Below are positions 1 to 64,000 of a stretch of 64,000 bases of DNA, piece by piece. This DNA is from a virus (taxonomy: Duplodnaviria; Caudoviricetes), in IMG/VR virus record IMGVR_UViG_2904541872_000002, positions 1,693 through 65,692 of that record. One strand, 5' to 3'. The notes under the pieces are model-generated. The model was not told the DNA's origin and did not search any database. It worked only from the letters and a program-made list of their open reading frames with translations. The translations under genes were made by a program, and so were the position numbers. The first letter of the stretch is position 1. Every line of letters begins with the position of its first letter.

Positions 1-189
1 GACGCGGCCTTTCCGCTTGAGATATCCGGGCCCTCGGACCTACGTAACGCGGCCGTTCTCGCTGCCGCTGAACTCATCGACGCCGACCTTCCGACCCAAA
101 GAGACGGGACTGAGCTCCCCGGCGTCATACGCGGGATTACCCCGTTAGGCAAAGCTGCGTTGCGAAAAACAGGGCACAAGGCGGCTTAG
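1..189 (+). CDS. Partial hypothetical protein (C-terminal part), resembles 42199..42606
   Basis: Open frame 1 from window edge to TAG at 187-189: DAAFPLEISGPSDLRNAAVLAAAELIDADLP...IRGITPLGKAAL. Confidence 0.55.
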   Translation, partial: DAAFPLEISGPSDLRNAAVLAAAELIDADLPTQRDGTELPGVIRGITPLGKAALRKTGHKAA

Positions 190-235
190 CCCCACCTAGG
201 GGTTCGAGCGACAGAACCTCGGGCGCGCAAGACTC

Positions 236-862
236 CTAGCTCCGCTTGAACCTCTCGGCCGGGATCGCGCCCTTACGCTTTACCTTCACCCAGTCAGGTG
301 ACCGAGACCCAGGCTGATAGGTGCTCAGAACGCGCTTCGCGACCAACCCCTCGAGGTTGAGCGGAATCACAGCCTTCTCGAACACCGTCAGCCCGTCCTC
401 GCCGTCGAAGTGGCCGACTAGCAGCACGTTCGGCAAATCTTTTGTTAGGACCTTGGCCAGCGCCGCCTTGCGCTTCTTAAGAGGCTGGCGCGTGATGTCC
501 ACGCCGCGGTCCACCAAGAGGTCGAAGACACAGTAAACGACCGGCGGGGCGCCCTGGAACCACTTGCGTCGTCTGGCACGGTCTTGCAGCTGGTCGAAGT
601 CGCTGTGTCCCTGTTCGTCCAGCACGCAAACCTCGCCGTCGAAGACGTACGGGCCATCCTTGAGCGCGGAAAGGCCGGCTGCCACTTCGGGGAACCAGGC
701 GGTCGCATTCGCCCCGCCGCGGGTGCGCAGCTGCACATCGAGGTCAACCTCGGCCATCAGCCGGTAGCCGTCGAACTTGATCTCGCAGATCCAGCCTGGC
801 TCGGTCATGTCGACCGGCCGCTCGGTGAGCAGCATCGGGAAGAGCGCTTGGAAGTCGAGCAT
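236..862 (-). CDS. ATP-dependent DNA ligase adenylation domain (no OB domain)
   Basis: Motif I EIKFDGYR, motif III FDGEV, IIIa VFDLL, IV EGLVAKR, V RSPDWVKVK; ends 13 aa after motif V. Confidence 0.9.
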   Translation of the reverse strand: MLDFQALFPMLLTERPVDMTEPGWICEIKFDGYRLMAEVDLDVQLRTRGGANATAWFPEVAAGLSALKDGPYVFDGEVCVLDEQGHSDFDQLQDRARRRKWFQGAPPVVYCVFDLLVDRGVDITRQPLKKRKAALAKVLTKDLPNVLLVGHFDGEDGLTVFEKAVIPLNLEGLVAKRVLSTYQPGSRSPDWVKVKRKGAIPAERFKRS

Positions 863-932
863 GCTGCGACGGTAGGCGACGCTGCCGCAGTCGGCGTGTC
901 AGGAAAATTCGCTGCGCGGCGCCTGAAACGAC

Positions 933-968
933 AAAATCCCCCGCCCGGCCGAAGCCAGAGCGGGGGAT
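933..968 (-). terminator. Intrinsic terminator at end of late lysis operon
   Basis: Stem ATCCCCCGC (936-944) / GCGGGGGAT (960-968) followed by a T tract on the minus strand (AAAA at 933-936). Confidence 0.75.
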
Positions 969-986
969 CAAGGGGGTGGTCGGGGT

Positions 987-1523
987 CTATTCTGGCGCCG
1001 GCAGTCCTCGCAAAGAGTAGGTGTCTGCCCTGCATGAGGCATAGGCGCCGCTCATCGTCTCAATCGCCGTCAGGGCGTCTGCAAGGCGTCCAGCACCAGC
1101 TTCCGATAGAACCCCACTGGACGTGCCGGCGTCTGCTGCACCAGCGTCGGGACTGGGGGCAGCTGCACTTGGGGCGCCTCCACCACCGCTCCCGGCATCG
1201 CGGGCGCAGTCGCGCACGCGGACAACGACAGGAGCGCTGCGTTGGCGGCGATCGTCAGCAGCGATTTGGGTGACAGCTTTCTCATCGGTCTTCTCCTGCG
1301 CCTCGTGGCGCCTGTTCAGCTCGGCCTGGGCCGCGTCTCGTTCCTTCGTGCGCTGCACGAGCAGCCGGGCCGCTGCGGTGTTCGTCGCGACCACCGCCGC
1401 GTTCTGGACCTGAAGCGCCAGGCCCGCCGTCTTGGCCTGCCCGCGGTAGAGCCAGGTCGACAGGCCCAGCACGCCGGCCAGCGCCGCCAGTGCGAGCAGC
1501 AGGTAGTTGCGCAGGTCAGGCAT
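987..1523 (-). CDS. Rz-like inner-membrane spanin
   Basis: Start reassigned to ATG 1523 (MPDLRNYLLLALAALAGVLGLSTWLY, N-terminal TM), coiled-coil body, C-terminal Cys; fully embeds a lipoprotein ORF in another frame. Confidence 0.8.
   Translation of the reverse strand: MPDLRNYLLLALAALAGVLGLSTWLYRGQAKTAGLALQVQNAAVVATNTAAARLLVQRTKERDAAQAELNRRHEAQEKTDEKAVTQIAADDRRQRSAPVVVRVRDCARDAGSGGGGAPSAAAPSPDAGAADAGTSSGVLSEAGAGRLADALTAIETMSGAYASCRADTYSLRGLPAPE
1070..1285 (-). CDS. Rz1-like outer-membrane spanin lipoprotein (embedded in Rz)
   Basis: Lipobox LLSLSAC (Cys24), Pro-rich mature part, nested in Rz like lambda Rz1. Confidence 0.8.
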   Translation of the reverse strand: MRKLSPKSLLTIAANAALLSLSACATAPAMPGAVVEAPQVQLPPVPTLVQQTPARPVGFYRKLVLDALQTP

Positions 1524-1974
1524 TGCTACCTCCCAGCGCCGAGGCGGCGGCCATGCCCTGCAGCAAGTCCTTGAAGCTCTTTCCGGCCTCCTGCTGGATG
1601 GGCACCTCGAGGTCGAGCAGCACCAGGCCCAGGGCCTCGATGCATGGCCGAGCATCGAGCGATTCGCTGATGTCGGTGATGTGCCCTGCGGCCAGCAGCT
1701 GAGCGCACAGCTCGAGCGGGATCTCGACATCGAAGGCAGCGGCGCCGGCCTGCAGCGCCTCCGGCGAGCCGAGGGCGTCGGCGACCTTCTTGTCGATCGC
1801 GCCGCTGCTGATGAAGTGCGTGGGCTCCGTCGCGCCTGGCGGGGCCAGCGGCACGGTCCACATGCCGGTGCCGCCCTCTCCGAACTCGGCGGCGAAGGCG
1901 CGCGCGATCGGCGCCATGGCGGCCTCGATGATCATGCAGCGCTGAACCCAGGTGATGCCTTGCTCTTCGTCCAT
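1516..1974 (-). CDS. Hypothetical protein downstream of receptor-binding protein (possible fibre chaperone)
   Basis: 152-aa ORF tightly packed between RBP and Rz, phage-like codon usage. Confidence 0.7.
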   Translation of the reverse strand: MDEEQGITWVQRCMIIEAAMAPIARAFAAEFGEGGTGMWTVPLAPPGATEPTHFISSGAIDKKVADALGSPEALQAGAAAFDVEIPLELCAQLLAAGHITDISESLDARPCIEALGLVLLDLEVPIQQEAGKSFKDLLQGMAAASALGGSNA

Positions 1975-1981
1975 GGCCGCC

Positions 1982-4075
1982 TCAGAGGTTGTTGCTCATG
2001 TCGAGCTTGGCTTGGGCTTCGAGCCAGCCGAGTTCGTCAGGCGACTGCACGCGACCGATGCCGCGCAGGCTGTGAATCACCCCGTTGAACGGGTTGCTCG
2101 AGTTGTTTCGACGCCCGACGTTCATCACGTAGTTGCCGTACGAGCCAACACCTTGCGTCGTGCTGGAGGCGTTTGACGGCACGCCATTGACCCGAAGCGC
2201 ACTGGATGGCGCAGCGATATCCCCCGTCATGCTGAGGATGAGGCCCGCAGGCGCAGGGATAGCGAAGACCGCAACGAATGCAGCCGAGGTGCCACGAGAA
2301 CCTGTACCGACGTTCGCGACTCCCGCGTTCAGAGGCGCTGCGAGGTAGAAGGTGCCGTCCGAGGTGCTGATTGGGCCAAACTCAGCCACCATCGCCGTCG
2401 CCGCGTCGCTCTGCTTACGGATCGCAGCGGTGATGTTCACCTTGTTCGTGCCCCACGCGATAGCTGCGGGGCTGTACAGGCTGTCGTCTGTACCGTCGAA
2501 GCGCCAGCCTTTCGCGAAGCCCACGGTGTCGTAGTCGGTGGCTGCACCGATGCGTTGATAGCGTTGCAGCGGACCGTAGTTGAACTGCGGGTGCCACATC
2601 AACAGGTCGGCACTGTCGGCCGTGCTCTGCGTGCCACGAAGCCAGAGACCGATGGCATTGACTGTCGTGCTGCCCGCAGACACAGTGCTGTCTTGCGAGA
2701 AGTATTGCCACGTGCCGGTCACGGTGATGAGTTTGCCCACCGTCGCGGAGTTGTCATCTCGGAATTGAACAACTTTCGTGGAACCATCATTCGTCTTGAG
2801 CCAGAGCCCTTGCGAATAAGTCCCGCCCACGGGCATGCCTGTAATCGACTGGAGAAGTCGGCTGATGTCCCCCGAGGTCGTGCCACCGTTCAAAGCTAAC
2901 TGCACACGAGAGGCTGTCGTGGTGCCATCCGGCGCTACGCCAAAGTTATCGGTGACAACGGCTGCGGTGCCCGTACCACCGGCAGACTTCGCCCAATTGG
3001 CATGGCTGATCTGTTCGCTGTAAGTGAGCAAGTTGACCCGAGCACTCAGCGTCGGCCGCGACGTGGACGTAGGCTGGATCAGGTGATTGCCTGGAATCTC
3101 CACGACGATGATCGTGTCGATGGTGCCGATGAAGCCGTTGCTGTAGATGTAGAGCGCAGCGTTGGCGGGTGCTACCAGAATGCGACGGTAAAGATCAGGC
3201 GCCGTCTTGTAGAGGATGTTACTGCCCGTGCCGTCATAGGGCATTGCTACAGAGCCCGCCGTGCGCGAAACCACGCGCATGATGACCTCATAGGTACGAC
3301 CGGGGATCAGCTTGGGCGTGCTGCCCCAACCCATCAGGCCATTGGCACCAGACATCGTGTAGCTGCCGTCGCCGTTGTCAACCCAGCCATTGAGAACGTT
3401 GGTCGCGCCAGACCAAAGATTTGTGCCCGTGATCTGCTTGCAGGACACGTTGTCAAGCGTGTAGCTCTTTTGCGTGCCCGAGTCGTTGTTCACGTAGAAC
3501 GACAGATGCGAGGCCGTAGACGAAGCACGGAACAACAACCTGAAGGTGCCGTTTCCGGGGATGCTGAAGGACAGTAGATCGGCGCCTCCAGCCGTGCTGC
3601 CCATCTGCATGAGATTGTTCGCACTGCTGCCAACCCAATCGCTGACCTGAAAGATCAATTCGTAGACGGCACCAGGGACAGTAGTCCATCCGGCTTGACG
3701 CAAGCGAGCTATACCACCCGTGGCCCCCGTGTCGAGTTTGACCACGCCGCCCGTTGCAACCACGCTCCCGGGCGCAGTGGATGGCGTGGTCCAGCCGGTA
3801 AGACCCGAAGTGAAGCTGCCGTTCTGCACGAGATCGGCACCTCGCGGTGCGCCGCCCTTCGAGCGGTCAAGCACGATGCCGACGGGTTGTTCGACGTTGT
3901 AGACAGGCAGGGTGCCGCCAGTAGCACCGCCATCCTGATACTGCGTCGATAGATCACTGGCCGACCAGTCGAACGCCGGCGCAGTTGTGGCAGCGAACAT
4001 GGCAGCGACGAGTGCCGCCACGGTCCGCAGCGGCCCGTGCGTGTTGCTGCTGAGCTGGGTAGCGCGCAGCCGCAT
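1982..4075 (-). CDS. Receptor-binding/tail fibre protein with carbohydrate-binding-like modules and C-terminal LamG/concanavalin-like domain
   Basis: Start at ATG 4075 (TAATG overlap with upstream gene); module starts DLVQNGSFTSGLTGW and NLLTYSEQISHANW; C-terminal FDGTDD...GRR...PFNGVI; T/S/G/N rich and lower GC. Confidence 0.75.
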   Translation of the reverse strand: MRLRATQLSSNTHGPLRTVAALVAAMFAATTAPAFDWSASDLSTQYQDGGATGGTLPVYNVEQPVGIVLDRSKGGAPRGADLVQNGSFTSGLTGWTTPSTAPGSVVATGGVVKLDTGATGGIARLRQAGWTTVPGAVYELIFQVSDWVGSSANNLMQMGSTAGGADLLSFSIPGNGTFRLLFRASSTASHLSFYVNNDSGTQKSYTLDNVSCKQITGTNLWSGATNVLNGWVDNGDGSYTMSGANGLMGWGSTPKLIPGRTYEVIMRVVSRTAGSVAMPYDGTGSNILYKTAPDLYRRILVAPANAALYIYSNGFIGTIDTIIVVEIPGNHLIQPTSTSRPTLSARVNLLTYSEQISHANWAKSAGGTGTAAVVTDNFGVAPDGTTTASRVQLALNGGTTSGDISRLLQSITGMPVGGTYSQGLWLKTNDGSTKVVQFRDDNSATVGKLITVTGTWQYFSQDSTVSAGSTTVNAIGLWLRGTQSTADSADLLMWHPQFNYGPLQRYQRIGAATDYDTVGFAKGWRFDGTDDSLYSPAAIAWGTNKVNITAAIRKQSDAATAMVAEFGPISTSDGTFYLAAPLNAGVANVGTGSRGTSAAFVAVFAIPAPAGLILSMTGDIAAPSSALRVNGVPSNASSTTQGVGSYGNYVMNVGRRNNSSNPFNGVIHSLRGIGRVQSPDELGWLEAQAKLDMSNNL

Positions 4076-5001
4076 TACGCCAGCTCCGTGACTTCCAGCT
4101 GGCCGGTCTGCGACGCGGAGAGTGAGTCCGCGATGACCGAGATCCATGCGCCGGCCGGCACCTCAATGCGCGCGCCCTGGGCCAGGAAGTGCGCGTTGGT
4201 GCCGGCGCCGGTATTGGCTGCGGTGTTCGCGACGTTGAAGGTCGCCGCGGCGAAACCGTAGCGCACGTCGCAACCGCGCGCGAATAGCGACACACGGGCC
4301 GTGCTCGCCGTGAGCTGCTGCGGGTTCGCGACGCCGGTCACCAGGACCTGGCGGGCAAGTAGCGGCGCGCGCAGCGTGTTGACGTTGAGCAGTGACGTGA
4401 TCGCAACCCAGATGTTCGACAGCCAGCCGATTAGGCCGGCACCGCCGGCCGGCAGCGCCGGCGCCGCGGTGGTCTTCGTGCCGATCTGCGCGTCGTCGCT
4501 GGCCAGCACCACCGGTAGCGCTGCTGCGCTGGCCGCCGCGCCGAAGCCCGGAATCTTGCCGACCAGGCGCTTCATGAACGCCATCAGGCTCGCGGTGGCG
4601 GTGTCGCTCGCGGCCGGTGCATCGGCGCGCGCGCCGAGCGTCACGCTGGCGCCGTCAGCGACGGTCACGGCGCCGCCACCGCCGCCGCCACCAGCTCCCA
4701 CGGCGGCCGAGATGTTGTACTCGGCGCCCAGCGGCGGCATGGCGATGCCGGGGCCGCGTCGCTGCACGCGCAGTGCCACCGGCCCGCGGATCTCCACCGA
4801 GACATCTTGCGGCGCGCGCAATGCGCGAACATCGGCCCAGGCTCCGCCGGCGCGCTGCAGCTGGATGCGCAGCTCGGCGCCGGCCGGGATGGCGCTGCCG
4901 TTCGCGGAGGTCAGGAAGACGGTGATGATCTTGCCGTCGTCGACATTCACCACGCTCGATAGCGCGGTGTCGGAATCGGGGGCGAGGAGTTGGATGGTCA
5001 T
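4075..5001 (-). CDS. Probable virion/tail structural protein
   Basis: 308-aa ORF between endolysin and RBP, Gly-rich hinge, translationally coupled to RBP. Confidence 0.65.
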   Translation of the reverse strand: MTIQLLAPDSDTALSSVVNVDDGKIITVFLTSANGSAIPAGAELRIQLQRAGGAWADVRALRAPQDVSVEIRGPVALRVQRRGPGIAMPPLGAEYNISAAVGAGGGGGGGAVTVADGASVTLGARADAPAASDTATASLMAFMKRLVGKIPGFGAAASAAALPVVLASDDAQIGTKTTAAPALPAGGAGLIGWLSNIWVAITSLLNVNTLRAPLLARQVLVTGVANPQQLTASTARVSLFARGCDVRYGFAAATFNVANTAANTGAGTNAHFLAQGARIEVPAGAWISVIADSLSASQTGQLEVTELA

Positions 5002-5019
5002 GGTTGGTCCTTTCGGCGG

Positions 5020-5580
5020 CTACTGCGCGGCGAGGCAGGCGGCGTGGCGCTCCTGCTGGCGCAGCCACACGCCCTTGCAGCCTTTGGGGCCCCAGTTCTG
5101 CGGCAGCGCGCAATCGCGCTTGGCCTGGAATCGATAGCGCAGGAGCGCGTCGCACGCGGCGCGCGGCCGACCGGCGCGCAGCTCGCGCTGCATGCTTGAG
5201 CCGGTCCAGTTGCTCATGCCGAACTGCCCCACGAAGTTCATGTAGAGGTCAAACTCCTCCTGGGTCAGCATCACGCCGGGCAGCGAGGCGGCGAACCGCC
5301 GCTCTTCGGGTCGGTTGAGGTTGCGCGCGAGTTCCTCGGCGCGCCGGCGCGTGATCGGTGGATCTGCCAGCGTCACGCGCGTGCCGTCCTCGTAGCGGGT
5401 GGAGCCGTGCCCGATCGTGGGCACGTCGCCCTGCGTGGGTATGTAGGGGTGCAGCACCTCCACGCCATCGCCGCGCACCGTGACCGGGCCGTCACCCTCC
5501 TGCGCCTTCCACGCGCCGAAGCCCGCCACCGACAACGTCAGGGCCGCCACAGCGATGCGCACACGGCTGGGCGCGGCCAT
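5020..5580 (-). CDS. SAR endolysin, GH24 (phage lysozyme) family
   Basis: Start at ATG 5580 overlapping holin stop; N-terminal Ala/Gly-rich SAR segment, catalytic EG, YIPTQGDVPTIGHGST, C-terminal G...RQQE...C. Confidence 0.9.
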   Translation of the reverse strand: MAAPSRVRIAVAALTLSVAGFGAWKAQEGDGPVTVRGDGVEVLHPYIPTQGDVPTIGHGSTRYEDGTRVTLADPPITRRRAEELARNLNRPEERRFAASLPGVMLTQEEFDLYMNFVGQFGMSNWTGSSMQRELRAGRPRAACDALLRYRFQAKRDCALPQNWGPKGCKGVWLRQQERHAACLAAQ

Positions 5581-5891
5581 CAGTCGGTCTCCGTCGGCCG
5601 CAGGGCAGCCCACTCGCTCGGCGTGAGCACCAGGCGCGGCTTCGGCTTGATCCACCCGACCCGCTCGAAGAAAGGGCGCCAGAACTTTTTCCAGCAGAAC
5701 TCCGCGAGCAGCGCGAGCGTGTAGATGGCGGCGGCCGCGGAGGCCAGGTTCGGCCAGCTGAGCACGAACAGGTCGGCGAAGGCCGAGGTTGCCTTGGTGG
5801 CGCTTTCCACGACCTGCGCCCCCGCGGCAGAAGCGATAGCGGCCCCGGCCTTCACGGCGGGCGCGCTGATGGTGGTGGGGTCTTCGTTCAT
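5580..5891 (-). CDS. Holin-like membrane protein
   Basis: 103 aa, hydrophobic segment LSWPNLASAAAAIYTLALLAEFCW plus basic tail, directly upstream of endolysin. Confidence 0.75.
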   Translation of the reverse strand: MNEDPTTISAPAVKAGAAIASAAGAQVVESATKATSAFADLFVLSWPNLASAAAAIYTLALLAEFCWKKFWRPFFERVGWIKPKPRLVLTPSEWAALRPTETD

Positions 5892-5898
5892 GCCCCCA

Positions 5899-5940
5899 AT
5901 GATTTCGGCGCGCGGCCGCGCGGTCGAACCCTAGAGGGGG
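5899..5940 (-). promoter_or_regulatory. Late promoter element copy 1 (holin operon), predicted leaderless
   Basis: Minus strand CCCCCTCTAGGG-TTCGAC-N18-AATCAT, ATG 8 nt after the last -10 base. Confidence 0.75.
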
Positions 5941-5968
5941 AGCGACTTCGCCGCTACCATTCACATGC

Positions 5969-5994
5969 GACTAGCCTAACGGCCAGAACCGGTC
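5969..5994. repeat. 26-bp GGCC-centred cassette-boundary site 1
   Basis: GACTAGCCTAAC-GGCC-AGAA-CCGGTC. Confidence 0.5.
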
Positions 5995-6071
5995 ATCGAG
6001 CGTCGCGGCTGATTGCAACAGAGTTCGAACCCCGACCTGAGGAGCACACCGCTTGCGGCGTGAACAGACAG

Positions 6072-6461
6072 ATGAAGATGTACATCCTTGTCCGAGACGA
6101 CATCCCGCTAGGCTTCGCCATGGTCGCCGTGGCTCATGCATCCTTGGCAGGCTATCTCAAGTTTCAGAACGAGCCAGAAACACAGAAGTGGCTTTCGGGC
6201 CCTTTTTTCAAGGCCGTCTGTAAGGCGAATGCCAAAGAGTTTGAGAACGCCAAACAGGTTGGCGACCATCTGGTTTTGACTGAATCTGCGCTTGAGAATC
6301 AAGAGGTAGCGATTGTCTTCAAGCCTCGGGATGAATGGCCAAAGATGTTCAAATTCCTTCGACTCTACAAGGAGGCCCCATTGCCTCCGGCTGTGTCTGA
6401 ATGGCAGGGCGCGGCCAGAAGCAGACCTCTATTGTCCAACAGCATCAGAAAACTCCTGTGA
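6072..6461 (+). CDS. Peptidyl-tRNA hydrolase 2 (Pth2)-like protein, cargo gene
   Basis: MKMYILVRDDIPLGFAMVAVAHA start, W..GPFFKAVCKAN, LTES, AIVFKPR; low GC; reads through site 6401-6426; alternative GTG start 6060. Confidence 0.75.
   Translation: MKMYILVRDDIPLGFAMVAVAHASLAGYLKFQNEPETQKWLSGPFFKAVCKANAKEFENAKQVGDHLVLTESALENQEVAIVFKPRDEWPKMFKFLRLYKEAPLPPAVSEWQGAARSRPLLSNSIRKLL
6401..6426. repeat. 26-bp GGCC-centred cassette-boundary site 2
   Basis: ATGGCAGGGCGC-GGCC-AGAA-GCAGAC. Confidence 0.55.
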
Positions 6462-6504
6462 TTAAAACCTTCAGTGGCGTTGCATTGGTGGGCTACGGGC
6501 GTCA

Positions 6505-7104
6505 TTGATGGACGTCCAGCCTTCAGTTGATCCTGCTGTTTTCTCCCACATTCGTGTGGTGCTCAGCATGGTGGTGAGCCTGGGGATCGCACGATTGCTA
6601 TCCGGCGTGGCCCGGTTTGTCCAGCATCCTGGGCGCAGGCCTGCGTACGGCGTCCACTTGGTGTGGGCGCTGTCCCTGCTGCTATCGATGATGCACTTCT
6701 GGTGGTGGGAGTTTTCCCTCTCGCACTTGCAGGTCTGGCGCTTCGAGACCTATGTCTTTGTCGTCGGTTATGCCGCTCTCTACTACCTCCTCTGTACAAT
6801 TCTCTTCCCCGACGACCTAGCGGAATACGCAGGCTACCGTGACTACTTCATGTCTCGTCGGCGATGGTTCTTCGGACTGCTGGCCACGACGTATATCGTC
6901 GATGTCGCAGACACCTGGATCAAAGGTCGAGACCACCTTAGCGCGCAGGGGTACGAATATCCGATAAGGACCGTCGTTTATGTGGTGCTATGCCTTCTCG
7001 CGGCGCGCACCGCCAATGCGCGTTTTCATATCGCTTTTGCTGTGCTCAGCCTGGTCTACCAAGTCTCATGGATCCTTCGCCTGTACGACGTGATCGGTAT
7101 TTGA
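6505..7104 (+). CDS. Multi-pass inner-membrane protein, cargo gene
   Basis: 199 aa, about 5-6 hydrophobic segments, HFWWWEF and LFPDD motifs, low GC, antisense to late operon. Confidence 0.8.
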   Translation: MMDVQPSVDPAVFSHIRVVLSMVVSLGIARLLSGVARFVQHPGRRPAYGVHLVWALSLLLSMMHFWWWEFSLSHLQVWRFETYVFVVGYAALYYLLCTILFPDDLAEYAGYRDYFMSRRRWFFGLLATTYIVDVADTWIKGRDHLSAQGYEYPIRTVVYVVLCLLAARTANARFHIAFAVLSLVYQVSWILRLYDVIGI

Positions 7105-7186
7105 GCTGCAATCGGATTCTCATGGGTGAACGTTTTCGGGCAAGTGCGCACGTAGCGCCCGCAACGACTGCTTTGGAGAGCTCCGA

Positions 7187-7237
7187 CCGGCTGGTTCGGG
7201 CCCAAAGCAGACATCCCCGATGCCTGAAAGCAGACAT
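7187..7237. repeat. 26-bp GGCC-centred cassette-boundary site 3 plus adjacent half-site
   Basis: CCGGCTGGTTCG-GGCC-CAAA-GCAGAC (7187-7212) then GCCT-GAAA-GCAGAC-AT (7222-7237). Confidence 0.55.
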
Positions 7238-7257
7238 TCGTCCGGGCAATGGCGCGT

Positions 7258-7539
7258 CTACCCTTGAGCCTTCGTCCACCGCTTGTGCAGTGCGAAGCTG
7301 CGATGCCGAGTCCGTTGCTCGTACTGTCGTCCGCGACCGATGGCTTCAAGCCTCGTCGCGATTACGGAGTCGATTGGTGCGCCTTGCTCCAGCCACCCGA
7401 CCGCAAGCGCGGGCCAGTAGTCGGTCGGCCAGTTCAGCGCACCAAGAAGAATCTCGCTTGCTGGCATCGAACCGGAGTACGACGAGTACGGCGACTCCAG
7501 CGCCGGTAGAAAGCGAATGAACTCGGGGTCTGATGCCAT
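7258..7539 (-). CDS. Small hypothetical protein, cargo gene
   Basis: 93 aa, W-rich (NWPTDYWPALAVGWLEQG), low GC, lies between two boundary sites. Confidence 0.65.
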   Translation of the reverse strand: MASDPEFIRFLPALESPYSSYSGSMPASEILLGALNWPTDYWPALAVGWLEQGAPIDSVIATRLEAIGRGRQYEQRTRHRSFALHKRWTKAQG

Positions 7540-7545
7540 AGCTTA

Positions 7546-7571
7546 GTGTCTGCTCCTGGCCGACTGTAGCC
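7546..7571. repeat. 26-bp GGCC-centred cassette-boundary site 4
   Basis: GTGTCTGCTCCT-GGCC-GACT-GTAGCC. Confidence 0.55.
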
Positions 7572-7681
7572 GGTCACACAGCCGTCGCGAAGGGGCTTTT
7601 GCAAACGCTCAACATGGGCACGCTCTAGCCCCCAAAGTCAACCATGCAGCACGACGGTGCCTCCCTTAGCCGAAACTCCGC

Positions 7682-10600
7682 TTAGTGCGCATCCGCCCGA
7701 GCGCGAGCAAGTTCTTCTTGCATCCGCGCGCGCATCGCACGCGGCGCCGTGTCAGCGATGCGCTGGTCCTTCGACCTTTGCATGTTGCGCACCCGCTCCA
7801 GTACGCTCGGGATGCGGATCACCATGGGTTGGTCGGGATTCTTCGCGTTCCAATCCGCGATCGCCTCGCGCGCGGCGCGCACCTTCGCATCGTCCTTCTC
7901 GAAGATGCCAGCCGCCCACTGCGCTCGGATCTCCTGGCCGCGCAGGTTGTAGAAGGCCTTCGCCTGCTGATTGAGGGCGTTCGCCTCCTGGATGGTGGCC
8001 ACGCTCTGCGGCTGGAAGCCGATCGCCTTCAGCGCCGCCTCGAGGTGGTTGGTCTCCAGCACCTTGTAGCCCTTCGCGTCGCGATACATGCCGGTTGCGG
8101 CCATGTCCACGCCCTTCGCCGCGTTGCGCACGGCTGTGGGCGCGACCTCCAGTGCGCCGGCGCCGACGTTGCCCTTCGCCACGTTCAGCGCGCCGGAGAA
8201 GATGCGGCTCGCGAAGTCGCCGGCCGGGCCCGCGATCTCGAGCACGTCGCGCGTGTGGCTGGTCTTCTGCTGCAGCAGCCCGGTGCCCGGGATCAGGTTG
8301 CCCATGCCCAAGCGGCCGGACACGTCCAGCGGCGCGCCCGGCAGGCCGCTCACGCCCTTGTCAAGGAAGTCGGCGATGCCCTTCGGCAGCATCGCTTCGA
8401 GCACCTCCTGGCGCGCCTTCTTCGCCGAGAAGTTGTAGCCCAGCAGCTGCGCGAGCGCGTCGGCCACATCCTCGGCGTCCTCGGCGAATGGCAGGCCACC
8501 CGAGCCGCCCATCAGCATCAGCATGCCCAGCGCCAGCAGCGCGGCGCGCTTGCCCTCGGGCCCACCCTGCGTGTACATGCGGTGCAGCAGCTCGAGGTAG
8601 GCGATGGAGTAGGTCTTGAACGTCATGAGCGTGCCGCCCACGGCGCCGCGGCCCCATTGCATCTTCGAGGCCTTCGAGTAGACGAATTGGGTTTCCTTCA
8701 CCGCGCGGTTGGCGAATGCAGCGGGATCGGCCTCGCCGCGATCGCGCGCCACGCGGTAGGCGGCGATGAATGTGATCCGGCGATTCACCTGCTCGGCTGC
8801 GCCAAAGACCTTGCCCCATGCGAGCGACAGCCGCGCCAGCGCATTCTGGCCGGCGGCCCGGGCCTCGCCCAGCCGCGTGCCGTCGCCAGCGCGCAGCGAA
8901 CCCGAGCCGCGGGCCTGCGCCATGAGCTGGTGCACCTCCTGCGGCGCGACGACGCCCTCGTCCTCGGCGGTCTTGAGCGCCTTGGCCAAGTCCGGCTCGA
9001 ACTCGAAGCCCTTCGTGGCCATGTTCTTCGCCGCAGTGCCCAGCGCCGCGGCCGCCTTGCGCGCGCCGCCAAACTGGCTGAGCCAGGGGAACGTCACAGC
9101 GGCCGGCTGCGTCATGTTCACGAACGCAGAAGCGATCGAGCCGCCGAGGTACTGCGCGAACAGCAGGCCGCGCACCGCCTGCGCTTCCTCCTGCGGGTTC
9201 TTCACGTACTCGGCCAGGCGCACGGCAACGTCTTTCAGCTCGCCCTGCTCCTTCGGGATCGCGTTCACGGCCTCGCCCAGGTCGCCCATGTTCAGGCCGG
9301 CGGCAGTCTGCCGCGCATTGCTGTAGATGAAGCTGGCCAGCACGCGGCCCACGTCCTCGCTGAAGCCCGCGATGCCCTTGCGATGGATCAGGCGGCGCAT
9401 AGCGCTGCGATTGGTCTTCGTGAGCTTCAGGTACTCCTGGAAGGCCTGGTCCTGCGCGCGATCGCCGGTCGAGCTGAGGCCCAGCGCATTGCCGAACAGC
9501 TCGAGCGTCTCGGGCGTGACGCCGGCGAACATCTTGAAGGCCTCCTCGGACAGCGTGCCCTGGCTGACTGCGCCCTCGCCGAACTCGCCGCGCATGCGCG
9601 CGGCCATGGTGTTGGCCTCGCGCGCGGTCTCGAACAGGCCGAAGTACTGCCGCTCGCCCTTGGCATCGACGACGTCGACCGAGTAGCGGCCGAAGCGCGA
9701 CAACGGCGCGTAGCCGCGGGCCTGCAGATCGCGCACCTTGTCGGCCCGGTCCATGATGCCGTTGGCGGTGTTCATCAGCAGCGTGGAGCGGTCGGGCTGG
9801 TCGGCCGCGAGCTGCGCGAGGTGATCGCGGATCAGCACCGCCGCCGCCTGCGCGTCCGGCGCGTCCATCACCATCGTGCGCAGGCCCTTGGCGTCGTCGC
9901 CTGCAAAGCGCAGCATGTCGGCGCGCGCCATGGTGTCGAGGGAGCGGTTCGTCGCTTCCCGGAACTCCCGGTACAGCGCGACCTGGTCGTCGGTCAGCTG
10001 GAACATGCTGCGCAGCTCCGCATCGCTCCAGACCACGCCCGGCTGCAGCATGCGCGACTCGTAGCGCGACGCCACGGCCTTCTCGTACGACTCGAGCGGC
10101 ATTCCCTGCCAAGCCTTGAGCATGCGCTCGTCGAGCATGCCGTTGCGCAGCAGGCGCTGGGCCTTCTGCTCGGATGTGAGTCCGGCCGCGGCATCGATCA
10201 GGGACTGCACCTGCACCGGCTTGCCCTGCTCGTCCCGCGCCCAGGTCAACGTGCCCTCGAAAACCGGCTTGGCCACCGCTGCGTTGTCGGCGGCGGAGAT
10301 AGGCGACTTCTTGATGTCGCGCCAAGTCTCCAGCTTCGGCAGCAGCTTGGGCGCCAGTTCGGCCGCGTCGGTGGCGTAGTGGCTCACATCGTCGACGAAG
10401 CCCTGCGCAGCATCGAAGACGGGCTTGAACGCCGGCGAACGCTCGGCCAGGTTGTACATCGTGCCGATGGTCTTGTGCCACCAGCTGAGCCGGCCCGGCG
10501 CCGAGAACGACTTGTTGAGTTCGGCGGCCGCGGTGCGCGCGTACTCGCCCACGGTCGAGCGGCTGAACATGATGTCGGGGTTCGACTCGTCGAAGGTGCC

Positions 10601-13600
10601 GGCATTGCCGCTGGCGCTCTTAATCTGCCCCGGCTGGAACACGATGAACTCGCGCCCGCCGCCCTGGTGGCTGACGATGATCCCGTCGTAGCCTCGGCTG
10701 ATGAGTTCTTGCCGGACGTAGTCGTCGTCCATCTCGGCGCCAGGCTGCTCCATGACCTGGTTGACGACCTCGAGCGGCGCGGGATTCTTGAGGGAAAGAT
10801 AGACGTCCATCACGCGACCGCCCTCGCCTTCCGCGTAGGCCGCGGCGGCCTGCTTCTGGTCCGTGAAGTAGAAGCCATTGCCCCAATCGGCGTTGCCGTC
10901 GCCCTCACCGAGGAACTCGTCGTTGAAGGCCGTGAACTCCGCCGTGGTGCCGTGGAACACCTGCAGCGGCGCGCCCTGGGCGTCCACCACCTTGCTTTCG
11001 CCGAACCACGCGCGGAAGGCGGGCGTCGAAGTCTGTTCGGTGCCCGTGGGCTCGCCCTCCGCCGGGTTGACGCTGTAGATGCGATCCAGGACACTACGGA
11101 TTGCTCCGGCATCCGCTCTGGACTGCACCCCAGCTCCGGCTGCACCTGCACCAGCCTCGAAGGCGGACTGCTGGAGCTTCTCTCTCAGGACCACCTCGTG
11201 GACGTACATGCGCTTGGCATTCGAGTCCGCCTTCACCAGCACCACCTCCACCATGTCGCGATCGCTGATGCGCACCGGCGCGGCGACGTGGTAGACCATG
11301 CCCGCGTCGCGCGCGCCCTCCATCGCTTCGGCGTGGATGATCTTGCCGTTCTTGAGCACGTCCGGCACCGCAGCGAAGGCCGTTGCCTTGTCCCGGCCAA
11401 TGCCGTGGAACAGGCTGCTCTTCACGGACTGGCGGTCGAGCGACACGAGGCCGATGCCGGGCACCTCCACCTGCGCGTTGCCCGTGGTCGCGTAGTGCTC
11501 CGTCACCTTCTCGGTGATGGGCACGCCGTCCGGCGCGAACTCCTTCCCGGTCATCTGCGCCACTGGAGCGCCTTCCAGGAACGCGCGGCTCTCGGCGTCG
11601 GGGTCGGTCCCTTCGGCCCGGCTGAACGCGAGGCCGGCGCGCGGCGCCGCGGCGCCGGCGCTGCGCTCCACGAATGCGCGCGCCGGCAGGATGAAGTTCC
11701 GGATGATCTCGTCGTCGGTGAGGCGCAGGCCACGGAAGCCGGCCACGTTCTCGCGCAACCAGGTGCGGATGGCGGCCACCGCGCGCCGCACGAAGTGCAG
11801 CTCGGGCGTGTTCTGCGCCATTTCGGCCAGCACCTCTTCGGCGGCCGCGCGGCGGTCCAGCTTGTTCACGCCGCGTAGGCCGTACTCGCGCACCTTCGCG
11901 TCGACCTCCGTGCGGCGCATCGTCGCGATCTGGTTGAGCACGCCGTCCAGCTGCTTGCCGAAGGTGCCCCGCAGGCCGTGGTGGCCCAGCACCTCGTGGT
12001 AGAGCACGCGCGCCGCGTCCTCGGCGGTGCCCAGGCGCGAAGCCATCAGGTAGGCCTTGCCGCGGTAGTAGAAGCCCTCCGGCGCGCCGCGCGCGCCACC
12101 GCTGCGCTGGCGCAGATCCGCGCGGCGCGCGGCCTCCGGCACGGCCGCATCGTTCATGTCGAAGGCCACCACGATGTCCGGCGCGTTGCCCCAGGCGCTG
12201 CGGATCGCATCGACCGTCTTCCGCACGGTGGCCACGGCCTGCGCCCGTGCCTGCGGCGAGTAGGTCGGGCGGCTGAGCGCACGCATGGCGTTCGCTGCCT
12301 CGGGCGACATGCCCGCCAAACCGTCGTCCCCGCGGCGGAACAGCGCGGTGTTGCCGTTCTCGCCGGCGCGCGTCTCGATCGTCGTAGCGAGTTGGTCGAA
12401 TGCCTGGTTGATTCGAGCCCGCTCGAGGCCGGCCGGGTACTGCACGCCGGACTCGACGCCGTGCACCAGGTAGTCGGAGCGGGCACCCATCGCCTTGATG
12501 CGATCGAACACCCACGACTCGAAGGCGCGCGCGAACATCTCGGTCGGTCGGGTCCAGTAGCTCTCCTTCCCCTCCTTGATGCCCAGCGACGACTCGTAGT
12601 AGCTGCTCTCCTTGCGCCCCTGGCGCACTGCGTCGGGCGGCAGGCCCAGCGCCTTGGCCAGGTTCTGGCGGGCCGAATCGACGCCGGTGCTGTAGATCCG
12701 CTTCAGGTCTTCGTCGGCGGTACCGGCCAGTCGCGCCTGCGCGCGCTCCAGCGTGAGCTCGGCGTCGCGCACCAGCGCCGCACGGTCGACCTGCTCCCGG
12801 TAGATGGTGCTCATGACCCGGTCGAACGCGCTGGCCAGCTCGGGCCGCAGGTTCTCGAGCCGACCACGACGGCCGGTTCGCTGAGGATCGCCGTCGTAGC
12901 TGCCTTGCGTGTACCAGCCGCTGGCGCCGCGGGCACGCCCCTGATAGGCATCTGCCTGCTCGAGCTCTCCGAAGTAGTGGTCGAGCGCGTGAGCCCACTC
13001 GTGCGCGAGACTGCCGCCGCCGCGGATCTTGGTCATGTTGATGACCAGGCGCCCGGGCTCGTAGTGCGCGGCGAACCGACCGCCGCCGCGCGCCCCGAAG
13101 GCCAGGCCCATGGTGCCGTTCAGGCTCATCGCCGATGGCGGCACGCCCATGACCTGCGCAAGATCGCTCAGGCCGTCGTAGGCCATGTTGATGATGCGCT
13201 GACGCTCGTCCTGAGCGCTCCAGTTGCCGAACTCGATGCCGCGGAAGCCGAAGTCGCGGATGAAGTCGTCCGGCGTCGCGTCTCGGTCCAGGCGCTGCGG
13301 CAGGCCCGCGCGCTGCAGGACGTCGAGATGCGGGCGCTCCGGCTCTTGCCCACGGGTCGTGCTGGCCAGCTCGGCCTCGTAGAGGCGCCGCGCCGCCGCC
13401 TCGGCGTCCTCTCGCGTCATCGCGTAGGCAAGCACTCGGCCACCGATCTGTCGACGGACCTCGAAGTAGGAGCCCGCGATCTGCTCGGCCGTCAGTGGCG
13501 TGCCCATCTCCGCCGACTGCTCGAGCGTCAGCTCGCGGCCGCGCGGCGTGAGCGATTTGCCACTCGCTTCCCTGACGCCGAAGCGCCTGGCCCACGGCTC

Positions 13601-16600
13601 GCCTTTGGCAGGGAAGCCGTCGGCCACCATCTTGCGAACGCGCATCAAGTCCGAGTGGTCGAGCACGAACGGGTCGCTGCGTCCCTTGTACACGGAGAAC
13701 AGCGTGGCGCGGGCCTCGCGCTGATGCGCGCCGAGATCCTCGATGCCCGCTGCATTGCGCCGCGCGAGGTCGCTACGGCCCTCGGTCCATCGCAGATGGT
13801 CGTACAGCAGGCGCTCCTTCGCGCCGGCAATGTTTTCCGGGGTGAGCTCGCTGTACACCGCGCGCACCGCCTGCATCATGCGCACGTAGCGGCGGCGGCC
13901 CGCTGGCGTGTTGTCCTTCGGCTGCGCGGCGAGGCGGTCGTAGATCACTTTCGCCGATGCCGCGGTCACGGGGTTCATGCCGCCGCTGACCAACGCCGTC
14001 CAGTCGGGCTTCCAGATGTTCGCCTTCGTGGCCAGCTCGGCGCCTTCGGCCTCGCTCATCTCGTTGAGGTCGGACACGTTGAGGCCGCGCTCCTTCCAAC
14101 GATCCTTTCGGGCGCCGCCGATCTTCTCGCCGGCATCCTGGATGCTCTCGGCAGGCGCAGCCGCTGGCGTGCGCGGCGGACGCTTTTTCTCGGGCTCCTT
14201 CGCTTCAACGGGTCGGCCCGACGGCAAAGCCGTCGGCTCGGGCGTGGGCGTGGGCGTGGGCGTGGGCGTGGGCTCGGGCTCGGGCTCGGGCGTGGGCGTG
14301 GGCGTGGGCGTGGGCGTGGGCGTGGGCGTGGGCGTGGACGTGGGCGTGGGCGTGGGCGTGGGCGTGGGCGTGGGCGCCGAAGCATCGTCCAACGTCGAGC
14401 TGGGGAACTCACGGGCGGCCTCGAGCAGTAGGTCGATCGGCGCATCCAGGCGGATCGTGCGCACGTCTTCGCCCCGCTCGCGTGCGGCGAGCCATTGGTG
14501 GTGGCCGTCGAGCACATGGCCGTCGCTGGACACCAGAATCGCGCGATCGCCGCCCGTGAACTCGCCAGCCCATTGGACGCGATCCGGACTGAACTCCGCC
14601 TGGGTCGGCTTGAGGCTGGCGGCCGGTACCGTCTCATCCGTGTGCGCAATGCCGCGTGCGCTCATGAAGTTGACCATTGCGCCACGGTGCTCCGCGCGGA
14701 TCTGCGGCATTTCCGACCGCGGCACACCCTTCGTCCCGGAGTCCGCCGCGAAGGTCGACCACTCGCCATCCGCCGCGCGGCCCAGCTGCTTCGCTGCCGG
14801 CAGCGGCTCACGCGCTTGAGGATGCGCTGCCGGCGCGGCCGGCGCCGCGCTCGTGGCGCTCCGCTCCTTCACCACGTAGCGCCGGTTCTCGGGCACCACC
14901 TCGTGCGTGTCGGCCAGGCCGTTCTCGCTGACGAAGGCATCGGCCTTGGCCTGGGACAGGAACCACGCCTTGCCCTCTTCCACTCGGCGCTGCGCCTTCT
15001 CGCGGCGCGCCGAGGGCACGGCCGGTGCCGGTGCCGGTGCCGGTGCCGGTGCCGGTGCCGGTGCCGGTGCGGGTGCTGCTGGCGCGGGCGGCGCCGCGCG
15101 GCGCGCGCGCGCCCGGGCAATGCCGTCTCGCACGCTGGTCGGCGCCGCCGCTGCGTCGACAGCTGCTGCCGGCGCAGCTGGCGCCGCTATGGCTTTCGCT
15201 GGCTCGGCTCGTCCTTGCTCGGCCGGAGCTGCTGCAGCAGCCGGTTGCGCGCCTTGGGCGACATCTGCCGCAGGCGCAACAGCGCCGCGAGCACCTTCTT
15301 CCGGGCCCGTGGCTCCGCGGGCAGCTTGAATGGCATCTGCAATCTCCTGGTCGTTCGCGCCAAGGGCGCGGAGGAATTGTTCATCGGTGACGTTGCGGTC
15401 GCCGAAGTCGGGCACGTCGTCCTCGAGCGCGGCGGCCATGTGCCCTTCGGTCTCACGGTCGAGCGCGTGGAAGTAGTCGTCGTAGAGCGTACGGTCGCGC
15501 TCGTCGAGGTCGGAGTAGTCGAGCACGGGCGGCGCCGCGCGGTTGGCAGCCGTGGCCTCCTCCTGCTCGGCCATCGCGGCAGCGTCGGCTTGGCGCTGGG
15601 CGTCCTGCAGCAGCTGGCCGTGCGCACCGGAATCCACGGCGATCGCGGCGCCGGTGGAGAGCGGGCCGGCAGCCGGGTCGATGCCCATGGCCTGAGACGG
15701 CAGCGGTGCTGCGCGCACAGCTGGCGCGCCAGCTGGTGCCTCGGTGGACGGCGGCGATGGTTGCGGCGCCAGGCCCATCAGGCGCGTCCGCGCCGCGGCG
15801 CGCTGTTCTTCCGGCAGGCGCGCGAGATAGGCGTCGACCTCTGCCTGCCGGCCGACGGTTCCATCGGGGAACGCGACGAGCGTGTCGGGCTGGTAACCGA
15901 GCTGCAGCGGCTCGGCGGCAGGGGCCGCGGCGGACTCGCCGCGCGCGCCCGCGCCGTGCACCAGCGCCGCGCCGCCGCCCATCGCACCGCCGGCCAGCAG
16001 GCCCTGCGCGGCGGCCGCACCGACGCCCTCGCCTACGGGCTTGTCGAGCGCGAGGTTCTGCAGCGCCTGCTCGGCCATCGACTGCGGGACCTCCTCGAGC
16101 ACGCCCTCGGAGAGCACGCCCTCGCCCACCTGGCGCGCCAGCGAGCGCTGCGAGGCATGGCCAGCGCCGCGGATCGAGCCCTGCGCCAGCATGGTGTCGG
16201 CGTCGCCGATGCCGAGGCGCTGCGCGACGCGGCCGCCGGCGGCACCGAACGCGGTGGTGGTCACGCCGCTCGCGGCGGCCAGCGCCGCCTGCTGTGGGGT
16301 CAGCAGCCCGTCCGTGGTCTCCTGGCGGATCTGCTCGGCCTGCGAGCCAGCGCCCAGCACGCCCTCGCCGATCGCACCGGCGATGGCCGGCGCAATCTTC
16401 GCGCCCGTGGCCAGCACGCCCCGCGCCACGCCGGCGCCGCCGAGCATCTGCGGGATCGACTCGCCCACGCTGGTCGCGATCGTGCTCGGGTTCTCCAGCA
16501 TCGCCTGGGCCGTGCCCACGAAGCCGTCGGCCTCGGCCACCTTGCGGTTGGCGGCCTTCTGCGCATCGGAGTACTGGTCCGCGAGGATGTCCTGGGTGTC

Positions 16601-16855
16601 CTTGAAGCGCACGCCAGCGTCCTCGACGGCCTTGCCGGCTCGGCCGCCGGTGAACAGGTCGGCTACACCGACCACGCTCTGCGGCAAGCCCACTGCGCCC
16701 TTCAGCGCGGTGATGCCAACGTCCTTGGCAACGTCGAGCGCGGTGCGTTTCGGCGCCGCGGGCTCGACCTCTTTCGCACCAGCTTTCCACCAGCCGTCAC
16801 CGGCTGGTGCCGACTCCTCGGGCTTGGCGCCCTGCTGCCACCAGTTCTGTTCCAT
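7682..16855 (-). CDS. Giant polyvalent internal virion/ejection protein (ParB-like, LPD5-, LPD1-, LPD3-like, two zincin motifs, ART-PolyVal-like, PLxRFG domain)
   Basis: 3057 aa; LKPTQ...DGHHQW; IQDAGEKIGGARKD; HEWAH; YWTRPTEMFARAFESWV; HEVLGH; FHGT/GFYFT/REFIV; YAPLSRFGRY. Confidence 0.9.
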   Translation of the reverse strand: MEQNWWQQGAKPEESAPAGDGWWKAGAKEVEPAAPKRTALDVAKDVGITALKGAVGLPQSVVGVADLFTGGRAGKAVEDAGVRFKDTQDILADQYSDAQKAANRKVAEADGFVGTAQAMLENPSTIATSVGESIPQMLGGAGVARGVLATGAKIAPAIAGAIGEGVLGAGSQAEQIRQETTDGLLTPQQAALAAASGVTTTAFGAAGGRVAQRLGIGDADTMLAQGSIRGAGHASQRSLARQVGEGVLSEGVLEEVPQSMAEQALQNLALDKPVGEGVGAAAAQGLLAGGAMGGGAALVHGAGARGESAAAPAAEPLQLGYQPDTLVAFPDGTVGRQAEVDAYLARLPEEQRAAARTRLMGLAPQPSPPSTEAPAGAPAVRAAPLPSQAMGIDPAAGPLSTGAAIAVDSGAHGQLLQDAQRQADAAAMAEQEEATAANRAAPPVLDYSDLDERDRTLYDDYFHALDRETEGHMAAALEDDVPDFGDRNVTDEQFLRALGANDQEIADAIQAARGATGPEEGARGAVAPAADVAQGAQPAAAAAPAEQGRAEPAKAIAAPAAPAAAVDAAAAPTSVRDGIARARARRAAPPAPAAPAPAPAPAPAPAPAPAPAVPSARREKAQRRVEEGKAWFLSQAKADAFVSENGLADTHEVVPENRRYVVKERSATSAAPAAPAAHPQAREPLPAAKQLGRAADGEWSTFAADSGTKGVPRSEMPQIRAEHRGAMVNFMSARGIAHTDETVPAASLKPTQAEFSPDRVQWAGEFTGGDRAILVSSDGHVLDGHHQWLAARERGEDVRTIRLDAPIDLLLEAAREFPSSTLDDASAPTPTPTPTPTPTSTPTPTPTPTPTPTPTPEPEPEPTPTPTPTPTPEPTALPSGRPVEAKEPEKKRPPRTPAAAPAESIQDAGEKIGGARKDRWKERGLNVSDLNEMSEAEGAELATKANIWKPDWTALVSGGMNPVTAASAKVIYDRLAAQPKDNTPAGRRRYVRMMQAVRAVYSELTPENIAGAKERLLYDHLRWTEGRSDLARRNAAGIEDLGAHQREARATLFSVYKGRSDPFVLDHSDLMRVRKMVADGFPAKGEPWARRFGVREASGKSLTPRGRELTLEQSAEMGTPLTAEQIAGSYFEVRRQIGGRVLAYAMTREDAEAAARRLYEAELASTTRGQEPERPHLDVLQRAGLPQRLDRDATPDDFIRDFGFRGIEFGNWSAQDERQRIINMAYDGLSDLAQVMGVPPSAMSLNGTMGLAFGARGGGRFAAHYEPGRLVINMTKIRGGGSLAHEWAHALDHYFGELEQADAYQGRARGASGWYTQGSYDGDPQRTGRRGRLENLRPELASAFDRVMSTIYREQVDRAALVRDAELTLERAQARLAGTADEDLKRIYSTGVDSARQNLAKALGLPPDAVRQGRKESSYYESSLGIKEGKESYWTRPTEMFARAFESWVFDRIKAMGARSDYLVHGVESGVQYPAGLERARINQAFDQLATTIETRAGENGNTALFRRGDDGLAGMSPEAANAMRALSRPTYSPQARAQAVATVRKTVDAIRSAWGNAPDIVVAFDMNDAAVPEAARRADLRQRSGGARGAPEGFYYRGKAYLMASRLGTAEDAARVLYHEVLGHHGLRGTFGKQLDGVLNQIATMRRTEVDAKVREYGLRGVNKLDRRAAAEEVLAEMAQNTPELHFVRRAVAAIRTWLRENVAGFRGLRLTDDEIIRNFILPARAFVERSAGAAAPRAGLAFSRAEGTDPDAESRAFLEGAPVAQMTGKEFAPDGVPITEKVTEHYATTGNAQVEVPGIGLVSLDRQSVKSSLFHGIGRDKATAFAAVPDVLKNGKIIHAEAMEGARDAGMVYHVAAPVRISDRDMVEVVLVKADSNAKRMYVHEVVLREKLQQSAFEAGAGAAGAGVQSRADAGAIRSVLDRIYSVNPAEGEPTGTEQTSTPAFRAWFGESKVVDAQGAPLQVFHGTTAEFTAFNDEFLGEGDGNADWGNGFYFTDQKQAAAAYAEGEGGRVMDVYLSLKNPAPLEVVNQVMEQPGAEMDDDYVRQELISRGYDGIIVSHQGGGREFIVFQPGQIKSASGNAGTFDESNPDIMFSRSTVGEYARTAAAELNKSFSAPGRLSWWHKTIGTMYNLAERSPAFKPVFDAAQGFVDDVSHYATDAAELAPKLLPKLETWRDIKKSPISAADNAAVAKPVFEGTLTWARDEQGKPVQVQSLIDAAAGLTSEQKAQRLLRNGMLDERMLKAWQGMPLESYEKAVASRYESRMLQPGVVWSDAELRSMFQLTDDQVALYREFREATNRSLDTMARADMLRFAGDDAKGLRTMVMDAPDAQAAAVLIRDHLAQLAADQPDRSTLLMNTANGIMDRADKVRDLQARGYAPLSRFGRYSVDVVDAKGERQYFGLFETAREANTMAARMRGEFGEGAVSQGTLSEEAFKMFAGVTPETLELFGNALGLSSTGDRAQDQAFQEYLKLTKTNRSAMRRLIHRKGIAGFSEDVGRVLASFIYSNARQTAAGLNMGDLGEAVNAIPKEQGELKDVAVRLAEYVKNPQEEAQAVRGLLFAQYLGGSIASAFVNMTQPAAVTFPWLSQFGGARKAAAALGTAAKNMATKGFEFEPDLAKALKTAEDEGVVAPQEVHQLMAQARGSGSLRAGDGTRLGEARAAGQNALARLSLAWGKVFGAAEQVNRRITFIAAYRVARDRGEADPAAFANRAVKETQFVYSKASKMQWGRGAVGGTLMTFKTYSIAYLELLHRMYTQGGPEGKRAALLALGMLMLMGGSGGLPFAEDAEDVADALAQLLGYNFSAKKARQEVLEAMLPKGIADFLDKGVSGLPGAPLDVSGRLGMGNLIPGTGLLQQKTSHTRDVLEIAGPAGDFASRIFSGALNVAKGNVGAGALEVAPTAVRNAAKGVDMAATGMYRDAKGYKVLETNHLEAALKAIGFQPQSVATIQEANALNQQAKAFYNLRGQEIRAQWAAGIFEKDDAKVRAAREAIADWNAKNPDQPMVIRIPSVLERVRNMQRSKDQRIADTAPRAMRARMQEELARARADAH
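14235..14376. repeat. Hexamer microsatellite (GGGCGT)n with GGGCTC variants, encoding a (PT)n/(PE)n linker
   Basis: About 23 tandem 6-bp units, in frame in the giant protein. Confidence 0.95.
15021..15070. repeat. Hexamer microsatellite (GCCGGT)8 encoding an (AP)n linker
   Basis: Eight perfect 6-bp units. Confidence 0.95.
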
Positions 16856-16861
16856 CCCCCC

Positions 16862-16902
16862 ATCCTCTGCACGAGGGAGGGGGGAGTCGAACCCTAGAGG
16901 GG
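16862..16902 (-). promoter_or_regulatory. Late promoter element copy 2 (giant protein), predicted leaderless
   Basis: CCCCTCTAGGG-TTCGAC-N18-GAGGAT, ATG 7 nt after. Confidence 0.75.
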
Positions 16903-16962
16903 TCCGCCCCTCGCGGGGTAGAGTCCGGTCACGACAACAGGACCCCGCAAGGGGCGGACGAA

Positions 16963-17193
16963 ATGGACGATCAAAAGGCAGCGGACGAGATCGCCGGAAC
17001 GGTGCTCGCCATGAGCTCAGCCATACGGGCGCTCATCAAGACTCACCCGGCTCCGGAGGCGTTGGCTGCTGCATTGCATTTCGAGTATCAGGAAAGCCTC
17101 GCGCTGGTAACTGCGGCTCCGATTCGCGAGCACGTTCTGCAGACGTTTCACACTGTATGGGCATCGGTTGGTCCGAAAGACCCAGATGGCTGA
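16963..17193 (+). CDS. Small hypothetical protein (76 aa), divergent cargo gene
   Basis: MDDQKAADEIAGTVLAMSSAIRALIKTHP..., helical, lower GC. Confidence 0.65.
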   Translation: MDDQKAADEIAGTVLAMSSAIRALIKTHPAPEALAAALHFEYQESLALVTAAPIREHVLQTFHTVWASVGPKDPDG

Positions 17194-17566
17194 CAAGCTG
17201 GGCAACAGCGTCAGCTTTGGACGTCAATCTGAACGCCGCGGCGCCGCTTGAACCTGGCACTGGGCGCTTCGGGTCGTCTCGGTTGACCGGCTCGGGCTCA
17301 GGCGGCTCCCGGCGCCCTCCGAAGCCAGCAGCACGAGAAATTGCGTTGGCCGCGCTGCTGTGCGACGGCACCGCGTTGATTGCCGCCATGCCCGCGGACC
17401 ACATCGCATTGAGCGATTGCGCGGCCGACAGCGCGGCTCGCGCCTTCGTCTCGACCAACCCGAAGTCGATCTCGGAACGGGCTGCCTGAACGCCAGCATG
17501 CGCTATGGAGAACCTGCGGTTCCGGCCGACACGCATCCTCATCAGGTGCCAGGAGGCGTGATGCAT
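17036..17566 (-). CDS. Hypothetical protein with segment resembling the C-terminus of 21157..22200
   Basis: ATG 17566 with AGGAGG RBS and TGATG coupling; KARAALSAAQ...AGMAAIN versus KVRATMASAQ...AGLNAIN; 3' part overlaps a plus-strand gene. Confidence 0.45.
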   Translation of the reverse strand: MHHASWHLMRMRVGRNRRFSIAHAGVQAARSEIDFGLVETKARAALSAAQSLNAMWSAGMAAINAVPSHSSAANAISRAAGFGGRREPPEPEPVNRDDPKRPVPGSSGAAAFRLTSKADAVAQLVSHLGLSDQPMPIQCETSAERARESEPQLPARGFPDTRNAMQQPTPPEPGES

Positions 17567-17715
17567 CACGCACCTCCTTTTGCTGCAGGGCTCGCGGCAA
17601 CCAGCCGTGTCGGCGGCTCTCCGACGTAGAAGCGCAAGGCGTAGCCGCCGCCCTCGGTGATGAAGTGGCCTTCGGCGACGTGCACGAGGCGCTCGGGCTC
17701 GAGTTCGGGGTTCAT
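17566..17715 (-). CDS. 49-aa hypothetical protein (MNPELEPERLVHVAEGHFITEGGGYALRFYV...)
   Basis: Sits 7 nt downstream of a full late-promoter copy; stop overlaps next start. Confidence 0.6.
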   Translation of the reverse strand: MNPELEPERLVHVAEGHFITEGGGYALRFYVGEPPTRLVAASPAAKGGA

Positions 17716-17721
17716 GGGGCC

Positions 17722-17762
17722 AGTCTGGCGCTGGACGACGGCACCGCCGAACCCCACAGGGG
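17722..17762 (-). promoter_or_regulatory. Late promoter element copy 3, predicted leaderless
   Basis: CCCCTGTGGGG-TTCGGC-N18-CAGACT, ATG 7 nt after. Confidence 0.65.
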
Positions 17763-17813
17763 TACGTGCGTGTCCTGCTACATTTCGTTTCATCCGAAGT
17801 CCCGGAGCGAGGA

Positions 17814-18236
17814 ATGGAACAAGCAACCGCCGAGCCGCCATCACCAGCACTGCGCCTCGGGCGCCACGCCGTCGGCATCATGGTCGCGGCCCTGGCCAAC
17901 CCGATGATCTACTTCAGCACCGATCAGGTGCTGGTGTGGCTCGCGACATGGGGCCCCGTGCTCATCGCCACGACAGTGATCTACGGGCTGCTCGCCCTGT
18001 TCCTCACGCGCCGCGCGCGCGCAGCGTGGCCTGGCGGCGCGATCGCGCTGGCATGGGTGCTCCTGCTGCTGCTGGTGGTCGGAAACTGGATGAACTATCA
18101 AGAGGCGCGCGCCGGGCGGCTTGCGGTTCCAGCCCCCAACGAGGCTTCGTCTCCGCAAGGTAGCGCTGGCGCGCAGGCGCCCCGACCGAGTTCTGACGAC
18201 GAATGGTGGAAGAAGGGCGCGAAGCCCCTCAACTAG
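17814..18236 (+). CDS. Membrane protein (about 3 TM) with C-terminal WWKKGAKP motif; moron, possible superinfection exclusion
   Basis: Start ATG 17814 after GAGG; three hydrophobic segments, Pro/Ala/Ser linker, ends SSDDEWWKKGAKPLN. Confidence 0.75.
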   Translation: MEQATAEPPSPALRLGRHAVGIMVAALANPMIYFSTDQVLVWLATWGPVLIATTVIYGLLALFLTRRARAAWPGGAIALAWVLLLLLVVGNWMNYQEARAGRLAVPAPNEASSPQGSAGAQAPRPSSDDEWWKKGAKPLN

Positions 18237-20284
18237 TCCTTGCGGTACCGCTTCCCGTCAGGACCGACGAACTCAGCACCGGCCGGCAAGGACGCTAGGC
18301 GCTGACGTCCTGCCGCATCGTTGGTGATGGTGGTGGGACCCGCAGCGCCCTGCCCCTGATCCAGCCGTCGCACTTCCCCGGTCGCAGAGTTGACCGCCGC
18401 CAGCACGCCCTCGGTCTTGTTGCCCGACGCATCGGTGCTGCCCTGCAGCGCCACGGGCTTCCACTCGCCCCCTGCCACCTTGCCCTGCATCGCCAGCAGG
18501 CCCTGCTGCGCGCGGGCCCGCTCCGACACCGAGGTCTTCGGGTCGAGCACGATGCGACGGAGCGCGGCCTCGTCTTGCGCTGCTGCGACCTGCGTGTCGC
18601 GCAGCCGGTTGACACCGGCCAGTTCCTCGCGCCGGATCGAGTTGGTGTCCGACGCGCGCCGGTCCTCGGCCGCGATGCGTTCGGCCTGCAGCCGCGCGGC
18701 GGCCGTCTCGCGCTGGGCCGCGCTCTGGAAGCCGAGGCCGGCGCGCTGCGTGTCCGCTGCCTGCCGCCCCGCCTCGAGTTCGGCTTGCTGGCGATTCTGC
18801 ACCGGGACTGCGGCCGCGGCGATCGCGCCCTGGTCGGACTGGAAGCCGCGCCGCGGGCTCCACGAGCCGCGCGCGCCCGCCGTGCGTAGATCCGCCTGGT
18901 CGAACATGGCCTGGGCCGCAGCCGGGCCGGGGTTGTTGATGACGGAGAGACCGCCGACCGGCACAGAAGCGTTGAACGCGCGCAGGTTCGCGGCCTGCGC
19001 GTTGGCATCGTCAAGGCTGCCAGCCACCGGGCGGCTACCCGCCGTCGGCCCGAATCCACCAGGTGCTGTGGTGGTGCTCTCCGGCGCCGCGACAGCTGCT
19101 GGCGCTGCCGCCGGTGCGGCGACGGGCGCAGGCGGCGCGACGGGCGCAGCAGCCGCCGCGGCCGGGGCCGACGCGGGCGCCGAAGCCGGCGCGCTGATGC
19201 CGAAGACGGGCGCGACGCCTTGGCGCGCAGCTTCGGCGCCGGCGGCGCGGTCACGCTGGTCCTGCTCGAAGCGAGAGACGACTCGAGATTGCTGCTCGTC
19301 GGTCAGCGGGTAGCCGCTGTAGCGCATCGAGGCATCGTTCGCCGATGCCACAGCGCTGGCTGCAGGTTGTGCCGACGGCGGATTGACCGCGCCGCGACCA
19401 GCACCAGCCGCCGACGGCGCACCGAAGCCGGCCATCTGTTGCGCCTGCGGGCTCGGCGGCAGCGAGGGCGTGAGCATCGGCAGCGGGGCCGGGATGCTGG
19501 CGCCGAGGTCGCTGCTGCCGGTGCTGGCCGCCGCCGGCCGCGGCGCGCCGAGTTGCACGACGCTCGAGTCTCGCGCGGCTGCTGCGGCGTCGCCGAAGCT
19601 GCTCGCGCGCCGGCGCGCCTCATCATCGACGGGCCCACCGTTGGCATAGCCGCGCGGTCGGAAGCCGAAGCCGTTGCCAGCAGCGGCCGGCGCTTCGGCG
19701 GCGGGCCGCCCCGAGAATCCGCCCACGAACCGCACCGCATGGGTCGGCACGGGCTGAGCTGCTGCCGCCGCTGGCGCCGGACCGTCGATCATGCTGACCG
19801 TGCCGCCCGGCGCGCCGCCGTTGATGCTCACCGGGCCGGTCACGTTGCCGCCGCTGTAGGCGTTGCCCTTGCGGGTCACGGCCCCGCCGTCGGCGAAGAA
19901 CAGCGCGCCCTCGGAGTTGAAGCCGAAGCCCTCGGGCACCGGCGTGTGCGTCGCATCCTTCATCGCGTCGAGCGCCTGCACGCCGACGGCATGCACCTGC
20001 TCGGGCGGCAGACGGTACTCGCCGTTGCTCAATCGCACGTCAACGCCCTCGCGCGCGCTGCGCGGGCTGAAGCCTCGTGCGCCCATGTTGCCGAGCGCCG
20101 CTTCGCCGAGCTGCTCGGTCGAGTCGGCCGGCATGATGTAGCTGCCGGCCGGGACCGTGTCCTCGATGGAGTCCGAGGTGCCCGTGGCGGGCCCGCGGAT
20201 CAGGCCGCCATCGGCCTTGTGCTGCCGCGCACCGTGCGCGGCCTGGGGCGTTTTGCGCACTGCGCGTGGTTGAAAGCCGTGCAT
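18233..20284 (-). CDS. Internal virion/ejection protein
   Basis: 683 aa; three (F/Y/K)A(D/N)GG motifs, GPATGTSDSI...LSNGEY motif, Ala/Pro linker, C-terminal LPAGAEFVGPDGKRYRK. Confidence 0.8.
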   Translation of the reverse strand: MHGFQPRAVRKTPQAAHGARQHKADGGLIRGPATGTSDSIEDTVPAGSYIMPADSTEQLGEAALGNMGARGFSPRSAREGVDVRLSNGEYRLPPEQVHAVGVQALDAMKDATHTPVPEGFGFNSEGALFFADGGAVTRKGNAYSGGNVTGPVSINGGAPGGTVSMIDGPAPAAAAAQPVPTHAVRFVGGFSGRPAAEAPAAAGNGFGFRPRGYANGGPVDDEARRRASSFGDAAAAARDSSVVQLGAPRPAAASTGSSDLGASIPAPLPMLTPSLPPSPQAQQMAGFGAPSAAGAGRGAVNPPSAQPAASAVASANDASMRYSGYPLTDEQQSRVVSRFEQDQRDRAAGAEAARQGVAPVFGISAPASAPASAPAAAAAAPVAPPAPVAAPAAAPAAVAAPESTTTAPGGFGPTAGSRPVAGSLDDANAQAANLRAFNASVPVGGLSVINNPGPAAAQAMFDQADLRTAGARGSWSPRRGFQSDQGAIAAAAVPVQNRQQAELEAGRQAADTQRAGLGFQSAAQRETAAARLQAERIAAEDRRASDTNSIRREELAGVNRLRDTQVAAAQDEAALRRIVLDPKTSVSERARAQQGLLAMQGKVAGGEWKPVALQGSTDASGNKTEGVLAAVNSATGEVRRLDQGQGAAGPTTITNDAAGRQRLASLPAGAEFVGPDGKRYRKD

Positions 20285-20314
20285 GGGCTACCCTTCGAAA
20301 GTTCGCTGTCCACG

Positions 20315-20357
20315 ATTCTTCGCGGCAGCCGCACGGCCAGCCAAGCCCTATAGGGGG
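20315..20357 (-). promoter_or_regulatory. Late promoter element copy 4
   Basis: CCCCCTATAGGG-CTTGGC-N19-AAGAAT. Confidence 0.65.
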
Positions 20358-20367
20358 CGAGGCAAGC

Positions 20368-21114
20368 TCAAAGCTCTCGAATCGACAGGCCTCGCTGGCG
20401 CAGGAGCGAGATGAAGTTGTCAGGACCAACGCAGTGGGACGCACCTACTGCCAGAAGGGTATTGGTCGCTGGATTTCCCGCCTGGAACACTGACTCGACC
20501 CACGCCCTGTTGCGGGACACGAGCACGGCTTCGCGAATCGCGGGTCGGCCAAACAATGGCGACTGGTCATTGAGAGATTGCACTGCTTCGCTATCTCGAG
20601 CGGCCCAGCTATCGAACATCGCATCGAACTGTTCTTGGGCGCGACCAACGAGTGGAAGCCCCAGCCTCATCGCAACCGCCACTTCGTCCTCGGGGATTGC
20701 GTCGAAACCGGCGGCCACCGCGGCCGCCTGCTCGATGTAGCGAAACGCCTGCCCCTTTTGAGCTAAGCGAGCACCGATGGCAGCCTCCGCGCCGGGAGCC
20801 AGCTTCACTCGCGACATTCCCACCTGCAAAAAGGCCGCCCAGGGGCGAAGGCTTTGAAGGTCTTCTTGGATTTTCGGCGGTCCGTCCCATGCGGCAGAAA
20901 GCGCATTCCAGATGTCGAGCGGCAAAAGCGCTTGCAGCCGACCTCCTGGCGCGAGCTTTCGATATGCCTGAAACGCTTGCACGTCGTGCTCTATGCAGCC
21001 CGCATCAGCCCACTGCGCTGCATCCGACACGAACTGCGGCACCACGCTGCCGACAGGAAAAGCATGCAGCGTGGCCAGAATGCGAAGACGGGTCCCCTCG
21101 ACTTCAAAGTACAT
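20368..21114 (-). CDS. TraB/GumN (TIKI-like) family protein, cargo gene
   Basis: TLH, IEH, SRNRAW and AVGASHCVG motifs; low GC; no signal peptide. Confidence 0.75.
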   Translation of the reverse strand: MYFEVEGTRLRILATLHAFPVGSVVPQFVSDAAQWADAGCIEHDVQAFQAYRKLAPGGRLQALLPLDIWNALSAAWDGPPKIQEDLQSLRPWAAFLQVGMSRVKLAPGAEAAIGARLAQKGQAFRYIEQAAAVAAGFDAIPEDEVAVAMRLGLPLVGRAQEQFDAMFDSWAARDSEAVQSLNDQSPLFGRPAIREAVLVSRNRAWVESVFQAGNPATNTLLAVGASHCVGPDNFISLLRQRGLSIREL

Positions 21115-21156
21115 GACGTGCCCCCGACCAAGATGGACACGAAATGTGCCACAACC

Positions 21157-22200
21157 TCAGTTCGAGGTGCTGTCGCTGCCGCTGATGCTGGCGCTGGTGT
21201 TGATCGCGTTGAGGCCGGCCGCCGCTTGGGTGCCGAACATCTGGGCCGACGCCATGGTGGCGCGCACCTTCGCGTCGACCGAGCCCATCGCCGCGCGGAT
21301 GTTCGCCTCCTCGCCGCGCATCTTCAGGTCCGCATCGGCGATCGCCAGCCGCACGCGCGGCTCGAGCGCCGCGGTCTCGGCGCTGTACATCTGGACCAGC
21401 GCGCGCGCGAGATCCGTGCGCAGGCCCGAGAGCCCGGTGGCCAGCTTCATTGCCGTCTCGGGTCCGAGGATCAGCGTGCGGATGTAGTTGCCCGCGGCGT
21501 CGAGCGCGACCTGGCGCTGGCTCAGAAGCGCGGTCACCGCGAAGCGGATGTTCTCCAGTTCCTGGTCCCACGACTTGACCATGATGTCGCGGCTCGCGGT
21601 GGCCAGCTGCTTCATGCCGTCCAGCCGGATCTGGTTCACCTGGCTGGTCAGGGCGCCCGGCGGCAGCGGAAAGCCGCGGTCAGCCCAGGAAGCCATGGCC
21701 TCGTCCTCCGCGCGCGCCACCTCCGCGCCGACGCGCGCGCGGTCGCGCTCGAACAGCTGTTGCTCGACGGCCGGGTTGATGCCGGTACCTCCCTCGCGCA
21801 CCGCGCGATCGCACCAAGTGATGGCGTCCTCGTAGAACTCGGGGTGCGGGAAGTGCTCGGCGATGAAGTCGGCCATGCCCTGCTGGATCATGGCCAGGAT
21901 CTGGTCGCGCGAGGCATCGTAGAGCGCCTGGGCGTTGGCCGGGTCCTCGTCGGGCAGCTGCGGCTTCACCGGCGGGACGTAGCTGGTGTCCAGGCCCGGC
22001 ACCGTCACGTGCGGCGCGGGGTCGGCCAGCGCCACCGCCGCGCCGATGCGCGCATCGCCAGCCGACGACATCGTCTGCGCGTTCTTCCACATCGCGTTGA
22101 AGGTGCGCGCGACCGTGACGGCCGCGCCGACTCCGCCGCTGACGGGATCAGGGATGGGGACGATCTCGCCCGGTCCAGGTGGGGTGACTGCCATGTTCAA
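21157..22200 (-). CDS. Probable internal virion/ejection protein
   Basis: 347-aa helical Ala-rich ORF in the virion operon (alternative start 22194). Confidence 0.7.
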   Translation of the reverse strand: MNMAVTPPGPGEIVPIPDPVSGGVGAAVTVARTFNAMWKNAQTMSSAGDARIGAAVALADPAPHVTVPGLDTSYVPPVKPQLPDEDPANAQALYDASRDQILAMIQQGMADFIAEHFPHPEFYEDAITWCDRAVREGGTGINPAVEQQLFERDRARVGAEVARAEDEAMASWADRGFPLPPGALTSQVNQIRLDGMKQLATASRDIMVKSWDQELENIRFAVTALLSQRQVALDAAGNYIRTLILGPETAMKLATGLSGLRTDLARALVQMYSAETAALEPRVRLAIADADLKMRGEEANIRAAMGSVDAKVRATMASAQMFGTQAAAGLNAINTSASISGSDSTSN

Positions 22201-24032
22201 ATCTTCCGCTTGAGGTCTGCGACCCGGAATTGCACCGAGTCGATTTCGAAGTTGGCGCCGTCCTTGTTGAACAGCTCGACCGTGAGGTAGCTGGCGCTCA
22301 GGCCGCGCCCGACTTCCACGCGCCGCTGCTTGAGGTCCGGGCCGAAGCCGCGGGCCTTGTAGATGAACTCCCGGCCCTCGGCGATCACCTTCACGTAGAG
22401 CTCAGCTTCGCCGGCCATGCCGACGTAAGCCTCGCTGATCGTCTTCAGCGCCTTGGTGCCGAAGTCCAGCTTCCCGAGGCTGATCGACGCCTCGATCGGC
22501 GCGCCCGCGTCGTCTTCGCCGATCAGCTCGAACAGCCCGAAGTCGCTGGCCCCGTAGAAGCGATCGCCGATGCGCGCGAAGCTGTTGTAGTCGTAGTTCG
22601 AGTAGGTGGTGCTGGCGTTCGAGTCGAGGTTCACGACCCACACCTGGGTGTCGCCGCCGGCGCCCGGATTGCCTGGCCCACCGGGGCCGCCGGGCCCGCC
22701 GCGCGTGCCCAGCTCCGAGCCGGCGCGCGCCGCGGCCTGCATGGCGGCCTCGACCACAGCGCTCAGGACAAGCGCCGAGCCGACGCTCAGCTGCTCGATC
22801 ATCTCGGCCGCCAGCAGGATCTCGGGCAGCAGGCCCGCCGCCACGATCACGCCGCCCTGCATGGTGACGACCAGCAGATTTACCGCCTGCAGCGCGGTGG
22901 CCACACCGGTGAGGCTCGACATGGAAGCGTGGAAGTTGTCTTCGTAGGCCAGCAGCACGCCGCCCAGCGGCTCGAGCACACCGCGCAATTCGCCATATGG
23001 ATGGTCGGCCGCGAGCATCTCCATGCGCGGCAGCTGGGCGTCGAGCGTGGCGGTCTCGCCCACCAGCACGCTCCCGCCGAACGCGAGCGGCGGCAGCGCG
23101 AAGTTGCCGACTGCATAGGAGGGAGTGATCAGGCCGGCCTCGCCAGCGAAGCGCAGCGCCGGCAGGTCCGCGCGCAGCTCCGCATAGGCGCCGGTGGCCG
23201 CGAACATCGTCAGCGGCTCCAGCTCGGCGTCCAGCGTCGCGGTGCCCGGCGTCAGGTCCGGCGGGCTGACCTGCACCAGCTGCGGATCGAACACCTTGTC
23301 GTCGCCCGAGTAGAGCGAGGCCTCGAGCCAGCCCGCGGCCGTCGGCACGCCCGTGTCGACCACCAGCACCTCCTCACCGTCCTTGAAGAAGGTGACGACT
23401 GGTTCGTCGTCGCTTCCCGAACGCTCGATGCGAAACACCGTCGCATCCGAGTAGTTGCCCACGCCCGCCCCCATCACGCCGTTGCGGATGGTCCAGGCCA
23501 CGCCCTGGGCGCAGTAGAAGCCGAAGTCGATGGTGTTGCCGTTGTAGCCGGCGTCGACGCCGTCGTAGAAGTTGATCCCGCAGATGACGCCGACCACCGA
23601 CTGGCCGACCTTGAACTCGACGAAGCCGTCGCCCTTGAACTCTGCGATGGACCTCGCGCCAGCGTTCCACCCCAAGTTGTAGCCGGTCTCGAAGGTGGAG
23701 CCCGCGGCGTAGGAGAAGCCGGGTTCGAAGGGCTGGGCCGGGACCGCTGGATAGGTGATGGCCACCAGCTCGTCCGTGCAGGCCCAGACCCCCACCTCGG
23801 CGCCCGCACCCCCGCCGATGACCCCGTCGGGCACGAACGTGCCGGTCACCTGGCCCGTCGACGGGTCATAGGTGAAGAAGTAGCGGCCCGGCCCGCTGTA
23901 TCGGAACATGCAGACGCGCCGGGTCTCGAAGACCGTGCGGGCGGGCTGCGGCGGCCGGTAGGGCTTCGCCGGGACATGCTCGTAGCTGACGTTCTCGACG
24001 ATGACCGTGTTCTTGGTGAGCGTGTTCGCCAT
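22197..24032 (-). CDS. Tail structural protein with beta-sandwich (SPRY/ConA-like) region
   Basis: Start ATG 24032 (MANTLTKNTVIV); KGDGFVEFKV...FRIER...FFKDG; conserved-looking C-terminal tail module. Confidence 0.7.
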   Translation of the reverse strand: MANTLTKNTVIVENVSYEHVPAKPYRPPQPARTVFETRRVCMFRYSGPGRYFFTYDPSTGQVTGTFVPDGVIGGGAGAEVGVWACTDELVAITYPAVPAQPFEPGFSYAAGSTFETGYNLGWNAGARSIAEFKGDGFVEFKVGQSVVGVICGINFYDGVDAGYNGNTIDFGFYCAQGVAWTIRNGVMGAGVGNYSDATVFRIERSGSDDEPVVTFFKDGEEVLVVDTGVPTAAGWLEASLYSGDDKVFDPQLVQVSPPDLTPGTATLDAELEPLTMFAATGAYAELRADLPALRFAGEAGLITPSYAVGNFALPPLAFGGSVLVGETATLDAQLPRMEMLAADHPYGELRGVLEPLGGVLLAYEDNFHASMSSLTGVATALQAVNLLVVTMQGGVIVAAGLLPEILLAAEMIEQLSVGSALVLSAVVEAAMQAAARAGSELGTRGGPGGPGGPGNPGAGGDTQVWVVNLDSNASTTYSNYDYNSFARIGDRFYGASDFGLFELIGEDDAGAPIEASISLGKLDFGTKALKTISEAYVGMAGEAELYVKVIAEGREFIYKARGFGPDLKQRRVEVGRGLSASYLTVELFNKDGANFEIDSVQFRVADLKRKI

Positions 24033-24034
24033 GG

Positions 24035-25567
24035 TCAGATGGGTGGGGGGTTGGGCCTGCGCGAGTCGGTCAGCCAAGGGGTCAGGGGAAAGGCGCTGAC
24101 CGGCAAGTCGTTGTCGCGCAGGAAGGTCACGACGGTGAAGTCCGCGAGGGAGAGCTGCTCCTGGCCAGGCGCCGGCGCATCGTCGGGCGGCAGGCCGTCG
24201 CGCGCGATCGTGCCGCGGCGCGACCACGTCTGGCCGTAGTCGGCGCTCTGGTACAACGAGTGCTTTCCGTCCCACATGGGGCACACCATCAGCTTCGTCG
24301 ACAGGCCGCTCACGATGCCGGTGTAGTTCTCCTTGAACGGCATCGCGGGCCGCTCGAACAGATCCGTGCCGTTGGGCGTGAACCGCACTCGGGCGGGGTA
24401 CATCCAGGCCTTGCGCCCTTCCAGCGGCGCGGGGATATTGCGCGTGAAGATCAGCACGCCGCCCGGCACGGCCAGCGGCGCGCGGCCGGCGTAGATGCCG
24501 GCGTCTTCGCCGTTGCCTTCGTACAGCACCTGCGTCTCCATCAGCGAGCAGCCCGCAGCCACATCCACCAGCCCGAGCTTCACCTTCACGCGCACGGCGT
24601 TCGAACCATCGACGTAGGGCACGCGGGCCACGACGACCGAATAGCGCCGGCTCAGCGGCGCCGACGTGATTTCCGCATCGGAGATACCCTGGTTGAAGCG
24701 GCCGGCGGCCGTCTCGGTCAGCGGTAGACCTCTCATGGTCGCCAGCTCGGTGTCGAACATGTTGGTCGACGAGCACGGCGACCAGGTGCGACCCGCGTCC
24801 AGCGAGTAGGTGAAGGTCAGTCCGGGACACGCCGCTGGGTTCACGGCCGTAGGCGCATAGACCGGCCGCAAGTAGCGGTCCATCTTCAGCAGCACGCCGG
24901 GCGCGAGGTGCAGGATGTCGGGGAACCAGCCCAGCTGGTTCGCGACGTACAGGACATCGCCGAACGCCTGGCTCGCGCCATCGTCGGTCACGTAGGCCTG
25001 CACGTGCTGGCCGTCCTCGAGCAGGATCGGCACGGCCACGCCGGCGTAGAACTTGTGCGCGGCGCCGTCCTGCCAGTAGCCGCCCCGGGTGTAGGTCACC
25101 AGCGCATAGCCACCGAGGTACGGCACGAAGCTGTCCACTGCGTAGTGGTCCTTGAGCTGCCTGCCGGTGCGGGTCAGCTGCAGGTTCGTCGTGAAGACCC
25201 GGCAGGGCCGGCCGTCGAAGTCCAGGAAGTTGCCGACGTCGGTGTTGCTGATGACGCCGCCTTGGCCCCTGCCGTAGTAGGCGAGCTGCGACGTCACGAA
25301 GCCGCCTGCCTCCGGCGCGGGCCCGCGATCAGAGAACGTGCGCGCGTCGCTCGAGCCGCGAATCCGCGTGCCTCCGCCGGCCACGCGCCCAAGCGAGTAG
25401 TAGCCGTCGAGCTTCTGGCCCTGGAAGATGTTGGTGAAGTCGCCACTCTTGCGCACGACCACGTCGCCGCGCCGGCGTGTGCTGAAGGTGGGCAGTCCGT
25501 CCTGCACCCAGTTCGCGGCCTGGCGCCCCAGCGAGGTCGGGCCGTTGCGGAATTTCCCGTAGGCCAT
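24035..25567 (-). CDS. Tail/adsorption protein with Asp-box (BNR) repeats
   Basis: YSLDAGRTW and SADYGQTW Asp boxes, 510 aa. Confidence 0.7.
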   Translation of the reverse strand: MAYGKFRNGPTSLGRQAANWVQDGLPTFSTRRRGDVVVRKSGDFTNIFQGQKLDGYYSLGRVAGGGTRIRGSSDARTFSDRGPAPEAGGFVTSQLAYYGRGQGGVISNTDVGNFLDFDGRPCRVFTTNLQLTRTGRQLKDHYAVDSFVPYLGGYALVTYTRGGYWQDGAAHKFYAGVAVPILLEDGQHVQAYVTDDGASQAFGDVLYVANQLGWFPDILHLAPGVLLKMDRYLRPVYAPTAVNPAACPGLTFTYSLDAGRTWSPCSSTNMFDTELATMRGLPLTETAAGRFNQGISDAEITSAPLSRRYSVVVARVPYVDGSNAVRVKVKLGLVDVAAGCSLMETQVLYEGNGEDAGIYAGRAPLAVPGGVLIFTRNIPAPLEGRKAWMYPARVRFTPNGTDLFERPAMPFKENYTGIVSGLSTKLMVCPMWDGKHSLYQSADYGQTWSRRGTIARDGLPPDDAPAPGQEQLSLADFTVVTFLRDNDLPVSAFPLTPWLTDSRRPNPPPI

Positions 25568-25569
25568 GG

Positions 25570-26214
25570 TCAGGGCGCGGGCGGGTCGCCGATGGTCGCG
25601 GTCGCGCCGACGAGATCCGTCCAGAAGTCAGAAGGCGGAGGCGGCTCGGAGGTATACGCTCGCATGGACGACAGATTCAGGCTGCTGTCGCTGCTCGCAT
25701 TCATCCGCCAGTTGTGCCCGTCCATGACCCGGTCCGACGAGCCGTACGAGAAGATCTCCTCGCCCTCGAAAGAGGCGGTCAGCCTCGGGTTCTCGTTCGC
25801 ACGAAAGTGAAAGCGGACAGTCGAGCCGCTAATGATCGAGTCCGGCCACGTGAACGTCTGGACCGGGCCCTCGGTGTACCAACGCACCTCACAGCCCGTA
25901 TTCGAGATGTTTATGTACCAATTCCCGGGCGTCAGGTCGCCCACGGACTGCACGCCGTATTCGATTTCCAGAAGGTCCGTCAGCAGGCCTCCGAACGTCA
26001 GCTCGACACCGCACTCGTCCGCACCGCCGAATTCGTAGAGTGGCACTTGCGCGTCACCCGCGCCACTGAATGGCGGGATGACGGAGCCGAAGCCCGACAA
26101 CAGCAGGCGCTGTCCCGAGACGAACGGAGCAGCCCAGACGTGGTCGTTCCCCGCATCGTGGCCGACGAGCGTGCCAGGAGGCCCGTTGAATTCGTCGAGG
26201 AAGAGATCGGCCAC
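25570..26214 (-). CDS. Variable beta-rich virion accessory protein
   Basis: 214 aa, acidic, lower GC core, C-terminal FWTDLVGAT segment. Confidence 0.6.
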   Translation of the reverse strand: MADLFLDEFNGPPGTLVGHDAGNDHVWAAPFVSGQRLLLSGFGSVIPPFSGAGDAQVPLYEFGGADECGVELTFGGLLTDLLEIEYGVQSVGDLTPGNWYINISNTGCEVRWYTEGPVQTFTWPDSIISGSTVRFHFRANENPRLTASFEGEEIFSYGSSDRVMDGHNWRMNASSDSSLNLSSMRAYTSEPPPPSDFWTDLVGATATIGDPPAP

Positions 26215-26217
26215 GAC

Positions 26218-26655
26218 TCAGAACGTCGGGAGCGTGATGTTCGCGGCGTTGATCGACTGGGGCGCGCCCGCCGTGAGGTTCACGCTGGACATGTTCAGGT
26301 CCGCGCCCGCGGTGCCGCACTTGCCCTGCAGACGCGGCTGCGTCGTGCTGGCGGTGCCGTCATCGTCGCCCGAAACGATGCGGAAGTGCGACGCGGTGCC
26401 GCTGCCGGTGTTGACGCCGCTCCAAACCTGCGCCGCGGCCTTCGGCAGCGTACCGTTGGCGGCGTCATCGAAGTTGAGCGGGTCCCCGGTGCTGTTGTCG
26501 CTGACGATGCAAAGCACGGCCGGTGCGGCCGCGGCATCTGCGCTGGCCGGTTCGGTGCCCGCGTAGATGATCAGCACGGGGTTGGGGATCGAGGCGATCA
26601 GCGAGCCCATGCTCAACATGGCATTGCGCAGGCCGGTGGAGGCTTTGAGGGTCAT
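26218..26655 (-). CDS. Tail structural protein
   Basis: 145 aa, LIIYAGTEPASAD and GTASHFRI motifs of phage tail beta-proteins. Confidence 0.7.
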   Translation of the reverse strand: MTLKASTGLRNAMLSMGSLIASIPNPVLIIYAGTEPASADAAAAPAVLCIVSDNSTGDPLNFDDAANGTLPKAAAQVWSGVNTGSGTASHFRIVSGDDDGTASTTQPRLQGKCGTAGADLNMSSVNLTAGAPQSINAANITLPTF

Positions 26656-26665
26656 GGGAGGTCCT

Positions 26666-27166
26666 TCAGGCAGAGACGAGGGAGTTGACGGCCACCACGC
26701 TCAGCTTGTCGCCGGTGCCGAGCACCTTCGGAGAGCTGAAGCGCATGGCGCTGATGAGCACGCCGGTCGTAGCGCCCTTTGGCGACGCCGAGACAATGAA
26801 GCCGCCGTAGATGGTCTTGTTCGCGGTCATCACGAACTCGGCCTTGCTGGCGCTGTTGTCGACCGAGCCGTCGACCACGGCGCCCGGCACGAACGGCACG
26901 CGCTGCGCCGCGGCGTAGGCGATGCATTCAGCCGCCGCGGCCGCGATGTTGCTGGCCTTCACGTCGGGCTGCGGCGTGTAGTTGCCCTCGAACAGCCCGA
27001 TGTACCAGGTGGGCACCTGGGTGCCGGCCTTGTAGACGACGGACGCGATGTGGTTACGCCCCTCGATGGGGGTGAGGTTGTGCACGGTCTCGCACTGCGA
27101 CACCCGGCCATCGGGATGCACGACCTCGACATGGAAGCTGAAGCCGTGCTCGGCGTTGTTGTTCAT
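26666..27166 (-). CDS. Tail structural protein
   Basis: Start ATG 27166 overlapping upstream stop; HNL...GRNH...WYIGLF motif. Confidence 0.7.
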   Translation of the reverse strand: MNNNAEHGFSFHVEVVHPDGRVSQCETVHNLTPIEGRNHIASVVYKAGTQVPTWYIGLFEGNYTPQPDVKASNIAAAAAECIAYAAAQRVPFVPGAVVDGSVDNSASKAEFVMTANKTIYGGFIVSASPKGATTGVLISAMRFSSPKVLGTGDKLSVVAVNSLVSA

Positions 27167-28392
27167 GGCTGGGTTTCCTTTCGGACGATCTCGGCGTCCA
27201 TGTAGCTGCGCGCGACCGCTACCGAGGCCTCGGCCCCGGCGCGCGTGGAGATGACGTGCTGCATGCCGTCGAAGGCGCGGTACAGCGAGACGCCGCGCAC
27301 CGCCGGGCCGAAAGCGATCGCGGCCTCCTGCAGGTTCTGCACGCCCCCGGCCATGTCCGCCATCACGAGGCCGCGCGGCGACTGCCAGTAGGCGGCCTTC
27401 GCGGCCGGCGAGCGCACGCTCGAGCAGGCCAGCGCGCCGTAGGGGAGCAGTTCGGACAGGCGCGAGGCGTTGAAGTCCGGCAGCCAGTAGGTCTTGTCGG
27501 CGCAGATGTAGATGCCGCTGTCGCACGGCTCCACCACCGTGATGTTGTCCGGCAGCGGGATGTAGCCGGCGGCCGGCTCGTAGAGTCCGTAGCGGTAGGG
27601 CTGCGAGAAGTAGAGCATCCGGCCCGCCGCGACGACCATGCGGCCGTTGAAGTGCCGCACGATGCTGCCCGCGGGCATCACCGCAGTCTCGATCGTCGCG
27701 CAGCGCCGCCCGGTCTCCTGGGGCGCCAGCACGCTGAAGCGCCCGTCCGTCGAGGTCTGGGCCAGGCCGAGCAGCTCGCCGTTCGGCCCCGACAGGTAGA
27801 GGTTCACGATCAAGCCGTCGAGCAGCACGTCGCTGAGCGCCAGGCCACCACCTTCGGGCACCTCCACCTGCTGCACGACGGTGGCCGGCGACTCGCCGTC
27901 TTCACCCTGCACGGTGAAGGTGTAGAGGTAGCGGCCGGCCGGCAGCGCACCGGCGGTCAGCGACAGCACTGGCGCGCTCGACAGCGGCGGCGTGGCGACC
28001 GCCCGGTCCTCGCGCTCGAGCACGCGGCGGATCTCGGCGCCGTTGGTCCAGTAGACCGCGCCGTCGGCGCCCGGCGAGTACGACACGTCGGCCCGCGGCA
28101 TGCCCGCACGTACCGCCACCTGGTCCAGCCCTGCCCCGTTCGGCTCGAGCTGGGTGAGCACGCCATCGACGACGGCGAAGCCGAACTTGCCGTCGTTGTC
28201 CCATACGCTGTGCCAAGCGCCGGCCAGCGCGCGCGTCGCGCCGACCCGGCGCTTCACGTAGCCCTGCGCGTCGATGTCGACGTTGTCGGCGCCGTAGAGG
28301 AAGGTCGCGCCCTCGCCGCCGTCGGCCAGCCGCGTTGGCTCGCGGCGGTTGTTGATGCCGCGGGCCAGGGAGGTGAAGTTGACGTCGCGCAT
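27163..28392 (-). CDS. Tail nozzle/stabilisation protein (beta-propeller type)
   Basis: 409 aa, GINNR...ADNVDID..G...RRVG start, position after adaptor. Confidence 0.7.
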   Translation of the reverse strand: MRDVNFTSLARGINNRREPTRLADGGEGATFLYGADNVDIDAQGYVKRRVGATRALAGAWHSVWDNDGKFGFAVVDGVLTQLEPNGAGLDQVAVRAGMPRADVSYSPGADGAVYWTNGAEIRRVLEREDRAVATPPLSSAPVLSLTAGALPAGRYLYTFTVQGEDGESPATVVQQVEVPEGGGLALSDVLLDGLIVNLYLSGPNGELLGLAQTSTDGRFSVLAPQETGRRCATIETAVMPAGSIVRHFNGRMVVAAGRMLYFSQPYRYGLYEPAAGYIPLPDNITVVEPCDSGIYICADKTYWLPDFNASRLSELLPYGALACSSVRSPAAKAAYWQSPRGLVMADMAGGVQNLQEAAIAFGPAVRGVSLYRAFDGMQHVISTRAGAEASVAVARSYMDAEIVRKETQP

Positions 28393-28394
28393 GG

Positions 28395-29063
28395 TCAGAA
28401 CGGATAGACCACGGTCTGGTGGTCCTGATCGTGCCGGGCGGTGCGGCGGAGGTCGCTGTCGGGTGGCAGGCCGAAGTAGGTGGTGAAGGCCGCCTCGGCC
28501 TTGCCAGCGCGCACCGGGTCGAAGGTGTCGGCGTCCGGCACGCTGAAGGCGCGGAACAGCGCCCAGTCCACCAGGTGGCGGTGGTGCGCGCGGTGGATTT
28601 CGGGCTCGTCGGTGTCCTGCGCCATCGCAACCAGCGGCAGCCGGTAGCCCTCGATCCGCAGCACGCCCCCGACCGCCGGCACGCGCGCGAGCCGCAGCGA
28701 CTTGTCGTCCTGCACAGCGTGGTCGACGAGGCCGCGCTCGCGGCGCCAGTCGGGCATGCTGCGATCGAGCTCACCGGCGGACTTCAGCGTCACCTGTCGC
28801 GCCTGGCTGCCGTCCGATGGCTCGAAGACGAGGTAGCCGAGTTCGTAGAGGCTCGGGTGCAGCACGTAGACCGTGACGCCCGCCTGCACCGCGATCTCGC
28901 ACAGCGTTGCGTTGGCGCTCTCGTGCAGCAGCCGCGCGCGCACCGCTGCCTCGTCCTGTGCTTCGTTCAGCCACGCGATGACGTCCTCTTCCTCGAAGAG
29001 GGGCGGGTCGGCGCGATCCTTCGCGTCGACCCGAAAGGCAGCGATCAGCGCCTGGAGGTTCAT
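28395..29063 (-). CDS. Head-tail adaptor protein
   Basis: 222 aa, EEEDVIAWLNEAQDEAA, PEIHRAHHRHLVDWALFRAF. Confidence 0.75.
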   Translation of the reverse strand: MNLQALIAAFRVDAKDRADPPLFEEEDVIAWLNEAQDEAAVRARLLHESANATLCEIAVQAGVTVYVLHPSLYELGYLVFEPSDGSQARQVTLKSAGELDRSMPDWRRERGLVDHAVQDDKSLRLARVPAVGGVLRIEGYRLPLVAMAQDTDEPEIHRAHHRHLVDWALFRAFSVPDADTFDPVRAGKAEAAFTTYFGLPPDSDLRRTARHDQDHQTVVYPF

Positions 29064-29677
29064 GGCACCCCGAACTGGTCGATCATCTCGACGAGGCGAG
29101 CGCGCATGTTCTCGACCGAGAGGGTCTTCGGCACCTTCTGCTGGAACTTGTCGAAGCCCCAGTCCTGCAGCTGGTCCTTGTCCATCGAGTCGAGGGTCTG
29201 CACGAGGTCGAGCCGGTTCTGCTCGGCCAGCCTGCGTGCCTCCTCCACCTTCTTGGCTTCGGCGAGCACGGCGTCGGTGTCATCTTCCTGCTCGTGCGTG
29301 CCATCGTCCGCGGGCGGGGTGTCGCCCGATGGCGCGCCATCGGCCTGGCCGCCTGCCCCGTCCGATGCGGCGCCTTCGGCGGTGCCGCCGTCCGAACCCT
29401 CGCCGCCTCCGCCATCTCCAGAGGTGCTTTCGCTGTCGTGCGTATCGGGCTCGACAGGCGCCGGCGCCGGCGCGGGGGCGGGAGCCGGGGCCGCAGGCGC
29501 GATGACCACGCGCTCGAAGCAGTCGCTGTGACGGAGAAACTTCGCGACCAGGTCGAGGTCGCTGATGACGCGCACCTGCTCGCGCTCGAAGGAGAGATTC
29601 GAGCCGTAGAGGCGGTCATAGAACGGGTCTTCGCGCCCGATGTACTTCACGGGCACGCCGGCGGTTTTGGAGGCCAT
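29060..29677 (-). CDS. Hypothetical virion-associated protein with acidic linker and C-terminal helical (HeH-like) domain
   Basis: Start ATG 29677 after GAAGGA; VKYIGREDPF N-domain, PA/G/D linker, MDKDQLQDW..DKF C-domain. Confidence 0.65.
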   Translation of the reverse strand: MASKTAGVPVKYIGREDPFYDRLYGSNLSFEREQVRVISDLDLVAKFLRHSDCFERVVIAPAAPAPAPAPAPAPVEPDTHDSESTSGDGGGGEGSDGGTAEGAASDGAGGQADGAPSGDTPPADDGTHEQEDDTDAVLAEAKKVEEARRLAEQNRLDLVQTLDSMDKDQLQDWGFDKFQQKVPKTLSVENMRARLVEMIDQFGVP

Positions 29678-29733
29678 GGGGGTTCCTTCAGGAAGGGGAA
29701 AAGGAGGAAGGCGATCGCCCTCCCCCGCTCGCG

Positions 29734-30213
29734 TCACTTCGCGCCGAGGCGCTCGCCGTGCACGATGAAGTCCACGCGGCTGGCCTTGGCGTTGGCGGCG
29801 CCCGCGAGCGTCAGCACAAGGAAGGCTTCCTTCGCCAGCGTCACCGGCGCCTTCGCCGACGTGGTGCGCAGGCGAGCCGCCGCGTTGAGCGCGATGCCCG
29901 CACCGAAGTACGCGAGGTCCTGCGGCACCTCCGCGCTGTCGACGCCATCGACGTACTCGAAGCCGATCGAGCCGGTGACGGCAGCCGTCATGGCGGTGGA
30001 GACGATTGCCTGCAGATCCTCGAGCCGGAAGCCCGCGGGCAGCACCTGGAGATAGACCTTGTCGCCGACCGCGAGCGCGATGTCGGAGTTGGCGCGCAGC
30101 GGCGCGCCGTTGGCGCCGGTGTCGAGCCGCGAGCGCAGCGTGGTCACGTTGCCGTAGGCGGCCATGCCGCCGAACTGGTTGATGCCCAGGCCCTTGAGTT
30201 TGATGTTGGCCAT
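29734..30213 (-). CDS. Capsid decoration/cement protein
   Basis: 159 aa directly after MCP, GDKVYLQVLPAGFRLED. Confidence 0.65.
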   Translation of the reverse strand: MANIKLKGLGINQFGGMAAYGNVTTLRSRLDTGANGAPLRANSDIALAVGDKVYLQVLPAGFRLEDLQAIVSTAMTAAVTGSIGFEYVDGVDSAEVPQDLAYFGAGIALNAAARLRTTSAKAPVTLAKEAFLVLTLAGAANAKASRVDFIVHGERLGAK

Positions 30214-30270
30214 GTATGGCTCCTTGGGAATGAGAAGGGAGAGAGGCCGGGTTGCCCCGGCCCTGGGTCA

Positions 30271-31560
30271 TCAGCCGCGCGGCTTGATGATCGGCACCAC
30301 GGTGTCGAGCACCGTCACGCCGTGGTCGGTGAACTGCACCTCGTCGCCGTGGTCGACCGCGAAGCGGATCTTCGACAGGCCCTGGATGACGCCGATCAGG
30401 ATTTCCAGCTTGTCGCCGTGGTCGTCCTCTTCTTCGCTCCAGAAGAACGGCATGCCGCTGTGCTCCGACGCGGCGAACGCCTGGCCGAGGGCCTGGCCGC
30501 CGAGCAGGATGGCGCGGTCGATGGCGAACTTCGTGGTGAAGCTGGCCGGGACCACCGCTTGGCTCTCGGTCTCCGAGTCGTAGGCCGCGCAGTAGCGGAT
30601 CACGTCGTTGGCGTAGAAGCGGATCGGCTTCGGCATCTTGACCAGCAGGATGCCGTTCCACAGGCCCGCGTCACCGAGGAACAGCGGGTGATCCTTGATG
30701 AGGCGCGCACGCGCCACGGCCGCAGCTTGGAAATTGCGGAAGGCCGGGTCGGTCGCGAAGCCGCTGTACTGCGCCGGCGACAGCAGCATCACCCGGATCG
30801 GGCTGTCGGTGGCGGCCTGGTCGCCGTCGAACTGCACCGGAGGCGGGGGCAGCGCGATCTGGTCGACGTAGGAGCGCACGGCGTCCACGGTGCCCATCTT
30901 CAGCAGGTCGGTCGAAGCGATGTCGACCTCGCCCGCGTTCACGGTGAACTGGTCGATGACGCCGGCCTTGGCCATGAAGTGCCGGTTCTTCGTTGGCGCC
31001 TTCACGGGGTTGACCAGGATCTCGGCGAAGTCGGGGTGCGTCTCGACCGGCACGCGCCATTCGATGTTGTCGTGGAAGCCACGCGCGCCGCCCATGTGAA
31101 CCAGGATGGACTGGTCCAGGTAGTCGTTTGCCTTCTGCTGCGCCAGCGGCCGGCCCACGCGGCGCAGGTCCACCGGGCTGCGGATCTGCGACATGACGTC
31201 GCCCATGTCGATCGGGAAGCGCGCCTGGTTCACGCGCAGCCGGTCTTCGGACAGCTTCACGCCCACGCCCTTGCCCTTGGCGTACTTGCTGCCCATGATC
31301 GGGTAGCCACCGCTCGGGTTGATGAGGTTGAACTTCACCTCGTCCCCGCGGCCCTTGCCCAGGTCCTGCACCTGCACGATGGGCATGTGGTTGCTGGACT
31401 GCTTCTTGATCGTGGCGATCGCGCCCTCGAGCTTCGGCATCTTGCCGACGAGGCGATTGATGGTGGTGTTGCGCTGCTGGCTCACCGCGAAGACGCCAGC
31501 GGCTTGCTGGACCATCGCCTTCGGGTCGCCGTACTGCATCTGCGTTTTGGTTGCGGTCAT
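30271..31560 (-). CDS. Major capsid protein, N4-gp56/DUF4043 type
   Basis: 429 aa; DLGKGRGDEVKFNL, LRVNQARFPID, RAILLGGQAL, DHGVTVLDT. Confidence 0.9.
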   Translation of the reverse strand: MTATKTQMQYGDPKAMVQQAAGVFAVSQQRNTTINRLVGKMPKLEGAIATIKKQSSNHMPIVQVQDLGKGRGDEVKFNLINPSGGYPIMGSKYAKGKGVGVKLSEDRLRVNQARFPIDMGDVMSQIRSPVDLRRVGRPLAQQKANDYLDQSILVHMGGARGFHDNIEWRVPVETHPDFAEILVNPVKAPTKNRHFMAKAGVIDQFTVNAGEVDIASTDLLKMGTVDAVRSYVDQIALPPPPVQFDGDQAATDSPIRVMLLSPAQYSGFATDPAFRNFQAAAVARARLIKDHPLFLGDAGLWNGILLVKMPKPIRFYANDVIRYCAAYDSETESQAVVPASFTTKFAIDRAILLGGQALGQAFAASEHSGMPFFWSEEEDDHGDKLEILIGVIQGLSKIRFAVDHGDEVQFTDHGVTVLDTVVPIIKPRG

Positions 31561-31601
31561 CTAGACCTCCTTGTGTTGTGGTGCTGCGTGGGCCTGGTGG
31601 C

Positions 31602-32714
31602 TCACAGAGATCGGTTCAGGAACGCATCGATCTGCTCGGCCGTCATGCCGTGCATGGCTTCCACCATCGCTGCGGGCTCCATCGCTGCGAGTCGCTCGTG
31701 CGGCGACAGCGCGTCGGCCTTCCCGCCCGGGATGTCCGAGAGGGAGGCCGGCACGGCCGGCGCCGCCGCGGCGATCGCGGCTTGCGCGGCTGCCTTGTTG
31801 TCGGCTGCCGCGGCTTGGCTCTGTCCAGCAGCCGGTGCCGCCGCGGGTGCGGCGGTGGCCTTCTTGAAATCGTTGAACAGCTCGACCACCTGCTGCGCGC
31901 TGCCCTTCGCCAGCACGTCCTGCAGCGTGGGCCGCAGGTAGCTGGGTTGGCCCGCGATCCACGCCTTCAGCTCGGCGCTCTCCGCCACGGAATCCGCGTC
32001 GGGGTGCGCCTTGTAGATGGCGTCGAGGTGGGCGTCTTGGGCGCTGCGCTGCTGGTGCTGCTGCAGGGGAGCGATCGCCTTGCTGATCCGCTCCTCCACG
32101 CGCTGGTCGACCAGCGTCGCGATGCCCTTGGCCAGCGCCTCCTCGGAGAAGTCGCCGAAGAGAGCCGGGTCCACCCCGCTGGCGATCGCCGCTTGCGCGG
32201 CCGCCACCTGGTTGTCCGTCTTCGTCGGCGCCTGCCCCGCGTCGGCGCGCTGCTGCGCTTGGGCTTGCAACTCGGTGAGCTGCCGCTGCGCCGTCTCCGC
32301 CTGCGCCTTCCAGTGCTGCTCGCCCTCGCGGGCCTGCACCAGCTTCTCGTAGGGGATGGTGTGCTTGCCATCCTTCGCGAGCACGACGGCGTTGGACGCA
32401 TCGGGCTCGGCTGCGGGAGCTGCTGCAGGTGCCGCGGCGGGTGCTGCTGCGGGGGACGGCGCGGGCGAAGCGGCCGGGGCTGCCGCGGGTGCGGGAGCCG
32501 GCGCTGCTGCGCTGCTGTTCGTGTCGGCGCCGCTCGCTGCATCGGATGCGGGAGCGGGTGCGGCTGCAGCAGTGGTGGTCGTGGGCGCGCCACCGTCATC
32601 CAGCCCGAAGCTGGTATCGCCCGATGCCGCGATCTCGAGGAGCTCAGCGGCCTGCTGCGGCGTCAGTGCGCCGTTGATGTCGTTGGTCTGGAAAAAGTCG
32701 TTGGATGTCGTCAT
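31602..32714 (-). CDS. Capsid scaffolding protein
   Basis: 370 aa, Ala/Pro low-complexity, KDGKHTIPYEKL coiled coil, HPDADSV; directly upstream of MCP. Confidence 0.8.
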   Translation of the reverse strand: MTTSNDFFQTNDINGALTPQQAAELLEIAASGDTSFGLDDGGAPTTTTAAAAPAPASDAASGADTNSSAAAPAPAPAAAPAASPAPSPAAAPAAAPAAAPAAEPDASNAVVLAKDGKHTIPYEKLVQAREGEQHWKAQAETAQRQLTELQAQAQQRADAGQAPTKTDNQVAAAQAAIASGVDPALFGDFSEEALAKGIATLVDQRVEERISKAIAPLQQHQQRSAQDAHLDAIYKAHPDADSVAESAELKAWIAGQPSYLRPTLQDVLAKGSAQQVVELFNDFKKATAAPAAAPAAGQSQAAAADNKAAAQAAIAAAAPAVPASLSDIPGGKADALSPHERLAAMEPAAMVEAMHGMTAEQIDAFLNRSL

Positions 32715-32855
32715 GCCTGTCCCACCACATATCGCCGTGGCCGCAAGGGGCCAGCAATCCGGTGCGAGCCCTCAAGGGGCCGCGCCATCTGCCTGGAATC
32801 CACGGTGTTGCCACCGTGACCTCGCCCCAGCGCTCGCGCGCGGTGCTTGAAAGGC

Positions 32856-32897
32856 AGTGTCGAAAGAGCAAAGGCAAAGACGAAACCCTACAGGGGG
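32856..32897 (-). promoter_or_regulatory. Late promoter element copy 5 (scaffold-capsid operon)
   Basis: CCCCCTGTAGGG-TTTCGT-N18-GACACT. Confidence 0.7.
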
Positions 32898-32905
32898 CAG
32901 GAACG

Positions 32906-32930
32906 AAAAAGCCGCCTCGAGGGCGGCTTT
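32906..32930. terminator. Bidirectional intrinsic terminator
   Basis: AAAAA-GCCGCC-TCGAG-GGCGGC-TTT. Confidence 0.8.
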
Positions 32931-32952
32931 GGAAGGGCATCGTCGGCCGCAA

Positions 32953-33969
32953 CTACTCGGGACGCGCGGGCCGAATCTGTCTAGGCTCCCGTGGCCAGGA
33001 CACGCTCACGATTTGCGCGGTTGTGATCTCGCCACGCAGCTCTGTCGCGTTGATCTGCATGTAAAGCGACTTGCGCTCCCACTCCGCGTTCTGCAGCATG
33101 GTCTTGTGCTCATCGCGTAGGGTCTCGGTGCTCAGGTTTGCGATGAATTCGCCGCTGCGCCCACCGCCTCCGACCCACAAGCGAGCAACGCTTTCCTGCT
33201 GCCAATCGATCTTGAAAATCTTGTAGTTGCCGTTCAGCTGGATATCCTTGGCACGCTGCCGCGATGCAGTTGCGATGTTGCGTGCCACGGCGTTTGGCAT
33301 CTCCATCCCATTGACCTCCAAGGTCTTCGCATCGCCAACACTGCGCAAAATTTCTCGACGGCTGTCGTCAAAATCCTCGTGTGCGGCAGCGAGTTTGGGG
33401 CGGCCTGCAAGCGCTTCGGTGACGACTTGAAGGCGCTTCGTTTCTTGTTCGGTCAATGCAACTTGCTTTCTAAACTCAAGGTCAGCGAGCTTTTCCTCAG
33501 CCTTGTTTTTCAGAAACGCTTTCGTGACGACGACACTCCCCGCAACGAACGCAAGTCCAATAATGGTTACGACAAGTTCAGTCGATGTCATTTTTCCCAC
33601 CAATGCAGTAGATAACTTCTCGGCATACTCACCGAGGTTGACTTCGATCAGCGAGCTGCCCCGCTTGACCTTGGCCTTGAACTGAATGTCCTGCTTCTCA
33701 TCTGCTGTCAGCACACGCGCGTTCGTGCTGTTGTGCACATAGCGGGCATAGGATCGGTTGAGAGCATGCTGGATCTGAACCAGCGCTTCTGCCATGTCGG
33801 GGGTGATCGTGCTGTCGTACCCCTCGCCCTTAGACCGGATCGACAGGACTGGCCAGCCGGCGAATTCGATGACCACGTTCTTGTCATCAAATTGGCCCTT
33901 TAAGGCGGATTCCAAGTACCGCGCCGCCTGTTGCTCGTCCTCAACCCGAAGAACACGCTCTCCTGCCAT
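32953..33969 (-). CDS. Low-GC moron protein with one central TM helix, unknown function
   Basis: 338 aa, VKRGSSLIEV, TM ELVVTIIGLAFVAGSVVVT, own terminator. Confidence 0.8.
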   Translation of the reverse strand: MAGERVLRVEDEQQAARYLESALKGQFDDKNVVIEFAGWPVLSIRSKGEGYDSTITPDMAEALVQIQHALNRSYARYVHNSTNARVLTADEKQDIQFKAKVKRGSSLIEVNLGEYAEKLSTALVGKMTSTELVVTIIGLAFVAGSVVVTKAFLKNKAEEKLADLEFRKQVALTEQETKRLQVVTEALAGRPKLAAAHEDFDDSRREILRSVGDAKTLEVNGMEMPNAVARNIATASRQRAKDIQLNGNYKIFKIDWQQESVARLWVGGGGRSGEFIANLSTETLRDEHKTMLQNAEWERKSLYMQINATELRGEITTAQIVSVSWPREPRQIRPARPE

Positions 33970-34053
33970 GCTTGCCCGCCTCGCTCGATGTAATACGAGA
34001 ATGCTACAGCAGGTTACAGAGCACGCCGTTAAGGGTTTCTGGGCACTCCTGCC

Positions 34054-34917
34054 TTAGGCAACCACCACCCAGTCCTCCGCCAGCATGTCGGTTTGCGAGG
34101 CGAGCCAGCCCATGAGGATCTCGCCGTTGGCGGTCTTCATCGTGATGGACGGCAGCACCATGGCTGTGCCGTTCGGCTGCTGCTCGGCCCACTTCCGGTT
34201 CGCCGACGCCCAAAAGCCCGCGGCCGGCACCTCGCGCGAGCCGTCGCAGCTCAGGGCGAGCCACATGTCCTTGCCGTTCCAGCCGAGGCGCGCGACGCGC
34301 TCGCCATGCTTCAGGGCCCGCAGCGCCGCGCCGAAGTCCAGGACCGAGCGCTGCCCGCGCGCAGCAAACACCGCGTCGACCGCTTCTTCGGCCTTGCCCG
34401 GACCTTCGTCCTGGTGATCGTCGCGCACCGGAATGCTGACGACCTTAGGCGCTGCGGCCGACCTGGTCCCGATCAGCGCATCGATCGCTTCGCGCACCTG
34501 CGTGCCGACACGCGCGCCACCGTGCCCCAACTCCGCGACTCGAGCCGCCAGCGAATGCGAGGCCGACAGTTCGAGGTCCTGGCGGTGCGTGCGTGCAATG
34601 GGCGCCGCGGTTGCATCCTGCCGCGCGGCCTGGCCCTTCTGGAACGGCATCCAGGTGCAGAACCACCCGAAGTCGACACGAGCGGGATCGGGTTCCGGCA
34701 AGAGGTCAACGCTGGTGCGACCGTGCGGTGCACCGTTGGCATCGAACACGGTCAGATTGACCAGCACGTCGCTCCACACATGCGTGACGATCGCGGCGTA
34801 GGGCTGATCGGCGCCGGCGGCATGGCGCGCGAAGCCAGCCTCGGCGCCGTTCGCACAGGGATAGAACCAGAGCACGCGGCCGACGGTTGGGGTGATCTGG
34901 GGTTGAGGGGTGTTCAT
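34054..34917 (-). CDS. Fusion: uncharacterised phage N-domain plus C-terminal DUF2829 (Tad2-like) domain
   Basis: Start ATG 34917 after AGGAG; N-domain PTVGRVLWFYP...WMPFQ; C-domain LDFGAALRALKHGERVARLGWNGKDMW...GWLASQTDMLAEDW. Confidence 0.85.
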   Translation of the reverse strand: MNTPQPQITPTVGRVLWFYPCANGAEAGFARHAAGADQPYAAIVTHVWSDVLVNLTVFDANGAPHGRTSVDLLPEPDPARVDFGWFCTWMPFQKGQAARQDATAAPIARTHRQDLELSASHSLAARVAELGHGGARVGTQVREAIDALIGTRSAAAPKVVSIPVRDDHQDEGPGKAEEAVDAVFAARGQRSVLDFGAALRALKHGERVARLGWNGKDMWLALSCDGSREVPAAGFWASANRKWAEQQPNGTAMVLPSITMKTANGEILMGWLASQTDMLAEDWVVVA

Positions 34918-34933
34918 AGGGCTCCTGAAATGG

Positions 34934-35032
34934 AAAAGCCCTGTGGTCTGGCATCCCCGGTAGCGGCCTTCCTCCTCACGGAGGTGGGATGCCAGAGAAC
35001 AGGGCTCTGGGTTGGTTGTCTTGGCCGCTACC
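34934..35032 (-). promoter_or_regulatory. Structured 5' leader: terminator-like hairpin with 10-bp 5'-to-loop pairing
   Basis: Stem 34937-34957 / 34986-35006, T tract, and GGTAGCGGCC (35023-35032) complementary to loop segment 34959-34968. Confidence 0.65.
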
Positions 35033-35046
35033 CGTTGACGAACGCC

Positions 35047-35088
35047 AATGTCGATGCAGGGACGCGACAGCACCATCCCTACAAGGGG
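35047..35088 (-). promoter_or_regulatory. Late promoter element copy 6 (Tad2-fusion leader)
   Basis: CCCCTTGTAGGG-ATGGTG-N18-GACATT. Confidence 0.55.
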
Positions 35089-35107
35089 TCGGTGGAATAA
35101 TTGGTTG

Positions 35108-35782
35108 ATGCCATACGACGATCCGATTTCTACTCCATGGGCCGGCAACCTCGAAGAGGTCAGTCGCCGAATGAATGCGTTCTTCGGAAGCGCCGAAGGA
35201 TTTGAAAGCTATCTAAACGGTCGGTTGCAGGCATTTACGGCAGTCTGGCAGCGAGACTCTCGGGAGGTGGGTGAGGTCCTTCATGCTCACCTCGTAGTCG
35301 AGCACTTTTTGGATGAATATTTGCGGAAAACTCATCCGACTGTTGATTTCGATGTCGTTCGGCCGAAGTACGATGGGAAGCTCAAGTTCGTGCCTGCGTC
35401 GAATCAGCTCCTGATGGAAGCCATGCCGAGCTTCAGGGCGCTAGGCACGATCCGCAATGGGTTGGCTCATCAGATCAATCGTGGGATCGAGAAGGCGGAT
35501 ATTCAGCCGATGCTCAAGTTCGAAAAGTACCGGACTTTTCGCAGTAGCCCGAGTACGCAGGGCCCAATGGATTTCAACTCAGCAAGCCCACACGAGATAT
35601 ACCTCGACTTTGCGAAATGGATTGCGAGCACGCTTCAAACGATGGCTGACCCAGATCATGAAAAAATGAAATTGGTCTTCGACCTTTCTCGCAACATCGA
35701 CGGCACGCCAGCCCCGGCCGTCTCCAATGACGGCGTACCAGGATCGCCGAAGGTAAAACGTCCGATCTTCGGAAGTTTCTGA
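35108..35782 (+). CDS. HEPN-domain protein (MtlR-like HEPN, RxxxxH), antisense moron
   Basis: HLVVEHFL helix and IRNGLAH motif at 35453-35470; low GC; start ATG 35108 (alternative 35048). Confidence 0.75.
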   Translation: MPYDDPISTPWAGNLEEVSRRMNAFFGSAEGFESYLNGRLQAFTAVWQRDSREVGEVLHAHLVVEHFLDEYLRKTHPTVDFDVVRPKYDGKLKFVPASNQLLMEAMPSFRALGTIRNGLAHQINRGIEKADIQPMLKFEKYRTFRSSPSTQGPMDFNSASPHEIYLDFAKWIASTLQTMADPDHEKMKLVFDLSRNIDGTPAPAVSNDGVPGSPKVKRPIFGSF

Positions 35783-35783
35783 T

Positions 35784-38120
35784 CTACACCGGTACGTTGT
35801 CTGACGTGCGCGCGGTCTCGATACCGTCCATGCCCTCGCCGCCGGCGCGCGGCCGCGGCGGGAACGTCGGGCTGCTGTTCTCGCGCACTGGCGGTGCGGC
35901 AGCCGCTTCTTCCTGAGCCGCCGGCGGCACCACCGCGCCACCCTGCCCTTGGATGTACGGGTCCTTGATGTTCATCGCCGCGGTCTGCGCCGGCGTCGGG
36001 AAGTTCGGGTCGTCGCCGCCCGGGCTGGGCCGCGTGTAGCCCGCGCCCTGCATGATCGCGTCGGCGATCGGCGCGATCATCGGCATCTGCGCCACCTGCG
36101 CGCCACCCTGCATCGCTGCGAAGGCCGCCTGCACGCCGGTCTGCACGGCCTGGGCCATCAGCTGCTTGATCTGCGCGTCGGTCAGCCGCTCCTTCATGTC
36201 GAGTTCGCGGGCCTTCAGGTCGTGGCCGGCCATCTTGACCTCCTGCGCCACGCGCTCCTGCACCTGCTTCTCGATCTCCTCGGGCGAGGCCTGCTGACCA
36301 GCGGCGCGCAGCGCCTGCACCAGGTCGCGCTTGAACGGCACGTCCATGAGGCTCGCGAGGAACGGCATGGCCGCCGCCTGGTACTGCGCAGGCAGGCTCT
36401 TGACCGCCTCGCCCATGACGTTGAGCTGCTGCCCGCGGTAGGTGGGGCTGCTCGGCACGTCCTCGAGCCCGACCTTCAGCCGCGTGCGCTGCAGGTCGTT
36501 GCTCAGGTAGGCCACGCCGGTCTTCGGGTCGATCTCGGGCTTGTTGAGGAGGACTGTGCGGTCGGGCGTGATGGCGTCGCCTTCGATGACGATGGTGTGC
36601 GGCTCCTTGCCCATGTCCTCGACGATCATGGCCAACAGCAGCTCGCCCACCTGGGTGCGCGCGGCCTTGAAGTTGTCCATCAGGTGCGCCAGGCCCTGGT
36701 TCGCCTGCTCGACCTGCGTCTCCTCCTGCACGCCGCTGGTGGCCGTGCCGCGGCGGCCCGAGAACGCACCGGCCGCCGCCGGCGCGACGCGCTCGAGCGC
36801 CATGCGCGCGTCGTTGAGCATCTGCAACTGCTGGTCGGTGAGCTGCACGTCGCGCTTCACCTCGAACCGCGCGCCCTGCTGCGCCATTGCCGCGGCGTTG
36901 AGCACGATGTCGGCATTGCGGCGCCCGACCTGGCGGCGCAGTTGCTCGTCGGTCATGTCGACGGCGCCTTTCGTGCGCTCCACCCGGTAGGCGCTCATGC
37001 CCCATGTCATCGTGGCCGTGCCGCTGTTCAGCCGGTCCTGCTGGAAGATCATGCCGCGCACCAGGCCGTAGGGCACGCGCGTGCCGTCCTCCCGGTAGCC
37101 CCAGAACGGCACGTAGGGAAAATGCCGGTGCGTGTACGGGCTGGGCCCGTCGTGTAGGCGGTGCGGCCCGAGCCAGAAGCTGCGGCGCACGCGCGCGATG
37201 ACGGTGTGCTGCGGGCGCACGAGGCCGCGGGCCAGCGAGTAGTTGTGGACCGCGTTCTCCCGGTCGTACTCGACCACGCGGCCATCAGGCGAGCGCAGCA
37301 CCACGGCCTCGGCCCAGCGGCGGTACCAGACCTCGGACACGCACATGTCCTTGCTGACCGGGTCGTACCAGTTGTGCTCGGCCACGGTCCAGCCACGCGC
37401 CGCGTCCCAGGCGCCCGTGGTCAGCCCGGTAGAGCCGCCGCCGTCCAGCGACTCGGGCGAGAGATTCACCCACCAGTTCTGCCCGTGGCGGCCGCACTCG
37501 ATGATCAGGTCCTTGTGCTTCGGGAACACCTTGGCGACGCGGCTCGGCGGCAGCCAGCGCTCGCGGCGCAGGTAGCGCGCGTCGCTCAAGTCGTCCTCCT
37601 TGGCGTAGAAGTCCCAGTGGATCTCGTTGCGGTGCACGGCGCTGCAGCGGTACTGGTACTTGAAGGGGTCCGACTCGCGCGAGACCTCCACCCAGCCGAG
37701 GCCCACGGCCGCCTGCGGTCGGAAGGCCTTCGAGCACGCCTGGTCGGCCTTGGAATGGCGCTCGGCCTCGTTGAGCCGGAAGTTGAGCGCCTCGGCGACG
37801 TCCTGGCCTTCCGGCTGGCCATTCGGCGTCACGCGCCAGTCCGTGCGCACCGTCGCCTCGTAGCCCTGGATGGCCAGCAGCGCCGGCCCAATGAGGTCCT
37901 CCTTCGCTGGCGGGATGCCCAGCTCCTTCTGCGCGCGCAGCAGCTCGGTGTCCAGCTGGTTGCCGTCGGCGTAGTCGAGTTCCTTGTCGGCCACGGAGCG
38001 CCACGGCGGCTGCTGCTCGATCTCATAGATGAACTGGCGGTATTCCTCGAGGGTCAGCGCGCCGTCGGCGTCGATCTCCTCCTCGATGCTCAGGGTGGTG
38101 GTGCTGTTGCTCATGGTCAT
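35784..38120 (-). CDS. Portal protein, P22-like
   Basis: Start ATG 38120; ELDYADGNQL, GLGWVEV, FPYVPFWGYR, YGLVRGMIFQQD, GTATSG; long C-terminal barrel/tail. Confidence 0.9.
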   Translation of the reverse strand: MTMSNSTTTLSIEEEIDADGALTLEEYRQFIYEIEQQPPWRSVADKELDYADGNQLDTELLRAQKELGIPPAKEDLIGPALLAIQGYEATVRTDWRVTPNGQPEGQDVAEALNFRLNEAERHSKADQACSKAFRPQAAVGLGWVEVSRESDPFKYQYRCSAVHRNEIHWDFYAKEDDLSDARYLRRERWLPPSRVAKVFPKHKDLIIECGRHGQNWWVNLSPESLDGGGSTGLTTGAWDAARGWTVAEHNWYDPVSKDMCVSEVWYRRWAEAVVLRSPDGRVVEYDRENAVHNYSLARGLVRPQHTVIARVRRSFWLGPHRLHDGPSPYTHRHFPYVPFWGYREDGTRVPYGLVRGMIFQQDRLNSGTATMTWGMSAYRVERTKGAVDMTDEQLRRQVGRRNADIVLNAAAMAQQGARFEVKRDVQLTDQQLQMLNDARMALERVAPAAAGAFSGRRGTATSGVQEETQVEQANQGLAHLMDNFKAARTQVGELLLAMIVEDMGKEPHTIVIEGDAITPDRTVLLNKPEIDPKTGVAYLSNDLQRTRLKVGLEDVPSSPTYRGQQLNVMGEAVKSLPAQYQAAAMPFLASLMDVPFKRDLVQALRAAGQQASPEEIEKQVQERVAQEVKMAGHDLKARELDMKERLTDAQIKQLMAQAVQTGVQAAFAAMQGGAQVAQMPMIAPIADAIMQGAGYTRPSPGGDDPNFPTPAQTAAMNIKDPYIQGQGGAVVPPAAQEEAAAAPPVRENSSPTFPPRPRAGGEGMDGIETARTSDNVPV

Positions 38121-38130
38121 GGTGGTGCTC

Positions 38131-39882
38131 CTACACGCGCCAGTCGGAGGCCGGGGCCTCGACGTAGGCGGTGTTGTCGGTGAGGTTGGACAGCAGGCCC
38201 AGCTCCTTGGCCTGGGCCCACTGGCGCAGCGCGTCGGCACCCTCGGTGCAGCCGTTGCTCTTGTCGGGCTGGTCGAGATAGCGGCTCTCCGACTGGCTGA
38301 ATTTCTTGCGGTAGCCCTGGATGCGCTCGACACCTTGCTTCGTGGCGTCGAGGTCGAAGAAGGCGCCCTTGATGTGCTTACGCACGGCGTAGATGCCGGC
38401 CATCAGATCGGTGACGCACGGCACGATGAAGAAGGCCTGGCCAGGCAGCAGCTGCTCGAGCTGCTCCTTCGTGCTCCTGTTGTAGTCGCCGAGGCGCTTG
38501 TGGTTCGCGTCGTGCGGCAGGAAGTGGCCGCCGTAGAGGTAGCCGCGGTCCTGGAGGTGCCGCGCGTAGTGGCGCAGGTCCTCGCCGTGCTCCTCGTAGT
38601 AGCCGATGAACCGGTCCTCGCTGCGCAGGATCTGCATGAACCAGATGGCCGTGCCGTCTTTGTTGCCGATGTCCCAGAACGTGAACACGGGCAGGTCGAG
38701 CACCGGCACCTGGCAGATGCCGCCTCGCTTGCGCAGCAACACCATGTCCTTCGCGTAGTAGTGGCCGGCCGTGGACTGCTGGAATGCCTCCTCGGGGGTC
38801 GAGGGGTACTCTTGCCACATGCGCTCCTCTTTGCCCGAGAAGTCATTGCGCAGCTTCTCGACGTACCAGGCGCGCTGGCCCAGGTCGATCTTGGCGTCGA
38901 TCTTCGACTCGAGCTCGTCGAAGTAGTCGTGCTGCTCGGGCGTGATGGACACGCCGGCCGGGTCGATCGAGTAGGTCGGGTCCTGCCACCAGGCGTAGAA
39001 GTGGAAGCGGTACTGGCTGGGCGTCAGCTTGCGCGCGCCGGCCACCAGCGCCTGGGCGCGCTGGCAGATGTCGTAGAACTCGCCCTCGGTGCCTTCGGCC
39101 GTGCTCTCGATGACCAGGATGCCGGACAGCGGCACGGCCTGGAACGAGCCCGTGACGACTTCGTTGGCCTTCGCGGGAAACTTGGCGCAGATCTTCCCGA
39201 ACTCGGAGACGTGCAGCCTGTGGATGGTGCCGCCGCGCACGCTGGTGGCCACGCGGATGCTGCTGTTGTTGTGGCCGAACAGCAGTTCCTTCGTGCTGGC
39301 GCGCGCGAGCGGAAAGCGCTGACGGATCTCCTCGGGCAGGTGGTCGTATGCGAAGACGACCTTGTCGCGGAAGATGGCCTCGGCCGTCTCGCGGTCCTGC
39401 GCGATCATGCCGCAGCGCTGGTTCCCGTTGAACAGCGCGTGGTCGAGCCAGAGGATGGCGACCAGCGTGGTGAAGCCGAGCTGCCGAGCCTTCAGGATGA
39501 CGTTGCGGTGCCAGAGCCTGGTGATGAAGCGCTTCTGCGCGCGGTTCGGCTTGAACGGCATGACGAAGGAATCGCCCTCGTCGATGACCTCGCCCTCCTC
39601 GTTCCTGATCGGCTCGCCCTTGACGATGATCTGGTAGAGGCAGCCGCTGAACAGGCGCCACTGCGGGTCGCGCAAGCAGCGCTCGAGTTCCGCCGCGTCC
39701 GTGGGCAGGAAGTCGGCGTGCTTGGCGATGTGCGGCCCGCGCTTCGGCCGGCGCCGGTTGTCCCAGCGGTGCCCGAGCTGCGCGTCGAGGTCGCGACCAG
39801 GCTCGACCTCAAGCGCGGTGTCGTCCTCGTCAAGCGTGCCCGGGTCGGCGGGGCGCGCCGCAGCCTTAGCCTGGAGCGCCAT
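38131..39882 (-). CDS. Terminase large subunit
   Basis: Walker A LKARQLGFTT, Walker B LHVSEFG, IESTAEG, nuclease WDIG, HFLPHD, ADALR; start ATG 39882. Confidence 0.95.
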   Translation of the reverse strand: MALQAKAAARPADPGTLDEDDTALEVEPGRDLDAQLGHRWDNRRRPKRGPHIAKHADFLPTDAAELERCLRDPQWRLFSGCLYQIIVKGEPIRNEEGEVIDEGDSFVMPFKPNRAQKRFITRLWHRNVILKARQLGFTTLVAILWLDHALFNGNQRCGMIAQDRETAEAIFRDKVVFAYDHLPEEIRQRFPLARASTKELLFGHNNSSIRVATSVRGGTIHRLHVSEFGKICAKFPAKANEVVTGSFQAVPLSGILVIESTAEGTEGEFYDICQRAQALVAGARKLTPSQYRFHFYAWWQDPTYSIDPAGVSITPEQHDYFDELESKIDAKIDLGQRAWYVEKLRNDFSGKEERMWQEYPSTPEEAFQQSTAGHYYAKDMVLLRKRGGICQVPVLDLPVFTFWDIGNKDGTAIWFMQILRSEDRFIGYYEEHGEDLRHYARHLQDRGYLYGGHFLPHDANHKRLGDYNRSTKEQLEQLLPGQAFFIVPCVTDLMAGIYAVRKHIKGAFFDLDATKQGVERIQGYRKKFSQSESRYLDQPDKSNGCTEGADALRQWAQAKELGLLSNLTDNTAYVEAPASDWRV

Positions 39883-40804
39883 CGTCCACGTCCTGGCGCG
39901 GCAGGAGGCTATTCGTGCCGCTGGGAGCCTCGGGCGCCTCCGGGTCGTTGGCCACGGGCCGGAACCCGTTGCCATTGCCATTCGCGATGCTGTGCAGCAG
40001 GGCCGCCAGAGGGTCGGTCTTCTGCTGGTTGTCCTTCTCGTAGAGGCCCAGGTGCTTGAACAGCTTCTCCATGGCCGCGCCCTTGTCGTGCATCGAGATC
40101 TCGATGCCGTACTTGGTCATCTTGGCGCCGGCGTAGAGAGCGAGCGCCCGCGGCGACAGGCGGCGTGTGTCGGCCAGCACGGTGCGCGCGTGGCCATCGC
40201 CGCCGCAGTCCGGGCAGGCCGGGTGCGGCGGCTTGAGCGGGTCGAAGCCGATGCCGCCCTTCTCGTCGAAGTCGGCCGGGCCGCCGCCCTTCACGGCGTG
40301 CTGCTCGCGGTCGTGATTGAACTCGCCGATGGTGCGCTGCCACTTGAAGCCCTCGCCCCAGCAGTGCCGGCAGCAGCCGACCTTCACCTGCACCAGCTCG
40401 CGCGGGTCGGCCAGCATGATGTTCCACGCCTCGGTCACCACGCGGTCCGCGTCGACCTGCGTGCGCTCCTGCTGCGCCTTCCTGGCATCAGCGATCGCGG
40501 CCTGGATGTACGGTTTTGACAGGTTCTCCGAGGCCATCTGCCGCGCGCTGTCGGGGCTGTATCCGGCCCGGACTGCTGCCTGCGTGCCGTTTAGGTCGAC
40601 CAGGTACTCGTCGACGAAGCGCTGCTGCAGGTCGGTAAGGCCGAGCTGGGCCGGATCCGTTGCTGGTCGGCGTGGCTTCTTCGGCTTGGCGGCCGGTGCC
40701 CTCTTGCGCGCAGGCGAGCCCGCGGCCTTCTTGGGGGCTGCGGGCTTGGTGGTGGTCTTCTTCGGTGCGGGCGCCGGCTTCTTGGCCGGCTTGCGTGGTG
40801 CCAT
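39866..40804 (-). CDS. Terminase small subunit with zinc-finger insertion
   Basis: LTDLQQRFVDEYLVDLNGTQAAVRAGYS; CRHCWG...CPDCGGDG; HDKGAAMEKLFKHLG. Confidence 0.9.
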   Translation of the reverse strand: MAPRKPAKKPAPAPKKTTTKPAAPKKAAGSPARKRAPAAKPKKPRRPATDPAQLGLTDLQQRFVDEYLVDLNGTQAAVRAGYSPDSARQMASENLSKPYIQAAIADARKAQQERTQVDADRVVTEAWNIMLADPRELVQVKVGCCRHCWGEGFKWQRTIGEFNHDREQHAVKGGGPADFDEKGGIGFDPLKPPHPACPDCGGDGHARTVLADTRRLSPRALALYAGAKMTKYGIEISMHDKGAAMEKLFKHLGLYEKDNQQKTDPLAALLHSIANGNGNGFRPVANDPEAPEAPSGTNSLLPRQDVDDGAPG

Positions 40805-40811
40805 GCGGGCG

Positions 40812-40854
40812 AGTCTTCCGCGCGCGGGCCCGGGGGGCGAACCCTATAGGGGGG
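40812..40854 (-). promoter_or_regulatory. Late promoter element copy 7 (terminase operon), predicted leaderless
   Basis: CCCCCCTATAGGG-TTCGCC-N18-AAGACT, ATG 8 nt after, no SD. Confidence 0.75.
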
Positions 40855-40993
40855 CCCATCGACGCGAAGCTCGGGCGAAAGAACCAGGTCCTAGGGTTGC
40901 ACACGAGAACTTATGGTTCAGCACTGTAGGACAGCGTCTCGGCGGGGAGCGAAACCCTTGCGCCTACAGCCGATGTCTCTTGAAGATTAGGGG

Positions 40994-41194
40994 ATGCTCG
41001 TCTCTGATCCCGAATTGAAATCGCGCCTGACGGCTCAAATGGCCTGGGAGGCTGCATGCGAGCGGGTTCGCAAGACGCTGCACCCACCTCTTGGCTATCC
41101 CAAGCCAACCCCGGAGGAACTCGAGGCCGCCTTCACGAATGCCGCAGAACGGCTGCATACCTTGCGCGTCATCTGCACCACGCCAGAGGAATGA
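40994..41194 (+). CDS. Small hypothetical protein (66 aa)
   Basis: ATG after GGGG, helical amphipathic sequence, stop abuts terminator A tract. Confidence 0.55.
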   Translation: MLVSDPELKSRLTAQMAWEAACERVRKTLHPPLGYPKPTPEELEAAFTNAAERLHTLRVICTTPEE

Positions 41195-41222
41195 AAAAAC
41201 CCGCCAGGGTGGTCCTGGCGGG
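41194..41222 (-). terminator. Intrinsic terminator of candidate ncRNA
   Basis: 9-bp stem 41200-41208 / 41214-41222, T6 on the minus strand. Confidence 0.85.
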
Positions 41223-41428
41223 CGAACGTGCGACCGAGGCCGCTCGAGGAGACAACTGGCCGGCTCGATGCCGGGAGCGGTCCATCCGACTACGCGCGCT
41301 GCGCGCTGGACCGTGCGGTTTCGTCCCACCCTGCAACCCCTGGGACGAGCAGGAGGAAAAATCCGGAGTGGCTTACCCCCCACTCCAGCACCAGGGCTGG
41401 CGCCGTGTTCGGGGTCCGGTTGCCCGTG
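41194..41428 (-). ncRNA. Candidate structured ncRNA (about 235 nt)
   Basis: Upstream late promoter copy, at least four hairpins, no convincing ORF, ends in terminator CCCGCCAGG-ACCAC-CCTGGCGGG-TTTTTT. Confidence 0.6.
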
Positions 41429-41434
41429 GCCTGA

Positions 41435-41476
41435 ATCTTCCGGCTGCCGGCACATGCGGCGAATCCCTACAGGGGG
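41435..41476 (-). promoter_or_regulatory. Late promoter element copy 8 (ncRNA)
   Basis: CCCCCTGTAGGG-ATTCGC-N18-GAAGAT. Confidence 0.65.
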
Positions 41477-41499
41477 ACGGCGCAACCTGATCGGGGACA

Positions 41500-42177
41500 A
41501 TGCTCGTCCGATTCATGGAGGCGAACTTGGCATCCCTCACCCATTTCGAGATGGAACAGGCGCTCCGGAAGGCGGGCGTGGCTGTTCGCCCATACCCCAC
41601 AGCGACGCACGATTTGAAGGCGCACGATCTTCGCGAAGAGGATCGACGGCTAATCGAGGCCGGATCTGCCTGGGAGCGGGAGCTAGAGCGCCTTTATGCA
41701 ATGCACGTTCAGGACGCACATGCCGGCGAGCAGATGGATTTCGCGCTGCGGTTCGACACCACATGCACGGAGAAAGGCATGGGCCCGGCGCTGGCCTTGC
41801 TGAACTCGGAGGTGCCCCACCGATTCACCGGCGTCTATCGCGCTACGCCGACCTCTATGGTTCTCGTCGAGCTATTAGACAAGGATGGCGCGCCTCGGCC
41901 CGACTACCTCGCCGAGGTTCCTCTGGCCTCCAGTTTCTGTCAGTACGTGCTGCGCGACGGCTCATTCCTGACGGACAACTCTGGTACCGACCAGCGGCTG
42001 AACGGTCACCCCTACCAGGGCGTGTTGCTGGCGTACTGCGGAGCGCCCATCTTCAATGCCAAGGGCGTCCCCATCGGCACTGTCTGCCACTTCGACGCCG
42101 TGTCGTGCGAGGCATCCGAAGTTCAGATCGCCCGGCTGCACGCGGCGGCCACGATCCTTTCCAACTACCTCCGGTAG
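41500..42177 (+). CDS. Stand-alone GAF-domain protein
   Basis: HRFTGVYR, SFCQYV, D.RL.GHP, YCGAPI...G..IGTVCHFD; true start may be internal. Confidence 0.75.
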   Translation: MLVRFMEANLASLTHFEMEQALRKAGVAVRPYPTATHDLKAHDLREEDRRLIEAGSAWERELERLYAMHVQDAHAGEQMDFALRFDTTCTEKGMGPALALLNSEVPHRFTGVYRATPTSMVLVELLDKDGAPRPDYLAEVPLASSFCQYVLRDGSFLTDNSGTDQRLNGHPYQGVLLAYCGAPIFNAKGVPIGTVCHFDAVSCEASEVQIARLHAAATILSNYLR

Positions 42178-42198
42178 CCGTTACTCAAAGCTGCAAGG

Positions 42199-42606
42199 CT
42201 AGATTTCGGATGCGGAGCCGAGATTGTTCCGCGAGACGCTGAAAATAGCGCCCGTGCCGCTGGAAACTACTCGAGCGATTTGTCGGCGTTCACGCATTTT
42301 CTCTCGACCGACCCGCCAAGACTCACGCAGGTCAGCCCTGATGCGTTCGAGTTCAGCGTGGCCTTCCGACGTTATCGCCAACACTGTGGCTTTTTGCACC
42401 GGCAGGTTCCTGCCGTGCATCTCGAACGGAGGAAAGGACTCAGAAATAATGAGGCCGGTGGATGTCAGAATCCGCACGTGATTCAAATCGACAGGGCTCC
42501 AAGTTTCCTTGGGCAAGGCACCTGCGGCCAAACTCAATAGGAACAAGCGCGGCGTATCGACCAAGTCCCCACAGGCGTCTTTCCTTCTGTCGTCAGGAAT
42601 GCTCAT
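42199..42606 (-). CDS. Hypothetical protein (possible winged-helix-like fold)
   Basis: 135 aa, SPVDLNHVRILTSTGLI...VLAITSEGHAEL; low GC. Confidence 0.65.
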   Translation of the reverse strand: MSIPDDRRKDACGDLVDTPRLFLLSLAAGALPKETWSPVDLNHVRILTSTGLIISESFPPFEMHGRNLPVQKATVLAITSEGHAELERIRADLRESWRVGREKMRERRQIARVVSSGTGAIFSVSRNNLGSASEI

Positions 42607-42821
42607 TGGCTCACCCTTGCCAAGGTTTCAAATAGCTGGCTGCCGAGCATTTTGAGCGAAATGTTGCGTGTGCGTATATCGGCGCGCACTTACACAACTC
42701 GATCAAGCCAACTATTGAGCGAAAGTGCGCCTGATCGACTCGGCGTACTGACCCCGGGTCTTCACCCCGCGACAGACTCCAACGCAAGAGCTTTTGGCGG
42801 CTCGCCCTTCACAGTAGTGTC

Positions 42822-42896
42822 TGGTTGCGGTGGCCCGATGAACGGGCGACCTGTGGGTTATGAGCCCTCTGCGCTACCTGGCTGCGCTACACCGCG
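42822..42896 (-). tRNA. Degenerate initiator-type tRNA-Met(CAT), possibly pseudo-tRNA
   Basis: C1:A72 mismatch, three G-C pairs in anticodon stem, CTCATAA loop, encoded CCA; T-loop only 5 nt (TTCAT), A28:A42 mismatch. Confidence 0.75.
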
Positions 42897-43418
42897 GTCA
42901 AAGTGTGGAACGTTCGCGGCCGGCACGCCCGCCCGACAGGGGGTATCGAACAGCTGCACCTGCTTCGGGTCGACCGGCGCCTCGAGAGCGGCCACCCGGC
43001 GGCGCAGGCGCTTGATCTCCTCGCCCATCTCGGCCGCCAGCAGGGCGGTGTTGCGACCGGTCTCGATGGCAATCGCCTGTGCGGCCGCGCCGGCCTGCAG
43101 CGCCGCCAGCATGCGGTCCTCGCGCGGCGTGAGCTGGAACACCATGTCGCCAATCTCGATCTTCACCCAACCGTCGGCCAGCAGCGTCTTCGACATGGCG
43201 CGCGCCGGCGGGTGCTGGATGGCCGGCACGTAGACGCCGCGCTGCACGCGCAGGATGTCGCCGCGGTCGACCAGCGTGCCGACGCGGTCGTCGATGATGC
43301 TGAGCGTCAGGCCGGTGAGCTCGGCCAGCGTCTCTCGGGTGACGATTTGCTCCTTGGCGTGCAGGTCCTGCACGGCCTCGAGCACGATGGTGGTGCTTGA
43401 TTTGCGGTCTTCGGGCAT
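42858..43418 (-). CDS. Winged-helix DNA-binding protein, candidate late activator
   Basis: TRETLAELTGLTLSIIDDRVGTLVDRGDILRVQRGVY; last early-right gene; stop codon falls in the tRNA anticodon loop. Confidence 0.7.
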   Translation of the reverse strand: MPEDRKSSTTIVLEAVQDLHAKEQIVTRETLAELTGLTLSIIDDRVGTLVDRGDILRVQRGVYVPAIQHPPARAMSKTLLADGWVKIEIGDMVFQLTPREDRMLAALQAGAAAQAIAIETGRNTALLAAEMGEEIKRLRRRVAALEAPVDPKQVQLFDTPCRAGVPAANVPHFDRGVAQPGSAEGS

Positions 43419-43434
43419 CGGTTGTTCTCCTCGT

Positions 43435-43968
43435 TCAAATTCTGTCGAGCGCCCACTGGGCGGCTTTCCGCTCGCGCGGCGTGGCCGGCACCTTGCCCGT
43501 CACGATGTCCTGCCAGATGGCCACCATCCGGAGGTGGGCGGCGCCGAAGCGCTCGGTCTTCTCGGCCGCCGGCGCCGGGCCCTGGTCGAGCCAGCGGTGG
43601 CAGGCGTCGCAACCGTGCACATGCCACTGGTCGTCGGCCTTGCGCGCGCCGGCCTTGCCGTGCACGGACTGGTTGCTGTGGCACGCCACGGTCGTGTCGG
43701 TGCCGCCGCGGCAGATCCCGGGCACCAGCAGCAGGCAGCGCTGGCCGCGCGCCATGTCCAGCAGCGCGCGGTTCTTCAGCTTCTTCGTCTTCAGCCGTGG
43801 CCCCTTGAAGTCCGCGTCGTTGATCGCCGCCATGCGCACGATTCGCCCGGGGACGGGATCGACGCGCACGAGCACGGTCACGCTCGGCTCGCGCGCCAGG
43901 TCGAAGCCGATCAGCGCAGGCAGCCGGCGCTTGAAGGGCGTGCGCTTGAGCGGCGTGCTGCGCTTCAC
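43435..43968 (-). CDS. DUF1364-like His/Cys nuclease
   Basis: GTG 43968; ARGQRCLLLVPGIC, TTVACHSN, GKAGARKADD, CDACHRWLD. Confidence 0.8.
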   Translation of the reverse strand: MKRSTPLKRTPFKRRLPALIGFDLAREPSVTVLVRVDPVPGRIVRMAAINDADFKGPRLKTKKLKNRALLDMARGQRCLLLVPGICRGGTDTTVACHSNQSVHGKAGARKADDQWHVHGCDACHRWLDQGPAPAAEKTERFGAAHLRMVAIWQDIVTGKVPATPRERKAAQWALDRI

Positions 43969-44465
43969 GTCGGGCCCATCCCGATGATCTCGCCCGTGTC
44001 CGGGTCGACCTGCATCCGCTCCCACTGCTCGAAGCTGGCCGGGAAGGTCACGCCCAGCTCGGTGGCCGCGAAGGCGCTCACGCGGTCGATCAGCTGGCTG
44101 TAGCCCTTCACGCCTAGGTCCTCTGTGCTGACGCGCTCGCGCCGGCGCACCTTCTTGCCGGTGAGCGGGTTGCGGGTGGTGACCGTCTTGTGGCCCAGGT
44201 ACTCGGCGCGGAAGTGCTCCTTCCAGACCTTCAGCGGAAACTGAGCGCCCTGCGGCCGGGCCTGCGCGGCGATGGTCTTGAGCACCACGCCGTGGTAGTA
44301 CTTCCGCTGGCGATCGGTCTTCGCATCCTCGTGCAGCCGGATCTCCAGCTCGAGCCGGCGGCCCGCAGCCCACTGCTCCTTGCACCACGGCGCGACGCGC
44401 TCGAGGAAGCTGGCGCGCGCGCGCTCTTGGTCCGGCCAGATGACGTGTAGGGCGAGATCGCTCAT
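43965..44465 (-). CDS. NinB-like recombination protein
   Basis: KTDRQRKYYHG, WKEHFR, STEDLGVKGYSQLIDRVSAFAA.ELGVTF. Confidence 0.75.
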   Translation of the reverse strand: MSDLALHVIWPDQERARASFLERVAPWCKEQWAAGRRLELEIRLHEDAKTDRQRKYYHGVVLKTIAAQARPQGAQFPLKVWKEHFRAEYLGHKTVTTRNPLTGKKVRRRERVSTEDLGVKGYSQLIDRVSAFAATELGVTFPASFEQWERMQVDPDTGEIIGMGPT

Positions 44466-44899
44466 CGGGTACCGGTCCTTCTGAAGGTCCACGCCACCAT
44501 GGCGGCATCGCGCTCGTGCTGGTTGCTCCGGTCCGACCAGCCGGTCACGATCGCAAAGTTGGCCGCGTTGAGCTTGGCGCCCTTGGCGGCCGGGCTGATG
44601 CCGTGCGCGGGGATGCCGAGGTCGGCGCAGATGGCTGTGATCAGGCTGCACCAGGCATCCACCTGTCCCAGCGAGCGTGCGGTGGCCAGCGCCGCGCCGT
44701 AGTTGTGCTTCTCGCGGGCGTTCCAGGTGCGCTTCTCCAGCCGGCTGTCCTCGAAGATGACGCGCGCCGGCATGTAGTGGCGCAGCTGGTGCTCGATGGT
44801 GTGCGGCTCGATCGTCTTCAGGAACTCGAGCGCGCCACAACTGAAGGCGGCCAGGCCGGTGCTGGCGCCCGGGTCGATGCCGAGAACGTGGACCTTCAC
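44462..44899 (-). CDS. RuvC-like Holliday junction resolvase
   Basis: GTG 44899; VLGIDPGASTGLA, VIFED, HERDAA. Confidence 0.8.
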   Translation of the reverse strand: MKVHVLGIDPGASTGLAAFSCGALEFLKTIEPHTIEHQLRHYMPARVIFEDSRLEKRTWNAREKHNYGAALATARSLGQVDAWCSLITAICADLGIPAHGISPAAKGAKLNAANFAIVTGWSDRSNQHERDAAMVAWTFRRTGTR

Positions 44900-45159
44900 A
44901 GGAGCGCTCCTTGCGACGACGTGCGCAGCTGCTCGAGGCGCACGGCTGCGGCCTTCACCGCCGCGTGGCCGCCCTGCCAGTCCTCGCCCCAGATCGAGCG
45001 CAGCGCGGTCTTGTACTCCTCGCGCAGCGTGCCGTCCTTGCGCGAGCGCCAGTACTCGGGGCCGTTGGCGATGCCTCGGGCCAGGCACTCGCGGCAGTTT
45101 GCGGTGTAGCCCGGCCAGTCGGCTAGCGCCGCGGCCTTGTCGCAGTTCGGGCAGCTCAT
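44896..45159 (-). CDS. Small CxxC-CxxC zinc-binding protein
   Basis: CPNC...CREC, coupled to neighbours. Confidence 0.65.
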   Translation of the reverse strand: MSCPNCDKAAALADWPGYTANCRECLARGIANGPEYWRSRKDGTLREEYKTALRSIWGEDWQGGHAAVKAAAVRLEQLRTSSQGALL

Positions 45160-45887
45160 GCGCGACGCCTTTCCGAATCGTTGGCGGCGTCGAGGCCGGA
45201 GAACGGCGTGGCCTTGTAGTTGCGCCAGCGGTCGCGATTGCGCACGGCCTGCACCGTCGACGCGCTCACGTCCATCTCACGCGCCATCTGCCGATGGCTC
45301 TTGGAGTTGGACAGAATCTCCAGGACCTTGACCTCGTCCAGCTTCGAGTCCTTGCGCTTCGCCAGCGCGATCGCCCGGCGGTGCGCCAGCGTCTTGGGCT
45401 TCCCCTCCTGCTTGTGCCCGCGGCCAACCCGCTTCATGTGCTCGAAACGGATGCAATCGTCCGGGTTCTCGCACGTCATGGTGATCGTGTGCCGGAAGTC
45501 CATCTTCCGCAGATGCAGGCCCCACACCTGTCGGCGCGCAGACCGCTCGCCGCTGCCCCACACGACGTGCACGATGGGGCCGCGCTGCGGGTCGACGTAG
45601 CCCGACCAGCAGAGGCACCCGTTCATCGGGCGGCAGCGTTCGTAGATGTCCTGCAGCTGCTGTGCCTTCGTCGGCTGCCAGGCGGCCGCAGCCAGTAGCT
45701 TGTGGCCGCCGAACTGGACCTTCTTCACAGCGCCGCTGGCGAGCAGGCCTTCGATGATCGGCCGCAGGCGGCGCCGAACGACGGCATCGCGCGAGCCGGC
45801 CAGATCATCCCAGCGGACCGGTTTCGCCCGGATGCGCGCGAACACCTCGTCGGCGTCGAATTGGAAAAGGGGACCGCGCGTCGTCAT
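45156..45887 (-). CDS. His/Cys (HNH-like) domain plus C-terminal HTH protein
   Basis: CLCWSG, MTCENPDDCIRFEHM, KLDEVKV...SHRQMAREMDVSASTVQAVR. Confidence 0.65.
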   Translation of the reverse strand: MTTRGPLFQFDADEVFARIRAKPVRWDDLAGSRDAVVRRRLRPIIEGLLASGAVKKVQFGGHKLLAAAAWQPTKAQQLQDIYERCRPMNGCLCWSGYVDPQRGPIVHVVWGSGERSARRQVWGLHLRKMDFRHTITMTCENPDDCIRFEHMKRVGRGHKQEGKPKTLAHRRAIALAKRKDSKLDEVKVLEILSNSKSHRQMAREMDVSASTVQAVRNRDRWRNYKATPFSGLDAANDSERRRA

Positions 45888-46123
45888 GCCAGTTCGGGCT
45901 CCGGTGCAGGGGTGAAGGCGCCGTCGTTCGCCGGCGCGAGGGATGCGAAGTGGGCAGCGCAGCCAGCCAGGCTGCAGCGCTCGACCGCGCGGTAGGCCGC
46001 GATGCCCGCAGCCGCTTCGGCGTTGAGCTGGCCGGCCTCCTGCAGGCGGGTCTCCGACCAGGCGATGGCGTGCAGGCGGCGCTGGGCGCCGAGCGCGACC
46101 GAGGCCACGTAGCGCAGATTCAT
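45884..46123 (-). CDS. Small hypothetical protein
   Basis: 79 aa with ATGA overlaps on both sides. Confidence 0.55.
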   Translation of the reverse strand: MNLRYVASVALGAQRRLHAIAWSETRLQEAGQLNAEAAAGIAAYRAVERCSLAGCAAHFASLAPANDGAFTPAPEPELA

Positions 46124-47073
46124 GCTGGTTCTCCTTGACGTTGCTCGACCACGCGGCGGACGCGGGCCGTGTACTGCGCGAAGGTCTCGCGAGTGGCGCT
46201 CAGGTCATGCTCGTCCCAACGGCCCAGGCCGAGCTCCTCGCCCTTCGCTTCGATGGTGGTGCGCGAGTCGTCCCAGGGCTTCTGGGGCATGCCGACGCCG
46301 GCGGCGATCGCCGCGGCTTCGCCGAGCTGCCGGCGCACGATGCCCAGCAGGTAGTTGAAGCCCTTCGGCGGCGTGCTCTTGGCGCAGATCTCGGCCGCGG
46401 CCTCGAAGGTCTCGACCGGCACGCCCTTGGCGATCAGCGCGAGCAGCTCCGGGTTCGACGGGCTGACGTCCGCCACCTTCTTCGCCTTGATGGCGCGGCA
46501 GACCTCTCCCGCTTTCGTCGGGCTTTGCCCGCCAACCCCCACCGACGCGGCCGTAGATCCGGGCGGGGGGTTTCTTTCTTCCAATCCGGTACTGGTTCCG
46601 GTTCCGGTTCCGGTGTCGTCTCTCCCGGCGTCGATCCGGGTGTCGTCCTCTTGGCGTCCGACGTCTGTCCCATGGGACATCCCCGCCCTTTCCGCGTCCT
46701 TCCGCTGGCGGTACTCGCGCTTCCGCAGGCGCTCCGTTTCGCGCGCCGCCAGCATCTCGAGAACTCGCTTCGTGACTGTGTCGTGATAGAGGCGGCCGTC
46801 CTCGGCAGCCCACCAGCCGCGCATCAGCCTGGCCCGCACCTTCACGAAAGTCTTCATGGGCATGCCGATGCGAACGGCGATCAGCTCGTCTTCGCTCGGC
46901 AGCGAGCCGCAGGGTTCCTGGCGCCAGGCTGTGACCCAGAGCATCAGCAGCCACGGGCGCACGTCCGCCGGCGCGAGCGCCCAGGTGTCTGATTGCTCGA
47001 TGCGCTCGTGGTCCAGCTCGAAGCGCCAGCCCTTCGCGCGCGTGTCTGCGGGGTATGGAACAGGTCTCGTCAC
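46120..47073 (-). CDS. Replication initiator, YdaU/DUF1376-like
   Basis: GTG 47073; LLMLWVTAWRQEPCGSLPSEDELIA, DGRLYHD; GTGTGT linker; C-terminal helical domain. Confidence 0.8.
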   Translation of the reverse strand: MTRPVPYPADTRAKGWRFELDHERIEQSDTWALAPADVRPWLLMLWVTAWRQEPCGSLPSEDELIAVRIGMPMKTFVKVRARLMRGWWAAEDGRLYHDTVTKRVLEMLAARETERLRKREYRQRKDAERAGMSHGTDVGRQEDDTRIDAGRDDTGTGTGTSTGLEERNPPPGSTAASVGVGGQSPTKAGEVCRAIKAKKVADVSPSNPELLALIAKGVPVETFEAAAEICAKSTPPKGFNYLLGIVRRQLGEAAAIAAGVGMPQKPWDDSRTTIEAKGEELGLGRWDEHDLSATRETFAQYTARVRRVVEQRQGEPA

Positions 47074-47074
47074 G

Positions 47075-47938
47075 TCAGTCCCCGCAGAAGCACGCCAGGG
47101 CTTCCTGGTCGTCCTCGAACATGTCCACCTGATCGGCCGCGTACTGCGCGATCTCTGCGTAGCTCGGGCCGTCCTTGGTGAAGCGGGCACCTCGGCCAGT
47201 GGCTCCAGGGATCAGGGAGCCGTCCTCGGCGCGCACCCACCAGGTGATGGAATAGCGGCCCGCGCGAGCAATGGACAGGCGCTGCGCCGGCGGCTTGTTG
47301 AAGCAGTAGATGCAGTTGCCCTCAAGCGTGCGCCCGTTGTGCGTCACGAGTTCGAGGTCGAAGGGTTGCGACTTCCAGAACGCTCCCACCTCTTGCACGC
47401 TCACGCCGGCGTCGGCAAGGGGCATGCACATCGTCTCGTCCTTGGTCTCGGTGCTGGTGCCGCGCGCGCGAATCTTGGCGACGCGCCGCTGCTCGTCGGC
47501 CCGGATGCCAATGAGCTGGTCCCACTCTGGCCACGCATAGAACGCGCGCAGGTATCGGTGCATGGTGCGGATCTTCAGTTCGCTGGTGCAGAACCGGCTG
47601 ACGGGGTTCGGCAAGAACTTCCGGCGGAGAATCAAGGCCGTGAAGGGCTCGCCCTCCCGCGCCGCCCATCTCGGATCGGTGTACGACCGGAACATGCGGT
47701 CGTCCTCGCCCAGGTACTCCAGCCACACGATGCGCACGTCCCACTCGTAGGAGCACCGGGCCACGAACTGCAACGTCTCTTCGGCCTCGAGGCCAGTATT
47801 CGCAAAGCACACGACCAGCCAGCGCGCGATGTCCTCGCGCGTGTTCGCCTGCAGCACGCGCCACAGCATGTAGGCGCTGGTGCGCCCGCCGCTGAAGCTC
47901 AGGCAGGTGGGGCCGGTCAGCTTGAAGGGGTCGCGCAT
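47075..47938 (-). CDS. PP-loop (PAPS reductase/DndC-like) protein with Cys motifs
   Basis: ATG 47938; LSFSGGRTS, FANTGLE, RFCTSELK, IGIRADE, GNCIYC, CFCGD. Confidence 0.85.
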   Translation of the reverse strand: MRDPFKLTGPTCLSFSGGRTSAYMLWRVLQANTREDIARWLVVCFANTGLEAEETLQFVARCSYEWDVRIVWLEYLGEDDRMFRSYTDPRWAAREGEPFTALILRRKFLPNPVSRFCTSELKIRTMHRYLRAFYAWPEWDQLIGIRADEQRRVAKIRARGTSTETKDETMCMPLADAGVSVQEVGAFWKSQPFDLELVTHNGRTLEGNCIYCFNKPPAQRLSIARAGRYSITWWVRAEDGSLIPGATGRGARFTKDGPSYAEIAQYAADQVDMFEDDQEALACFCGD

Positions 47939-48192
47939 CAGGTCGCGCCCTCCTGAACCAGAACGGTTTCGATGTCCACGCCGTGGTGGCTCGCCTGAAG
48001 CGTCAGCACGCCGCCGAAGCGCTCGTGCAAGTTGGCGGCGATGTCCTCCTGGAAGCCTTTCTTGTGAAGAGCGCACGCCGTCTTGATGTGCTCGACGAAG
48101 ATTCGCTTCCGGGTCTCGATCTCCAGCCTGTAGATGATCGACTCGCCGTTGTTGGGGCAGACCGCAGCAAAGGTGTAGCGATAGACGTTCAA
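47938..48192 (-). CDS. QueF-like small T-fold protein
   Basis: 84 aa; F.AVCP, FVEHI, FQEDIA, HHGVDIET. Confidence 0.65.
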   Translation of the reverse strand: MNVYRYTFAAVCPNNGESIIYRLEIETRKRIFVEHIKTACALHKKGFQEDIAANLHERFGGVLTLQASHHGVDIETVLVQEGAT

Positions 48193-48938
48193 AGCAGTAC
48201 TCCTTGCGACGGCGGCGGCTCGTCAGGAACCATGAAGGTCCAGCGAGCCGGTGCGTTCTGGGACTCGATCCGCGCACGCATGACCTGCGCACGGGCCTCT
48301 TTTGTGGGCGGCGGGTAGGTGCCGCGCCATTTCACGTCTTTGCCGATGTTCTGGCCGATGTTGGTGCTGTCGGCGCTTGCGAACGGCAAGCGCGTGAAGA
48401 CCTCCGGGTTCAGCATGCGCAGCCCGTGCAATTTGCACAGCGGGCGCCCCTCGTCGTCGCAGACCACGCGCAGAGCACGCGCCATCTGCCCCCACCAGGC
48501 GGCCGTGCCAACCGTAGCGAATTCGCCGGAGCTGCCGATGCAGACCCGTGGCCATCCCGCGGCAAGCCGCTCGAGCCGGCCCAGGCTCTCGTGCATATGC
48601 CAGACCGGTGCGCCAAACCAACGGGGCAGTGGCCATTCGGAAAGCAGCGCGTCGTTCGCCGCCTCGTCACCGTCGATCACGTCCGGGATGACCGCGAAAT
48701 CGCAGTGCGGAATCAGCTTGCACTGCTCTGCCCAGGCGTAGTAGGTGCTCCAGTCCTGCACGGGCCGGCCCTGCTTCCACGCGGTGAAGGCGCCGTTGTC
48801 GATCGCCAGCGACTGGCACACCTGCGCCGCGACACCCAGTTGCCCGGGGTGCGCGAAACTGACGAAGGCATGCCCGCAAGCAACGGCCGCCACCGCCGCT
48901 GTGTCCGGTGTGATGGGAAGTCCGTGGTAATGGATCAC
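48189..48938 (-). CDS. TGT/DpdA-like base-exchange TIM-barrel protein
   Basis: GTG 48938; IDNGAF, VIPDVIDG, PVWH, IGSSG, LHGLRML, SADST. Confidence 0.7.
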   Translation of the reverse strand: MIHYHGLPITPDTAAVAAVACGHAFVSFAHPGQLGVAAQVCQSLAIDNGAFTAWKQGRPVQDWSTYYAWAEQCKLIPHCDFAVIPDVIDGDEAANDALLSEWPLPRWFGAPVWHMHESLGRLERLAAGWPRVCIGSSGEFATVGTAAWWGQMARALRVVCDDEGRPLCKLHGLRMLNPEVFTRLPFASADSTNIGQNIGKDVKWRGTYPPPTKEARAQVMRARIESQNAPARWTFMVPDEPPPSQGVLL

Positions 48939-49453
48939 GCATCCACCCCCAGGTACTCGCGCCACGGCACGATACGGCCGTCGACCTTGAACCCCCAGCC
49001 CTGCGAGTCGCCCCAGGTGAAGAACAGCGTGTAGGCCCCGTGCTCCGACACCTCGGTGATGCGATGGCAAACGCTGGGGGCGATCGCCTGCGTGAAGCCG
49101 CGCACGCGCAGCCGCGCGCCGCGGTATTCCTCGCGACGCTCCTCGAGGTAGCCGCCACGCAAGATGATCGAGCGCGCCAGCCACGGGTGGTTGTGCTCGT
49201 GGTCGTCGTCATCCGGGCGCGCGATGTGGTGCACGCGGATGCTCGGCAGCCAGGCCCAGCGCGCCTGCACCCGGCCGCCCTCCTCGTTCTTGCCGTAGGC
49301 GTTGAACAGCCACCAGCGGTCCATGTAGAGGTCATCGCTGTTGCGGCCGGAGATCGGCGTGTACGGTGTGCGCTGCGCGCGGCGGATCAGGTAGTCGGCG
49401 ACCGGGCGGCGCGAGACGATGAAGGCGACAAAGCGCCATAGTGCTTCCTTCAT
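48935..49453 (-). CDS. Cupin-like protein
   Basis: RVHHI...DDDDHEHNHPW...IILRGGYLE...CHRI. Confidence 0.7.
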   Translation of the reverse strand: MKEALWRFVAFIVSRRPVADYLIRRAQRTPYTPISGRNSDDLYMDRWWLFNAYGKNEEGGRVQARWAWLPSIRVHHIARPDDDDHEHNHPWLARSIILRGGYLEERREEYRGARLRVRGFTQAIAPSVCHRITEVSEHGAYTLFFTWGDSQGWGFKVDGRIVPWREYLGVDA

Positions 49454-49842
49454 GCGACCTCCGCGTGGGGATCGTTGGCGGCCGCGGCACGGTGCCGGCC
49501 GGGGGCCTTGGCGTTGCGGAACTCAAAGAGATCGGCGTGTTCAGGGTGCTCGAGGCCGAACAGGCGCGCCAGATACGGCGTGTGCCAGTCGTTGAGCTTC
49601 CAACGGCCCGAGGCCTCATGCAGCGCGGAGTGGTGGCGCAGCACCTCGATGATCGTGCGCGCGCTGTAGTGGCCGTAGCCCTTCGCGATCACGCGGTTGG
49701 TCTCGCGGCAGAAGGCTTCGTAGACGTGCAGGTTGCAGGGCAGGTAGAGCAGGAACTCGGGCGTGAAGATGCCGGCGTGCTGGCGCGCAAGTTCGAGCGG
49801 GTTCACCCGGCGGAACAGGTCGTCGTTGTCGGCTGCAGTCAC
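49450..49842 (-). CDS. Conserved-type phage hypothetical protein
   Basis: 130 aa; HYSARTIIEVLRHH, TPYLARLF. Confidence 0.7.
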   Translation of the reverse strand: MTAADNDDLFRRVNPLELARQHAGIFTPEFLLYLPCNLHVYEAFCRETNRVIAKGYGHYSARTIIEVLRHHSALHEASGRWKLNDWHTPYLARLFGLEHPEHADLFEFRNAKAPGRHRAAAANDPHAEVA

Positions 49843-50156
49843 GCTGCGCGCCCTCCCCGCTCCGCGAATTCCGGGCCCTCAAAAGGCCCTGCCAGTTTGC
49901 GCAGCGCGCCGATACGCTCCTCCTCATGCAACAGCTTCTCCGCCGCCATCGCACGCCAGGTCTTGCCGTAGCAGGTCAGGTAGACGAAGTCGCGCAACAG
50001 GGTGCTGGCGTCCGTACCGCTAAGAGCGCAGTGCTGCCGGAATACCTTGTCAGTCGCCTCGTCAACCTTGGTCTTCAGGTCTTCGGTCAACTTGCCGAGC
50101 GGCCCGGCGATGCCGCGGGCGAAGGCCGGCTCTTGGTCTTGGTCGATGGTGGACAT
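49839..50156 (-). CDS. Ribbon-helix-helix-like regulator (CII position)
   Basis: LTEDLKTKVDEATDKVFRQHC...DASTLLRDFV. Confidence 0.6.
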   Translation of the reverse strand: MSTIDQDQEPAFARGIAGPLGKLTEDLKTKVDEATDKVFRQHCALSGTDASTLLRDFVYLTCYGKTWRAMAAEKLLHEEERIGALRKLAGPFEGPEFAERGGRAA

Positions 50157-50183
50157 CTCGAGTTGATGGTTGGGGTGAGGTGG

Positions 50184-50369
50184 TCAGCCGATCGGCTGGA
50201 GGTCAGCGGCGCGTGCGGCGAAGACGTCGCGGAAGACGACGTGGCGCCAGCAGTCGGGATCAGCCGGAAATGGGTTGGCCAAGGCGAGCTCTTCGCCCCG
50301 CTCGGCCGCGTGCTGGGCGAGTTCGGAGACCTCGGTGTGGCTCAGTGAGGCGAGAGGCTTGACCTGCAT
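50184..50369 (-). CDS. Small hypothetical protein (61 aa)
   Basis: TGATG coupling to Cro; ALANPFP motif. Confidence 0.55.
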   Translation of the reverse strand: MQVKPLASLSHTEVSELAQHAAERGEELALANPFPADPDCWRHVVFRDVFAARAADLQPIG

Positions 50370-50623
50370 CACGCGGTCTCCTTCGCGATGGAGGCGACGT
50401 CGAGCACCGGCCGCCCCTTCGGGTGCGGCCAGGACTTGTCGGGGACACGCAGCCAAGGTGCGTCGGGACGCATCTGTTCGCACACGAAGCGCCCGTTCAT
50501 GGCGCGTTCAATCGTCGGGCAGTGGTGCTCGGGAATCGCCTTCCAGCCGTGCACTGTGGGCACGGAGAGGTGAACCATGCGAGCTACGGCTGTGGGACCG
50601 CCCAGGTCTTGTACGGTGATCAT
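50369..50623 (-). CDS. Cro-like HTH repressor
   Basis: LGGPTAVARMVHLSVPTVHGW, IPEHHCPTIE, CEQMRPD; divergent from CI. Confidence 0.85.
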   Translation of the reverse strand: MITVQDLGGPTAVARMVHLSVPTVHGWKAIPEHHCPTIERAMNGRFVCEQMRPDAPWLRVPDKSWPHPKGRPVLDVASIAKETA

Positions 50624-50630
50624 GCGGGCG

Positions 50631-50696
50631 ATTCTAAGGTGCGCCTAAGATAAAGCACAAGGCACACCTAATAAAAAGATTATTAGGATTGCCTAA
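50631..50696. promoter_or_regulatory. OR-like operator triplet and PR-like promoter
   Basis: TAAGGTGCGCCTAA 50635-48, CAAGGCACACCTAA 50658-71, TTAGGATTGCCTAA 50683-96; minus strand TTGTGC-N18-TAGAAT. Confidence 0.85.
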
Positions 50697-51463
50697 TGAG
50701 TACCCTTCAGCAGCGATTCGCCAAGCTGGCGGCCGAGAGGCCCGACATTTCGCAAGCCGACCTCGCGCGTGCGACGGGCGCCAAGCCGCCTTCCGTGAAC
50801 GCCTGGTTCAGCGGCGAGACGAAGGCGATGAAAGCGGTCACGGCCGCGAAGGCCGCACAGCTCTATGGGTGCAACACCCTTTGGCTTTCCGATGGGCAGG
50901 GCCCAATGTGGCCCCCATCGCGAGTTGTGCCCGTCGAGGGCGCCGGGCCAGACATGGAGGAACCTTCGGACGCGCCAACGCCCAGCGCTCCCGCTCCTCA
51001 CGCCGAGGACGGCGAAATCATCATCTTCCAGTACGACGTCATTGGGGGAATGGACAGTCGGGGAAAGCTACTGCTCGAGGCAGAGCCTCCGGGAATCATC
51101 AAGAGCTGGAGGGTTGATCGCGAGTGGTTGCAGCTCAATGTCCGCTCGTACACCAGCCTCGCGAACCTCTGCATCGTGACCGGCTTCGGCCCCTCAATGA
51201 AGGGCATGTTCAACCCGGGCGACCCGCTGCTGATGGACGTCGGCGTCAACCGGGTTGACCACGAAGGGGTCTACTTCTTTCGGGTTGGGGACGAGGGCTA
51301 CATCAAGATTCTGCAGCGCGTGCCCGAGTTCGACGGGCCGGGCTTCAGGCTCCGGGTGATCTCGAAGAACGAGGACTTCCCGCCCTACGACCTGTCGCCG
51401 AAAAACCCCCACCTCCGGATCATTGGCAAGATCCTCACCGTCTGGAAAAGCGAGCAGTACTGA
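50696..51463 (+). CDS. CI-like repressor (XRE HTH plus S24 peptidase)
   Basis: ISQADLARATGAKPPSVNAWFSG; GFGPSM..MF..GD; YIKIL; leaderless start inside third operator. Confidence 0.95.
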   Translation: MSTLQQRFAKLAAERPDISQADLARATGAKPPSVNAWFSGETKAMKAVTAAKAAQLYGCNTLWLSDGQGPMWPPSRVVPVEGAGPDMEEPSDAPTPSAPAPHAEDGEIIIFQYDVIGGMDSRGKLLLEAEPPGIIKSWRVDREWLQLNVRSYTSLANLCIVTGFGPSMKGMFNPGDPLLMDVGVNRVDHEGVYFFRVGDEGYIKILQRVPEFDGPGFRLRVISKNEDFPPYDLSPKNPHLRIIGKILTVWKSEQY

Positions 51464-51876
51464 TGAGCCAGGCGCGCAGGTTCCAGCTCGCAGCGGCGCT
51501 GTCCCTGCTGTACTCGCTGGTGCTCCCTCAACACGCTGCCGCGTTCAGCGTCGCCTGCAGCCTAGGAGCGAAATGCGTCGAAACGCAGGGCACGAAGATT
51601 CCTTCGAAAAAGGTGCTCGAGATGCTGGAGCACTGCGACGACTTCACGCGGAATGGCGTCGGACGTCAGGTTCTTCGCATGTCGCTCGCCGAGATTCAAG
51701 ACCGCTCTCGAGGGAACATTACCCATCCCATCTTTGCCGCGCACTATGCTTTCGACCAGCTCCGCGACAGCCCGCTCGCGTTCGAACGCAGGGACCGGGT
51801 AGAGGACACCAGCTACGAACAGATCGCGCGGTCATGTGCTCGACTACACGGGGATTTCGAACGCTGGGCAAGGTAA
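51463..51876 (+). CDS. Exported Cys-containing protein co-transcribed with CI
   Basis: Sec-type signal MSQARRFQLAAALSLLYSLVLPQHAAA, four Cys, TGATG coupling to cI. Confidence 0.7.
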   Translation: MSQARRFQLAAALSLLYSLVLPQHAAAFSVACSLGAKCVETQGTKIPSKKVLEMLEHCDDFTRNGVGRQVLRMSLAEIQDRSRGNITHPIFAAHYAFDQLRDSPLAFERRDRVEDTSYEQIARSCARLHGDFERWAR

Positions 51877-51897
51877 CCCACTCCCTCAATAAACGGA

Positions 51898-51921
51898 GCC
51901 CGCCCAGCGCGGGCCTTTTTT
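51898..51921 (+). terminator. Intrinsic terminator of cI operon
   Basis: GCCCGC-CCAGC-GCGGGC then TTTTTT. Confidence 0.8.
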
Positions 51922-51938
51922 CGCCCGCACCAGTCCCG

Positions 51939-52000
51939 TTAGGTGTGCCATGAAAATATTAGGCGCACCTATTGACGATAATATTCGGCACACCTAAGAT
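51939..52000 (+). promoter_or_regulatory. OL-like operator triplet and PL-like promoter
   Basis: TTAGGTGTGCCATG 51939-52, TTAGGCGCACCTAT 51959-72, TTCGGCACACCTAA 51984-97; TTGACG-N17-TAAGAT. Confidence 0.85.
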
Positions 52001-52038
52001 TTGCGCCGCGGCCACCGAATGGCCCGCGAGGAGCGCAA

Positions 52039-52227
52039 ATGCACAACAACCCCGGGCGGGTAGCCCACCCCAAGCCGGCAGCGCCGGCCCCCATCGAGTT
52101 CAGCGAAGAGCAACTGCAGGCGTTTGACCGCGGCTATGCCGCAGCGAAAGACGCCGGCATCCTGCCGCAGCTGCAGGCCGACGCCGCGCTGCGCATGGAC
52201 CTGGCCCACCAGCGAGGTGCGGCATGA
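52039..52227 (+). CDS. Small early protein (62 aa)
   Basis: GAGGAG RBS, first gene after PL-like promoter. Confidence 0.65.
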   Translation: MHNNPGRVAHPKPAAPAPIEFSEEQLQAFDRGYAAAKDAGILPQLQADAALRMDLAHQRGAA

Positions 52228-52346
52228 AGGCGAAGCTGCAGGCCCAGCTGCTGGACATCCAGCGCCAGATCGCCGCGCTGCGGCGCCAGTACGCCGAGGC
52301 ACGCACCGCGCGCGCCATGGCTTCGTTCGGATGGTGCGCAGCATGA
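52224..52346 (+). CDS. Small coiled-coil early protein (40 aa)
   Basis: MKAKLQAQLLDIQRQIAALRRQYAEAR..., ATGA overlaps on both sides. Confidence 0.5.
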   Translation: MKAKLQAQLLDIQRQIAALRRQYAEARTARAMASFGWCAA

Positions 52347-53098
52347 GCCGCCGCATCGACCCCGCCGTGCTCGCGGTCATCGAGCGCGCCGACACCAGCG
52401 GCAACGCGCTGCGCATCGCCGGGCAGCTCGACCGCAAGACCTACGCCGTGGTAAACGGCGTCCTCGAGGCCGCTGGCGGCCGCTGGGACCGCAAGGCCAA
52501 GGCCCACCTGTTCGGCTGCGATGCTGACGACGCCCTCGAGCAGATCCTGCTGACCGGCGAAGTGCTCACGAAGAAGACCCGGCAGCAGGAATTCGGCTTC
52601 TTCGAAACCCCGATCGAAATCGGCCGCATGGCGCTGGATGCTGCAGGCGTGCGGCCGGACATGGTGGTGCTGGAGCCTTCGGCCGGGCACGGCGCTCTCG
52701 CGCGTCTGGTCTGTGCCGCTGGCGCCAGCGTGCACTGCGTCGAAGTCCTCCCGGAGAACGCTCGCGAGCTGACCGCGCAGGGCTTCGAGGTGGAGGAAGC
52801 GGACTTCCTCGCGGCGGCGCCGGCCCCCATCTACGACCGCGTCGTGATGAACCCGCCCTTCGCGAAGCAGGCGGACATCAAGCACGTCACGCACGCGCTG
52901 AAGTTCTTGAAGCCCGGCGGCCGGCTGGTCTCGATCATGTCGAGCGGGTCGACCTTCCGCACCGATCGCCGCACCACCGAGTTCAACGACCTGATCAGTT
53001 CGCTGGGCGGCACCGTCGAGCCGCTGCCCGAAGGCGCGTTCAAGGCATCGGGCACGCTGGTGAACACGATCCTGATCACTGCGGAGGTCCCGGCATGA
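52343..53098 (+). CDS. Orphan N6-adenine DNA methyltransferase
   Basis: FFETP, VLEPSAGHGAL, VVMNPPF, LKPGGRLVSI. Confidence 0.85.
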   Translation: MSRRIDPAVLAVIERADTSGNALRIAGQLDRKTYAVVNGVLEAAGGRWDRKAKAHLFGCDADDALEQILLTGEVLTKKTRQQEFGFFETPIEIGRMALDAAGVRPDMVVLEPSAGHGALARLVCAAGASVHCVEVLPENARELTAQGFEVEEADFLAAAPAPIYDRVVMNPPFAKQADIKHVTHALKFLKPGGRLVSIMSSGSTFRTDRRTTEFNDLISSLGGTVEPLPEGAFKASGTLVNTILITAEVPA

Positions 53099-53325
53099 GC
53101 ACGCCCCGCCCCCTCCCCGCGCCGCTGACCATGAAGCTCCGCACCTCCACGCTTGTACTGGACTACAAGGGCAGCGCCTCCGAAGGCATCGAACTCGCCT
53201 TCGGCGCGCTGTACAGCAAGCCGAAGGCGCGCGCCAAGCTGCTGGCCGCGCTGAACGAGCAGCACCAGAGGCTGCTCGAGCGCGAAATGCAGGCCCAGCC
53301 CACCACAGAAGGTCAGCCGTCGTGA
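53095..53325 (+). CDS. Small early hypothetical protein
   Basis: 76 aa, overlapping start/stop coupling. Confidence 0.55.
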   Translation: MSTPRPLPAPLTMKLRTSTLVLDYKGSASEGIELAFGALYSKPKARAKLLAALNEQHQRLLEREMQAQPTTEGQPS

Positions 53326-53528
53326 GCGCCGCACACATTTGGTGGACCGCTGGCAATCACGGCCTTTGCGGCTACGTGGGTGCAGGCGCAAGTGGCATCC
53401 AGTTCACGCGGCATGCCTACGACTGCCTGCCCGGCCTCTGGCGTGTCGGCATCACGGGTTGGACCAACGACTGCAATGCCGTGGTCGATGACTTCGGCGA
53501 TCTCGTTCAGGTGCGAGGTACCGCATGA
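53322..53528 (+). CDS. Small early hypothetical protein
   Basis: 68 aa, GTGA overlap; ends DDFGDLVQV. Confidence 0.5.
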   Translation: MSAAHIWWTAGNHGLCGYVGAGASGIQFTRHAYDCLPGLWRVGITGWTNDCNAVVDDFGDLVQVRGTA

Positions 53529-53743
53529 GCGCCACGCAGCACACGCCGAAGACCGAGCTGGTCTCGATGACCATGAGCGGAAACCTGCACGACGTGGCGC
53601 GATACGTCAGCCGCTTCGGCCTGTCGGACTTCTTCGTGCAGGCGGAGTCCTCCGGGAGCAGCAGCATCGTCCTGCTGCGTCTCCCCGTGGGCTGGCCGGT
53701 CGATCACCTCGGGCCCGTGCCGGCGGAAGGGCGCGCGAAATGA
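53525..53743 (+). CDS. Small early hypothetical protein
   Basis: 72 aa, GAGG RBS, ATGA overlaps. Confidence 0.55.
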   Translation: MSATQHTPKTELVSMTMSGNLHDVARYVSRFGLSDFFVQAESSGSSSIVLLRLPVGWPVDHLGPVPAEGRAK

Positions 53744-53997
53744 GCACGCGCTCCATTCTCAGCTACGCGGACCTGCGCCGCGCCGAGCGCGAGTGCGCGC
53801 CCGACCAGACCGTCACCACCAACGTTGGCTTCCTGCTCGCGCTGCGCCGCGGCTCCGACGAACGCGACAAGTTCGCGTCGGCGGCACTGCAAGGCCTGTG
53901 CGCACATCCCGACACCTGGGCTCTCCCCTCCGAAGACGCGCTCGCGGAGAAGGCATACGAGCTCGCCGACGCCATGCTGCGCGCACGGGAGGCCTGA
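53740..53997 (+). CDS. Small early phage protein
   Basis: RDKFASAALQG...AEKAYELADAMLRAR, a common phage motif. Confidence 0.65.
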   Translation: MSTRSILSYADLRRAERECAPDQTVTTNVGFLLALRRGSDERDKFASAALQGLCAHPDTWALPSEDALAEKAYELADAMLRAREA

Positions 53998-54266
53998 TGC
54001 ACAACGCTTACCGCTTCCCCCTCGTGCCCGCGCCCGCTGACCAGCCCACGCTGGTCGGCACCGTGAACGCGGACGACCACCGCGCCGGCCGCATGCCGCG
54101 CTCGCTCGAGGACGCCTTCGGGCCCGGCCAGCGCTCCAGCACTGCGCGCCTCTTCGTCGAGATCCCCGCCCGCCAGCAGTTCGCAGAGAAGGTGGTGATC
54201 GCCGCCTCTGCGGCCGCCGGTGTGTTCGTCATCGCCCTCCTCATCTTCGAAAGGATCGCATCGTGA
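53997..54266 (+). CDS. Early protein with C-terminal TM helix
   Basis: RMPRSLEDAFG motif, TM VVIAASAAAGVFVIALLIF. Confidence 0.6.
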   Translation: MHNAYRFPLVPAPADQPTLVGTVNADDHRAGRMPRSLEDAFGPGQRSSTARLFVEIPARQQFAEKVVIAASAAAGVFVIALLIFERIAS

Positions 54267-54508
54267 GCGTCCGCCTCGTGCACCCGCCGCGCGCCAGCGC
54301 CGGCCAGACCGTTCCACCCGACCACTTCCCGGCCGCCGCCAACGACGACCACGTCGACATGCCCGGCCTGTGGTTCCCCTCCACCCTCGCGCACGACCTG
54401 TTCATCTGCGCCGGGATCGTGCTGTTGATCGCCTTCGGCGCGCTGCTCGCGTTCTCGGGCAGCGAGCCGCTCGCCCAGTGGGGCGCTCTCCTGGGCTTCG
54501 CGAAGTGA
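54263..54508 (+). CDS. Early membrane protein
   Basis: AANDD motif, hydrophobic LFICAGIVLLIAFGALLAFSG. Confidence 0.6.
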   Translation: MSVRLVHPPRASAGQTVPPDHFPAAANDDHVDMPGLWFPSTLAHDLFICAGIVLLIAFGALLAFSGSEPLAQWGALLGFAK

Positions 54509-55320
54509 GCATCGCACTCGCCCACGCGGAAACCGAAGTGCTCGAGCCTGCTCGGGTGGCGGCAGCACAGCCGCTTCCCGCACGCAACGAGATCGCGACG
54601 GTCATGCACGCCATCACGGCCGCGGCGAACGACCCGAACGTCGACGTCGACAAGATGGAGCGGCTGCTGGCGATGCACGAGCGCATGCGCGCCCACGCGG
54701 CCGAGCAGAAGTTCAACGTCGCGATGACGAAGTCTCAGGCGGCGATGGGTCCCATCTCGGCCGACGCGGTCAACCAGCAGACGCGCAGCACCTACGCCAC
54801 CTTCACGCAGCTGGACCGCGCGCTGCGCCCCATCTACACGAAGAACGGCTTCGCCCTCAGCTACGACACCGACGTCAGCCCCAAGGAGGACCACATCCGC
54901 GTTCTCTGCTACGTGTCGCACGCCGCGGGCCACATGCGCACCTACAAAAGCGACATGCCCACCGACGGCAAGGGCGCCAAGGGCGGCGACGTGATGACGA
55001 AGACGCACGCCCGCGGCTCGGCGATGACCTATGCCCAGCGCTACATGCTGAAGCTCATCTTCAACGTGGCGATCGGCGAGGACGACGACGACGGCAACGC
55101 GGCAGGCAAGAAGTCGACCGACGCCGACGTCGCGGCAGAGCAGGTGCTGGCCGCGCTGATCGACCGCCTGCTGCGCACCGTTCGCGACGACCAGGCCGCG
55201 GCGCTGTGGCAAGAGGGCTCCCGCGCGCTGCGCGAGACGCAGCGCAACGACCTGTACGCCAAGTTCAAGGACGCTGTCATCGCGCACCGCAACGCCCTCC
55301 GCGGGAGGCGCGCTGCATGA
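54505..55320 (+). CDS. ERF-family ssDNA annealing protein
   Basis: GTG 54505; FNVAMTKSQ, YATFTQL, GSAMTYAQRYMLKLIFNV..GEDDDDGN. Confidence 0.85.
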   Translation: MSIALAHAETEVLEPARVAAAQPLPARNEIATVMHAITAAANDPNVDVDKMERLLAMHERMRAHAAEQKFNVAMTKSQAAMGPISADAVNQQTRSTYATFTQLDRALRPIYTKNGFALSYDTDVSPKEDHIRVLCYVSHAAGHMRTYKSDMPTDGKGAKGGDVMTKTHARGSAMTYAQRYMLKLIFNVAIGEDDDDGNAAGKKSTDADVAAEQVLAALIDRLLRTVRDDQAAALWQEGSRALRETQRNDLYAKFKDAVIAHRNALRGRRAA

Positions 55321-56273
55321 TCGTCCTGAACCATCCCCAGGGCAGCGAAGACTGGCTGCGCGCGCGCTGCGGCGTGGCCACCGCGTCCCGCTTCACCGAG
55401 GCCCGGCAGAAGGTCGGCGGCCTGACCGATCAGCAGCGACTGTACGTCGACGCCGTGCTGGCGGGCCAGGATGAAGCGCTCGCTCGGGCGCATGCCGGCT
55501 TCAAGCAGAAGCCCACGGCCGGCGGCATCGCGAAGGCGCTCGCCGGTGAGTCCACCGAGGCACCAGGTGCCGACGCCGTGAAGTACGCATGGCTGATTGC
55601 TTTCGAGACGATCAGCCGCGAGCCGCTCGACGACACCTTCGTCACCTACGCGATGCGACGCGGCCGCGAACTCGAGCCGCGCGCGCGCATGGTCTACGAG
55701 ACGCGCACCGGAGCGCTGGTCGAAGAGGTCAGCTTGATCCTGACCGACGACGAGCGCTTCGGCTACTCGTCGGACGGCTTGATCGACGACGACGGCATGG
55801 TTGAGATCAAGTGCCCGCTGTCGTGCGACAAGCTGGGCAAGGTCTGGGCCAGCCCGGAAACCGCGCACATCGAGTACCTCGACCAGATCAACGGCGGCCT
55901 CTGGATCACGGGCCGGAAGTGGTGCGACCTCGTCGTCTACTGCCCGTGGCTCGAGCCGGTCGGCAAGGACCTGTTCGTGAAGCGCATCTATCGCAACGAC
56001 GACGCGATCGAAGCCCTCGAGTCGGACCTCATCAGCTTCTGGCGGCTGGTCGAAAGCTCCCTCGAGGTGCTGCGCGCGCCCGCCAAGATGTCCGGCGCTC
56101 CAAAGGTGCCGCCGGCAGACCAAGCGCAGCAGCCACACGCAGCGCGCACGCCCGCGACCTCGCCCCCGCCCTCGCCCTCGCCGGCCCCCGTGGCCGCGCC
56201 CCCCGCTTCCCTGTTCCCCGAGCCGACCGTGCCCGCGCGCGCCGGCCATGCCGTTGTCGACAACCCGTTCTGA
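55317..56273 (+). CDS. YqaJ/lambda-exonuclease family protein
   Basis: QGSEDWLRARCG..TAS, MRRGRELEP.AR, YSSDGL, VEIKCP, YLDQINGGLW. Confidence 0.85.
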   Translation: MIVLNHPQGSEDWLRARCGVATASRFTEARQKVGGLTDQQRLYVDAVLAGQDEALARAHAGFKQKPTAGGIAKALAGESTEAPGADAVKYAWLIAFETISREPLDDTFVTYAMRRGRELEPRARMVYETRTGALVEEVSLILTDDERFGYSSDGLIDDDGMVEIKCPLSCDKLGKVWASPETAHIEYLDQINGGLWITGRKWCDLVVYCPWLEPVGKDLFVKRIYRNDDAIEALESDLISFWRLVESSLEVLRAPAKMSGAPKVPPADQAQQPHAARTPATSPPPSPSPAPVAAPPASLFPEPTVPARAGHAVVDNPF

Positions 56274-56281
56274 GAGGCCCC

Positions 56282-57397
56282 ATGTCCGATCTTTCCACCA
56301 CCCCGACCGGCGGCGAAGTCGCCGCCAAGCCGACCACCATCGCTGCGGCGGCTCTCGCGCTCTTCGCTCCGCTGGAAGCCGAGGTCAACACCCTCGCGGA
56401 GCGCTACCGCAACGTCGCCTTCGACATGAGCACGCCGAAAGGCTTCAAGGCCGCCAAGGACGTGCGCCTGGAGCTGCGCGAATCGGGCCGCTTCGCGCTG
56501 CAGCGCCTGCGCGACAAGACCAAGGACCAACTCAACGACTGCAAGAAGGTCGTCGACGCCGAGGCCGCGCGCCTGATCGAGATCGTGCGGCCCGTCGAGA
56601 CTGCTGTCGACGAGCAGATCACGGTGCACGAGAACAAGCTGGCCGCCGAGAAGGCGGAGCGCGATCGCATCGAGGCCGAGCGCCGGCAGAAGCACCTGGA
56701 TGCGATCGCCAAGATCGAGAGCTACGTCGCAATGGCCGACGGCCTGCCGGTCGAGCGCATCGAAGCGGGCCTGGCCTACGTGCGCGAGATCGATGTGAGC
56801 GCGGCGGTCTTCGAGGACTTCGCGGTCCGGGCCTCGGCGCAGAAGGACGCCACCATCCGCGCGCTCGAGAAGATGATCGCCGACGTGCGCCAAGCGGCCG
56901 CGGCCGAGGCGCTGCGCATCGAGAACGAGCGCCTGCAGGCCGAGCTCGCCGCGATGCGGAGCCAGCAGGCAGCACCAGCACCGGCGCCGGCAGAGCCAGC
57001 TGCGGCGCCCGTTGCTGAGGCGCCGCCCGCAGCGCGCGCCGCGGAGGCGCACGTCGCATCGCACCGCCCCGCGACGTCGGCCTACGGTGGCGGCCGCAGC
57101 ACCTCGCCCGCGGCGCCCGCGCCCGCCTCCGCGCCGCCGGCGGCGATCGATACCGGCGCCGCAGCGGCCAATGAACCGAGCGTCGGCGCCAAGCCTACGC
57201 TGCGCATCGGCGAGATTTCGGAACGCCTGGGCCACCCACTCACGGCGCAGCGCCTGCGCGACTGGGGCATCGAGCCCGCCACGCGCGAAGGGGCCGCCAC
57301 GCTCTACCACGAGCACCAGTTCGCGCTCATCTGCGACGCCGTCGCACGCAACGCCATGCAGGCCAAGGCCGCGCACGCGCAGCGCCTCGCCGCCTGA
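56282..57397 (+). CDS. Coiled-coil early protein
   Basis: ATG 56282; long heptad region DAEAARLIE...AAEKAERDR, Ala/Pro linker, small C-domain. Confidence 0.7.
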   Translation: MSDLSTTPTGGEVAAKPTTIAAAALALFAPLEAEVNTLAERYRNVAFDMSTPKGFKAAKDVRLELRESGRFALQRLRDKTKDQLNDCKKVVDAEAARLIEIVRPVETAVDEQITVHENKLAAEKAERDRIEAERRQKHLDAIAKIESYVAMADGLPVERIEAGLAYVREIDVSAAVFEDFAVRASAQKDATIRALEKMIADVRQAAAAEALRIENERLQAELAAMRSQQAAPAPAPAEPAAAPVAEAPPAARAAEAHVASHRPATSAYGGGRSTSPAAPAPASAPPAAIDTGAAAANEPSVGAKPTLRIGEISERLGHPLTAQRLRDWGIEPATREGAATLYHEHQFALICDAVARNAMQAKAAHAQRLAA

Positions 57398-57420
57398 TCC
57401 TCCAGCAGCAAGAGTCAACG

Positions 57421-57696
57421 ATGCCCATGTCCTTCCACAACGAGGCCGAGCGCCTCGACATTCCCCTCATGCCCGTGAAGTCCGCTCAGGTGGCGGCCGT
57501 GGGCTATGACCCGATCACGAAGACGCTGGCCGTGACCTTCACGCGCGGCGCCGGCACGGTCTACCAGTACCCCGACATCACCGCCGCGACCCACGCAGCT
57601 TTGCTGGCGGCCGAGTCCATCGGCAAGTACTTCGAGCAGCACATCCGGCCCCAACCCTTCAAGAAGTTCGTGACGGCCCCGGCCGGCGCGCGCTGA
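57421..57696 (+). CDS. KTSC-domain protein
   Basis: MPVKSAQVAAVGYDP...LAVTF...YQYPDI....AESIGKYF. Confidence 0.85.
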   Translation: MPMSFHNEAERLDIPLMPVKSAQVAAVGYDPITKTLAVTFTRGAGTVYQYPDITAATHAALLAAESIGKYFEQHIRPQPFKKFVTAPAGAR

Positions 57697-57814
57697 CCAG
57701 TTCCGGGCGACCCGTTGGTCGGAGTCTTTCCCTCCTCCCTCCCTCCTCCATTGCCGACCAACCCGCGCGAGCGGCGCCCGCTTTTTACTCCCCTCAACCA
57801 CCAGAAAGGTGACC

Positions 57815-58189
57815 ATGCCTGACGTATTGAAGTCCCCAACGCCGCAGGCCAAGCGGCAGAGCTTCTCGGAGTTCCTCCAGTCGCTCGACTACGGCGCCAT
57901 CGACGACGAGGCGACGCACGAACTCAACGAGATCGTGCATGCCTGCACGGAGACCGGCAAGACCGGCGAGATCTCGCTGACGATCAAGATCAAGCCCATC
58001 GGTACGGCCGGCCAGGTCGAGCTCGACAGCGCCCTCAAGGTGAAGAAGCCGAAGCCCGTTCGCGGCAAGACGCTGATGTTCGCCACCCCCGACAACAACC
58101 TGCAGCGCGAAGACCCGCGCCAGCGCTCGCTCGACGGCGTGCGCACCGTGGCGGAAGAGGCCCGCGGCCAAGTCCGCGCTGTGTCCTGA
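57815..58189 (+). CDS. Partner protein upstream of DUF2303 gene
   Basis: TGKTGEISLTIKIKP, FATPDNNLQREDPRQ. Confidence 0.7.
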   Translation: MPDVLKSPTPQAKRQSFSEFLQSLDYGAIDDEATHELNEIVHACTETGKTGEISLTIKIKPIGTAGQVELDSALKVKKPKPVRGKTLMFATPDNNLQREDPRQRSLDGVRTVAEEARGQVRAVS

Positions 58190-58239
58190 GACCGCCCTTC
58201 CACCCGCTCCTCCATCACAACTTTTTCAACGAGTACTCA

Positions 58240-59082
58240 ATGAGCAACGACAACACCGCCTGCAACGTGCAGGCCGCAATCAACGCCGGCGCCGGCCTGG
58301 CTGGCGTCCAGATCCTGGACCTCGCCAAGGCGACCCCGGGCAACCTCCCCTTCGTCGTGCTGCCCGAGGGCTACCGCACCGAGAGCCTCGAGTCGATCCT
58401 GGCTTCGCCCTTGCGCAAGAAGGGCAACACGACGTTGAACGACGCGGTCAGCTTCATCGCAGTCGTCAACGACCAGAAGGGCGACACCACGCGCCTCTAC
58501 TCGACCATCAACCCGCCGACCTTCACCGCCGTGTTCAATGACCACGCCGGCGTGGCCGGGGGCGGCTGGCGCGCGGGCTGGCGCGATCACCGGGCCGTCT
58601 ACAACGCGCCACTGTCTCCCGAGTGGAAGACGTGGGTTGGCGCGAGCGGCCGCCACCAGACTCAAGCCGACTTCGCGCAGTTCATCGAGACCAATCTGCC
58701 GCACATCGCCGAGCCCGTCGGTGCCGTGGTGCTCGAGGTGGCCCGCACCCTCGAGGCGAAGAAGAAGGTGAACTTCGCGTCGAGCTTGCGCCTCTCGGAC
58801 GGTTCCACCCAGTTCACCTACGAAGAAGACGTGCAGGGCTCGGCGCAGAAGGGGCAGCTGCAGGTGCCCGAGGTGTTCGTGCTCGCGATCCCCGTATTCG
58901 AGAACGGCGAGCTGTGGAAGCTAGAGGCCCAGCTGCGCTACCGCATCGCCGACGGCGGCAAGCTGACCATCTGGTACGAGCTGCTGCGCCCGCACAAGGT
59001 CATCGAGGCCGCAGTCGACGACCTCCGCACCACCATCGCCGAGAAGACGGAGCTGCCCATCCTGGTCGGCTCCCTCAACTGA
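58240..59082 (+). CDS. DUF2303 family protein
   Basis: AVFNDH, WRDHRAVY, QADFAQFIE, IPVFENG, LRYRI. Confidence 0.85.
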   Translation: MSNDNTACNVQAAINAGAGLAGVQILDLAKATPGNLPFVVLPEGYRTESLESILASPLRKKGNTTLNDAVSFIAVVNDQKGDTTRLYSTINPPTFTAVFNDHAGVAGGGWRAGWRDHRAVYNAPLSPEWKTWVGASGRHQTQADFAQFIETNLPHIAEPVGAVVLEVARTLEAKKKVNFASSLRLSDGSTQFTYEEDVQGSAQKGQLQVPEVFVLAIPVFENGELWKLEAQLRYRIADGGKLTIWYELLRPHKVIEAAVDDLRTTIAEKTELPILVGSLN

Positions 59083-59138
59083 TCGCCCCCTTTAGCCCGC
59101 CCGCGCCGCAGGGCGCGGGCACCGACGAGCGAGACGAC

Positions 59139-59663
59139 ATGAGCGAGAACACCAAGATCGAGATCCCGGCCACGACGTTGGCCTACCTCGCCGGAATGAT
59201 CGATGGCGACGGCTACATCAGCATCACGCGCTCGGTGCGGGCCGGCAAAGAGTACTTCGGCGCCCAGGTCGGCATCGCAGGCACTCGACGCGAGCCGCAC
59301 GACCTGGCCGCTTCCCTCTGGGGCGGCGTCGTGTCGCGCTACGAACCGGCGAATCCGAACCACCGCGCGCAGTTTCAATGGTCGCGTGTGGGCAAGGTCG
59401 CAGCGATGGTCATCGACGCGATCTACCCCTACCTGCTGATCAAGAAAGAGCACGCCGAACTCGCGCTTGCGTTGCACGAGTATGTGCGCGAGGCACGCGC
59501 CGAGGATCCGTTCCCCTGGTTCGCGCCAGACTACGACCCTCTCGTTCACATGCGAGCCATGCGCGACGAAATGATCGCGCTCAACCAATCGCGCAATCGC
59601 GTCGGCAAGAAGGCCGCCGGCCGCCTGCTGGACGGCCGCACCTGGGACGAGGTGCCCGCGTGA
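59139..59663 (+). CDS. Single-motif LAGLIDADG endonuclease flanked by DUF5131 (Gp37/Gp68) N- and C-terminal peptides
   Basis: MSENTKIE start, LAYLAGMIDGDGYISI, YPYLLIKKEHA, end RVGKKAAGRLLDGRTWDEVP. Confidence 0.8.
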   Translation: MSENTKIEIPATTLAYLAGMIDGDGYISITRSVRAGKEYFGAQVGIAGTRREPHDLAASLWGGVVSRYEPANPNHRAQFQWSRVGKVAAMVIDAIYPYLLIKKEHAELALALHEYVREARAEDPFPWFAPDYDPLVHMRAMRDEMIALNQSRNRVGKKAAGRLLDGRTWDEVPA

Positions 59664-59665
59664 CG

Positions 59666-59914
59666 CTACGGGGAGGGTGCCCTATACCTGCGACGCAGTT
59701 CCTGAACCGCTGGAGCAATCGCCACATGGGCGCGCTGTGCCAGTTCGGCGGGACCGTTCCAAATCGAAAGATCCCAGTTGCAGCCCTCTCTGTCGGGCTT
59801 GTGCCAGTAAGGGTGCTGTGGCGTGACGTCGTCGAACTCCGGGTGCTTGCGAAGCTCGTCGATCACGAGCGTGCGGATCTCATCCAGCGACTTGATGACA
59901 GCTCCGGTGACCAT
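59666..59914 (-). CDS. Small antisense cargo protein (82 aa)
   Basis: ATG 59914 after AGGAG; EGCNWDL, AVQELRRRY. Confidence 0.6.
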   Translation of the reverse strand: MVTGAVIKSLDEIRTLVIDELRKHPEFDDVTPQHPYWHKPDREGCNWDLSIWNGPAELAQRAHVAIAPAVQELRRRYRAPSP

Positions 59915-60051
59915 CGTTGTCTCCTGGTTCTCAGTTTGGGGAGCGCCAGTATGAACGAACGCCGGAAACCGCAGCCCCGTTGCCCGACCTTTGCGTGTGA
60001 GTCTGTACAGGCGAATGCAGTCCACGCATCGCAGGGAAAGGATAAGGCGCC

Positions 60052-60498
60052 GTGAACTACGAACTCCGCATGAAGATGCAGGAATACGAGCGCGGCCGCA
60101 TCACATGGTCCGAGCTGGGCGAGTGGCTGGACGCGCGGATCATGTTCACGCCGCGGCTGCCGGCGGACGTGACCGTCTTCAACCCCCACAACCCGGCCAT
60201 CCAGCTGCTGCCCGAGGGCACCCGCATCGCCGTCTACCGGCGCGTGCCCGACGCCGTCGAACACGGCGACGACCCCGAACTGCGCCTGTCGCCGCGCGAG
60301 GTGAACGACGAGCAGCCGACCACCGTCGCACAGCGGTTCGTGAACCGGAACCACCAGCGGCCGCCGGTGGCGTGGATGCACTTCGCCGACCCCGAGCGCT
60401 GCATCAGCGTCGCGGTCAAGAGCCTGGGCCAGCGCGCCGGCGGCATGTCGGCGCGCTGGGTCGGCGCCTACACCCTGCCACTCGTGAGGAGCGAATGA
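60052..60498 (+). CDS. Early hypothetical protein
   Basis: 148 aa, high-GC phage codon usage. Confidence 0.6.
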   Translation: MNYELRMKMQEYERGRITWSELGEWLDARIMFTPRLPADVTVFNPHNPAIQLLPEGTRIAVYRRVPDAVEHGDDPELRLSPREVNDEQPTTVAQRFVNRNHQRPPVAWMHFADPERCISVAVKSLGQRAGGMSARWVGAYTLPLVRSE

Positions 60499-60500
60499 CG

Positions 60501-60743
60501 TCAGTCCTCTTCGAGGTCGAATTCTTCCTGGGCCTGGCGGATCACGCGCGCCACGCTGGTGCTGTGTTGGTCGCGATCCCTCAAGACTGGGACGGTCCAG
60601 GTTGGCCCACCCGGGCCGCCGTCGCACCAGCGAACGCCACCCAGGTGCACGTCCGTTTCCAAGCCATCGAACCCAGGCAGCGCCTCTATGCGCTCGATCA
60701 GGATCTGGCGCAGCTGTCGCGCCGTGCGGGTGGGTTTTGCCAT
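60501..60743 (-). CDS. Small antisense cargo protein (80 aa)
   Basis: MAKPTRTARQLRQILIERI...GPTW...VIRQAQEEFDL. Confidence 0.55.
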   Translation of the reverse strand: MAKPTRTARQLRQILIERIEALPGFDGLETDVHLGGVRWCDGGPGGPTWTVPVLRDRDQHSTSVARVIRQAQEEFDLEED

Positions 60744-60777
60744 TTTTCTGAGTATTGCACCAAGGAAAGGAGCACAG

Positions 60778-61008
60778 ATGTCCATCGTCCTGACTGAAGA
60801 CGAGCTGCAGGCGATCACTGGCTACAAGGTATCCACCATGCAGCTCGCGGTACTGCACAGGCGCGGCTTCTACCGCGCATTCATGGGCCGCAAGGGCGTC
60901 GTGCTCGAGCGCAGCCACTACGAGTCCGTGACCCGCGGCGAATCCACCTCGCCGACCGGCGGCGTCAAGAAATCGATCAACCTTTCCCACCTGAAACTCG
61001 CACAATGA
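60778..61008 (+). CDS. Excisionase-like protein (DUF4224 type)
   Basis: LTEDELQAITGYK...QLAVLHRRG; GGAG RBS; ATGA overlap with integrase. Confidence 0.75.
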   Translation: MSIVLTEDELQAITGYKVSTMQLAVLHRRGFYRAFMGRKGVVLERSHYESVTRGESTSPTGGVKKSINLSHLKLAQ

Positions 61009-62102
61009 TTCGCCCACGAGCCACCCCGGACGGCCTGCCGTTCCGGGTCTATGAGAGGTACGGCAAGAAGGTCTACAGCATCGGCTACAAGATGAAGTCC
61101 GGCCGCTGGGCGTTCAAGCTGCGGTGCCAGGTCGACGATGCCAACCAGGTGCGCAAGCTCCGCCGCCAAGCCATCGAGGACTCGGCGCGCATCATGGACG
61201 ACGTGCCCGAAGGCGGCTTCAGCGGCTTAGTGAATGCCTGGTTCGCATGGCAAGAGGGACTGCCCGACACGTCCGCGGAGAAGCGCGCGGAATCGACGCG
61301 CACCGAGAACCGCCGCGAAGCCGACATGCTGCTCAAGTCCTTCGGGCACCTCGAGGTCGGCGAGATCACCCGATCGATGGGCTACCAGTACCTCGAGGCC
61401 CATCAAGAAGCCGGCCGGCCCGAGAAATCGAACAAGGAAATCGCGCTCGCGCGCCTCATCCTCGAGTACGCCATCCGCAAGGGCATGATCGAGACGAACC
61501 CTTTCGACAAGCTCACCAAGAACAAGCGGGTGAAGGAAGCGAAGCGCTATGTCACCCACGACGAGCTCGAAATCGTCGTAGCCACCGGCCGGGAGCTCGG
61601 CGGCCCGTATCACATCATCGCCCTGGCACTGAAAACCGCATGGCTCTGCGTGCGTCGGTCGTTCGAAGTCCGCAAGGTCACCATCGACGCGATCACGGAC
61701 GACGGCATCCTCTGGACCGACTCCAAGGATCCGACGAAGCCGAGGATCCTGATCGAGTGGTCCCCCGAGCTGAAGGAAACCGTCGAGGAGGCCCGCGCGA
61801 TCAAGCGCAACAAGCTGGCCGGCTCGTTCCTGCTGTTCGGCAACCTGCAGGGCCAGCGCTACACGAAGTCGGGTTGGGGAAAGCTACTGGGCACGCTCAT
61901 GGCCACGGCCGAGGAGCACGCGCGTGCGCTGGATCTCGAGTTCGAGCACTTCTCGCTGCAGGATTGCCGGCCGAAGGGGGTGAGCGACAAGCTCGAGGCT
62001 GGCCACACGGACACGCAGGAGGCCACGCTGCACACCGACGGGAAGATGATCGCTCGGGTCTACGACCGTCGGCAGCTCAAGAAAGCGACCCCAGCGGGGT
62101 AG
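61005..62102 (+). CDS. Tyrosine integrase
   Basis: 365 aa; core-binding NKEIALARLI, catalytic CVRRSFEVR, QDCR, LH, VYDR; adjacent to tRNA-Asp. Confidence 0.9.
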   Translation: MIRPRATPDGLPFRVYERYGKKVYSIGYKMKSGRWAFKLRCQVDDANQVRKLRRQAIEDSARIMDDVPEGGFSGLVNAWFAWQEGLPDTSAEKRAESTRTENRREADMLLKSFGHLEVGEITRSMGYQYLEAHQEAGRPEKSNKEIALARLILEYAIRKGMIETNPFDKLTKNKRVKEAKRYVTHDELEIVVATGRELGGPYHIIALALKTAWLCVRRSFEVRKVTIDAITDDGILWTDSKDPTKPRILIEWSPELKETVEEARAIKRNKLAGSFLLFGNLQGQRYTKSGWGKLLGTLMATAEEHARALDLEFEHFSLQDCRPKGVSDKLEAGHTDTQEATLHTDGKMIARVYDRRQLKKATPAG

Positions 62103-62143
62103 CTCATATTCCAAAGTGCCTCGAAACGAATTCCAAAAAGACA

Positions 62144-62175
62144 AACGGGCTACGTGATTTCTCACGTAACCCGTT
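62144..62175. terminator. Inverted repeat just downstream of tRNA-Asp (att-associated terminator)
   Basis: AACGGGCTACGTGA / TCACGTAACCCGTT, 13 of 14 matched; ATTCCAAA direct repeats at 62108 and 62130 may be arm sites. Confidence 0.6.
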
Positions 62176-62183
62176 GTTTTATA

Positions 62184-62260
62184 TGGCGGAGTGGACGGGA
62201 CTCGAACCCGCGACCCCCGGCGTGACAGGCCGGTATTCTAACCAACTGAACTACCACTCC
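62184..62260 (-). tRNA. tRNA-Asp(GTC), integration target
   Basis: 77-nt canonical cloverleaf GGAGTGGTAG...CTGTCAC...TTCGAG...CCGCCA. Confidence 0.97.
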
Positions 62261-62329
62261 TGGTAGACAACGTTCACTCCTTGCGGAGTCGAGTGTTGAC
62301 GACTCGTGCCTGCTTCACTTGCATGAAAC

Positions 62330-62405
62330 TGGCGACCCTACGGGGATTCGAACCCCGGTAGCCACCGTGAAAGGGTGGTGTCCTAGGCCTCTAGACGATA
62401 GGGTC
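62330..62405 (-). tRNA. tRNA-Glu(TTC)
   Basis: 76-nt cloverleaf, CCACC-CTTTCAC-GGTGG, CCA end. Confidence 0.97.
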
Positions 62406-62460
62406 AAAACCTTAGGAACCGTGCTGCGATCAGCACTTCTTCTCTTCTCGACACTTTTGA

Positions 62461-62536
<76 letters not shown>

Positions 62537-62608
62537 TCTTTGACATTCCAGTGCTTCTTTTCAGAATCACCTTGTGTCGGTGTCGAGCCTCAAATTATAG
62601 ACCGATTT

Positions 62609-64000
62609 TTAGGCCACTTTCAAACGCTCGATGATTTTTTCTTTAGAAAAAATCGCGAGGACCGCATCGAGCGATGGCGTCTGTGGCGTCCCCATCACGA
62701 GAACACGCACCGGCATCGCCAGAGCAGGCATCTTGAGCGAATGCGCAGCCAAGGTTTCCTTGATGGCCGCGGCGATCGTCGCCTTGTCCCACGTCGGAAG
62801 GGTGGAGAGTTTATCCGCAAGTGTGGCCACCGCAGGCTTCACCGCATCGGTGATGTGTTGCGCGCGGTCCGCTTCGCTCGCGTGGACGTCGGCATAGAAA
62901 GCCGCGGCCCAGTCGGCCAGCGCGACGGTGGTCTCGCAGCGGTCCTTGAACAGCGCGCAGATGGCGACGAGCCGATCGTCGGCCTCGATGCCGCGCTTCT
63001 TGAGCTGCGCGGCCACGAGCGGCGCGAGCGCGTCGTCGCTCTTGGCCTTGATGTACTGCGCGTTGACCCATGCGAGCTTGGCCGCGTCCCATTGCGCCGG
63101 GCTCTTCGACAGGTGCGAGCCGTCGAACCAGCTCACCATCTGTTCGCGCGTGAACAGCTCGTCGTCGCCGTGGCTCCAGCCGAGGCGCGCGAGGTAGTTG
63201 AGCATCGCCTCGGGCAGGTAGCCGTTGTCCTCGTAAGCGGTCACGCTCACGGCGCCGCGGCGCTTCGAGAGCTTCTGGCCGTCGTCGCCGAGGATCACGG
63301 GCACGTGGCCGAACTGCGGCAGCGGTGCGCCGAGCGCGTGGAAGATGTTGATCTGCCACGGCGTGTTGTTGATGTGCTCGTCGCCGCGGAACACGTGCGT
63401 GATGTTCATGTCCCAGTCGTCGACCACCACGGCGAAGTTGTAGGTGGGCACACCGTCGGGCCGGAGGATGATCAGGTCGTCGATCTCGCGGTTGTTGATG
63501 GTGATCTCGCCCTTGACGAGGTCGTTCCAGGTCACGTCGCCTTCGGGCGGATTGCAGAAGCGCACCACCGGCGGCACGCCCTCGGGCACGGGCGGCAGCA
63601 CCTTGCCGGGCTCGGGGCGCCAGCGGCGGTCGTACAGGGTCTTCTCGCCGCGCGCCTTCTGCGCCTCGCGCATCTCGTCGAGCTCGGCGGGCGTGGCGTA
63701 GCAGTGGTAGGCCGTGCCGGCTTCGAGCATCTGCGCGATCACGGCGCGGTAGCGCTCGAGGCGCTGCATCTGGTAGATCGGGCCCTCGTCGTAGTCGAGG
63801 CCGAGCCAGTGCATCGACGCGAGGATCTGGTCGGTCGAATCCTGCGTGGAGCGCGCGACGTCGGTGTCCTCGATGCGCAGCACGAACTCGCCGCCATGGT
63901 GGCGCGCATAGGCCCACGAATAGAGCGCGGTGCGCGCGGTGCCCAGGTGCAGGAAGCCGGTGGGAGACGGAGCGATGCGGGTGCGGACTTTGCCGGTCAT
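62609..64000 (-). CDS. gltX: Glutamate--tRNA ligase
   Basis: [13 protein letters not shown] (HIGH-like), RIEDTD, KLSKR; followed by a tRNA cluster. Confidence 0.98.

Follow-up and report, generated by a model that had tools for sequence, protein, structure and literature searches.

How does a homing endonuclease come to wear both ends of another phage gene? The question is raised by a short open reading frame (ORF) within the 64,000-nucleotide stretch of phage DNA analyzed here (the window), which begins and ends like a gene of the DUF5131 family, described in PMC9477430 as a subgroup of the radical-SAM superfamily, and encodes a LAGLIDADG domain in between. The features on which the following analysis relies are listed below.

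58240..59082, + strand: DUF2303 gene, the upstream neighbour, used as synteny anchor for finding sister proviruses.
59099..59120, + strand: 9-bp GC hairpin in the DUF2303-DUF5131 intergenic spacer, also found with one loop change in the endonuclease-free sister provirus L177.
59139..59663, + strand: chimeric ORF (P0001), 174 aa with its ATG at 59139, composed of DUF5131 head, LAGLIDADG endonuclease, DUF5131 tail, and stop.
59139..59162, + strand: head MSENTKIE, codons 1-8 from the resident DUF5131 gene, whose start codon and preceding translation signals are included; recognized by matches to L177 and L181.
59163..59597, + strand: endonuclease domain, residues 9-153, single-motif I-CreI-type LAGLIDADG; L177 has no counterpart and carries 1020 bp of DUF5131 core instead.
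59178..59216, + strand: LAGLIDADG motif LAYLAGMIDGDGY, residues 14-26, with D22, D24, and G25 invariant in 22 aligned relatives.
59598..59663, + strand: tail RVGKKAAGRLLDGRTWDEVPA, the final 21 codons of DUF5131 and its stop; pLDDT about 50.
59657..60052, no strand assigned: downstream segment without homology to L177, where approximately 2.4 kb of other genes sit.

The two ends of P0001 are what is left of a genuine DUF5131 gene, and they stand at that gene's native locus. An earlier note, made from the sequence of the window, had taken them for the first 8 and last 21 codons of such a gene, and this is borne out by L177, by the intact protein P0122, and by a match to the end of the Pfam profile. 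The head agrees with the intact DUF5131 gene of L177 at 8 of 8 residues and 23 of 24 nucleotides, and with L181 at 24 of 24 nucleotides, while comparison with P0122 (an intact 335-aa DUF5131 protein beginning MSTNTKIE) gives 7 of 8 identical residues for the head and 21 of 21 for the tail. At the DNA level the tail is identical to that of L177 at 54 of 57 nucleotides, and Gordonia and Mycobacterium phages have Gp37/Gp68 genes that match it at 82-89%. On the Pfam DUF5131 profile, which has 243 positions, the last 21 residues occupy 222-243 (E 0.005, 16.7 bits); since the tail is only a fragment, this score falls below the gathering cut-off of 28.9 bits (PF07505, Gp37/Gp68). P0001 is accordingly not a DUF5131 member, as it scores below gathering, lacks the N-terminal Cys motif, and retains remnants only. 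No DUF5131 match was found elsewhere in the whole 65.7-kb provirus record.

Sister proviruses were fetched using the DUF2303 gene (58240..59082) as an anchor, and L177 was the closest of these. At the same place it has an intact 368-aa DUF5131 gene that begins MSENTKIEW and matches Pfam positions 1-243 (E 1e-84). Homology between the window and L177 is unbroken at approximately 90% nucleotide identity from 57385 to 59161, a stretch that takes in the spacer and reaches 23 nt into the ORF. After 59161, 438 bp of endonuclease in the window stand against 1020 bp of DUF5131 core in L177 with no homology between them; window positions 59600-59656 then match L177 at 94.7%, and no further homology is seen until it returns at 60053. 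Given that the segment 59657..60052 has no L177 homology, the right-hand homology beside the endonuclease is the 57-bp tail only. Alignment to DUF5131 alleles at the same locus had been put forward in the earlier note as a check, and against L177 the match does stop behind codon 8, to be taken up again in the tail only. The sister comparison shows that DUF5131 codons 9 to approximately 347 and any substitute tail are absent from the window copy, and that the host gene's ribosome-binding region, ATG, and first 8 codons lead in frame straight into the endonuclease. The proposal that the retained termini act as expression signals is upheld, with the chimera using both the DUF5131 start region and its stop. 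Endonuclease-plus and endonuclease-minus alleles of one locus, with sharp breakpoints, are also provided by L124 and Burkholderia phage phiE125 gp37, and by Mycobacterium phages Estave1 and TChen.

The hairpin at 59099-59120, to which the earlier note had also drawn attention, is real but does not belong to the element. Its conservation in the endonuclease-free L177 assigns it to the resident spacer; it is a resident intergenic feature outside the endonuclease element and not a canonical terminator, given that the 66-nt fold (z = -1.4) is no better than 15 of 200 shuffles and that no T-run follows it.

The claim that the DUF5131 core between the termini had been replaced in frame by a LAGLIDADG domain is confirmed by profile match, structural model, and L177 alignment alike. 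Residues 12-138 match phrog_5046 (E 2e-26), and Pfam LAGLIDADG_3 matches weakly. An AlphaFold2 model built with 22 relatives has a mean pLDDT of 84.5, exceeding 90 over most of residues 10-150, with low confidence in head and tail. The modelled elements (H11-24, E25-34, E37-48, H52-61, E65-68, E78-84, H86-98) reproduce the alpha-beta-beta-alpha-beta-beta-alpha core fold, and Foldseek searches against the PDB place I-CreI, I-MsoI, and I-CvuI on top (probability 1.00, TM 0.6-0.7), in agreement with a PDB profile search that returned the same three enzymes at E 1e-6 to 1e-5. D22, D24, G25, and K102 are invariant across the aligned relatives, the motif-terminal acidic residue being among them; from the HMM alignment and the numbering of I-CreI, D24 and K102 presumably correspond to D20 and K98 of I-CreI. 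P0001 is thus an intact and probably active I-CreI-type LAGLIDADG homing endonuclease, and, with a single motif, probably homodimeric by homology. Enzymes of this type act as homodimers of single-motif subunits on a pseudo-palindromic site of roughly 22 bp; palindromes in the KQWG or tail DNA were set aside as indicators of such a site, being unreliable where coding sequence is GC-rich.

Selection differs between the parts of the protein. In comparisons with relatives the endonuclease domain has dN/dS values of 0.07-0.23 in 9 of 9 computable pairs, versus a pN/pS of about 0.5-1.4 in the tail. At synonymous sites the tail has diverged less (pS 0.26-0.59) than the domain (0.51-0.75), which hints at DNA-level constraint or at recent exchange. 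The tail itself is probably a floppy appendage, judging from its low model confidence, and we infer that head and tail peptides are passengers. In base composition the endonuclease has a GC3 of 82% compared with 93-94% in neighbouring genes.

A near-length search for relatives of P0001 yielded 204 proteins at E<=1e-3, mostly 165-175 aa in length and 56-86% identical, and an exhaustive search extended the set to remoter LAGLIDADG proteins with one or two motifs, with no long fusion protein among them. Few members were found in species-representative genomes, where a single-protein scan gave mostly tail-only matches to ordinary DUF5131 genes and an alignment scan gave 4 clear members; a metagenome scan contributed 8 family loci. 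Hosts include Alpha-, Beta-, and Gammaproteobacteria as well as Actinobacteria. A full DUF5131-type tail (LDGxx[W/H]xxxP) is present in at least 89 of 119 family proteins, about 16 of 121 end right after NQSRNR and have no tail, and the C-junction is common to the family. At the N-terminus, 91 of 119 proteins are headless, starting M-x(4-7)-TLAYLAG, and the other 28 are headed.

The headless members reveal the usual form of the element. Wherever headless, tail-bearing loci come with upstream DNA, the endonuclease is directly preceded by a DUF5131 gene (L124, identical to L235, and L125, L127, L128, L129, L228, L231, and L232/L233), and the same canonical arrangement occurs in the cultured Mycobacterium phages Estave1 (gp68/gp69) and Karhdo (gp62/gp63). 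In these canonical loci the stop of the upstream DUF5131 gene overlaps the endonuclease ATG, with the endonuclease always in the +1 frame. The Pfam match of the upstream DUF5131 proteins stops at positions 217-221 of 243; the missing positions, 222-243, are found at the end of the endonuclease ORF. What closes the DUF5131 protein is a substitute C-terminus (the B tail, ending RDKRGxLEDLPxDLRVREFPN followed by a stop) that is carried by the cassette. Two other loci depart from this pattern: upstream of L126 and L130 there is no DUF5131 gene and no head, L126 having kept its tail and L130 having no tail and an endonuclease frame that is open far upstream.

Comparison of plus and minus alleles locates the cassette precisely. 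The cores of L124 and phiE125 gp37 share 74% DNA identity up to KQ(M/W)GGE, at which point a 148 bp linker in phiE125 is exchanged for 515 bp (B tail plus endonuclease) in L124, and homology is back in the tail. Similarly, 154 bp between KQ and AGRELDG in TChen gp66 correspond to 545 bp in Estave1. These pairs show the cassette taking the place of the variable linker that separates the KQWG motif from the C-terminal tail, with the endonuclease ORF continuing through the displaced native tail as far as the host stop. The family is a set of DUF5131-specific endonucleases, mobile cassettes lodged at the 3' end of DUF5131 genes in phages and prophages.

All 84 endonuclease-free DUF5131 genes with readable ends have the ordinary A tail. 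The ending RDKRG...DLRIRE[FV]P occurs in at least 120 protein clusters, and eight of these clusters have a longest contig equal in length to that of a headless endonuclease, of which they may perhaps be partners (e.g. P0290 with P0002, and P0307 with P0018). P0290, as the putative DUF5131 partner of the closest headless relative P0002, is 45% identical to the L177 protein. Separately, a B-type ending without an endonuclease was seen in Ochrobactrum phage POI1126 gp49.

Tandem DUF5131 paralogues, the second of them invaded, were considered as a source of the arrangement and rejected, as a second DUF5131 place was found in the retrieved flanks of none of 90 loci. In most canonical pairs the last 80 residues of DUF5131 are more alike than the first 150; because conservation within the DUF5131 family is highest in this region anyway, the comparison is uninformative with respect to co-conversion of the 3' region.

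Tails appear to have been exchanged during the history of the family. Types W (RTWDEVP-like) and H (VEHNGFP-like) both also occur in endonuclease-free DUF5131 genes, and on the endonuclease tree, which is poorly resolved, they switch 19 times versus about 27 for shuffled labels. Even the close relatives P0001, P0004, P0005, and P0008 differ in the distal tail. This fits crossovers inside the conserved GKKAAGRLLDG stretch on repeated entry into different resident alleles. The selection on the domain, the tail swaps, the host spread, and the GC3 contrast together fit an active homing element.

In the phage SimranZ1, gp66 has an internal DUF5131 deletion that ends exactly at RVGKK, which shows this boundary to be deletion-prone or close to a break site.

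Does the window copy, in which the DUF5131 gene is gone, represent a mobile form in its own right? The earlier note had answered with homing by gene replacement, in which intact DUF5131 alleles are cut and the retained termini serve as repair homology. Taken literally, the head-endonuclease-tail allele would itself be mobile, being copied into the break by gap repair through head plus upstream flank on one side and tail on the other, so that the core is replaced. Part of this stands, in that the endonuclease family is indeed tied to DUF5131, while the usual family form keeps the DUF5131 gene. The window allele does possess arms of the kind required (on the left the head and 1.7 kb of upstream DNA at 90%, on the right 57 bp of tail at 94.7%), and its ORF is intact and under purifying selection. 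Similar junction registers are found in several clades, with the register in which a head ending ...IE stands two residues before TLAYLAG recurring in at least 5 places on the tree, and the nearest tree neighbours of P0001 include, besides the headless P0002, P0003, and P0008, the protein P0007 with the near-identical junction KIE-VP-ATT; P0001 and P0007 may share one fusion event. The recurrent register could mean that head-fused alleles spread, or that the endonuclease N-terminus (M-I/V-E-P-T-T) descends from a DUF5131 head.

Against a gene-replacement unit speak the number and scatter of the fusions. The 28 headed proteins fall into at least 10 junction types, with fusions after 8 codons (followed by ATT, PTT, VPATT, or IPATT), after 12-14 codons, and, in P0120, after 26 codons including the first Cys. 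Headed forms do not make up a clade on the endonuclease-domain tree and are scattered, mostly as singletons nested among headless proteins. The headed state requires 24-25 changes, as many as shuffled labels do (mean 25.5-26.9), and well-supported branches force at least 7; the tree has low support (it is built on 139 columns, with good support for 12 of 116 inner branches and with 56 drawn open), so these change counts are upper bounds. Identical junctions elsewhere, which the earlier note had suggested looking for, did not turn up: the exact N-junction KIE-IP-ATT is present in 1 of 121 proteins only, and protein, genome, and metagenome scans found no second background with it. Moreover, both well-defined plus/minus pairs are linker replacements in which the gene was kept. 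We consequently regard self-propagation of the head-fused allele as unlikely. Because headed forms are scattered and junctions are many, the window allele is read as one of many independent derivatives, and head-fused copies in general as recurrent secondary losses of the host-gene core rather than as a propagating gene-replacement lineage.

A related but broader idea is that head-fused alleles are a second lifestyle, arising repeatedly from the gene-sparing cassette when donor and recipient cores are too diverged, and then cutting intact DUF5131 genes and erasing their radical-SAM core by gap repair. We consider this rather doubtful; if true, it would constitute a natural gene-deleting drive among prophages.

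As for the mechanism of core loss, microhomology was tried as a deletion driver and found no support: in 8 canonical loci the head and the start of the endonuclease share strings of at most 4-6 nt; of these loci, only L233 has an M-I-E-type start, the best potential match. Two codons at the window's junction, Ile-Pro, are not accounted for by the reading given next.

The explanation that we consider probable as a whole is that the window copy belongs to the DUF5131 3'-end cassette family and has lost the core and had the start fused. The prophage lineage would once have had an intact, L177-like DUF5131 gene, which the cassette would have entered by double-strand-break repair with the tail serving as right-hand homology. 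The core may have been lost at entry, if the donor DUF5131 was too diverged to offer left-hand homology, or by later deletion. A donor about 45% identical to the resident would pair well through the tail on the right but poorly on the left, which could favour an illegitimate left junction, and only in-frame fusions that kept the endonuclease translated would have been retained. The P0001 protein would then cut endonuclease-free DUF5131 alleles of co-infecting relatives. A canonical intermediate (core, substitute tail, and endonuclease) was not found in the window's own lineage, and so the order of these events is one that we infer.

Domestication provides another way of accounting for the chimera. 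Here the basic tail (SRNRVGKKAAGR...) would have been co-opted as a DNA-contacting arm or as a binder of a DUF5131 partner, with the gene now serving the prophage. Retention of the tail in at least 89 of 119 members and its low synonymous divergence are compatible with such a role, and the title of I-CreI entry 2o7m calls the C-terminal loop of that enzyme essential for DNA binding and cleavage. Constraint on the tail protein is nonetheless relaxed (pN/pS about 0.5-1.4 versus 0.07-0.23 for the domain), approximately 16 of 121 members do without a tail, tail types swap among close relatives, and model confidence in the tail is low, which together make domestication improbable.

LAGLIDADG endonucleases are common in inteins and group I introns, and the P0001 domain is in frame with both ends of its host gene. 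Descent from an intein- or intron-bearing DUF5131 allele, by one-off loss of the splicing domain and extein core, is nevertheless scarcely credible and was rejected: P0001 has no Hint or intein Pfam match at E<=10 and no junction nucleophile (Ile follows the head, and the C-junction is Asn|Arg); a search for longer proteins gave only intact DUF5131 matching the tail; the best 150 matches of the exhaustive search contain no DUF5131-intein fusion, those matching in two stretches being double-motif LAGLIDADG proteins of 268-423 aa; canonical loci have two ORFs in different frames with overlapping stop and start; and no known Rfam intron family was found at E<=1 in window positions 58000-60600 or in eight canonical loci (chance matches were sR28 at E 0.17 and veev_FSE at E 0.92). 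The earlier note was accordingly right that neither intein splice residues nor an intron are present, as Pfam, junctions, and Rfam are all negative. It had also named a one-off deletion of an intein-bearing allele, recognizable by a unique junction, as the case that would count against gene replacement; of this, the unique deletion-type junction is what we see, but the parent bore a free-standing endonuclease gene and not an intein.

Returning to the cassette as the preferred explanation, several practical consequences follow. Cultured endonuclease-plus (Estave1, Karhdo) and endonuclease-minus (TChen) mycobacteriophages, together with approximately 200 natural variants with swapped tails and many independent host-gene deletions, make this tractable material. 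In genome annotation, these 170-aa proteins should be named LAGLIDADG enzymes rather than "HNH endonuclease" or "hypothetical", and weak DUF5131 matches should be recognized as captured host tails. Meganuclease engineering, too, could find use for several hundred I-CreI-type enzymes that have a conserved target region in nature. In a literature search no paper turned up that connects DUF5131, Gp37Gp68, or PF07505 to homing endonucleases, and a term search of the actinobacteriophage intein survey 10.1101/2025.01.02.630785 gave no mention of DUF5131, Gp37, or Estave1.

Among known systems, I-CreI, I-MsoI, and I-CvuI resemble P0001 in fold, in having one LAGLIDADG motif and a core of approximately 150 aa, and in the conserved acidic residue; they are encoded in group I introns, whereas P0001 is not in an intron, is 16-24% identical to them, and bears host-gene peptides at both ends. 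Intein-encoded LAGLIDADG endonucleases are likewise in frame with host sequence on both sides; unlike them, P0001 has no Hint domain or splice-junction residues, and its host protein is not restorable. Like P0001, the free-standing endonucleases SegB (PMC2330249) and MobE (PMC2790892) of phage T4, examples of intronless homing, have no splicing element; they are described as being inherited preferentially with their flanks by cutting an endonuclease-free relative. According to these accounts SegB and MobE are GIY-YIG or HNH enzymes located between genes, in contrast to the DUF5131 family, in which a LAGLIDADG enzyme lies inside the 3' end of a gene and brings a surrogate host C-terminus. Closer in position is the ShiLan insertion, an HNH endonuclease hidden in a mycobacteriophage DNA methylase gene (PMC11855218), which like the DUF5131 cassette is reported as a splice-free element inside a phage coding gene. 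The host frame is described as open across the ShiLan insert, with the HNH in another frame, whereas the DUF5131 cassette closes the host frame early and in the window the host gene is gone.

The closest parallel is provided by the mORF gene hybrids of fungal mitochondria, reported for atp6 of Allomyces macrogynus, atp6, atp9, cox2, and nad3 of Glomus sp., atp9 of Rhizopus oryzae, and cox2 of Mortierella verticillata (Beaudet et al. 2013, PMC3630166). As described there, an ORF that is mostly LAGLIDADG, or else GIY-YIG, occupies the 3' part of the host gene, whose frame is closed by a foreign C-terminus. The native C-terminus is duplicated downstream, where it remains close to uninvaded relatives, and the ORF is sometimes in phase with host sequence (PMC3630166). 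Measured against this account, canonical DUF5131 loci have the same part-for-part order of foreign C-terminus, endonuclease ORF, and native C-terminus. They differ in that the target is DUF5131 in phages and prophages of Proteobacteria and Actinobacteria, and in that the endonuclease ORF begins across the host stop, in a different frame, and continues into the native tail. Canonical loci consequently qualify as mORF-type gene hybrids, but the window copy, having neither host core nor substitute C-terminus, does not, and is filed as a derivative rather than a typical member; its loss of both parts is a state absent from the mORF descriptions drawn on in PMC3630166. The literature search found no description of the mORF-hybrid layout in phages. 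We read the find as a phage counterpart of the mitochondrial mORF phenomenon, together with a recurrent derivative in which the host gene is lost. If so, a strategy that couples a mobile endonuclease with a surrogate C-terminus, so far described for genes of fungal mitochondria, also operates in phages of Proteobacteria and Actinobacteria on one accessory gene.

The DUF2303 gene (58240..59082, plus strand), which lies immediately upstream of the endonuclease chimera, is followed within the window's prophage group by a site of variable cargo, and a small conserved gene lies further downstream:

59083-60052: variable cargo site 3' of DUF2303, also present in the loci L172, L174 and L177-L182
60501-60740, minus strand: small gene of about 79 aa, without Pfam match

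The endonuclease chimera is one of several alternative occupants of this slot, the others being an intact DUF5131 gene, small unknown genes and an ASCH-like gene (MKAISIRQPWAWLIV...), depending on the relative. The small minus-strand gene is retained at 69-76% nucleotide identity in L172, L174, L178, L179 and L180, and the genes lying between it and DUF2303 differ among these same five loci. Further downstream, the window carries:

61005-62102: tyrosine-integrase-like gene, adjoining tRNA-Asp
62184-62260, minus strand: tRNA-Asp, with tRNA-Glu and tRNA-Ala alongside on the minus strand

The region comprising the integrase-like gene and the three tRNAs (61005-62536) is probably the prophage end with its attachment site.

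GC3 of the endonuclease domain (59163-59597) is 82%, versus 93-94% in the adjacent DUF2303 and 60052-60498 genes, a compositional difference consistent with comparatively recent arrival of the domain. Many headless endonucleases (relatives lacking the DUF5131 head codons) start with M-(x)-I/V-E-P/A-T-T, similar to the ...K-I-E-W-T-D of the DUF5131 head; this resemblance may be due to chance, reflect a source of microhomology, or be a relic of an ancestral head.

At the opposite end of DUF5131, approximately 40 DUF5131 protein clusters (P0308-P0378) are almost the same at their 3' end (...FVKQMGGSRDKRGELFDLPDDLRIREVPHANS) but vary in length (247-461 aa) and in their N-terminal parts. This common end looks like a 3' cassette of recent spread.

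Three further genes lie at or beside the DUF5131 locus of Mycobacterium phages:

L245 1001-1654: SimranZ1 gp66, an internally deleted DUF5131 gene whose reading frame is preserved
L242 2516-2878: Estave1 gp70, annotated HNH endonuclease gene directly 3' of the DUF5131 locus
L244 1912-2274: TChen gp67, annotated HNH endonuclease gene directly 3' of the DUF5131 locus

In SimranZ1 gp66, ...FISA is joined directly to RVGKKRTGRELDGRTWDQYPEANA across the deletion, and the deletion ends at the cassette/tail junction boundary of Estave1, where the cassette comprises the endonuclease and a substitute DUF5131 C-terminus. The deletion may be a repair scar left by endonuclease cutting. The annotated HNH gene is found downstream in both the endonuclease-plus phage (Estave1) and the endonuclease-minus phage (TChen); more than one selfish nuclease is resident in these DUF5131 neighbourhoods.
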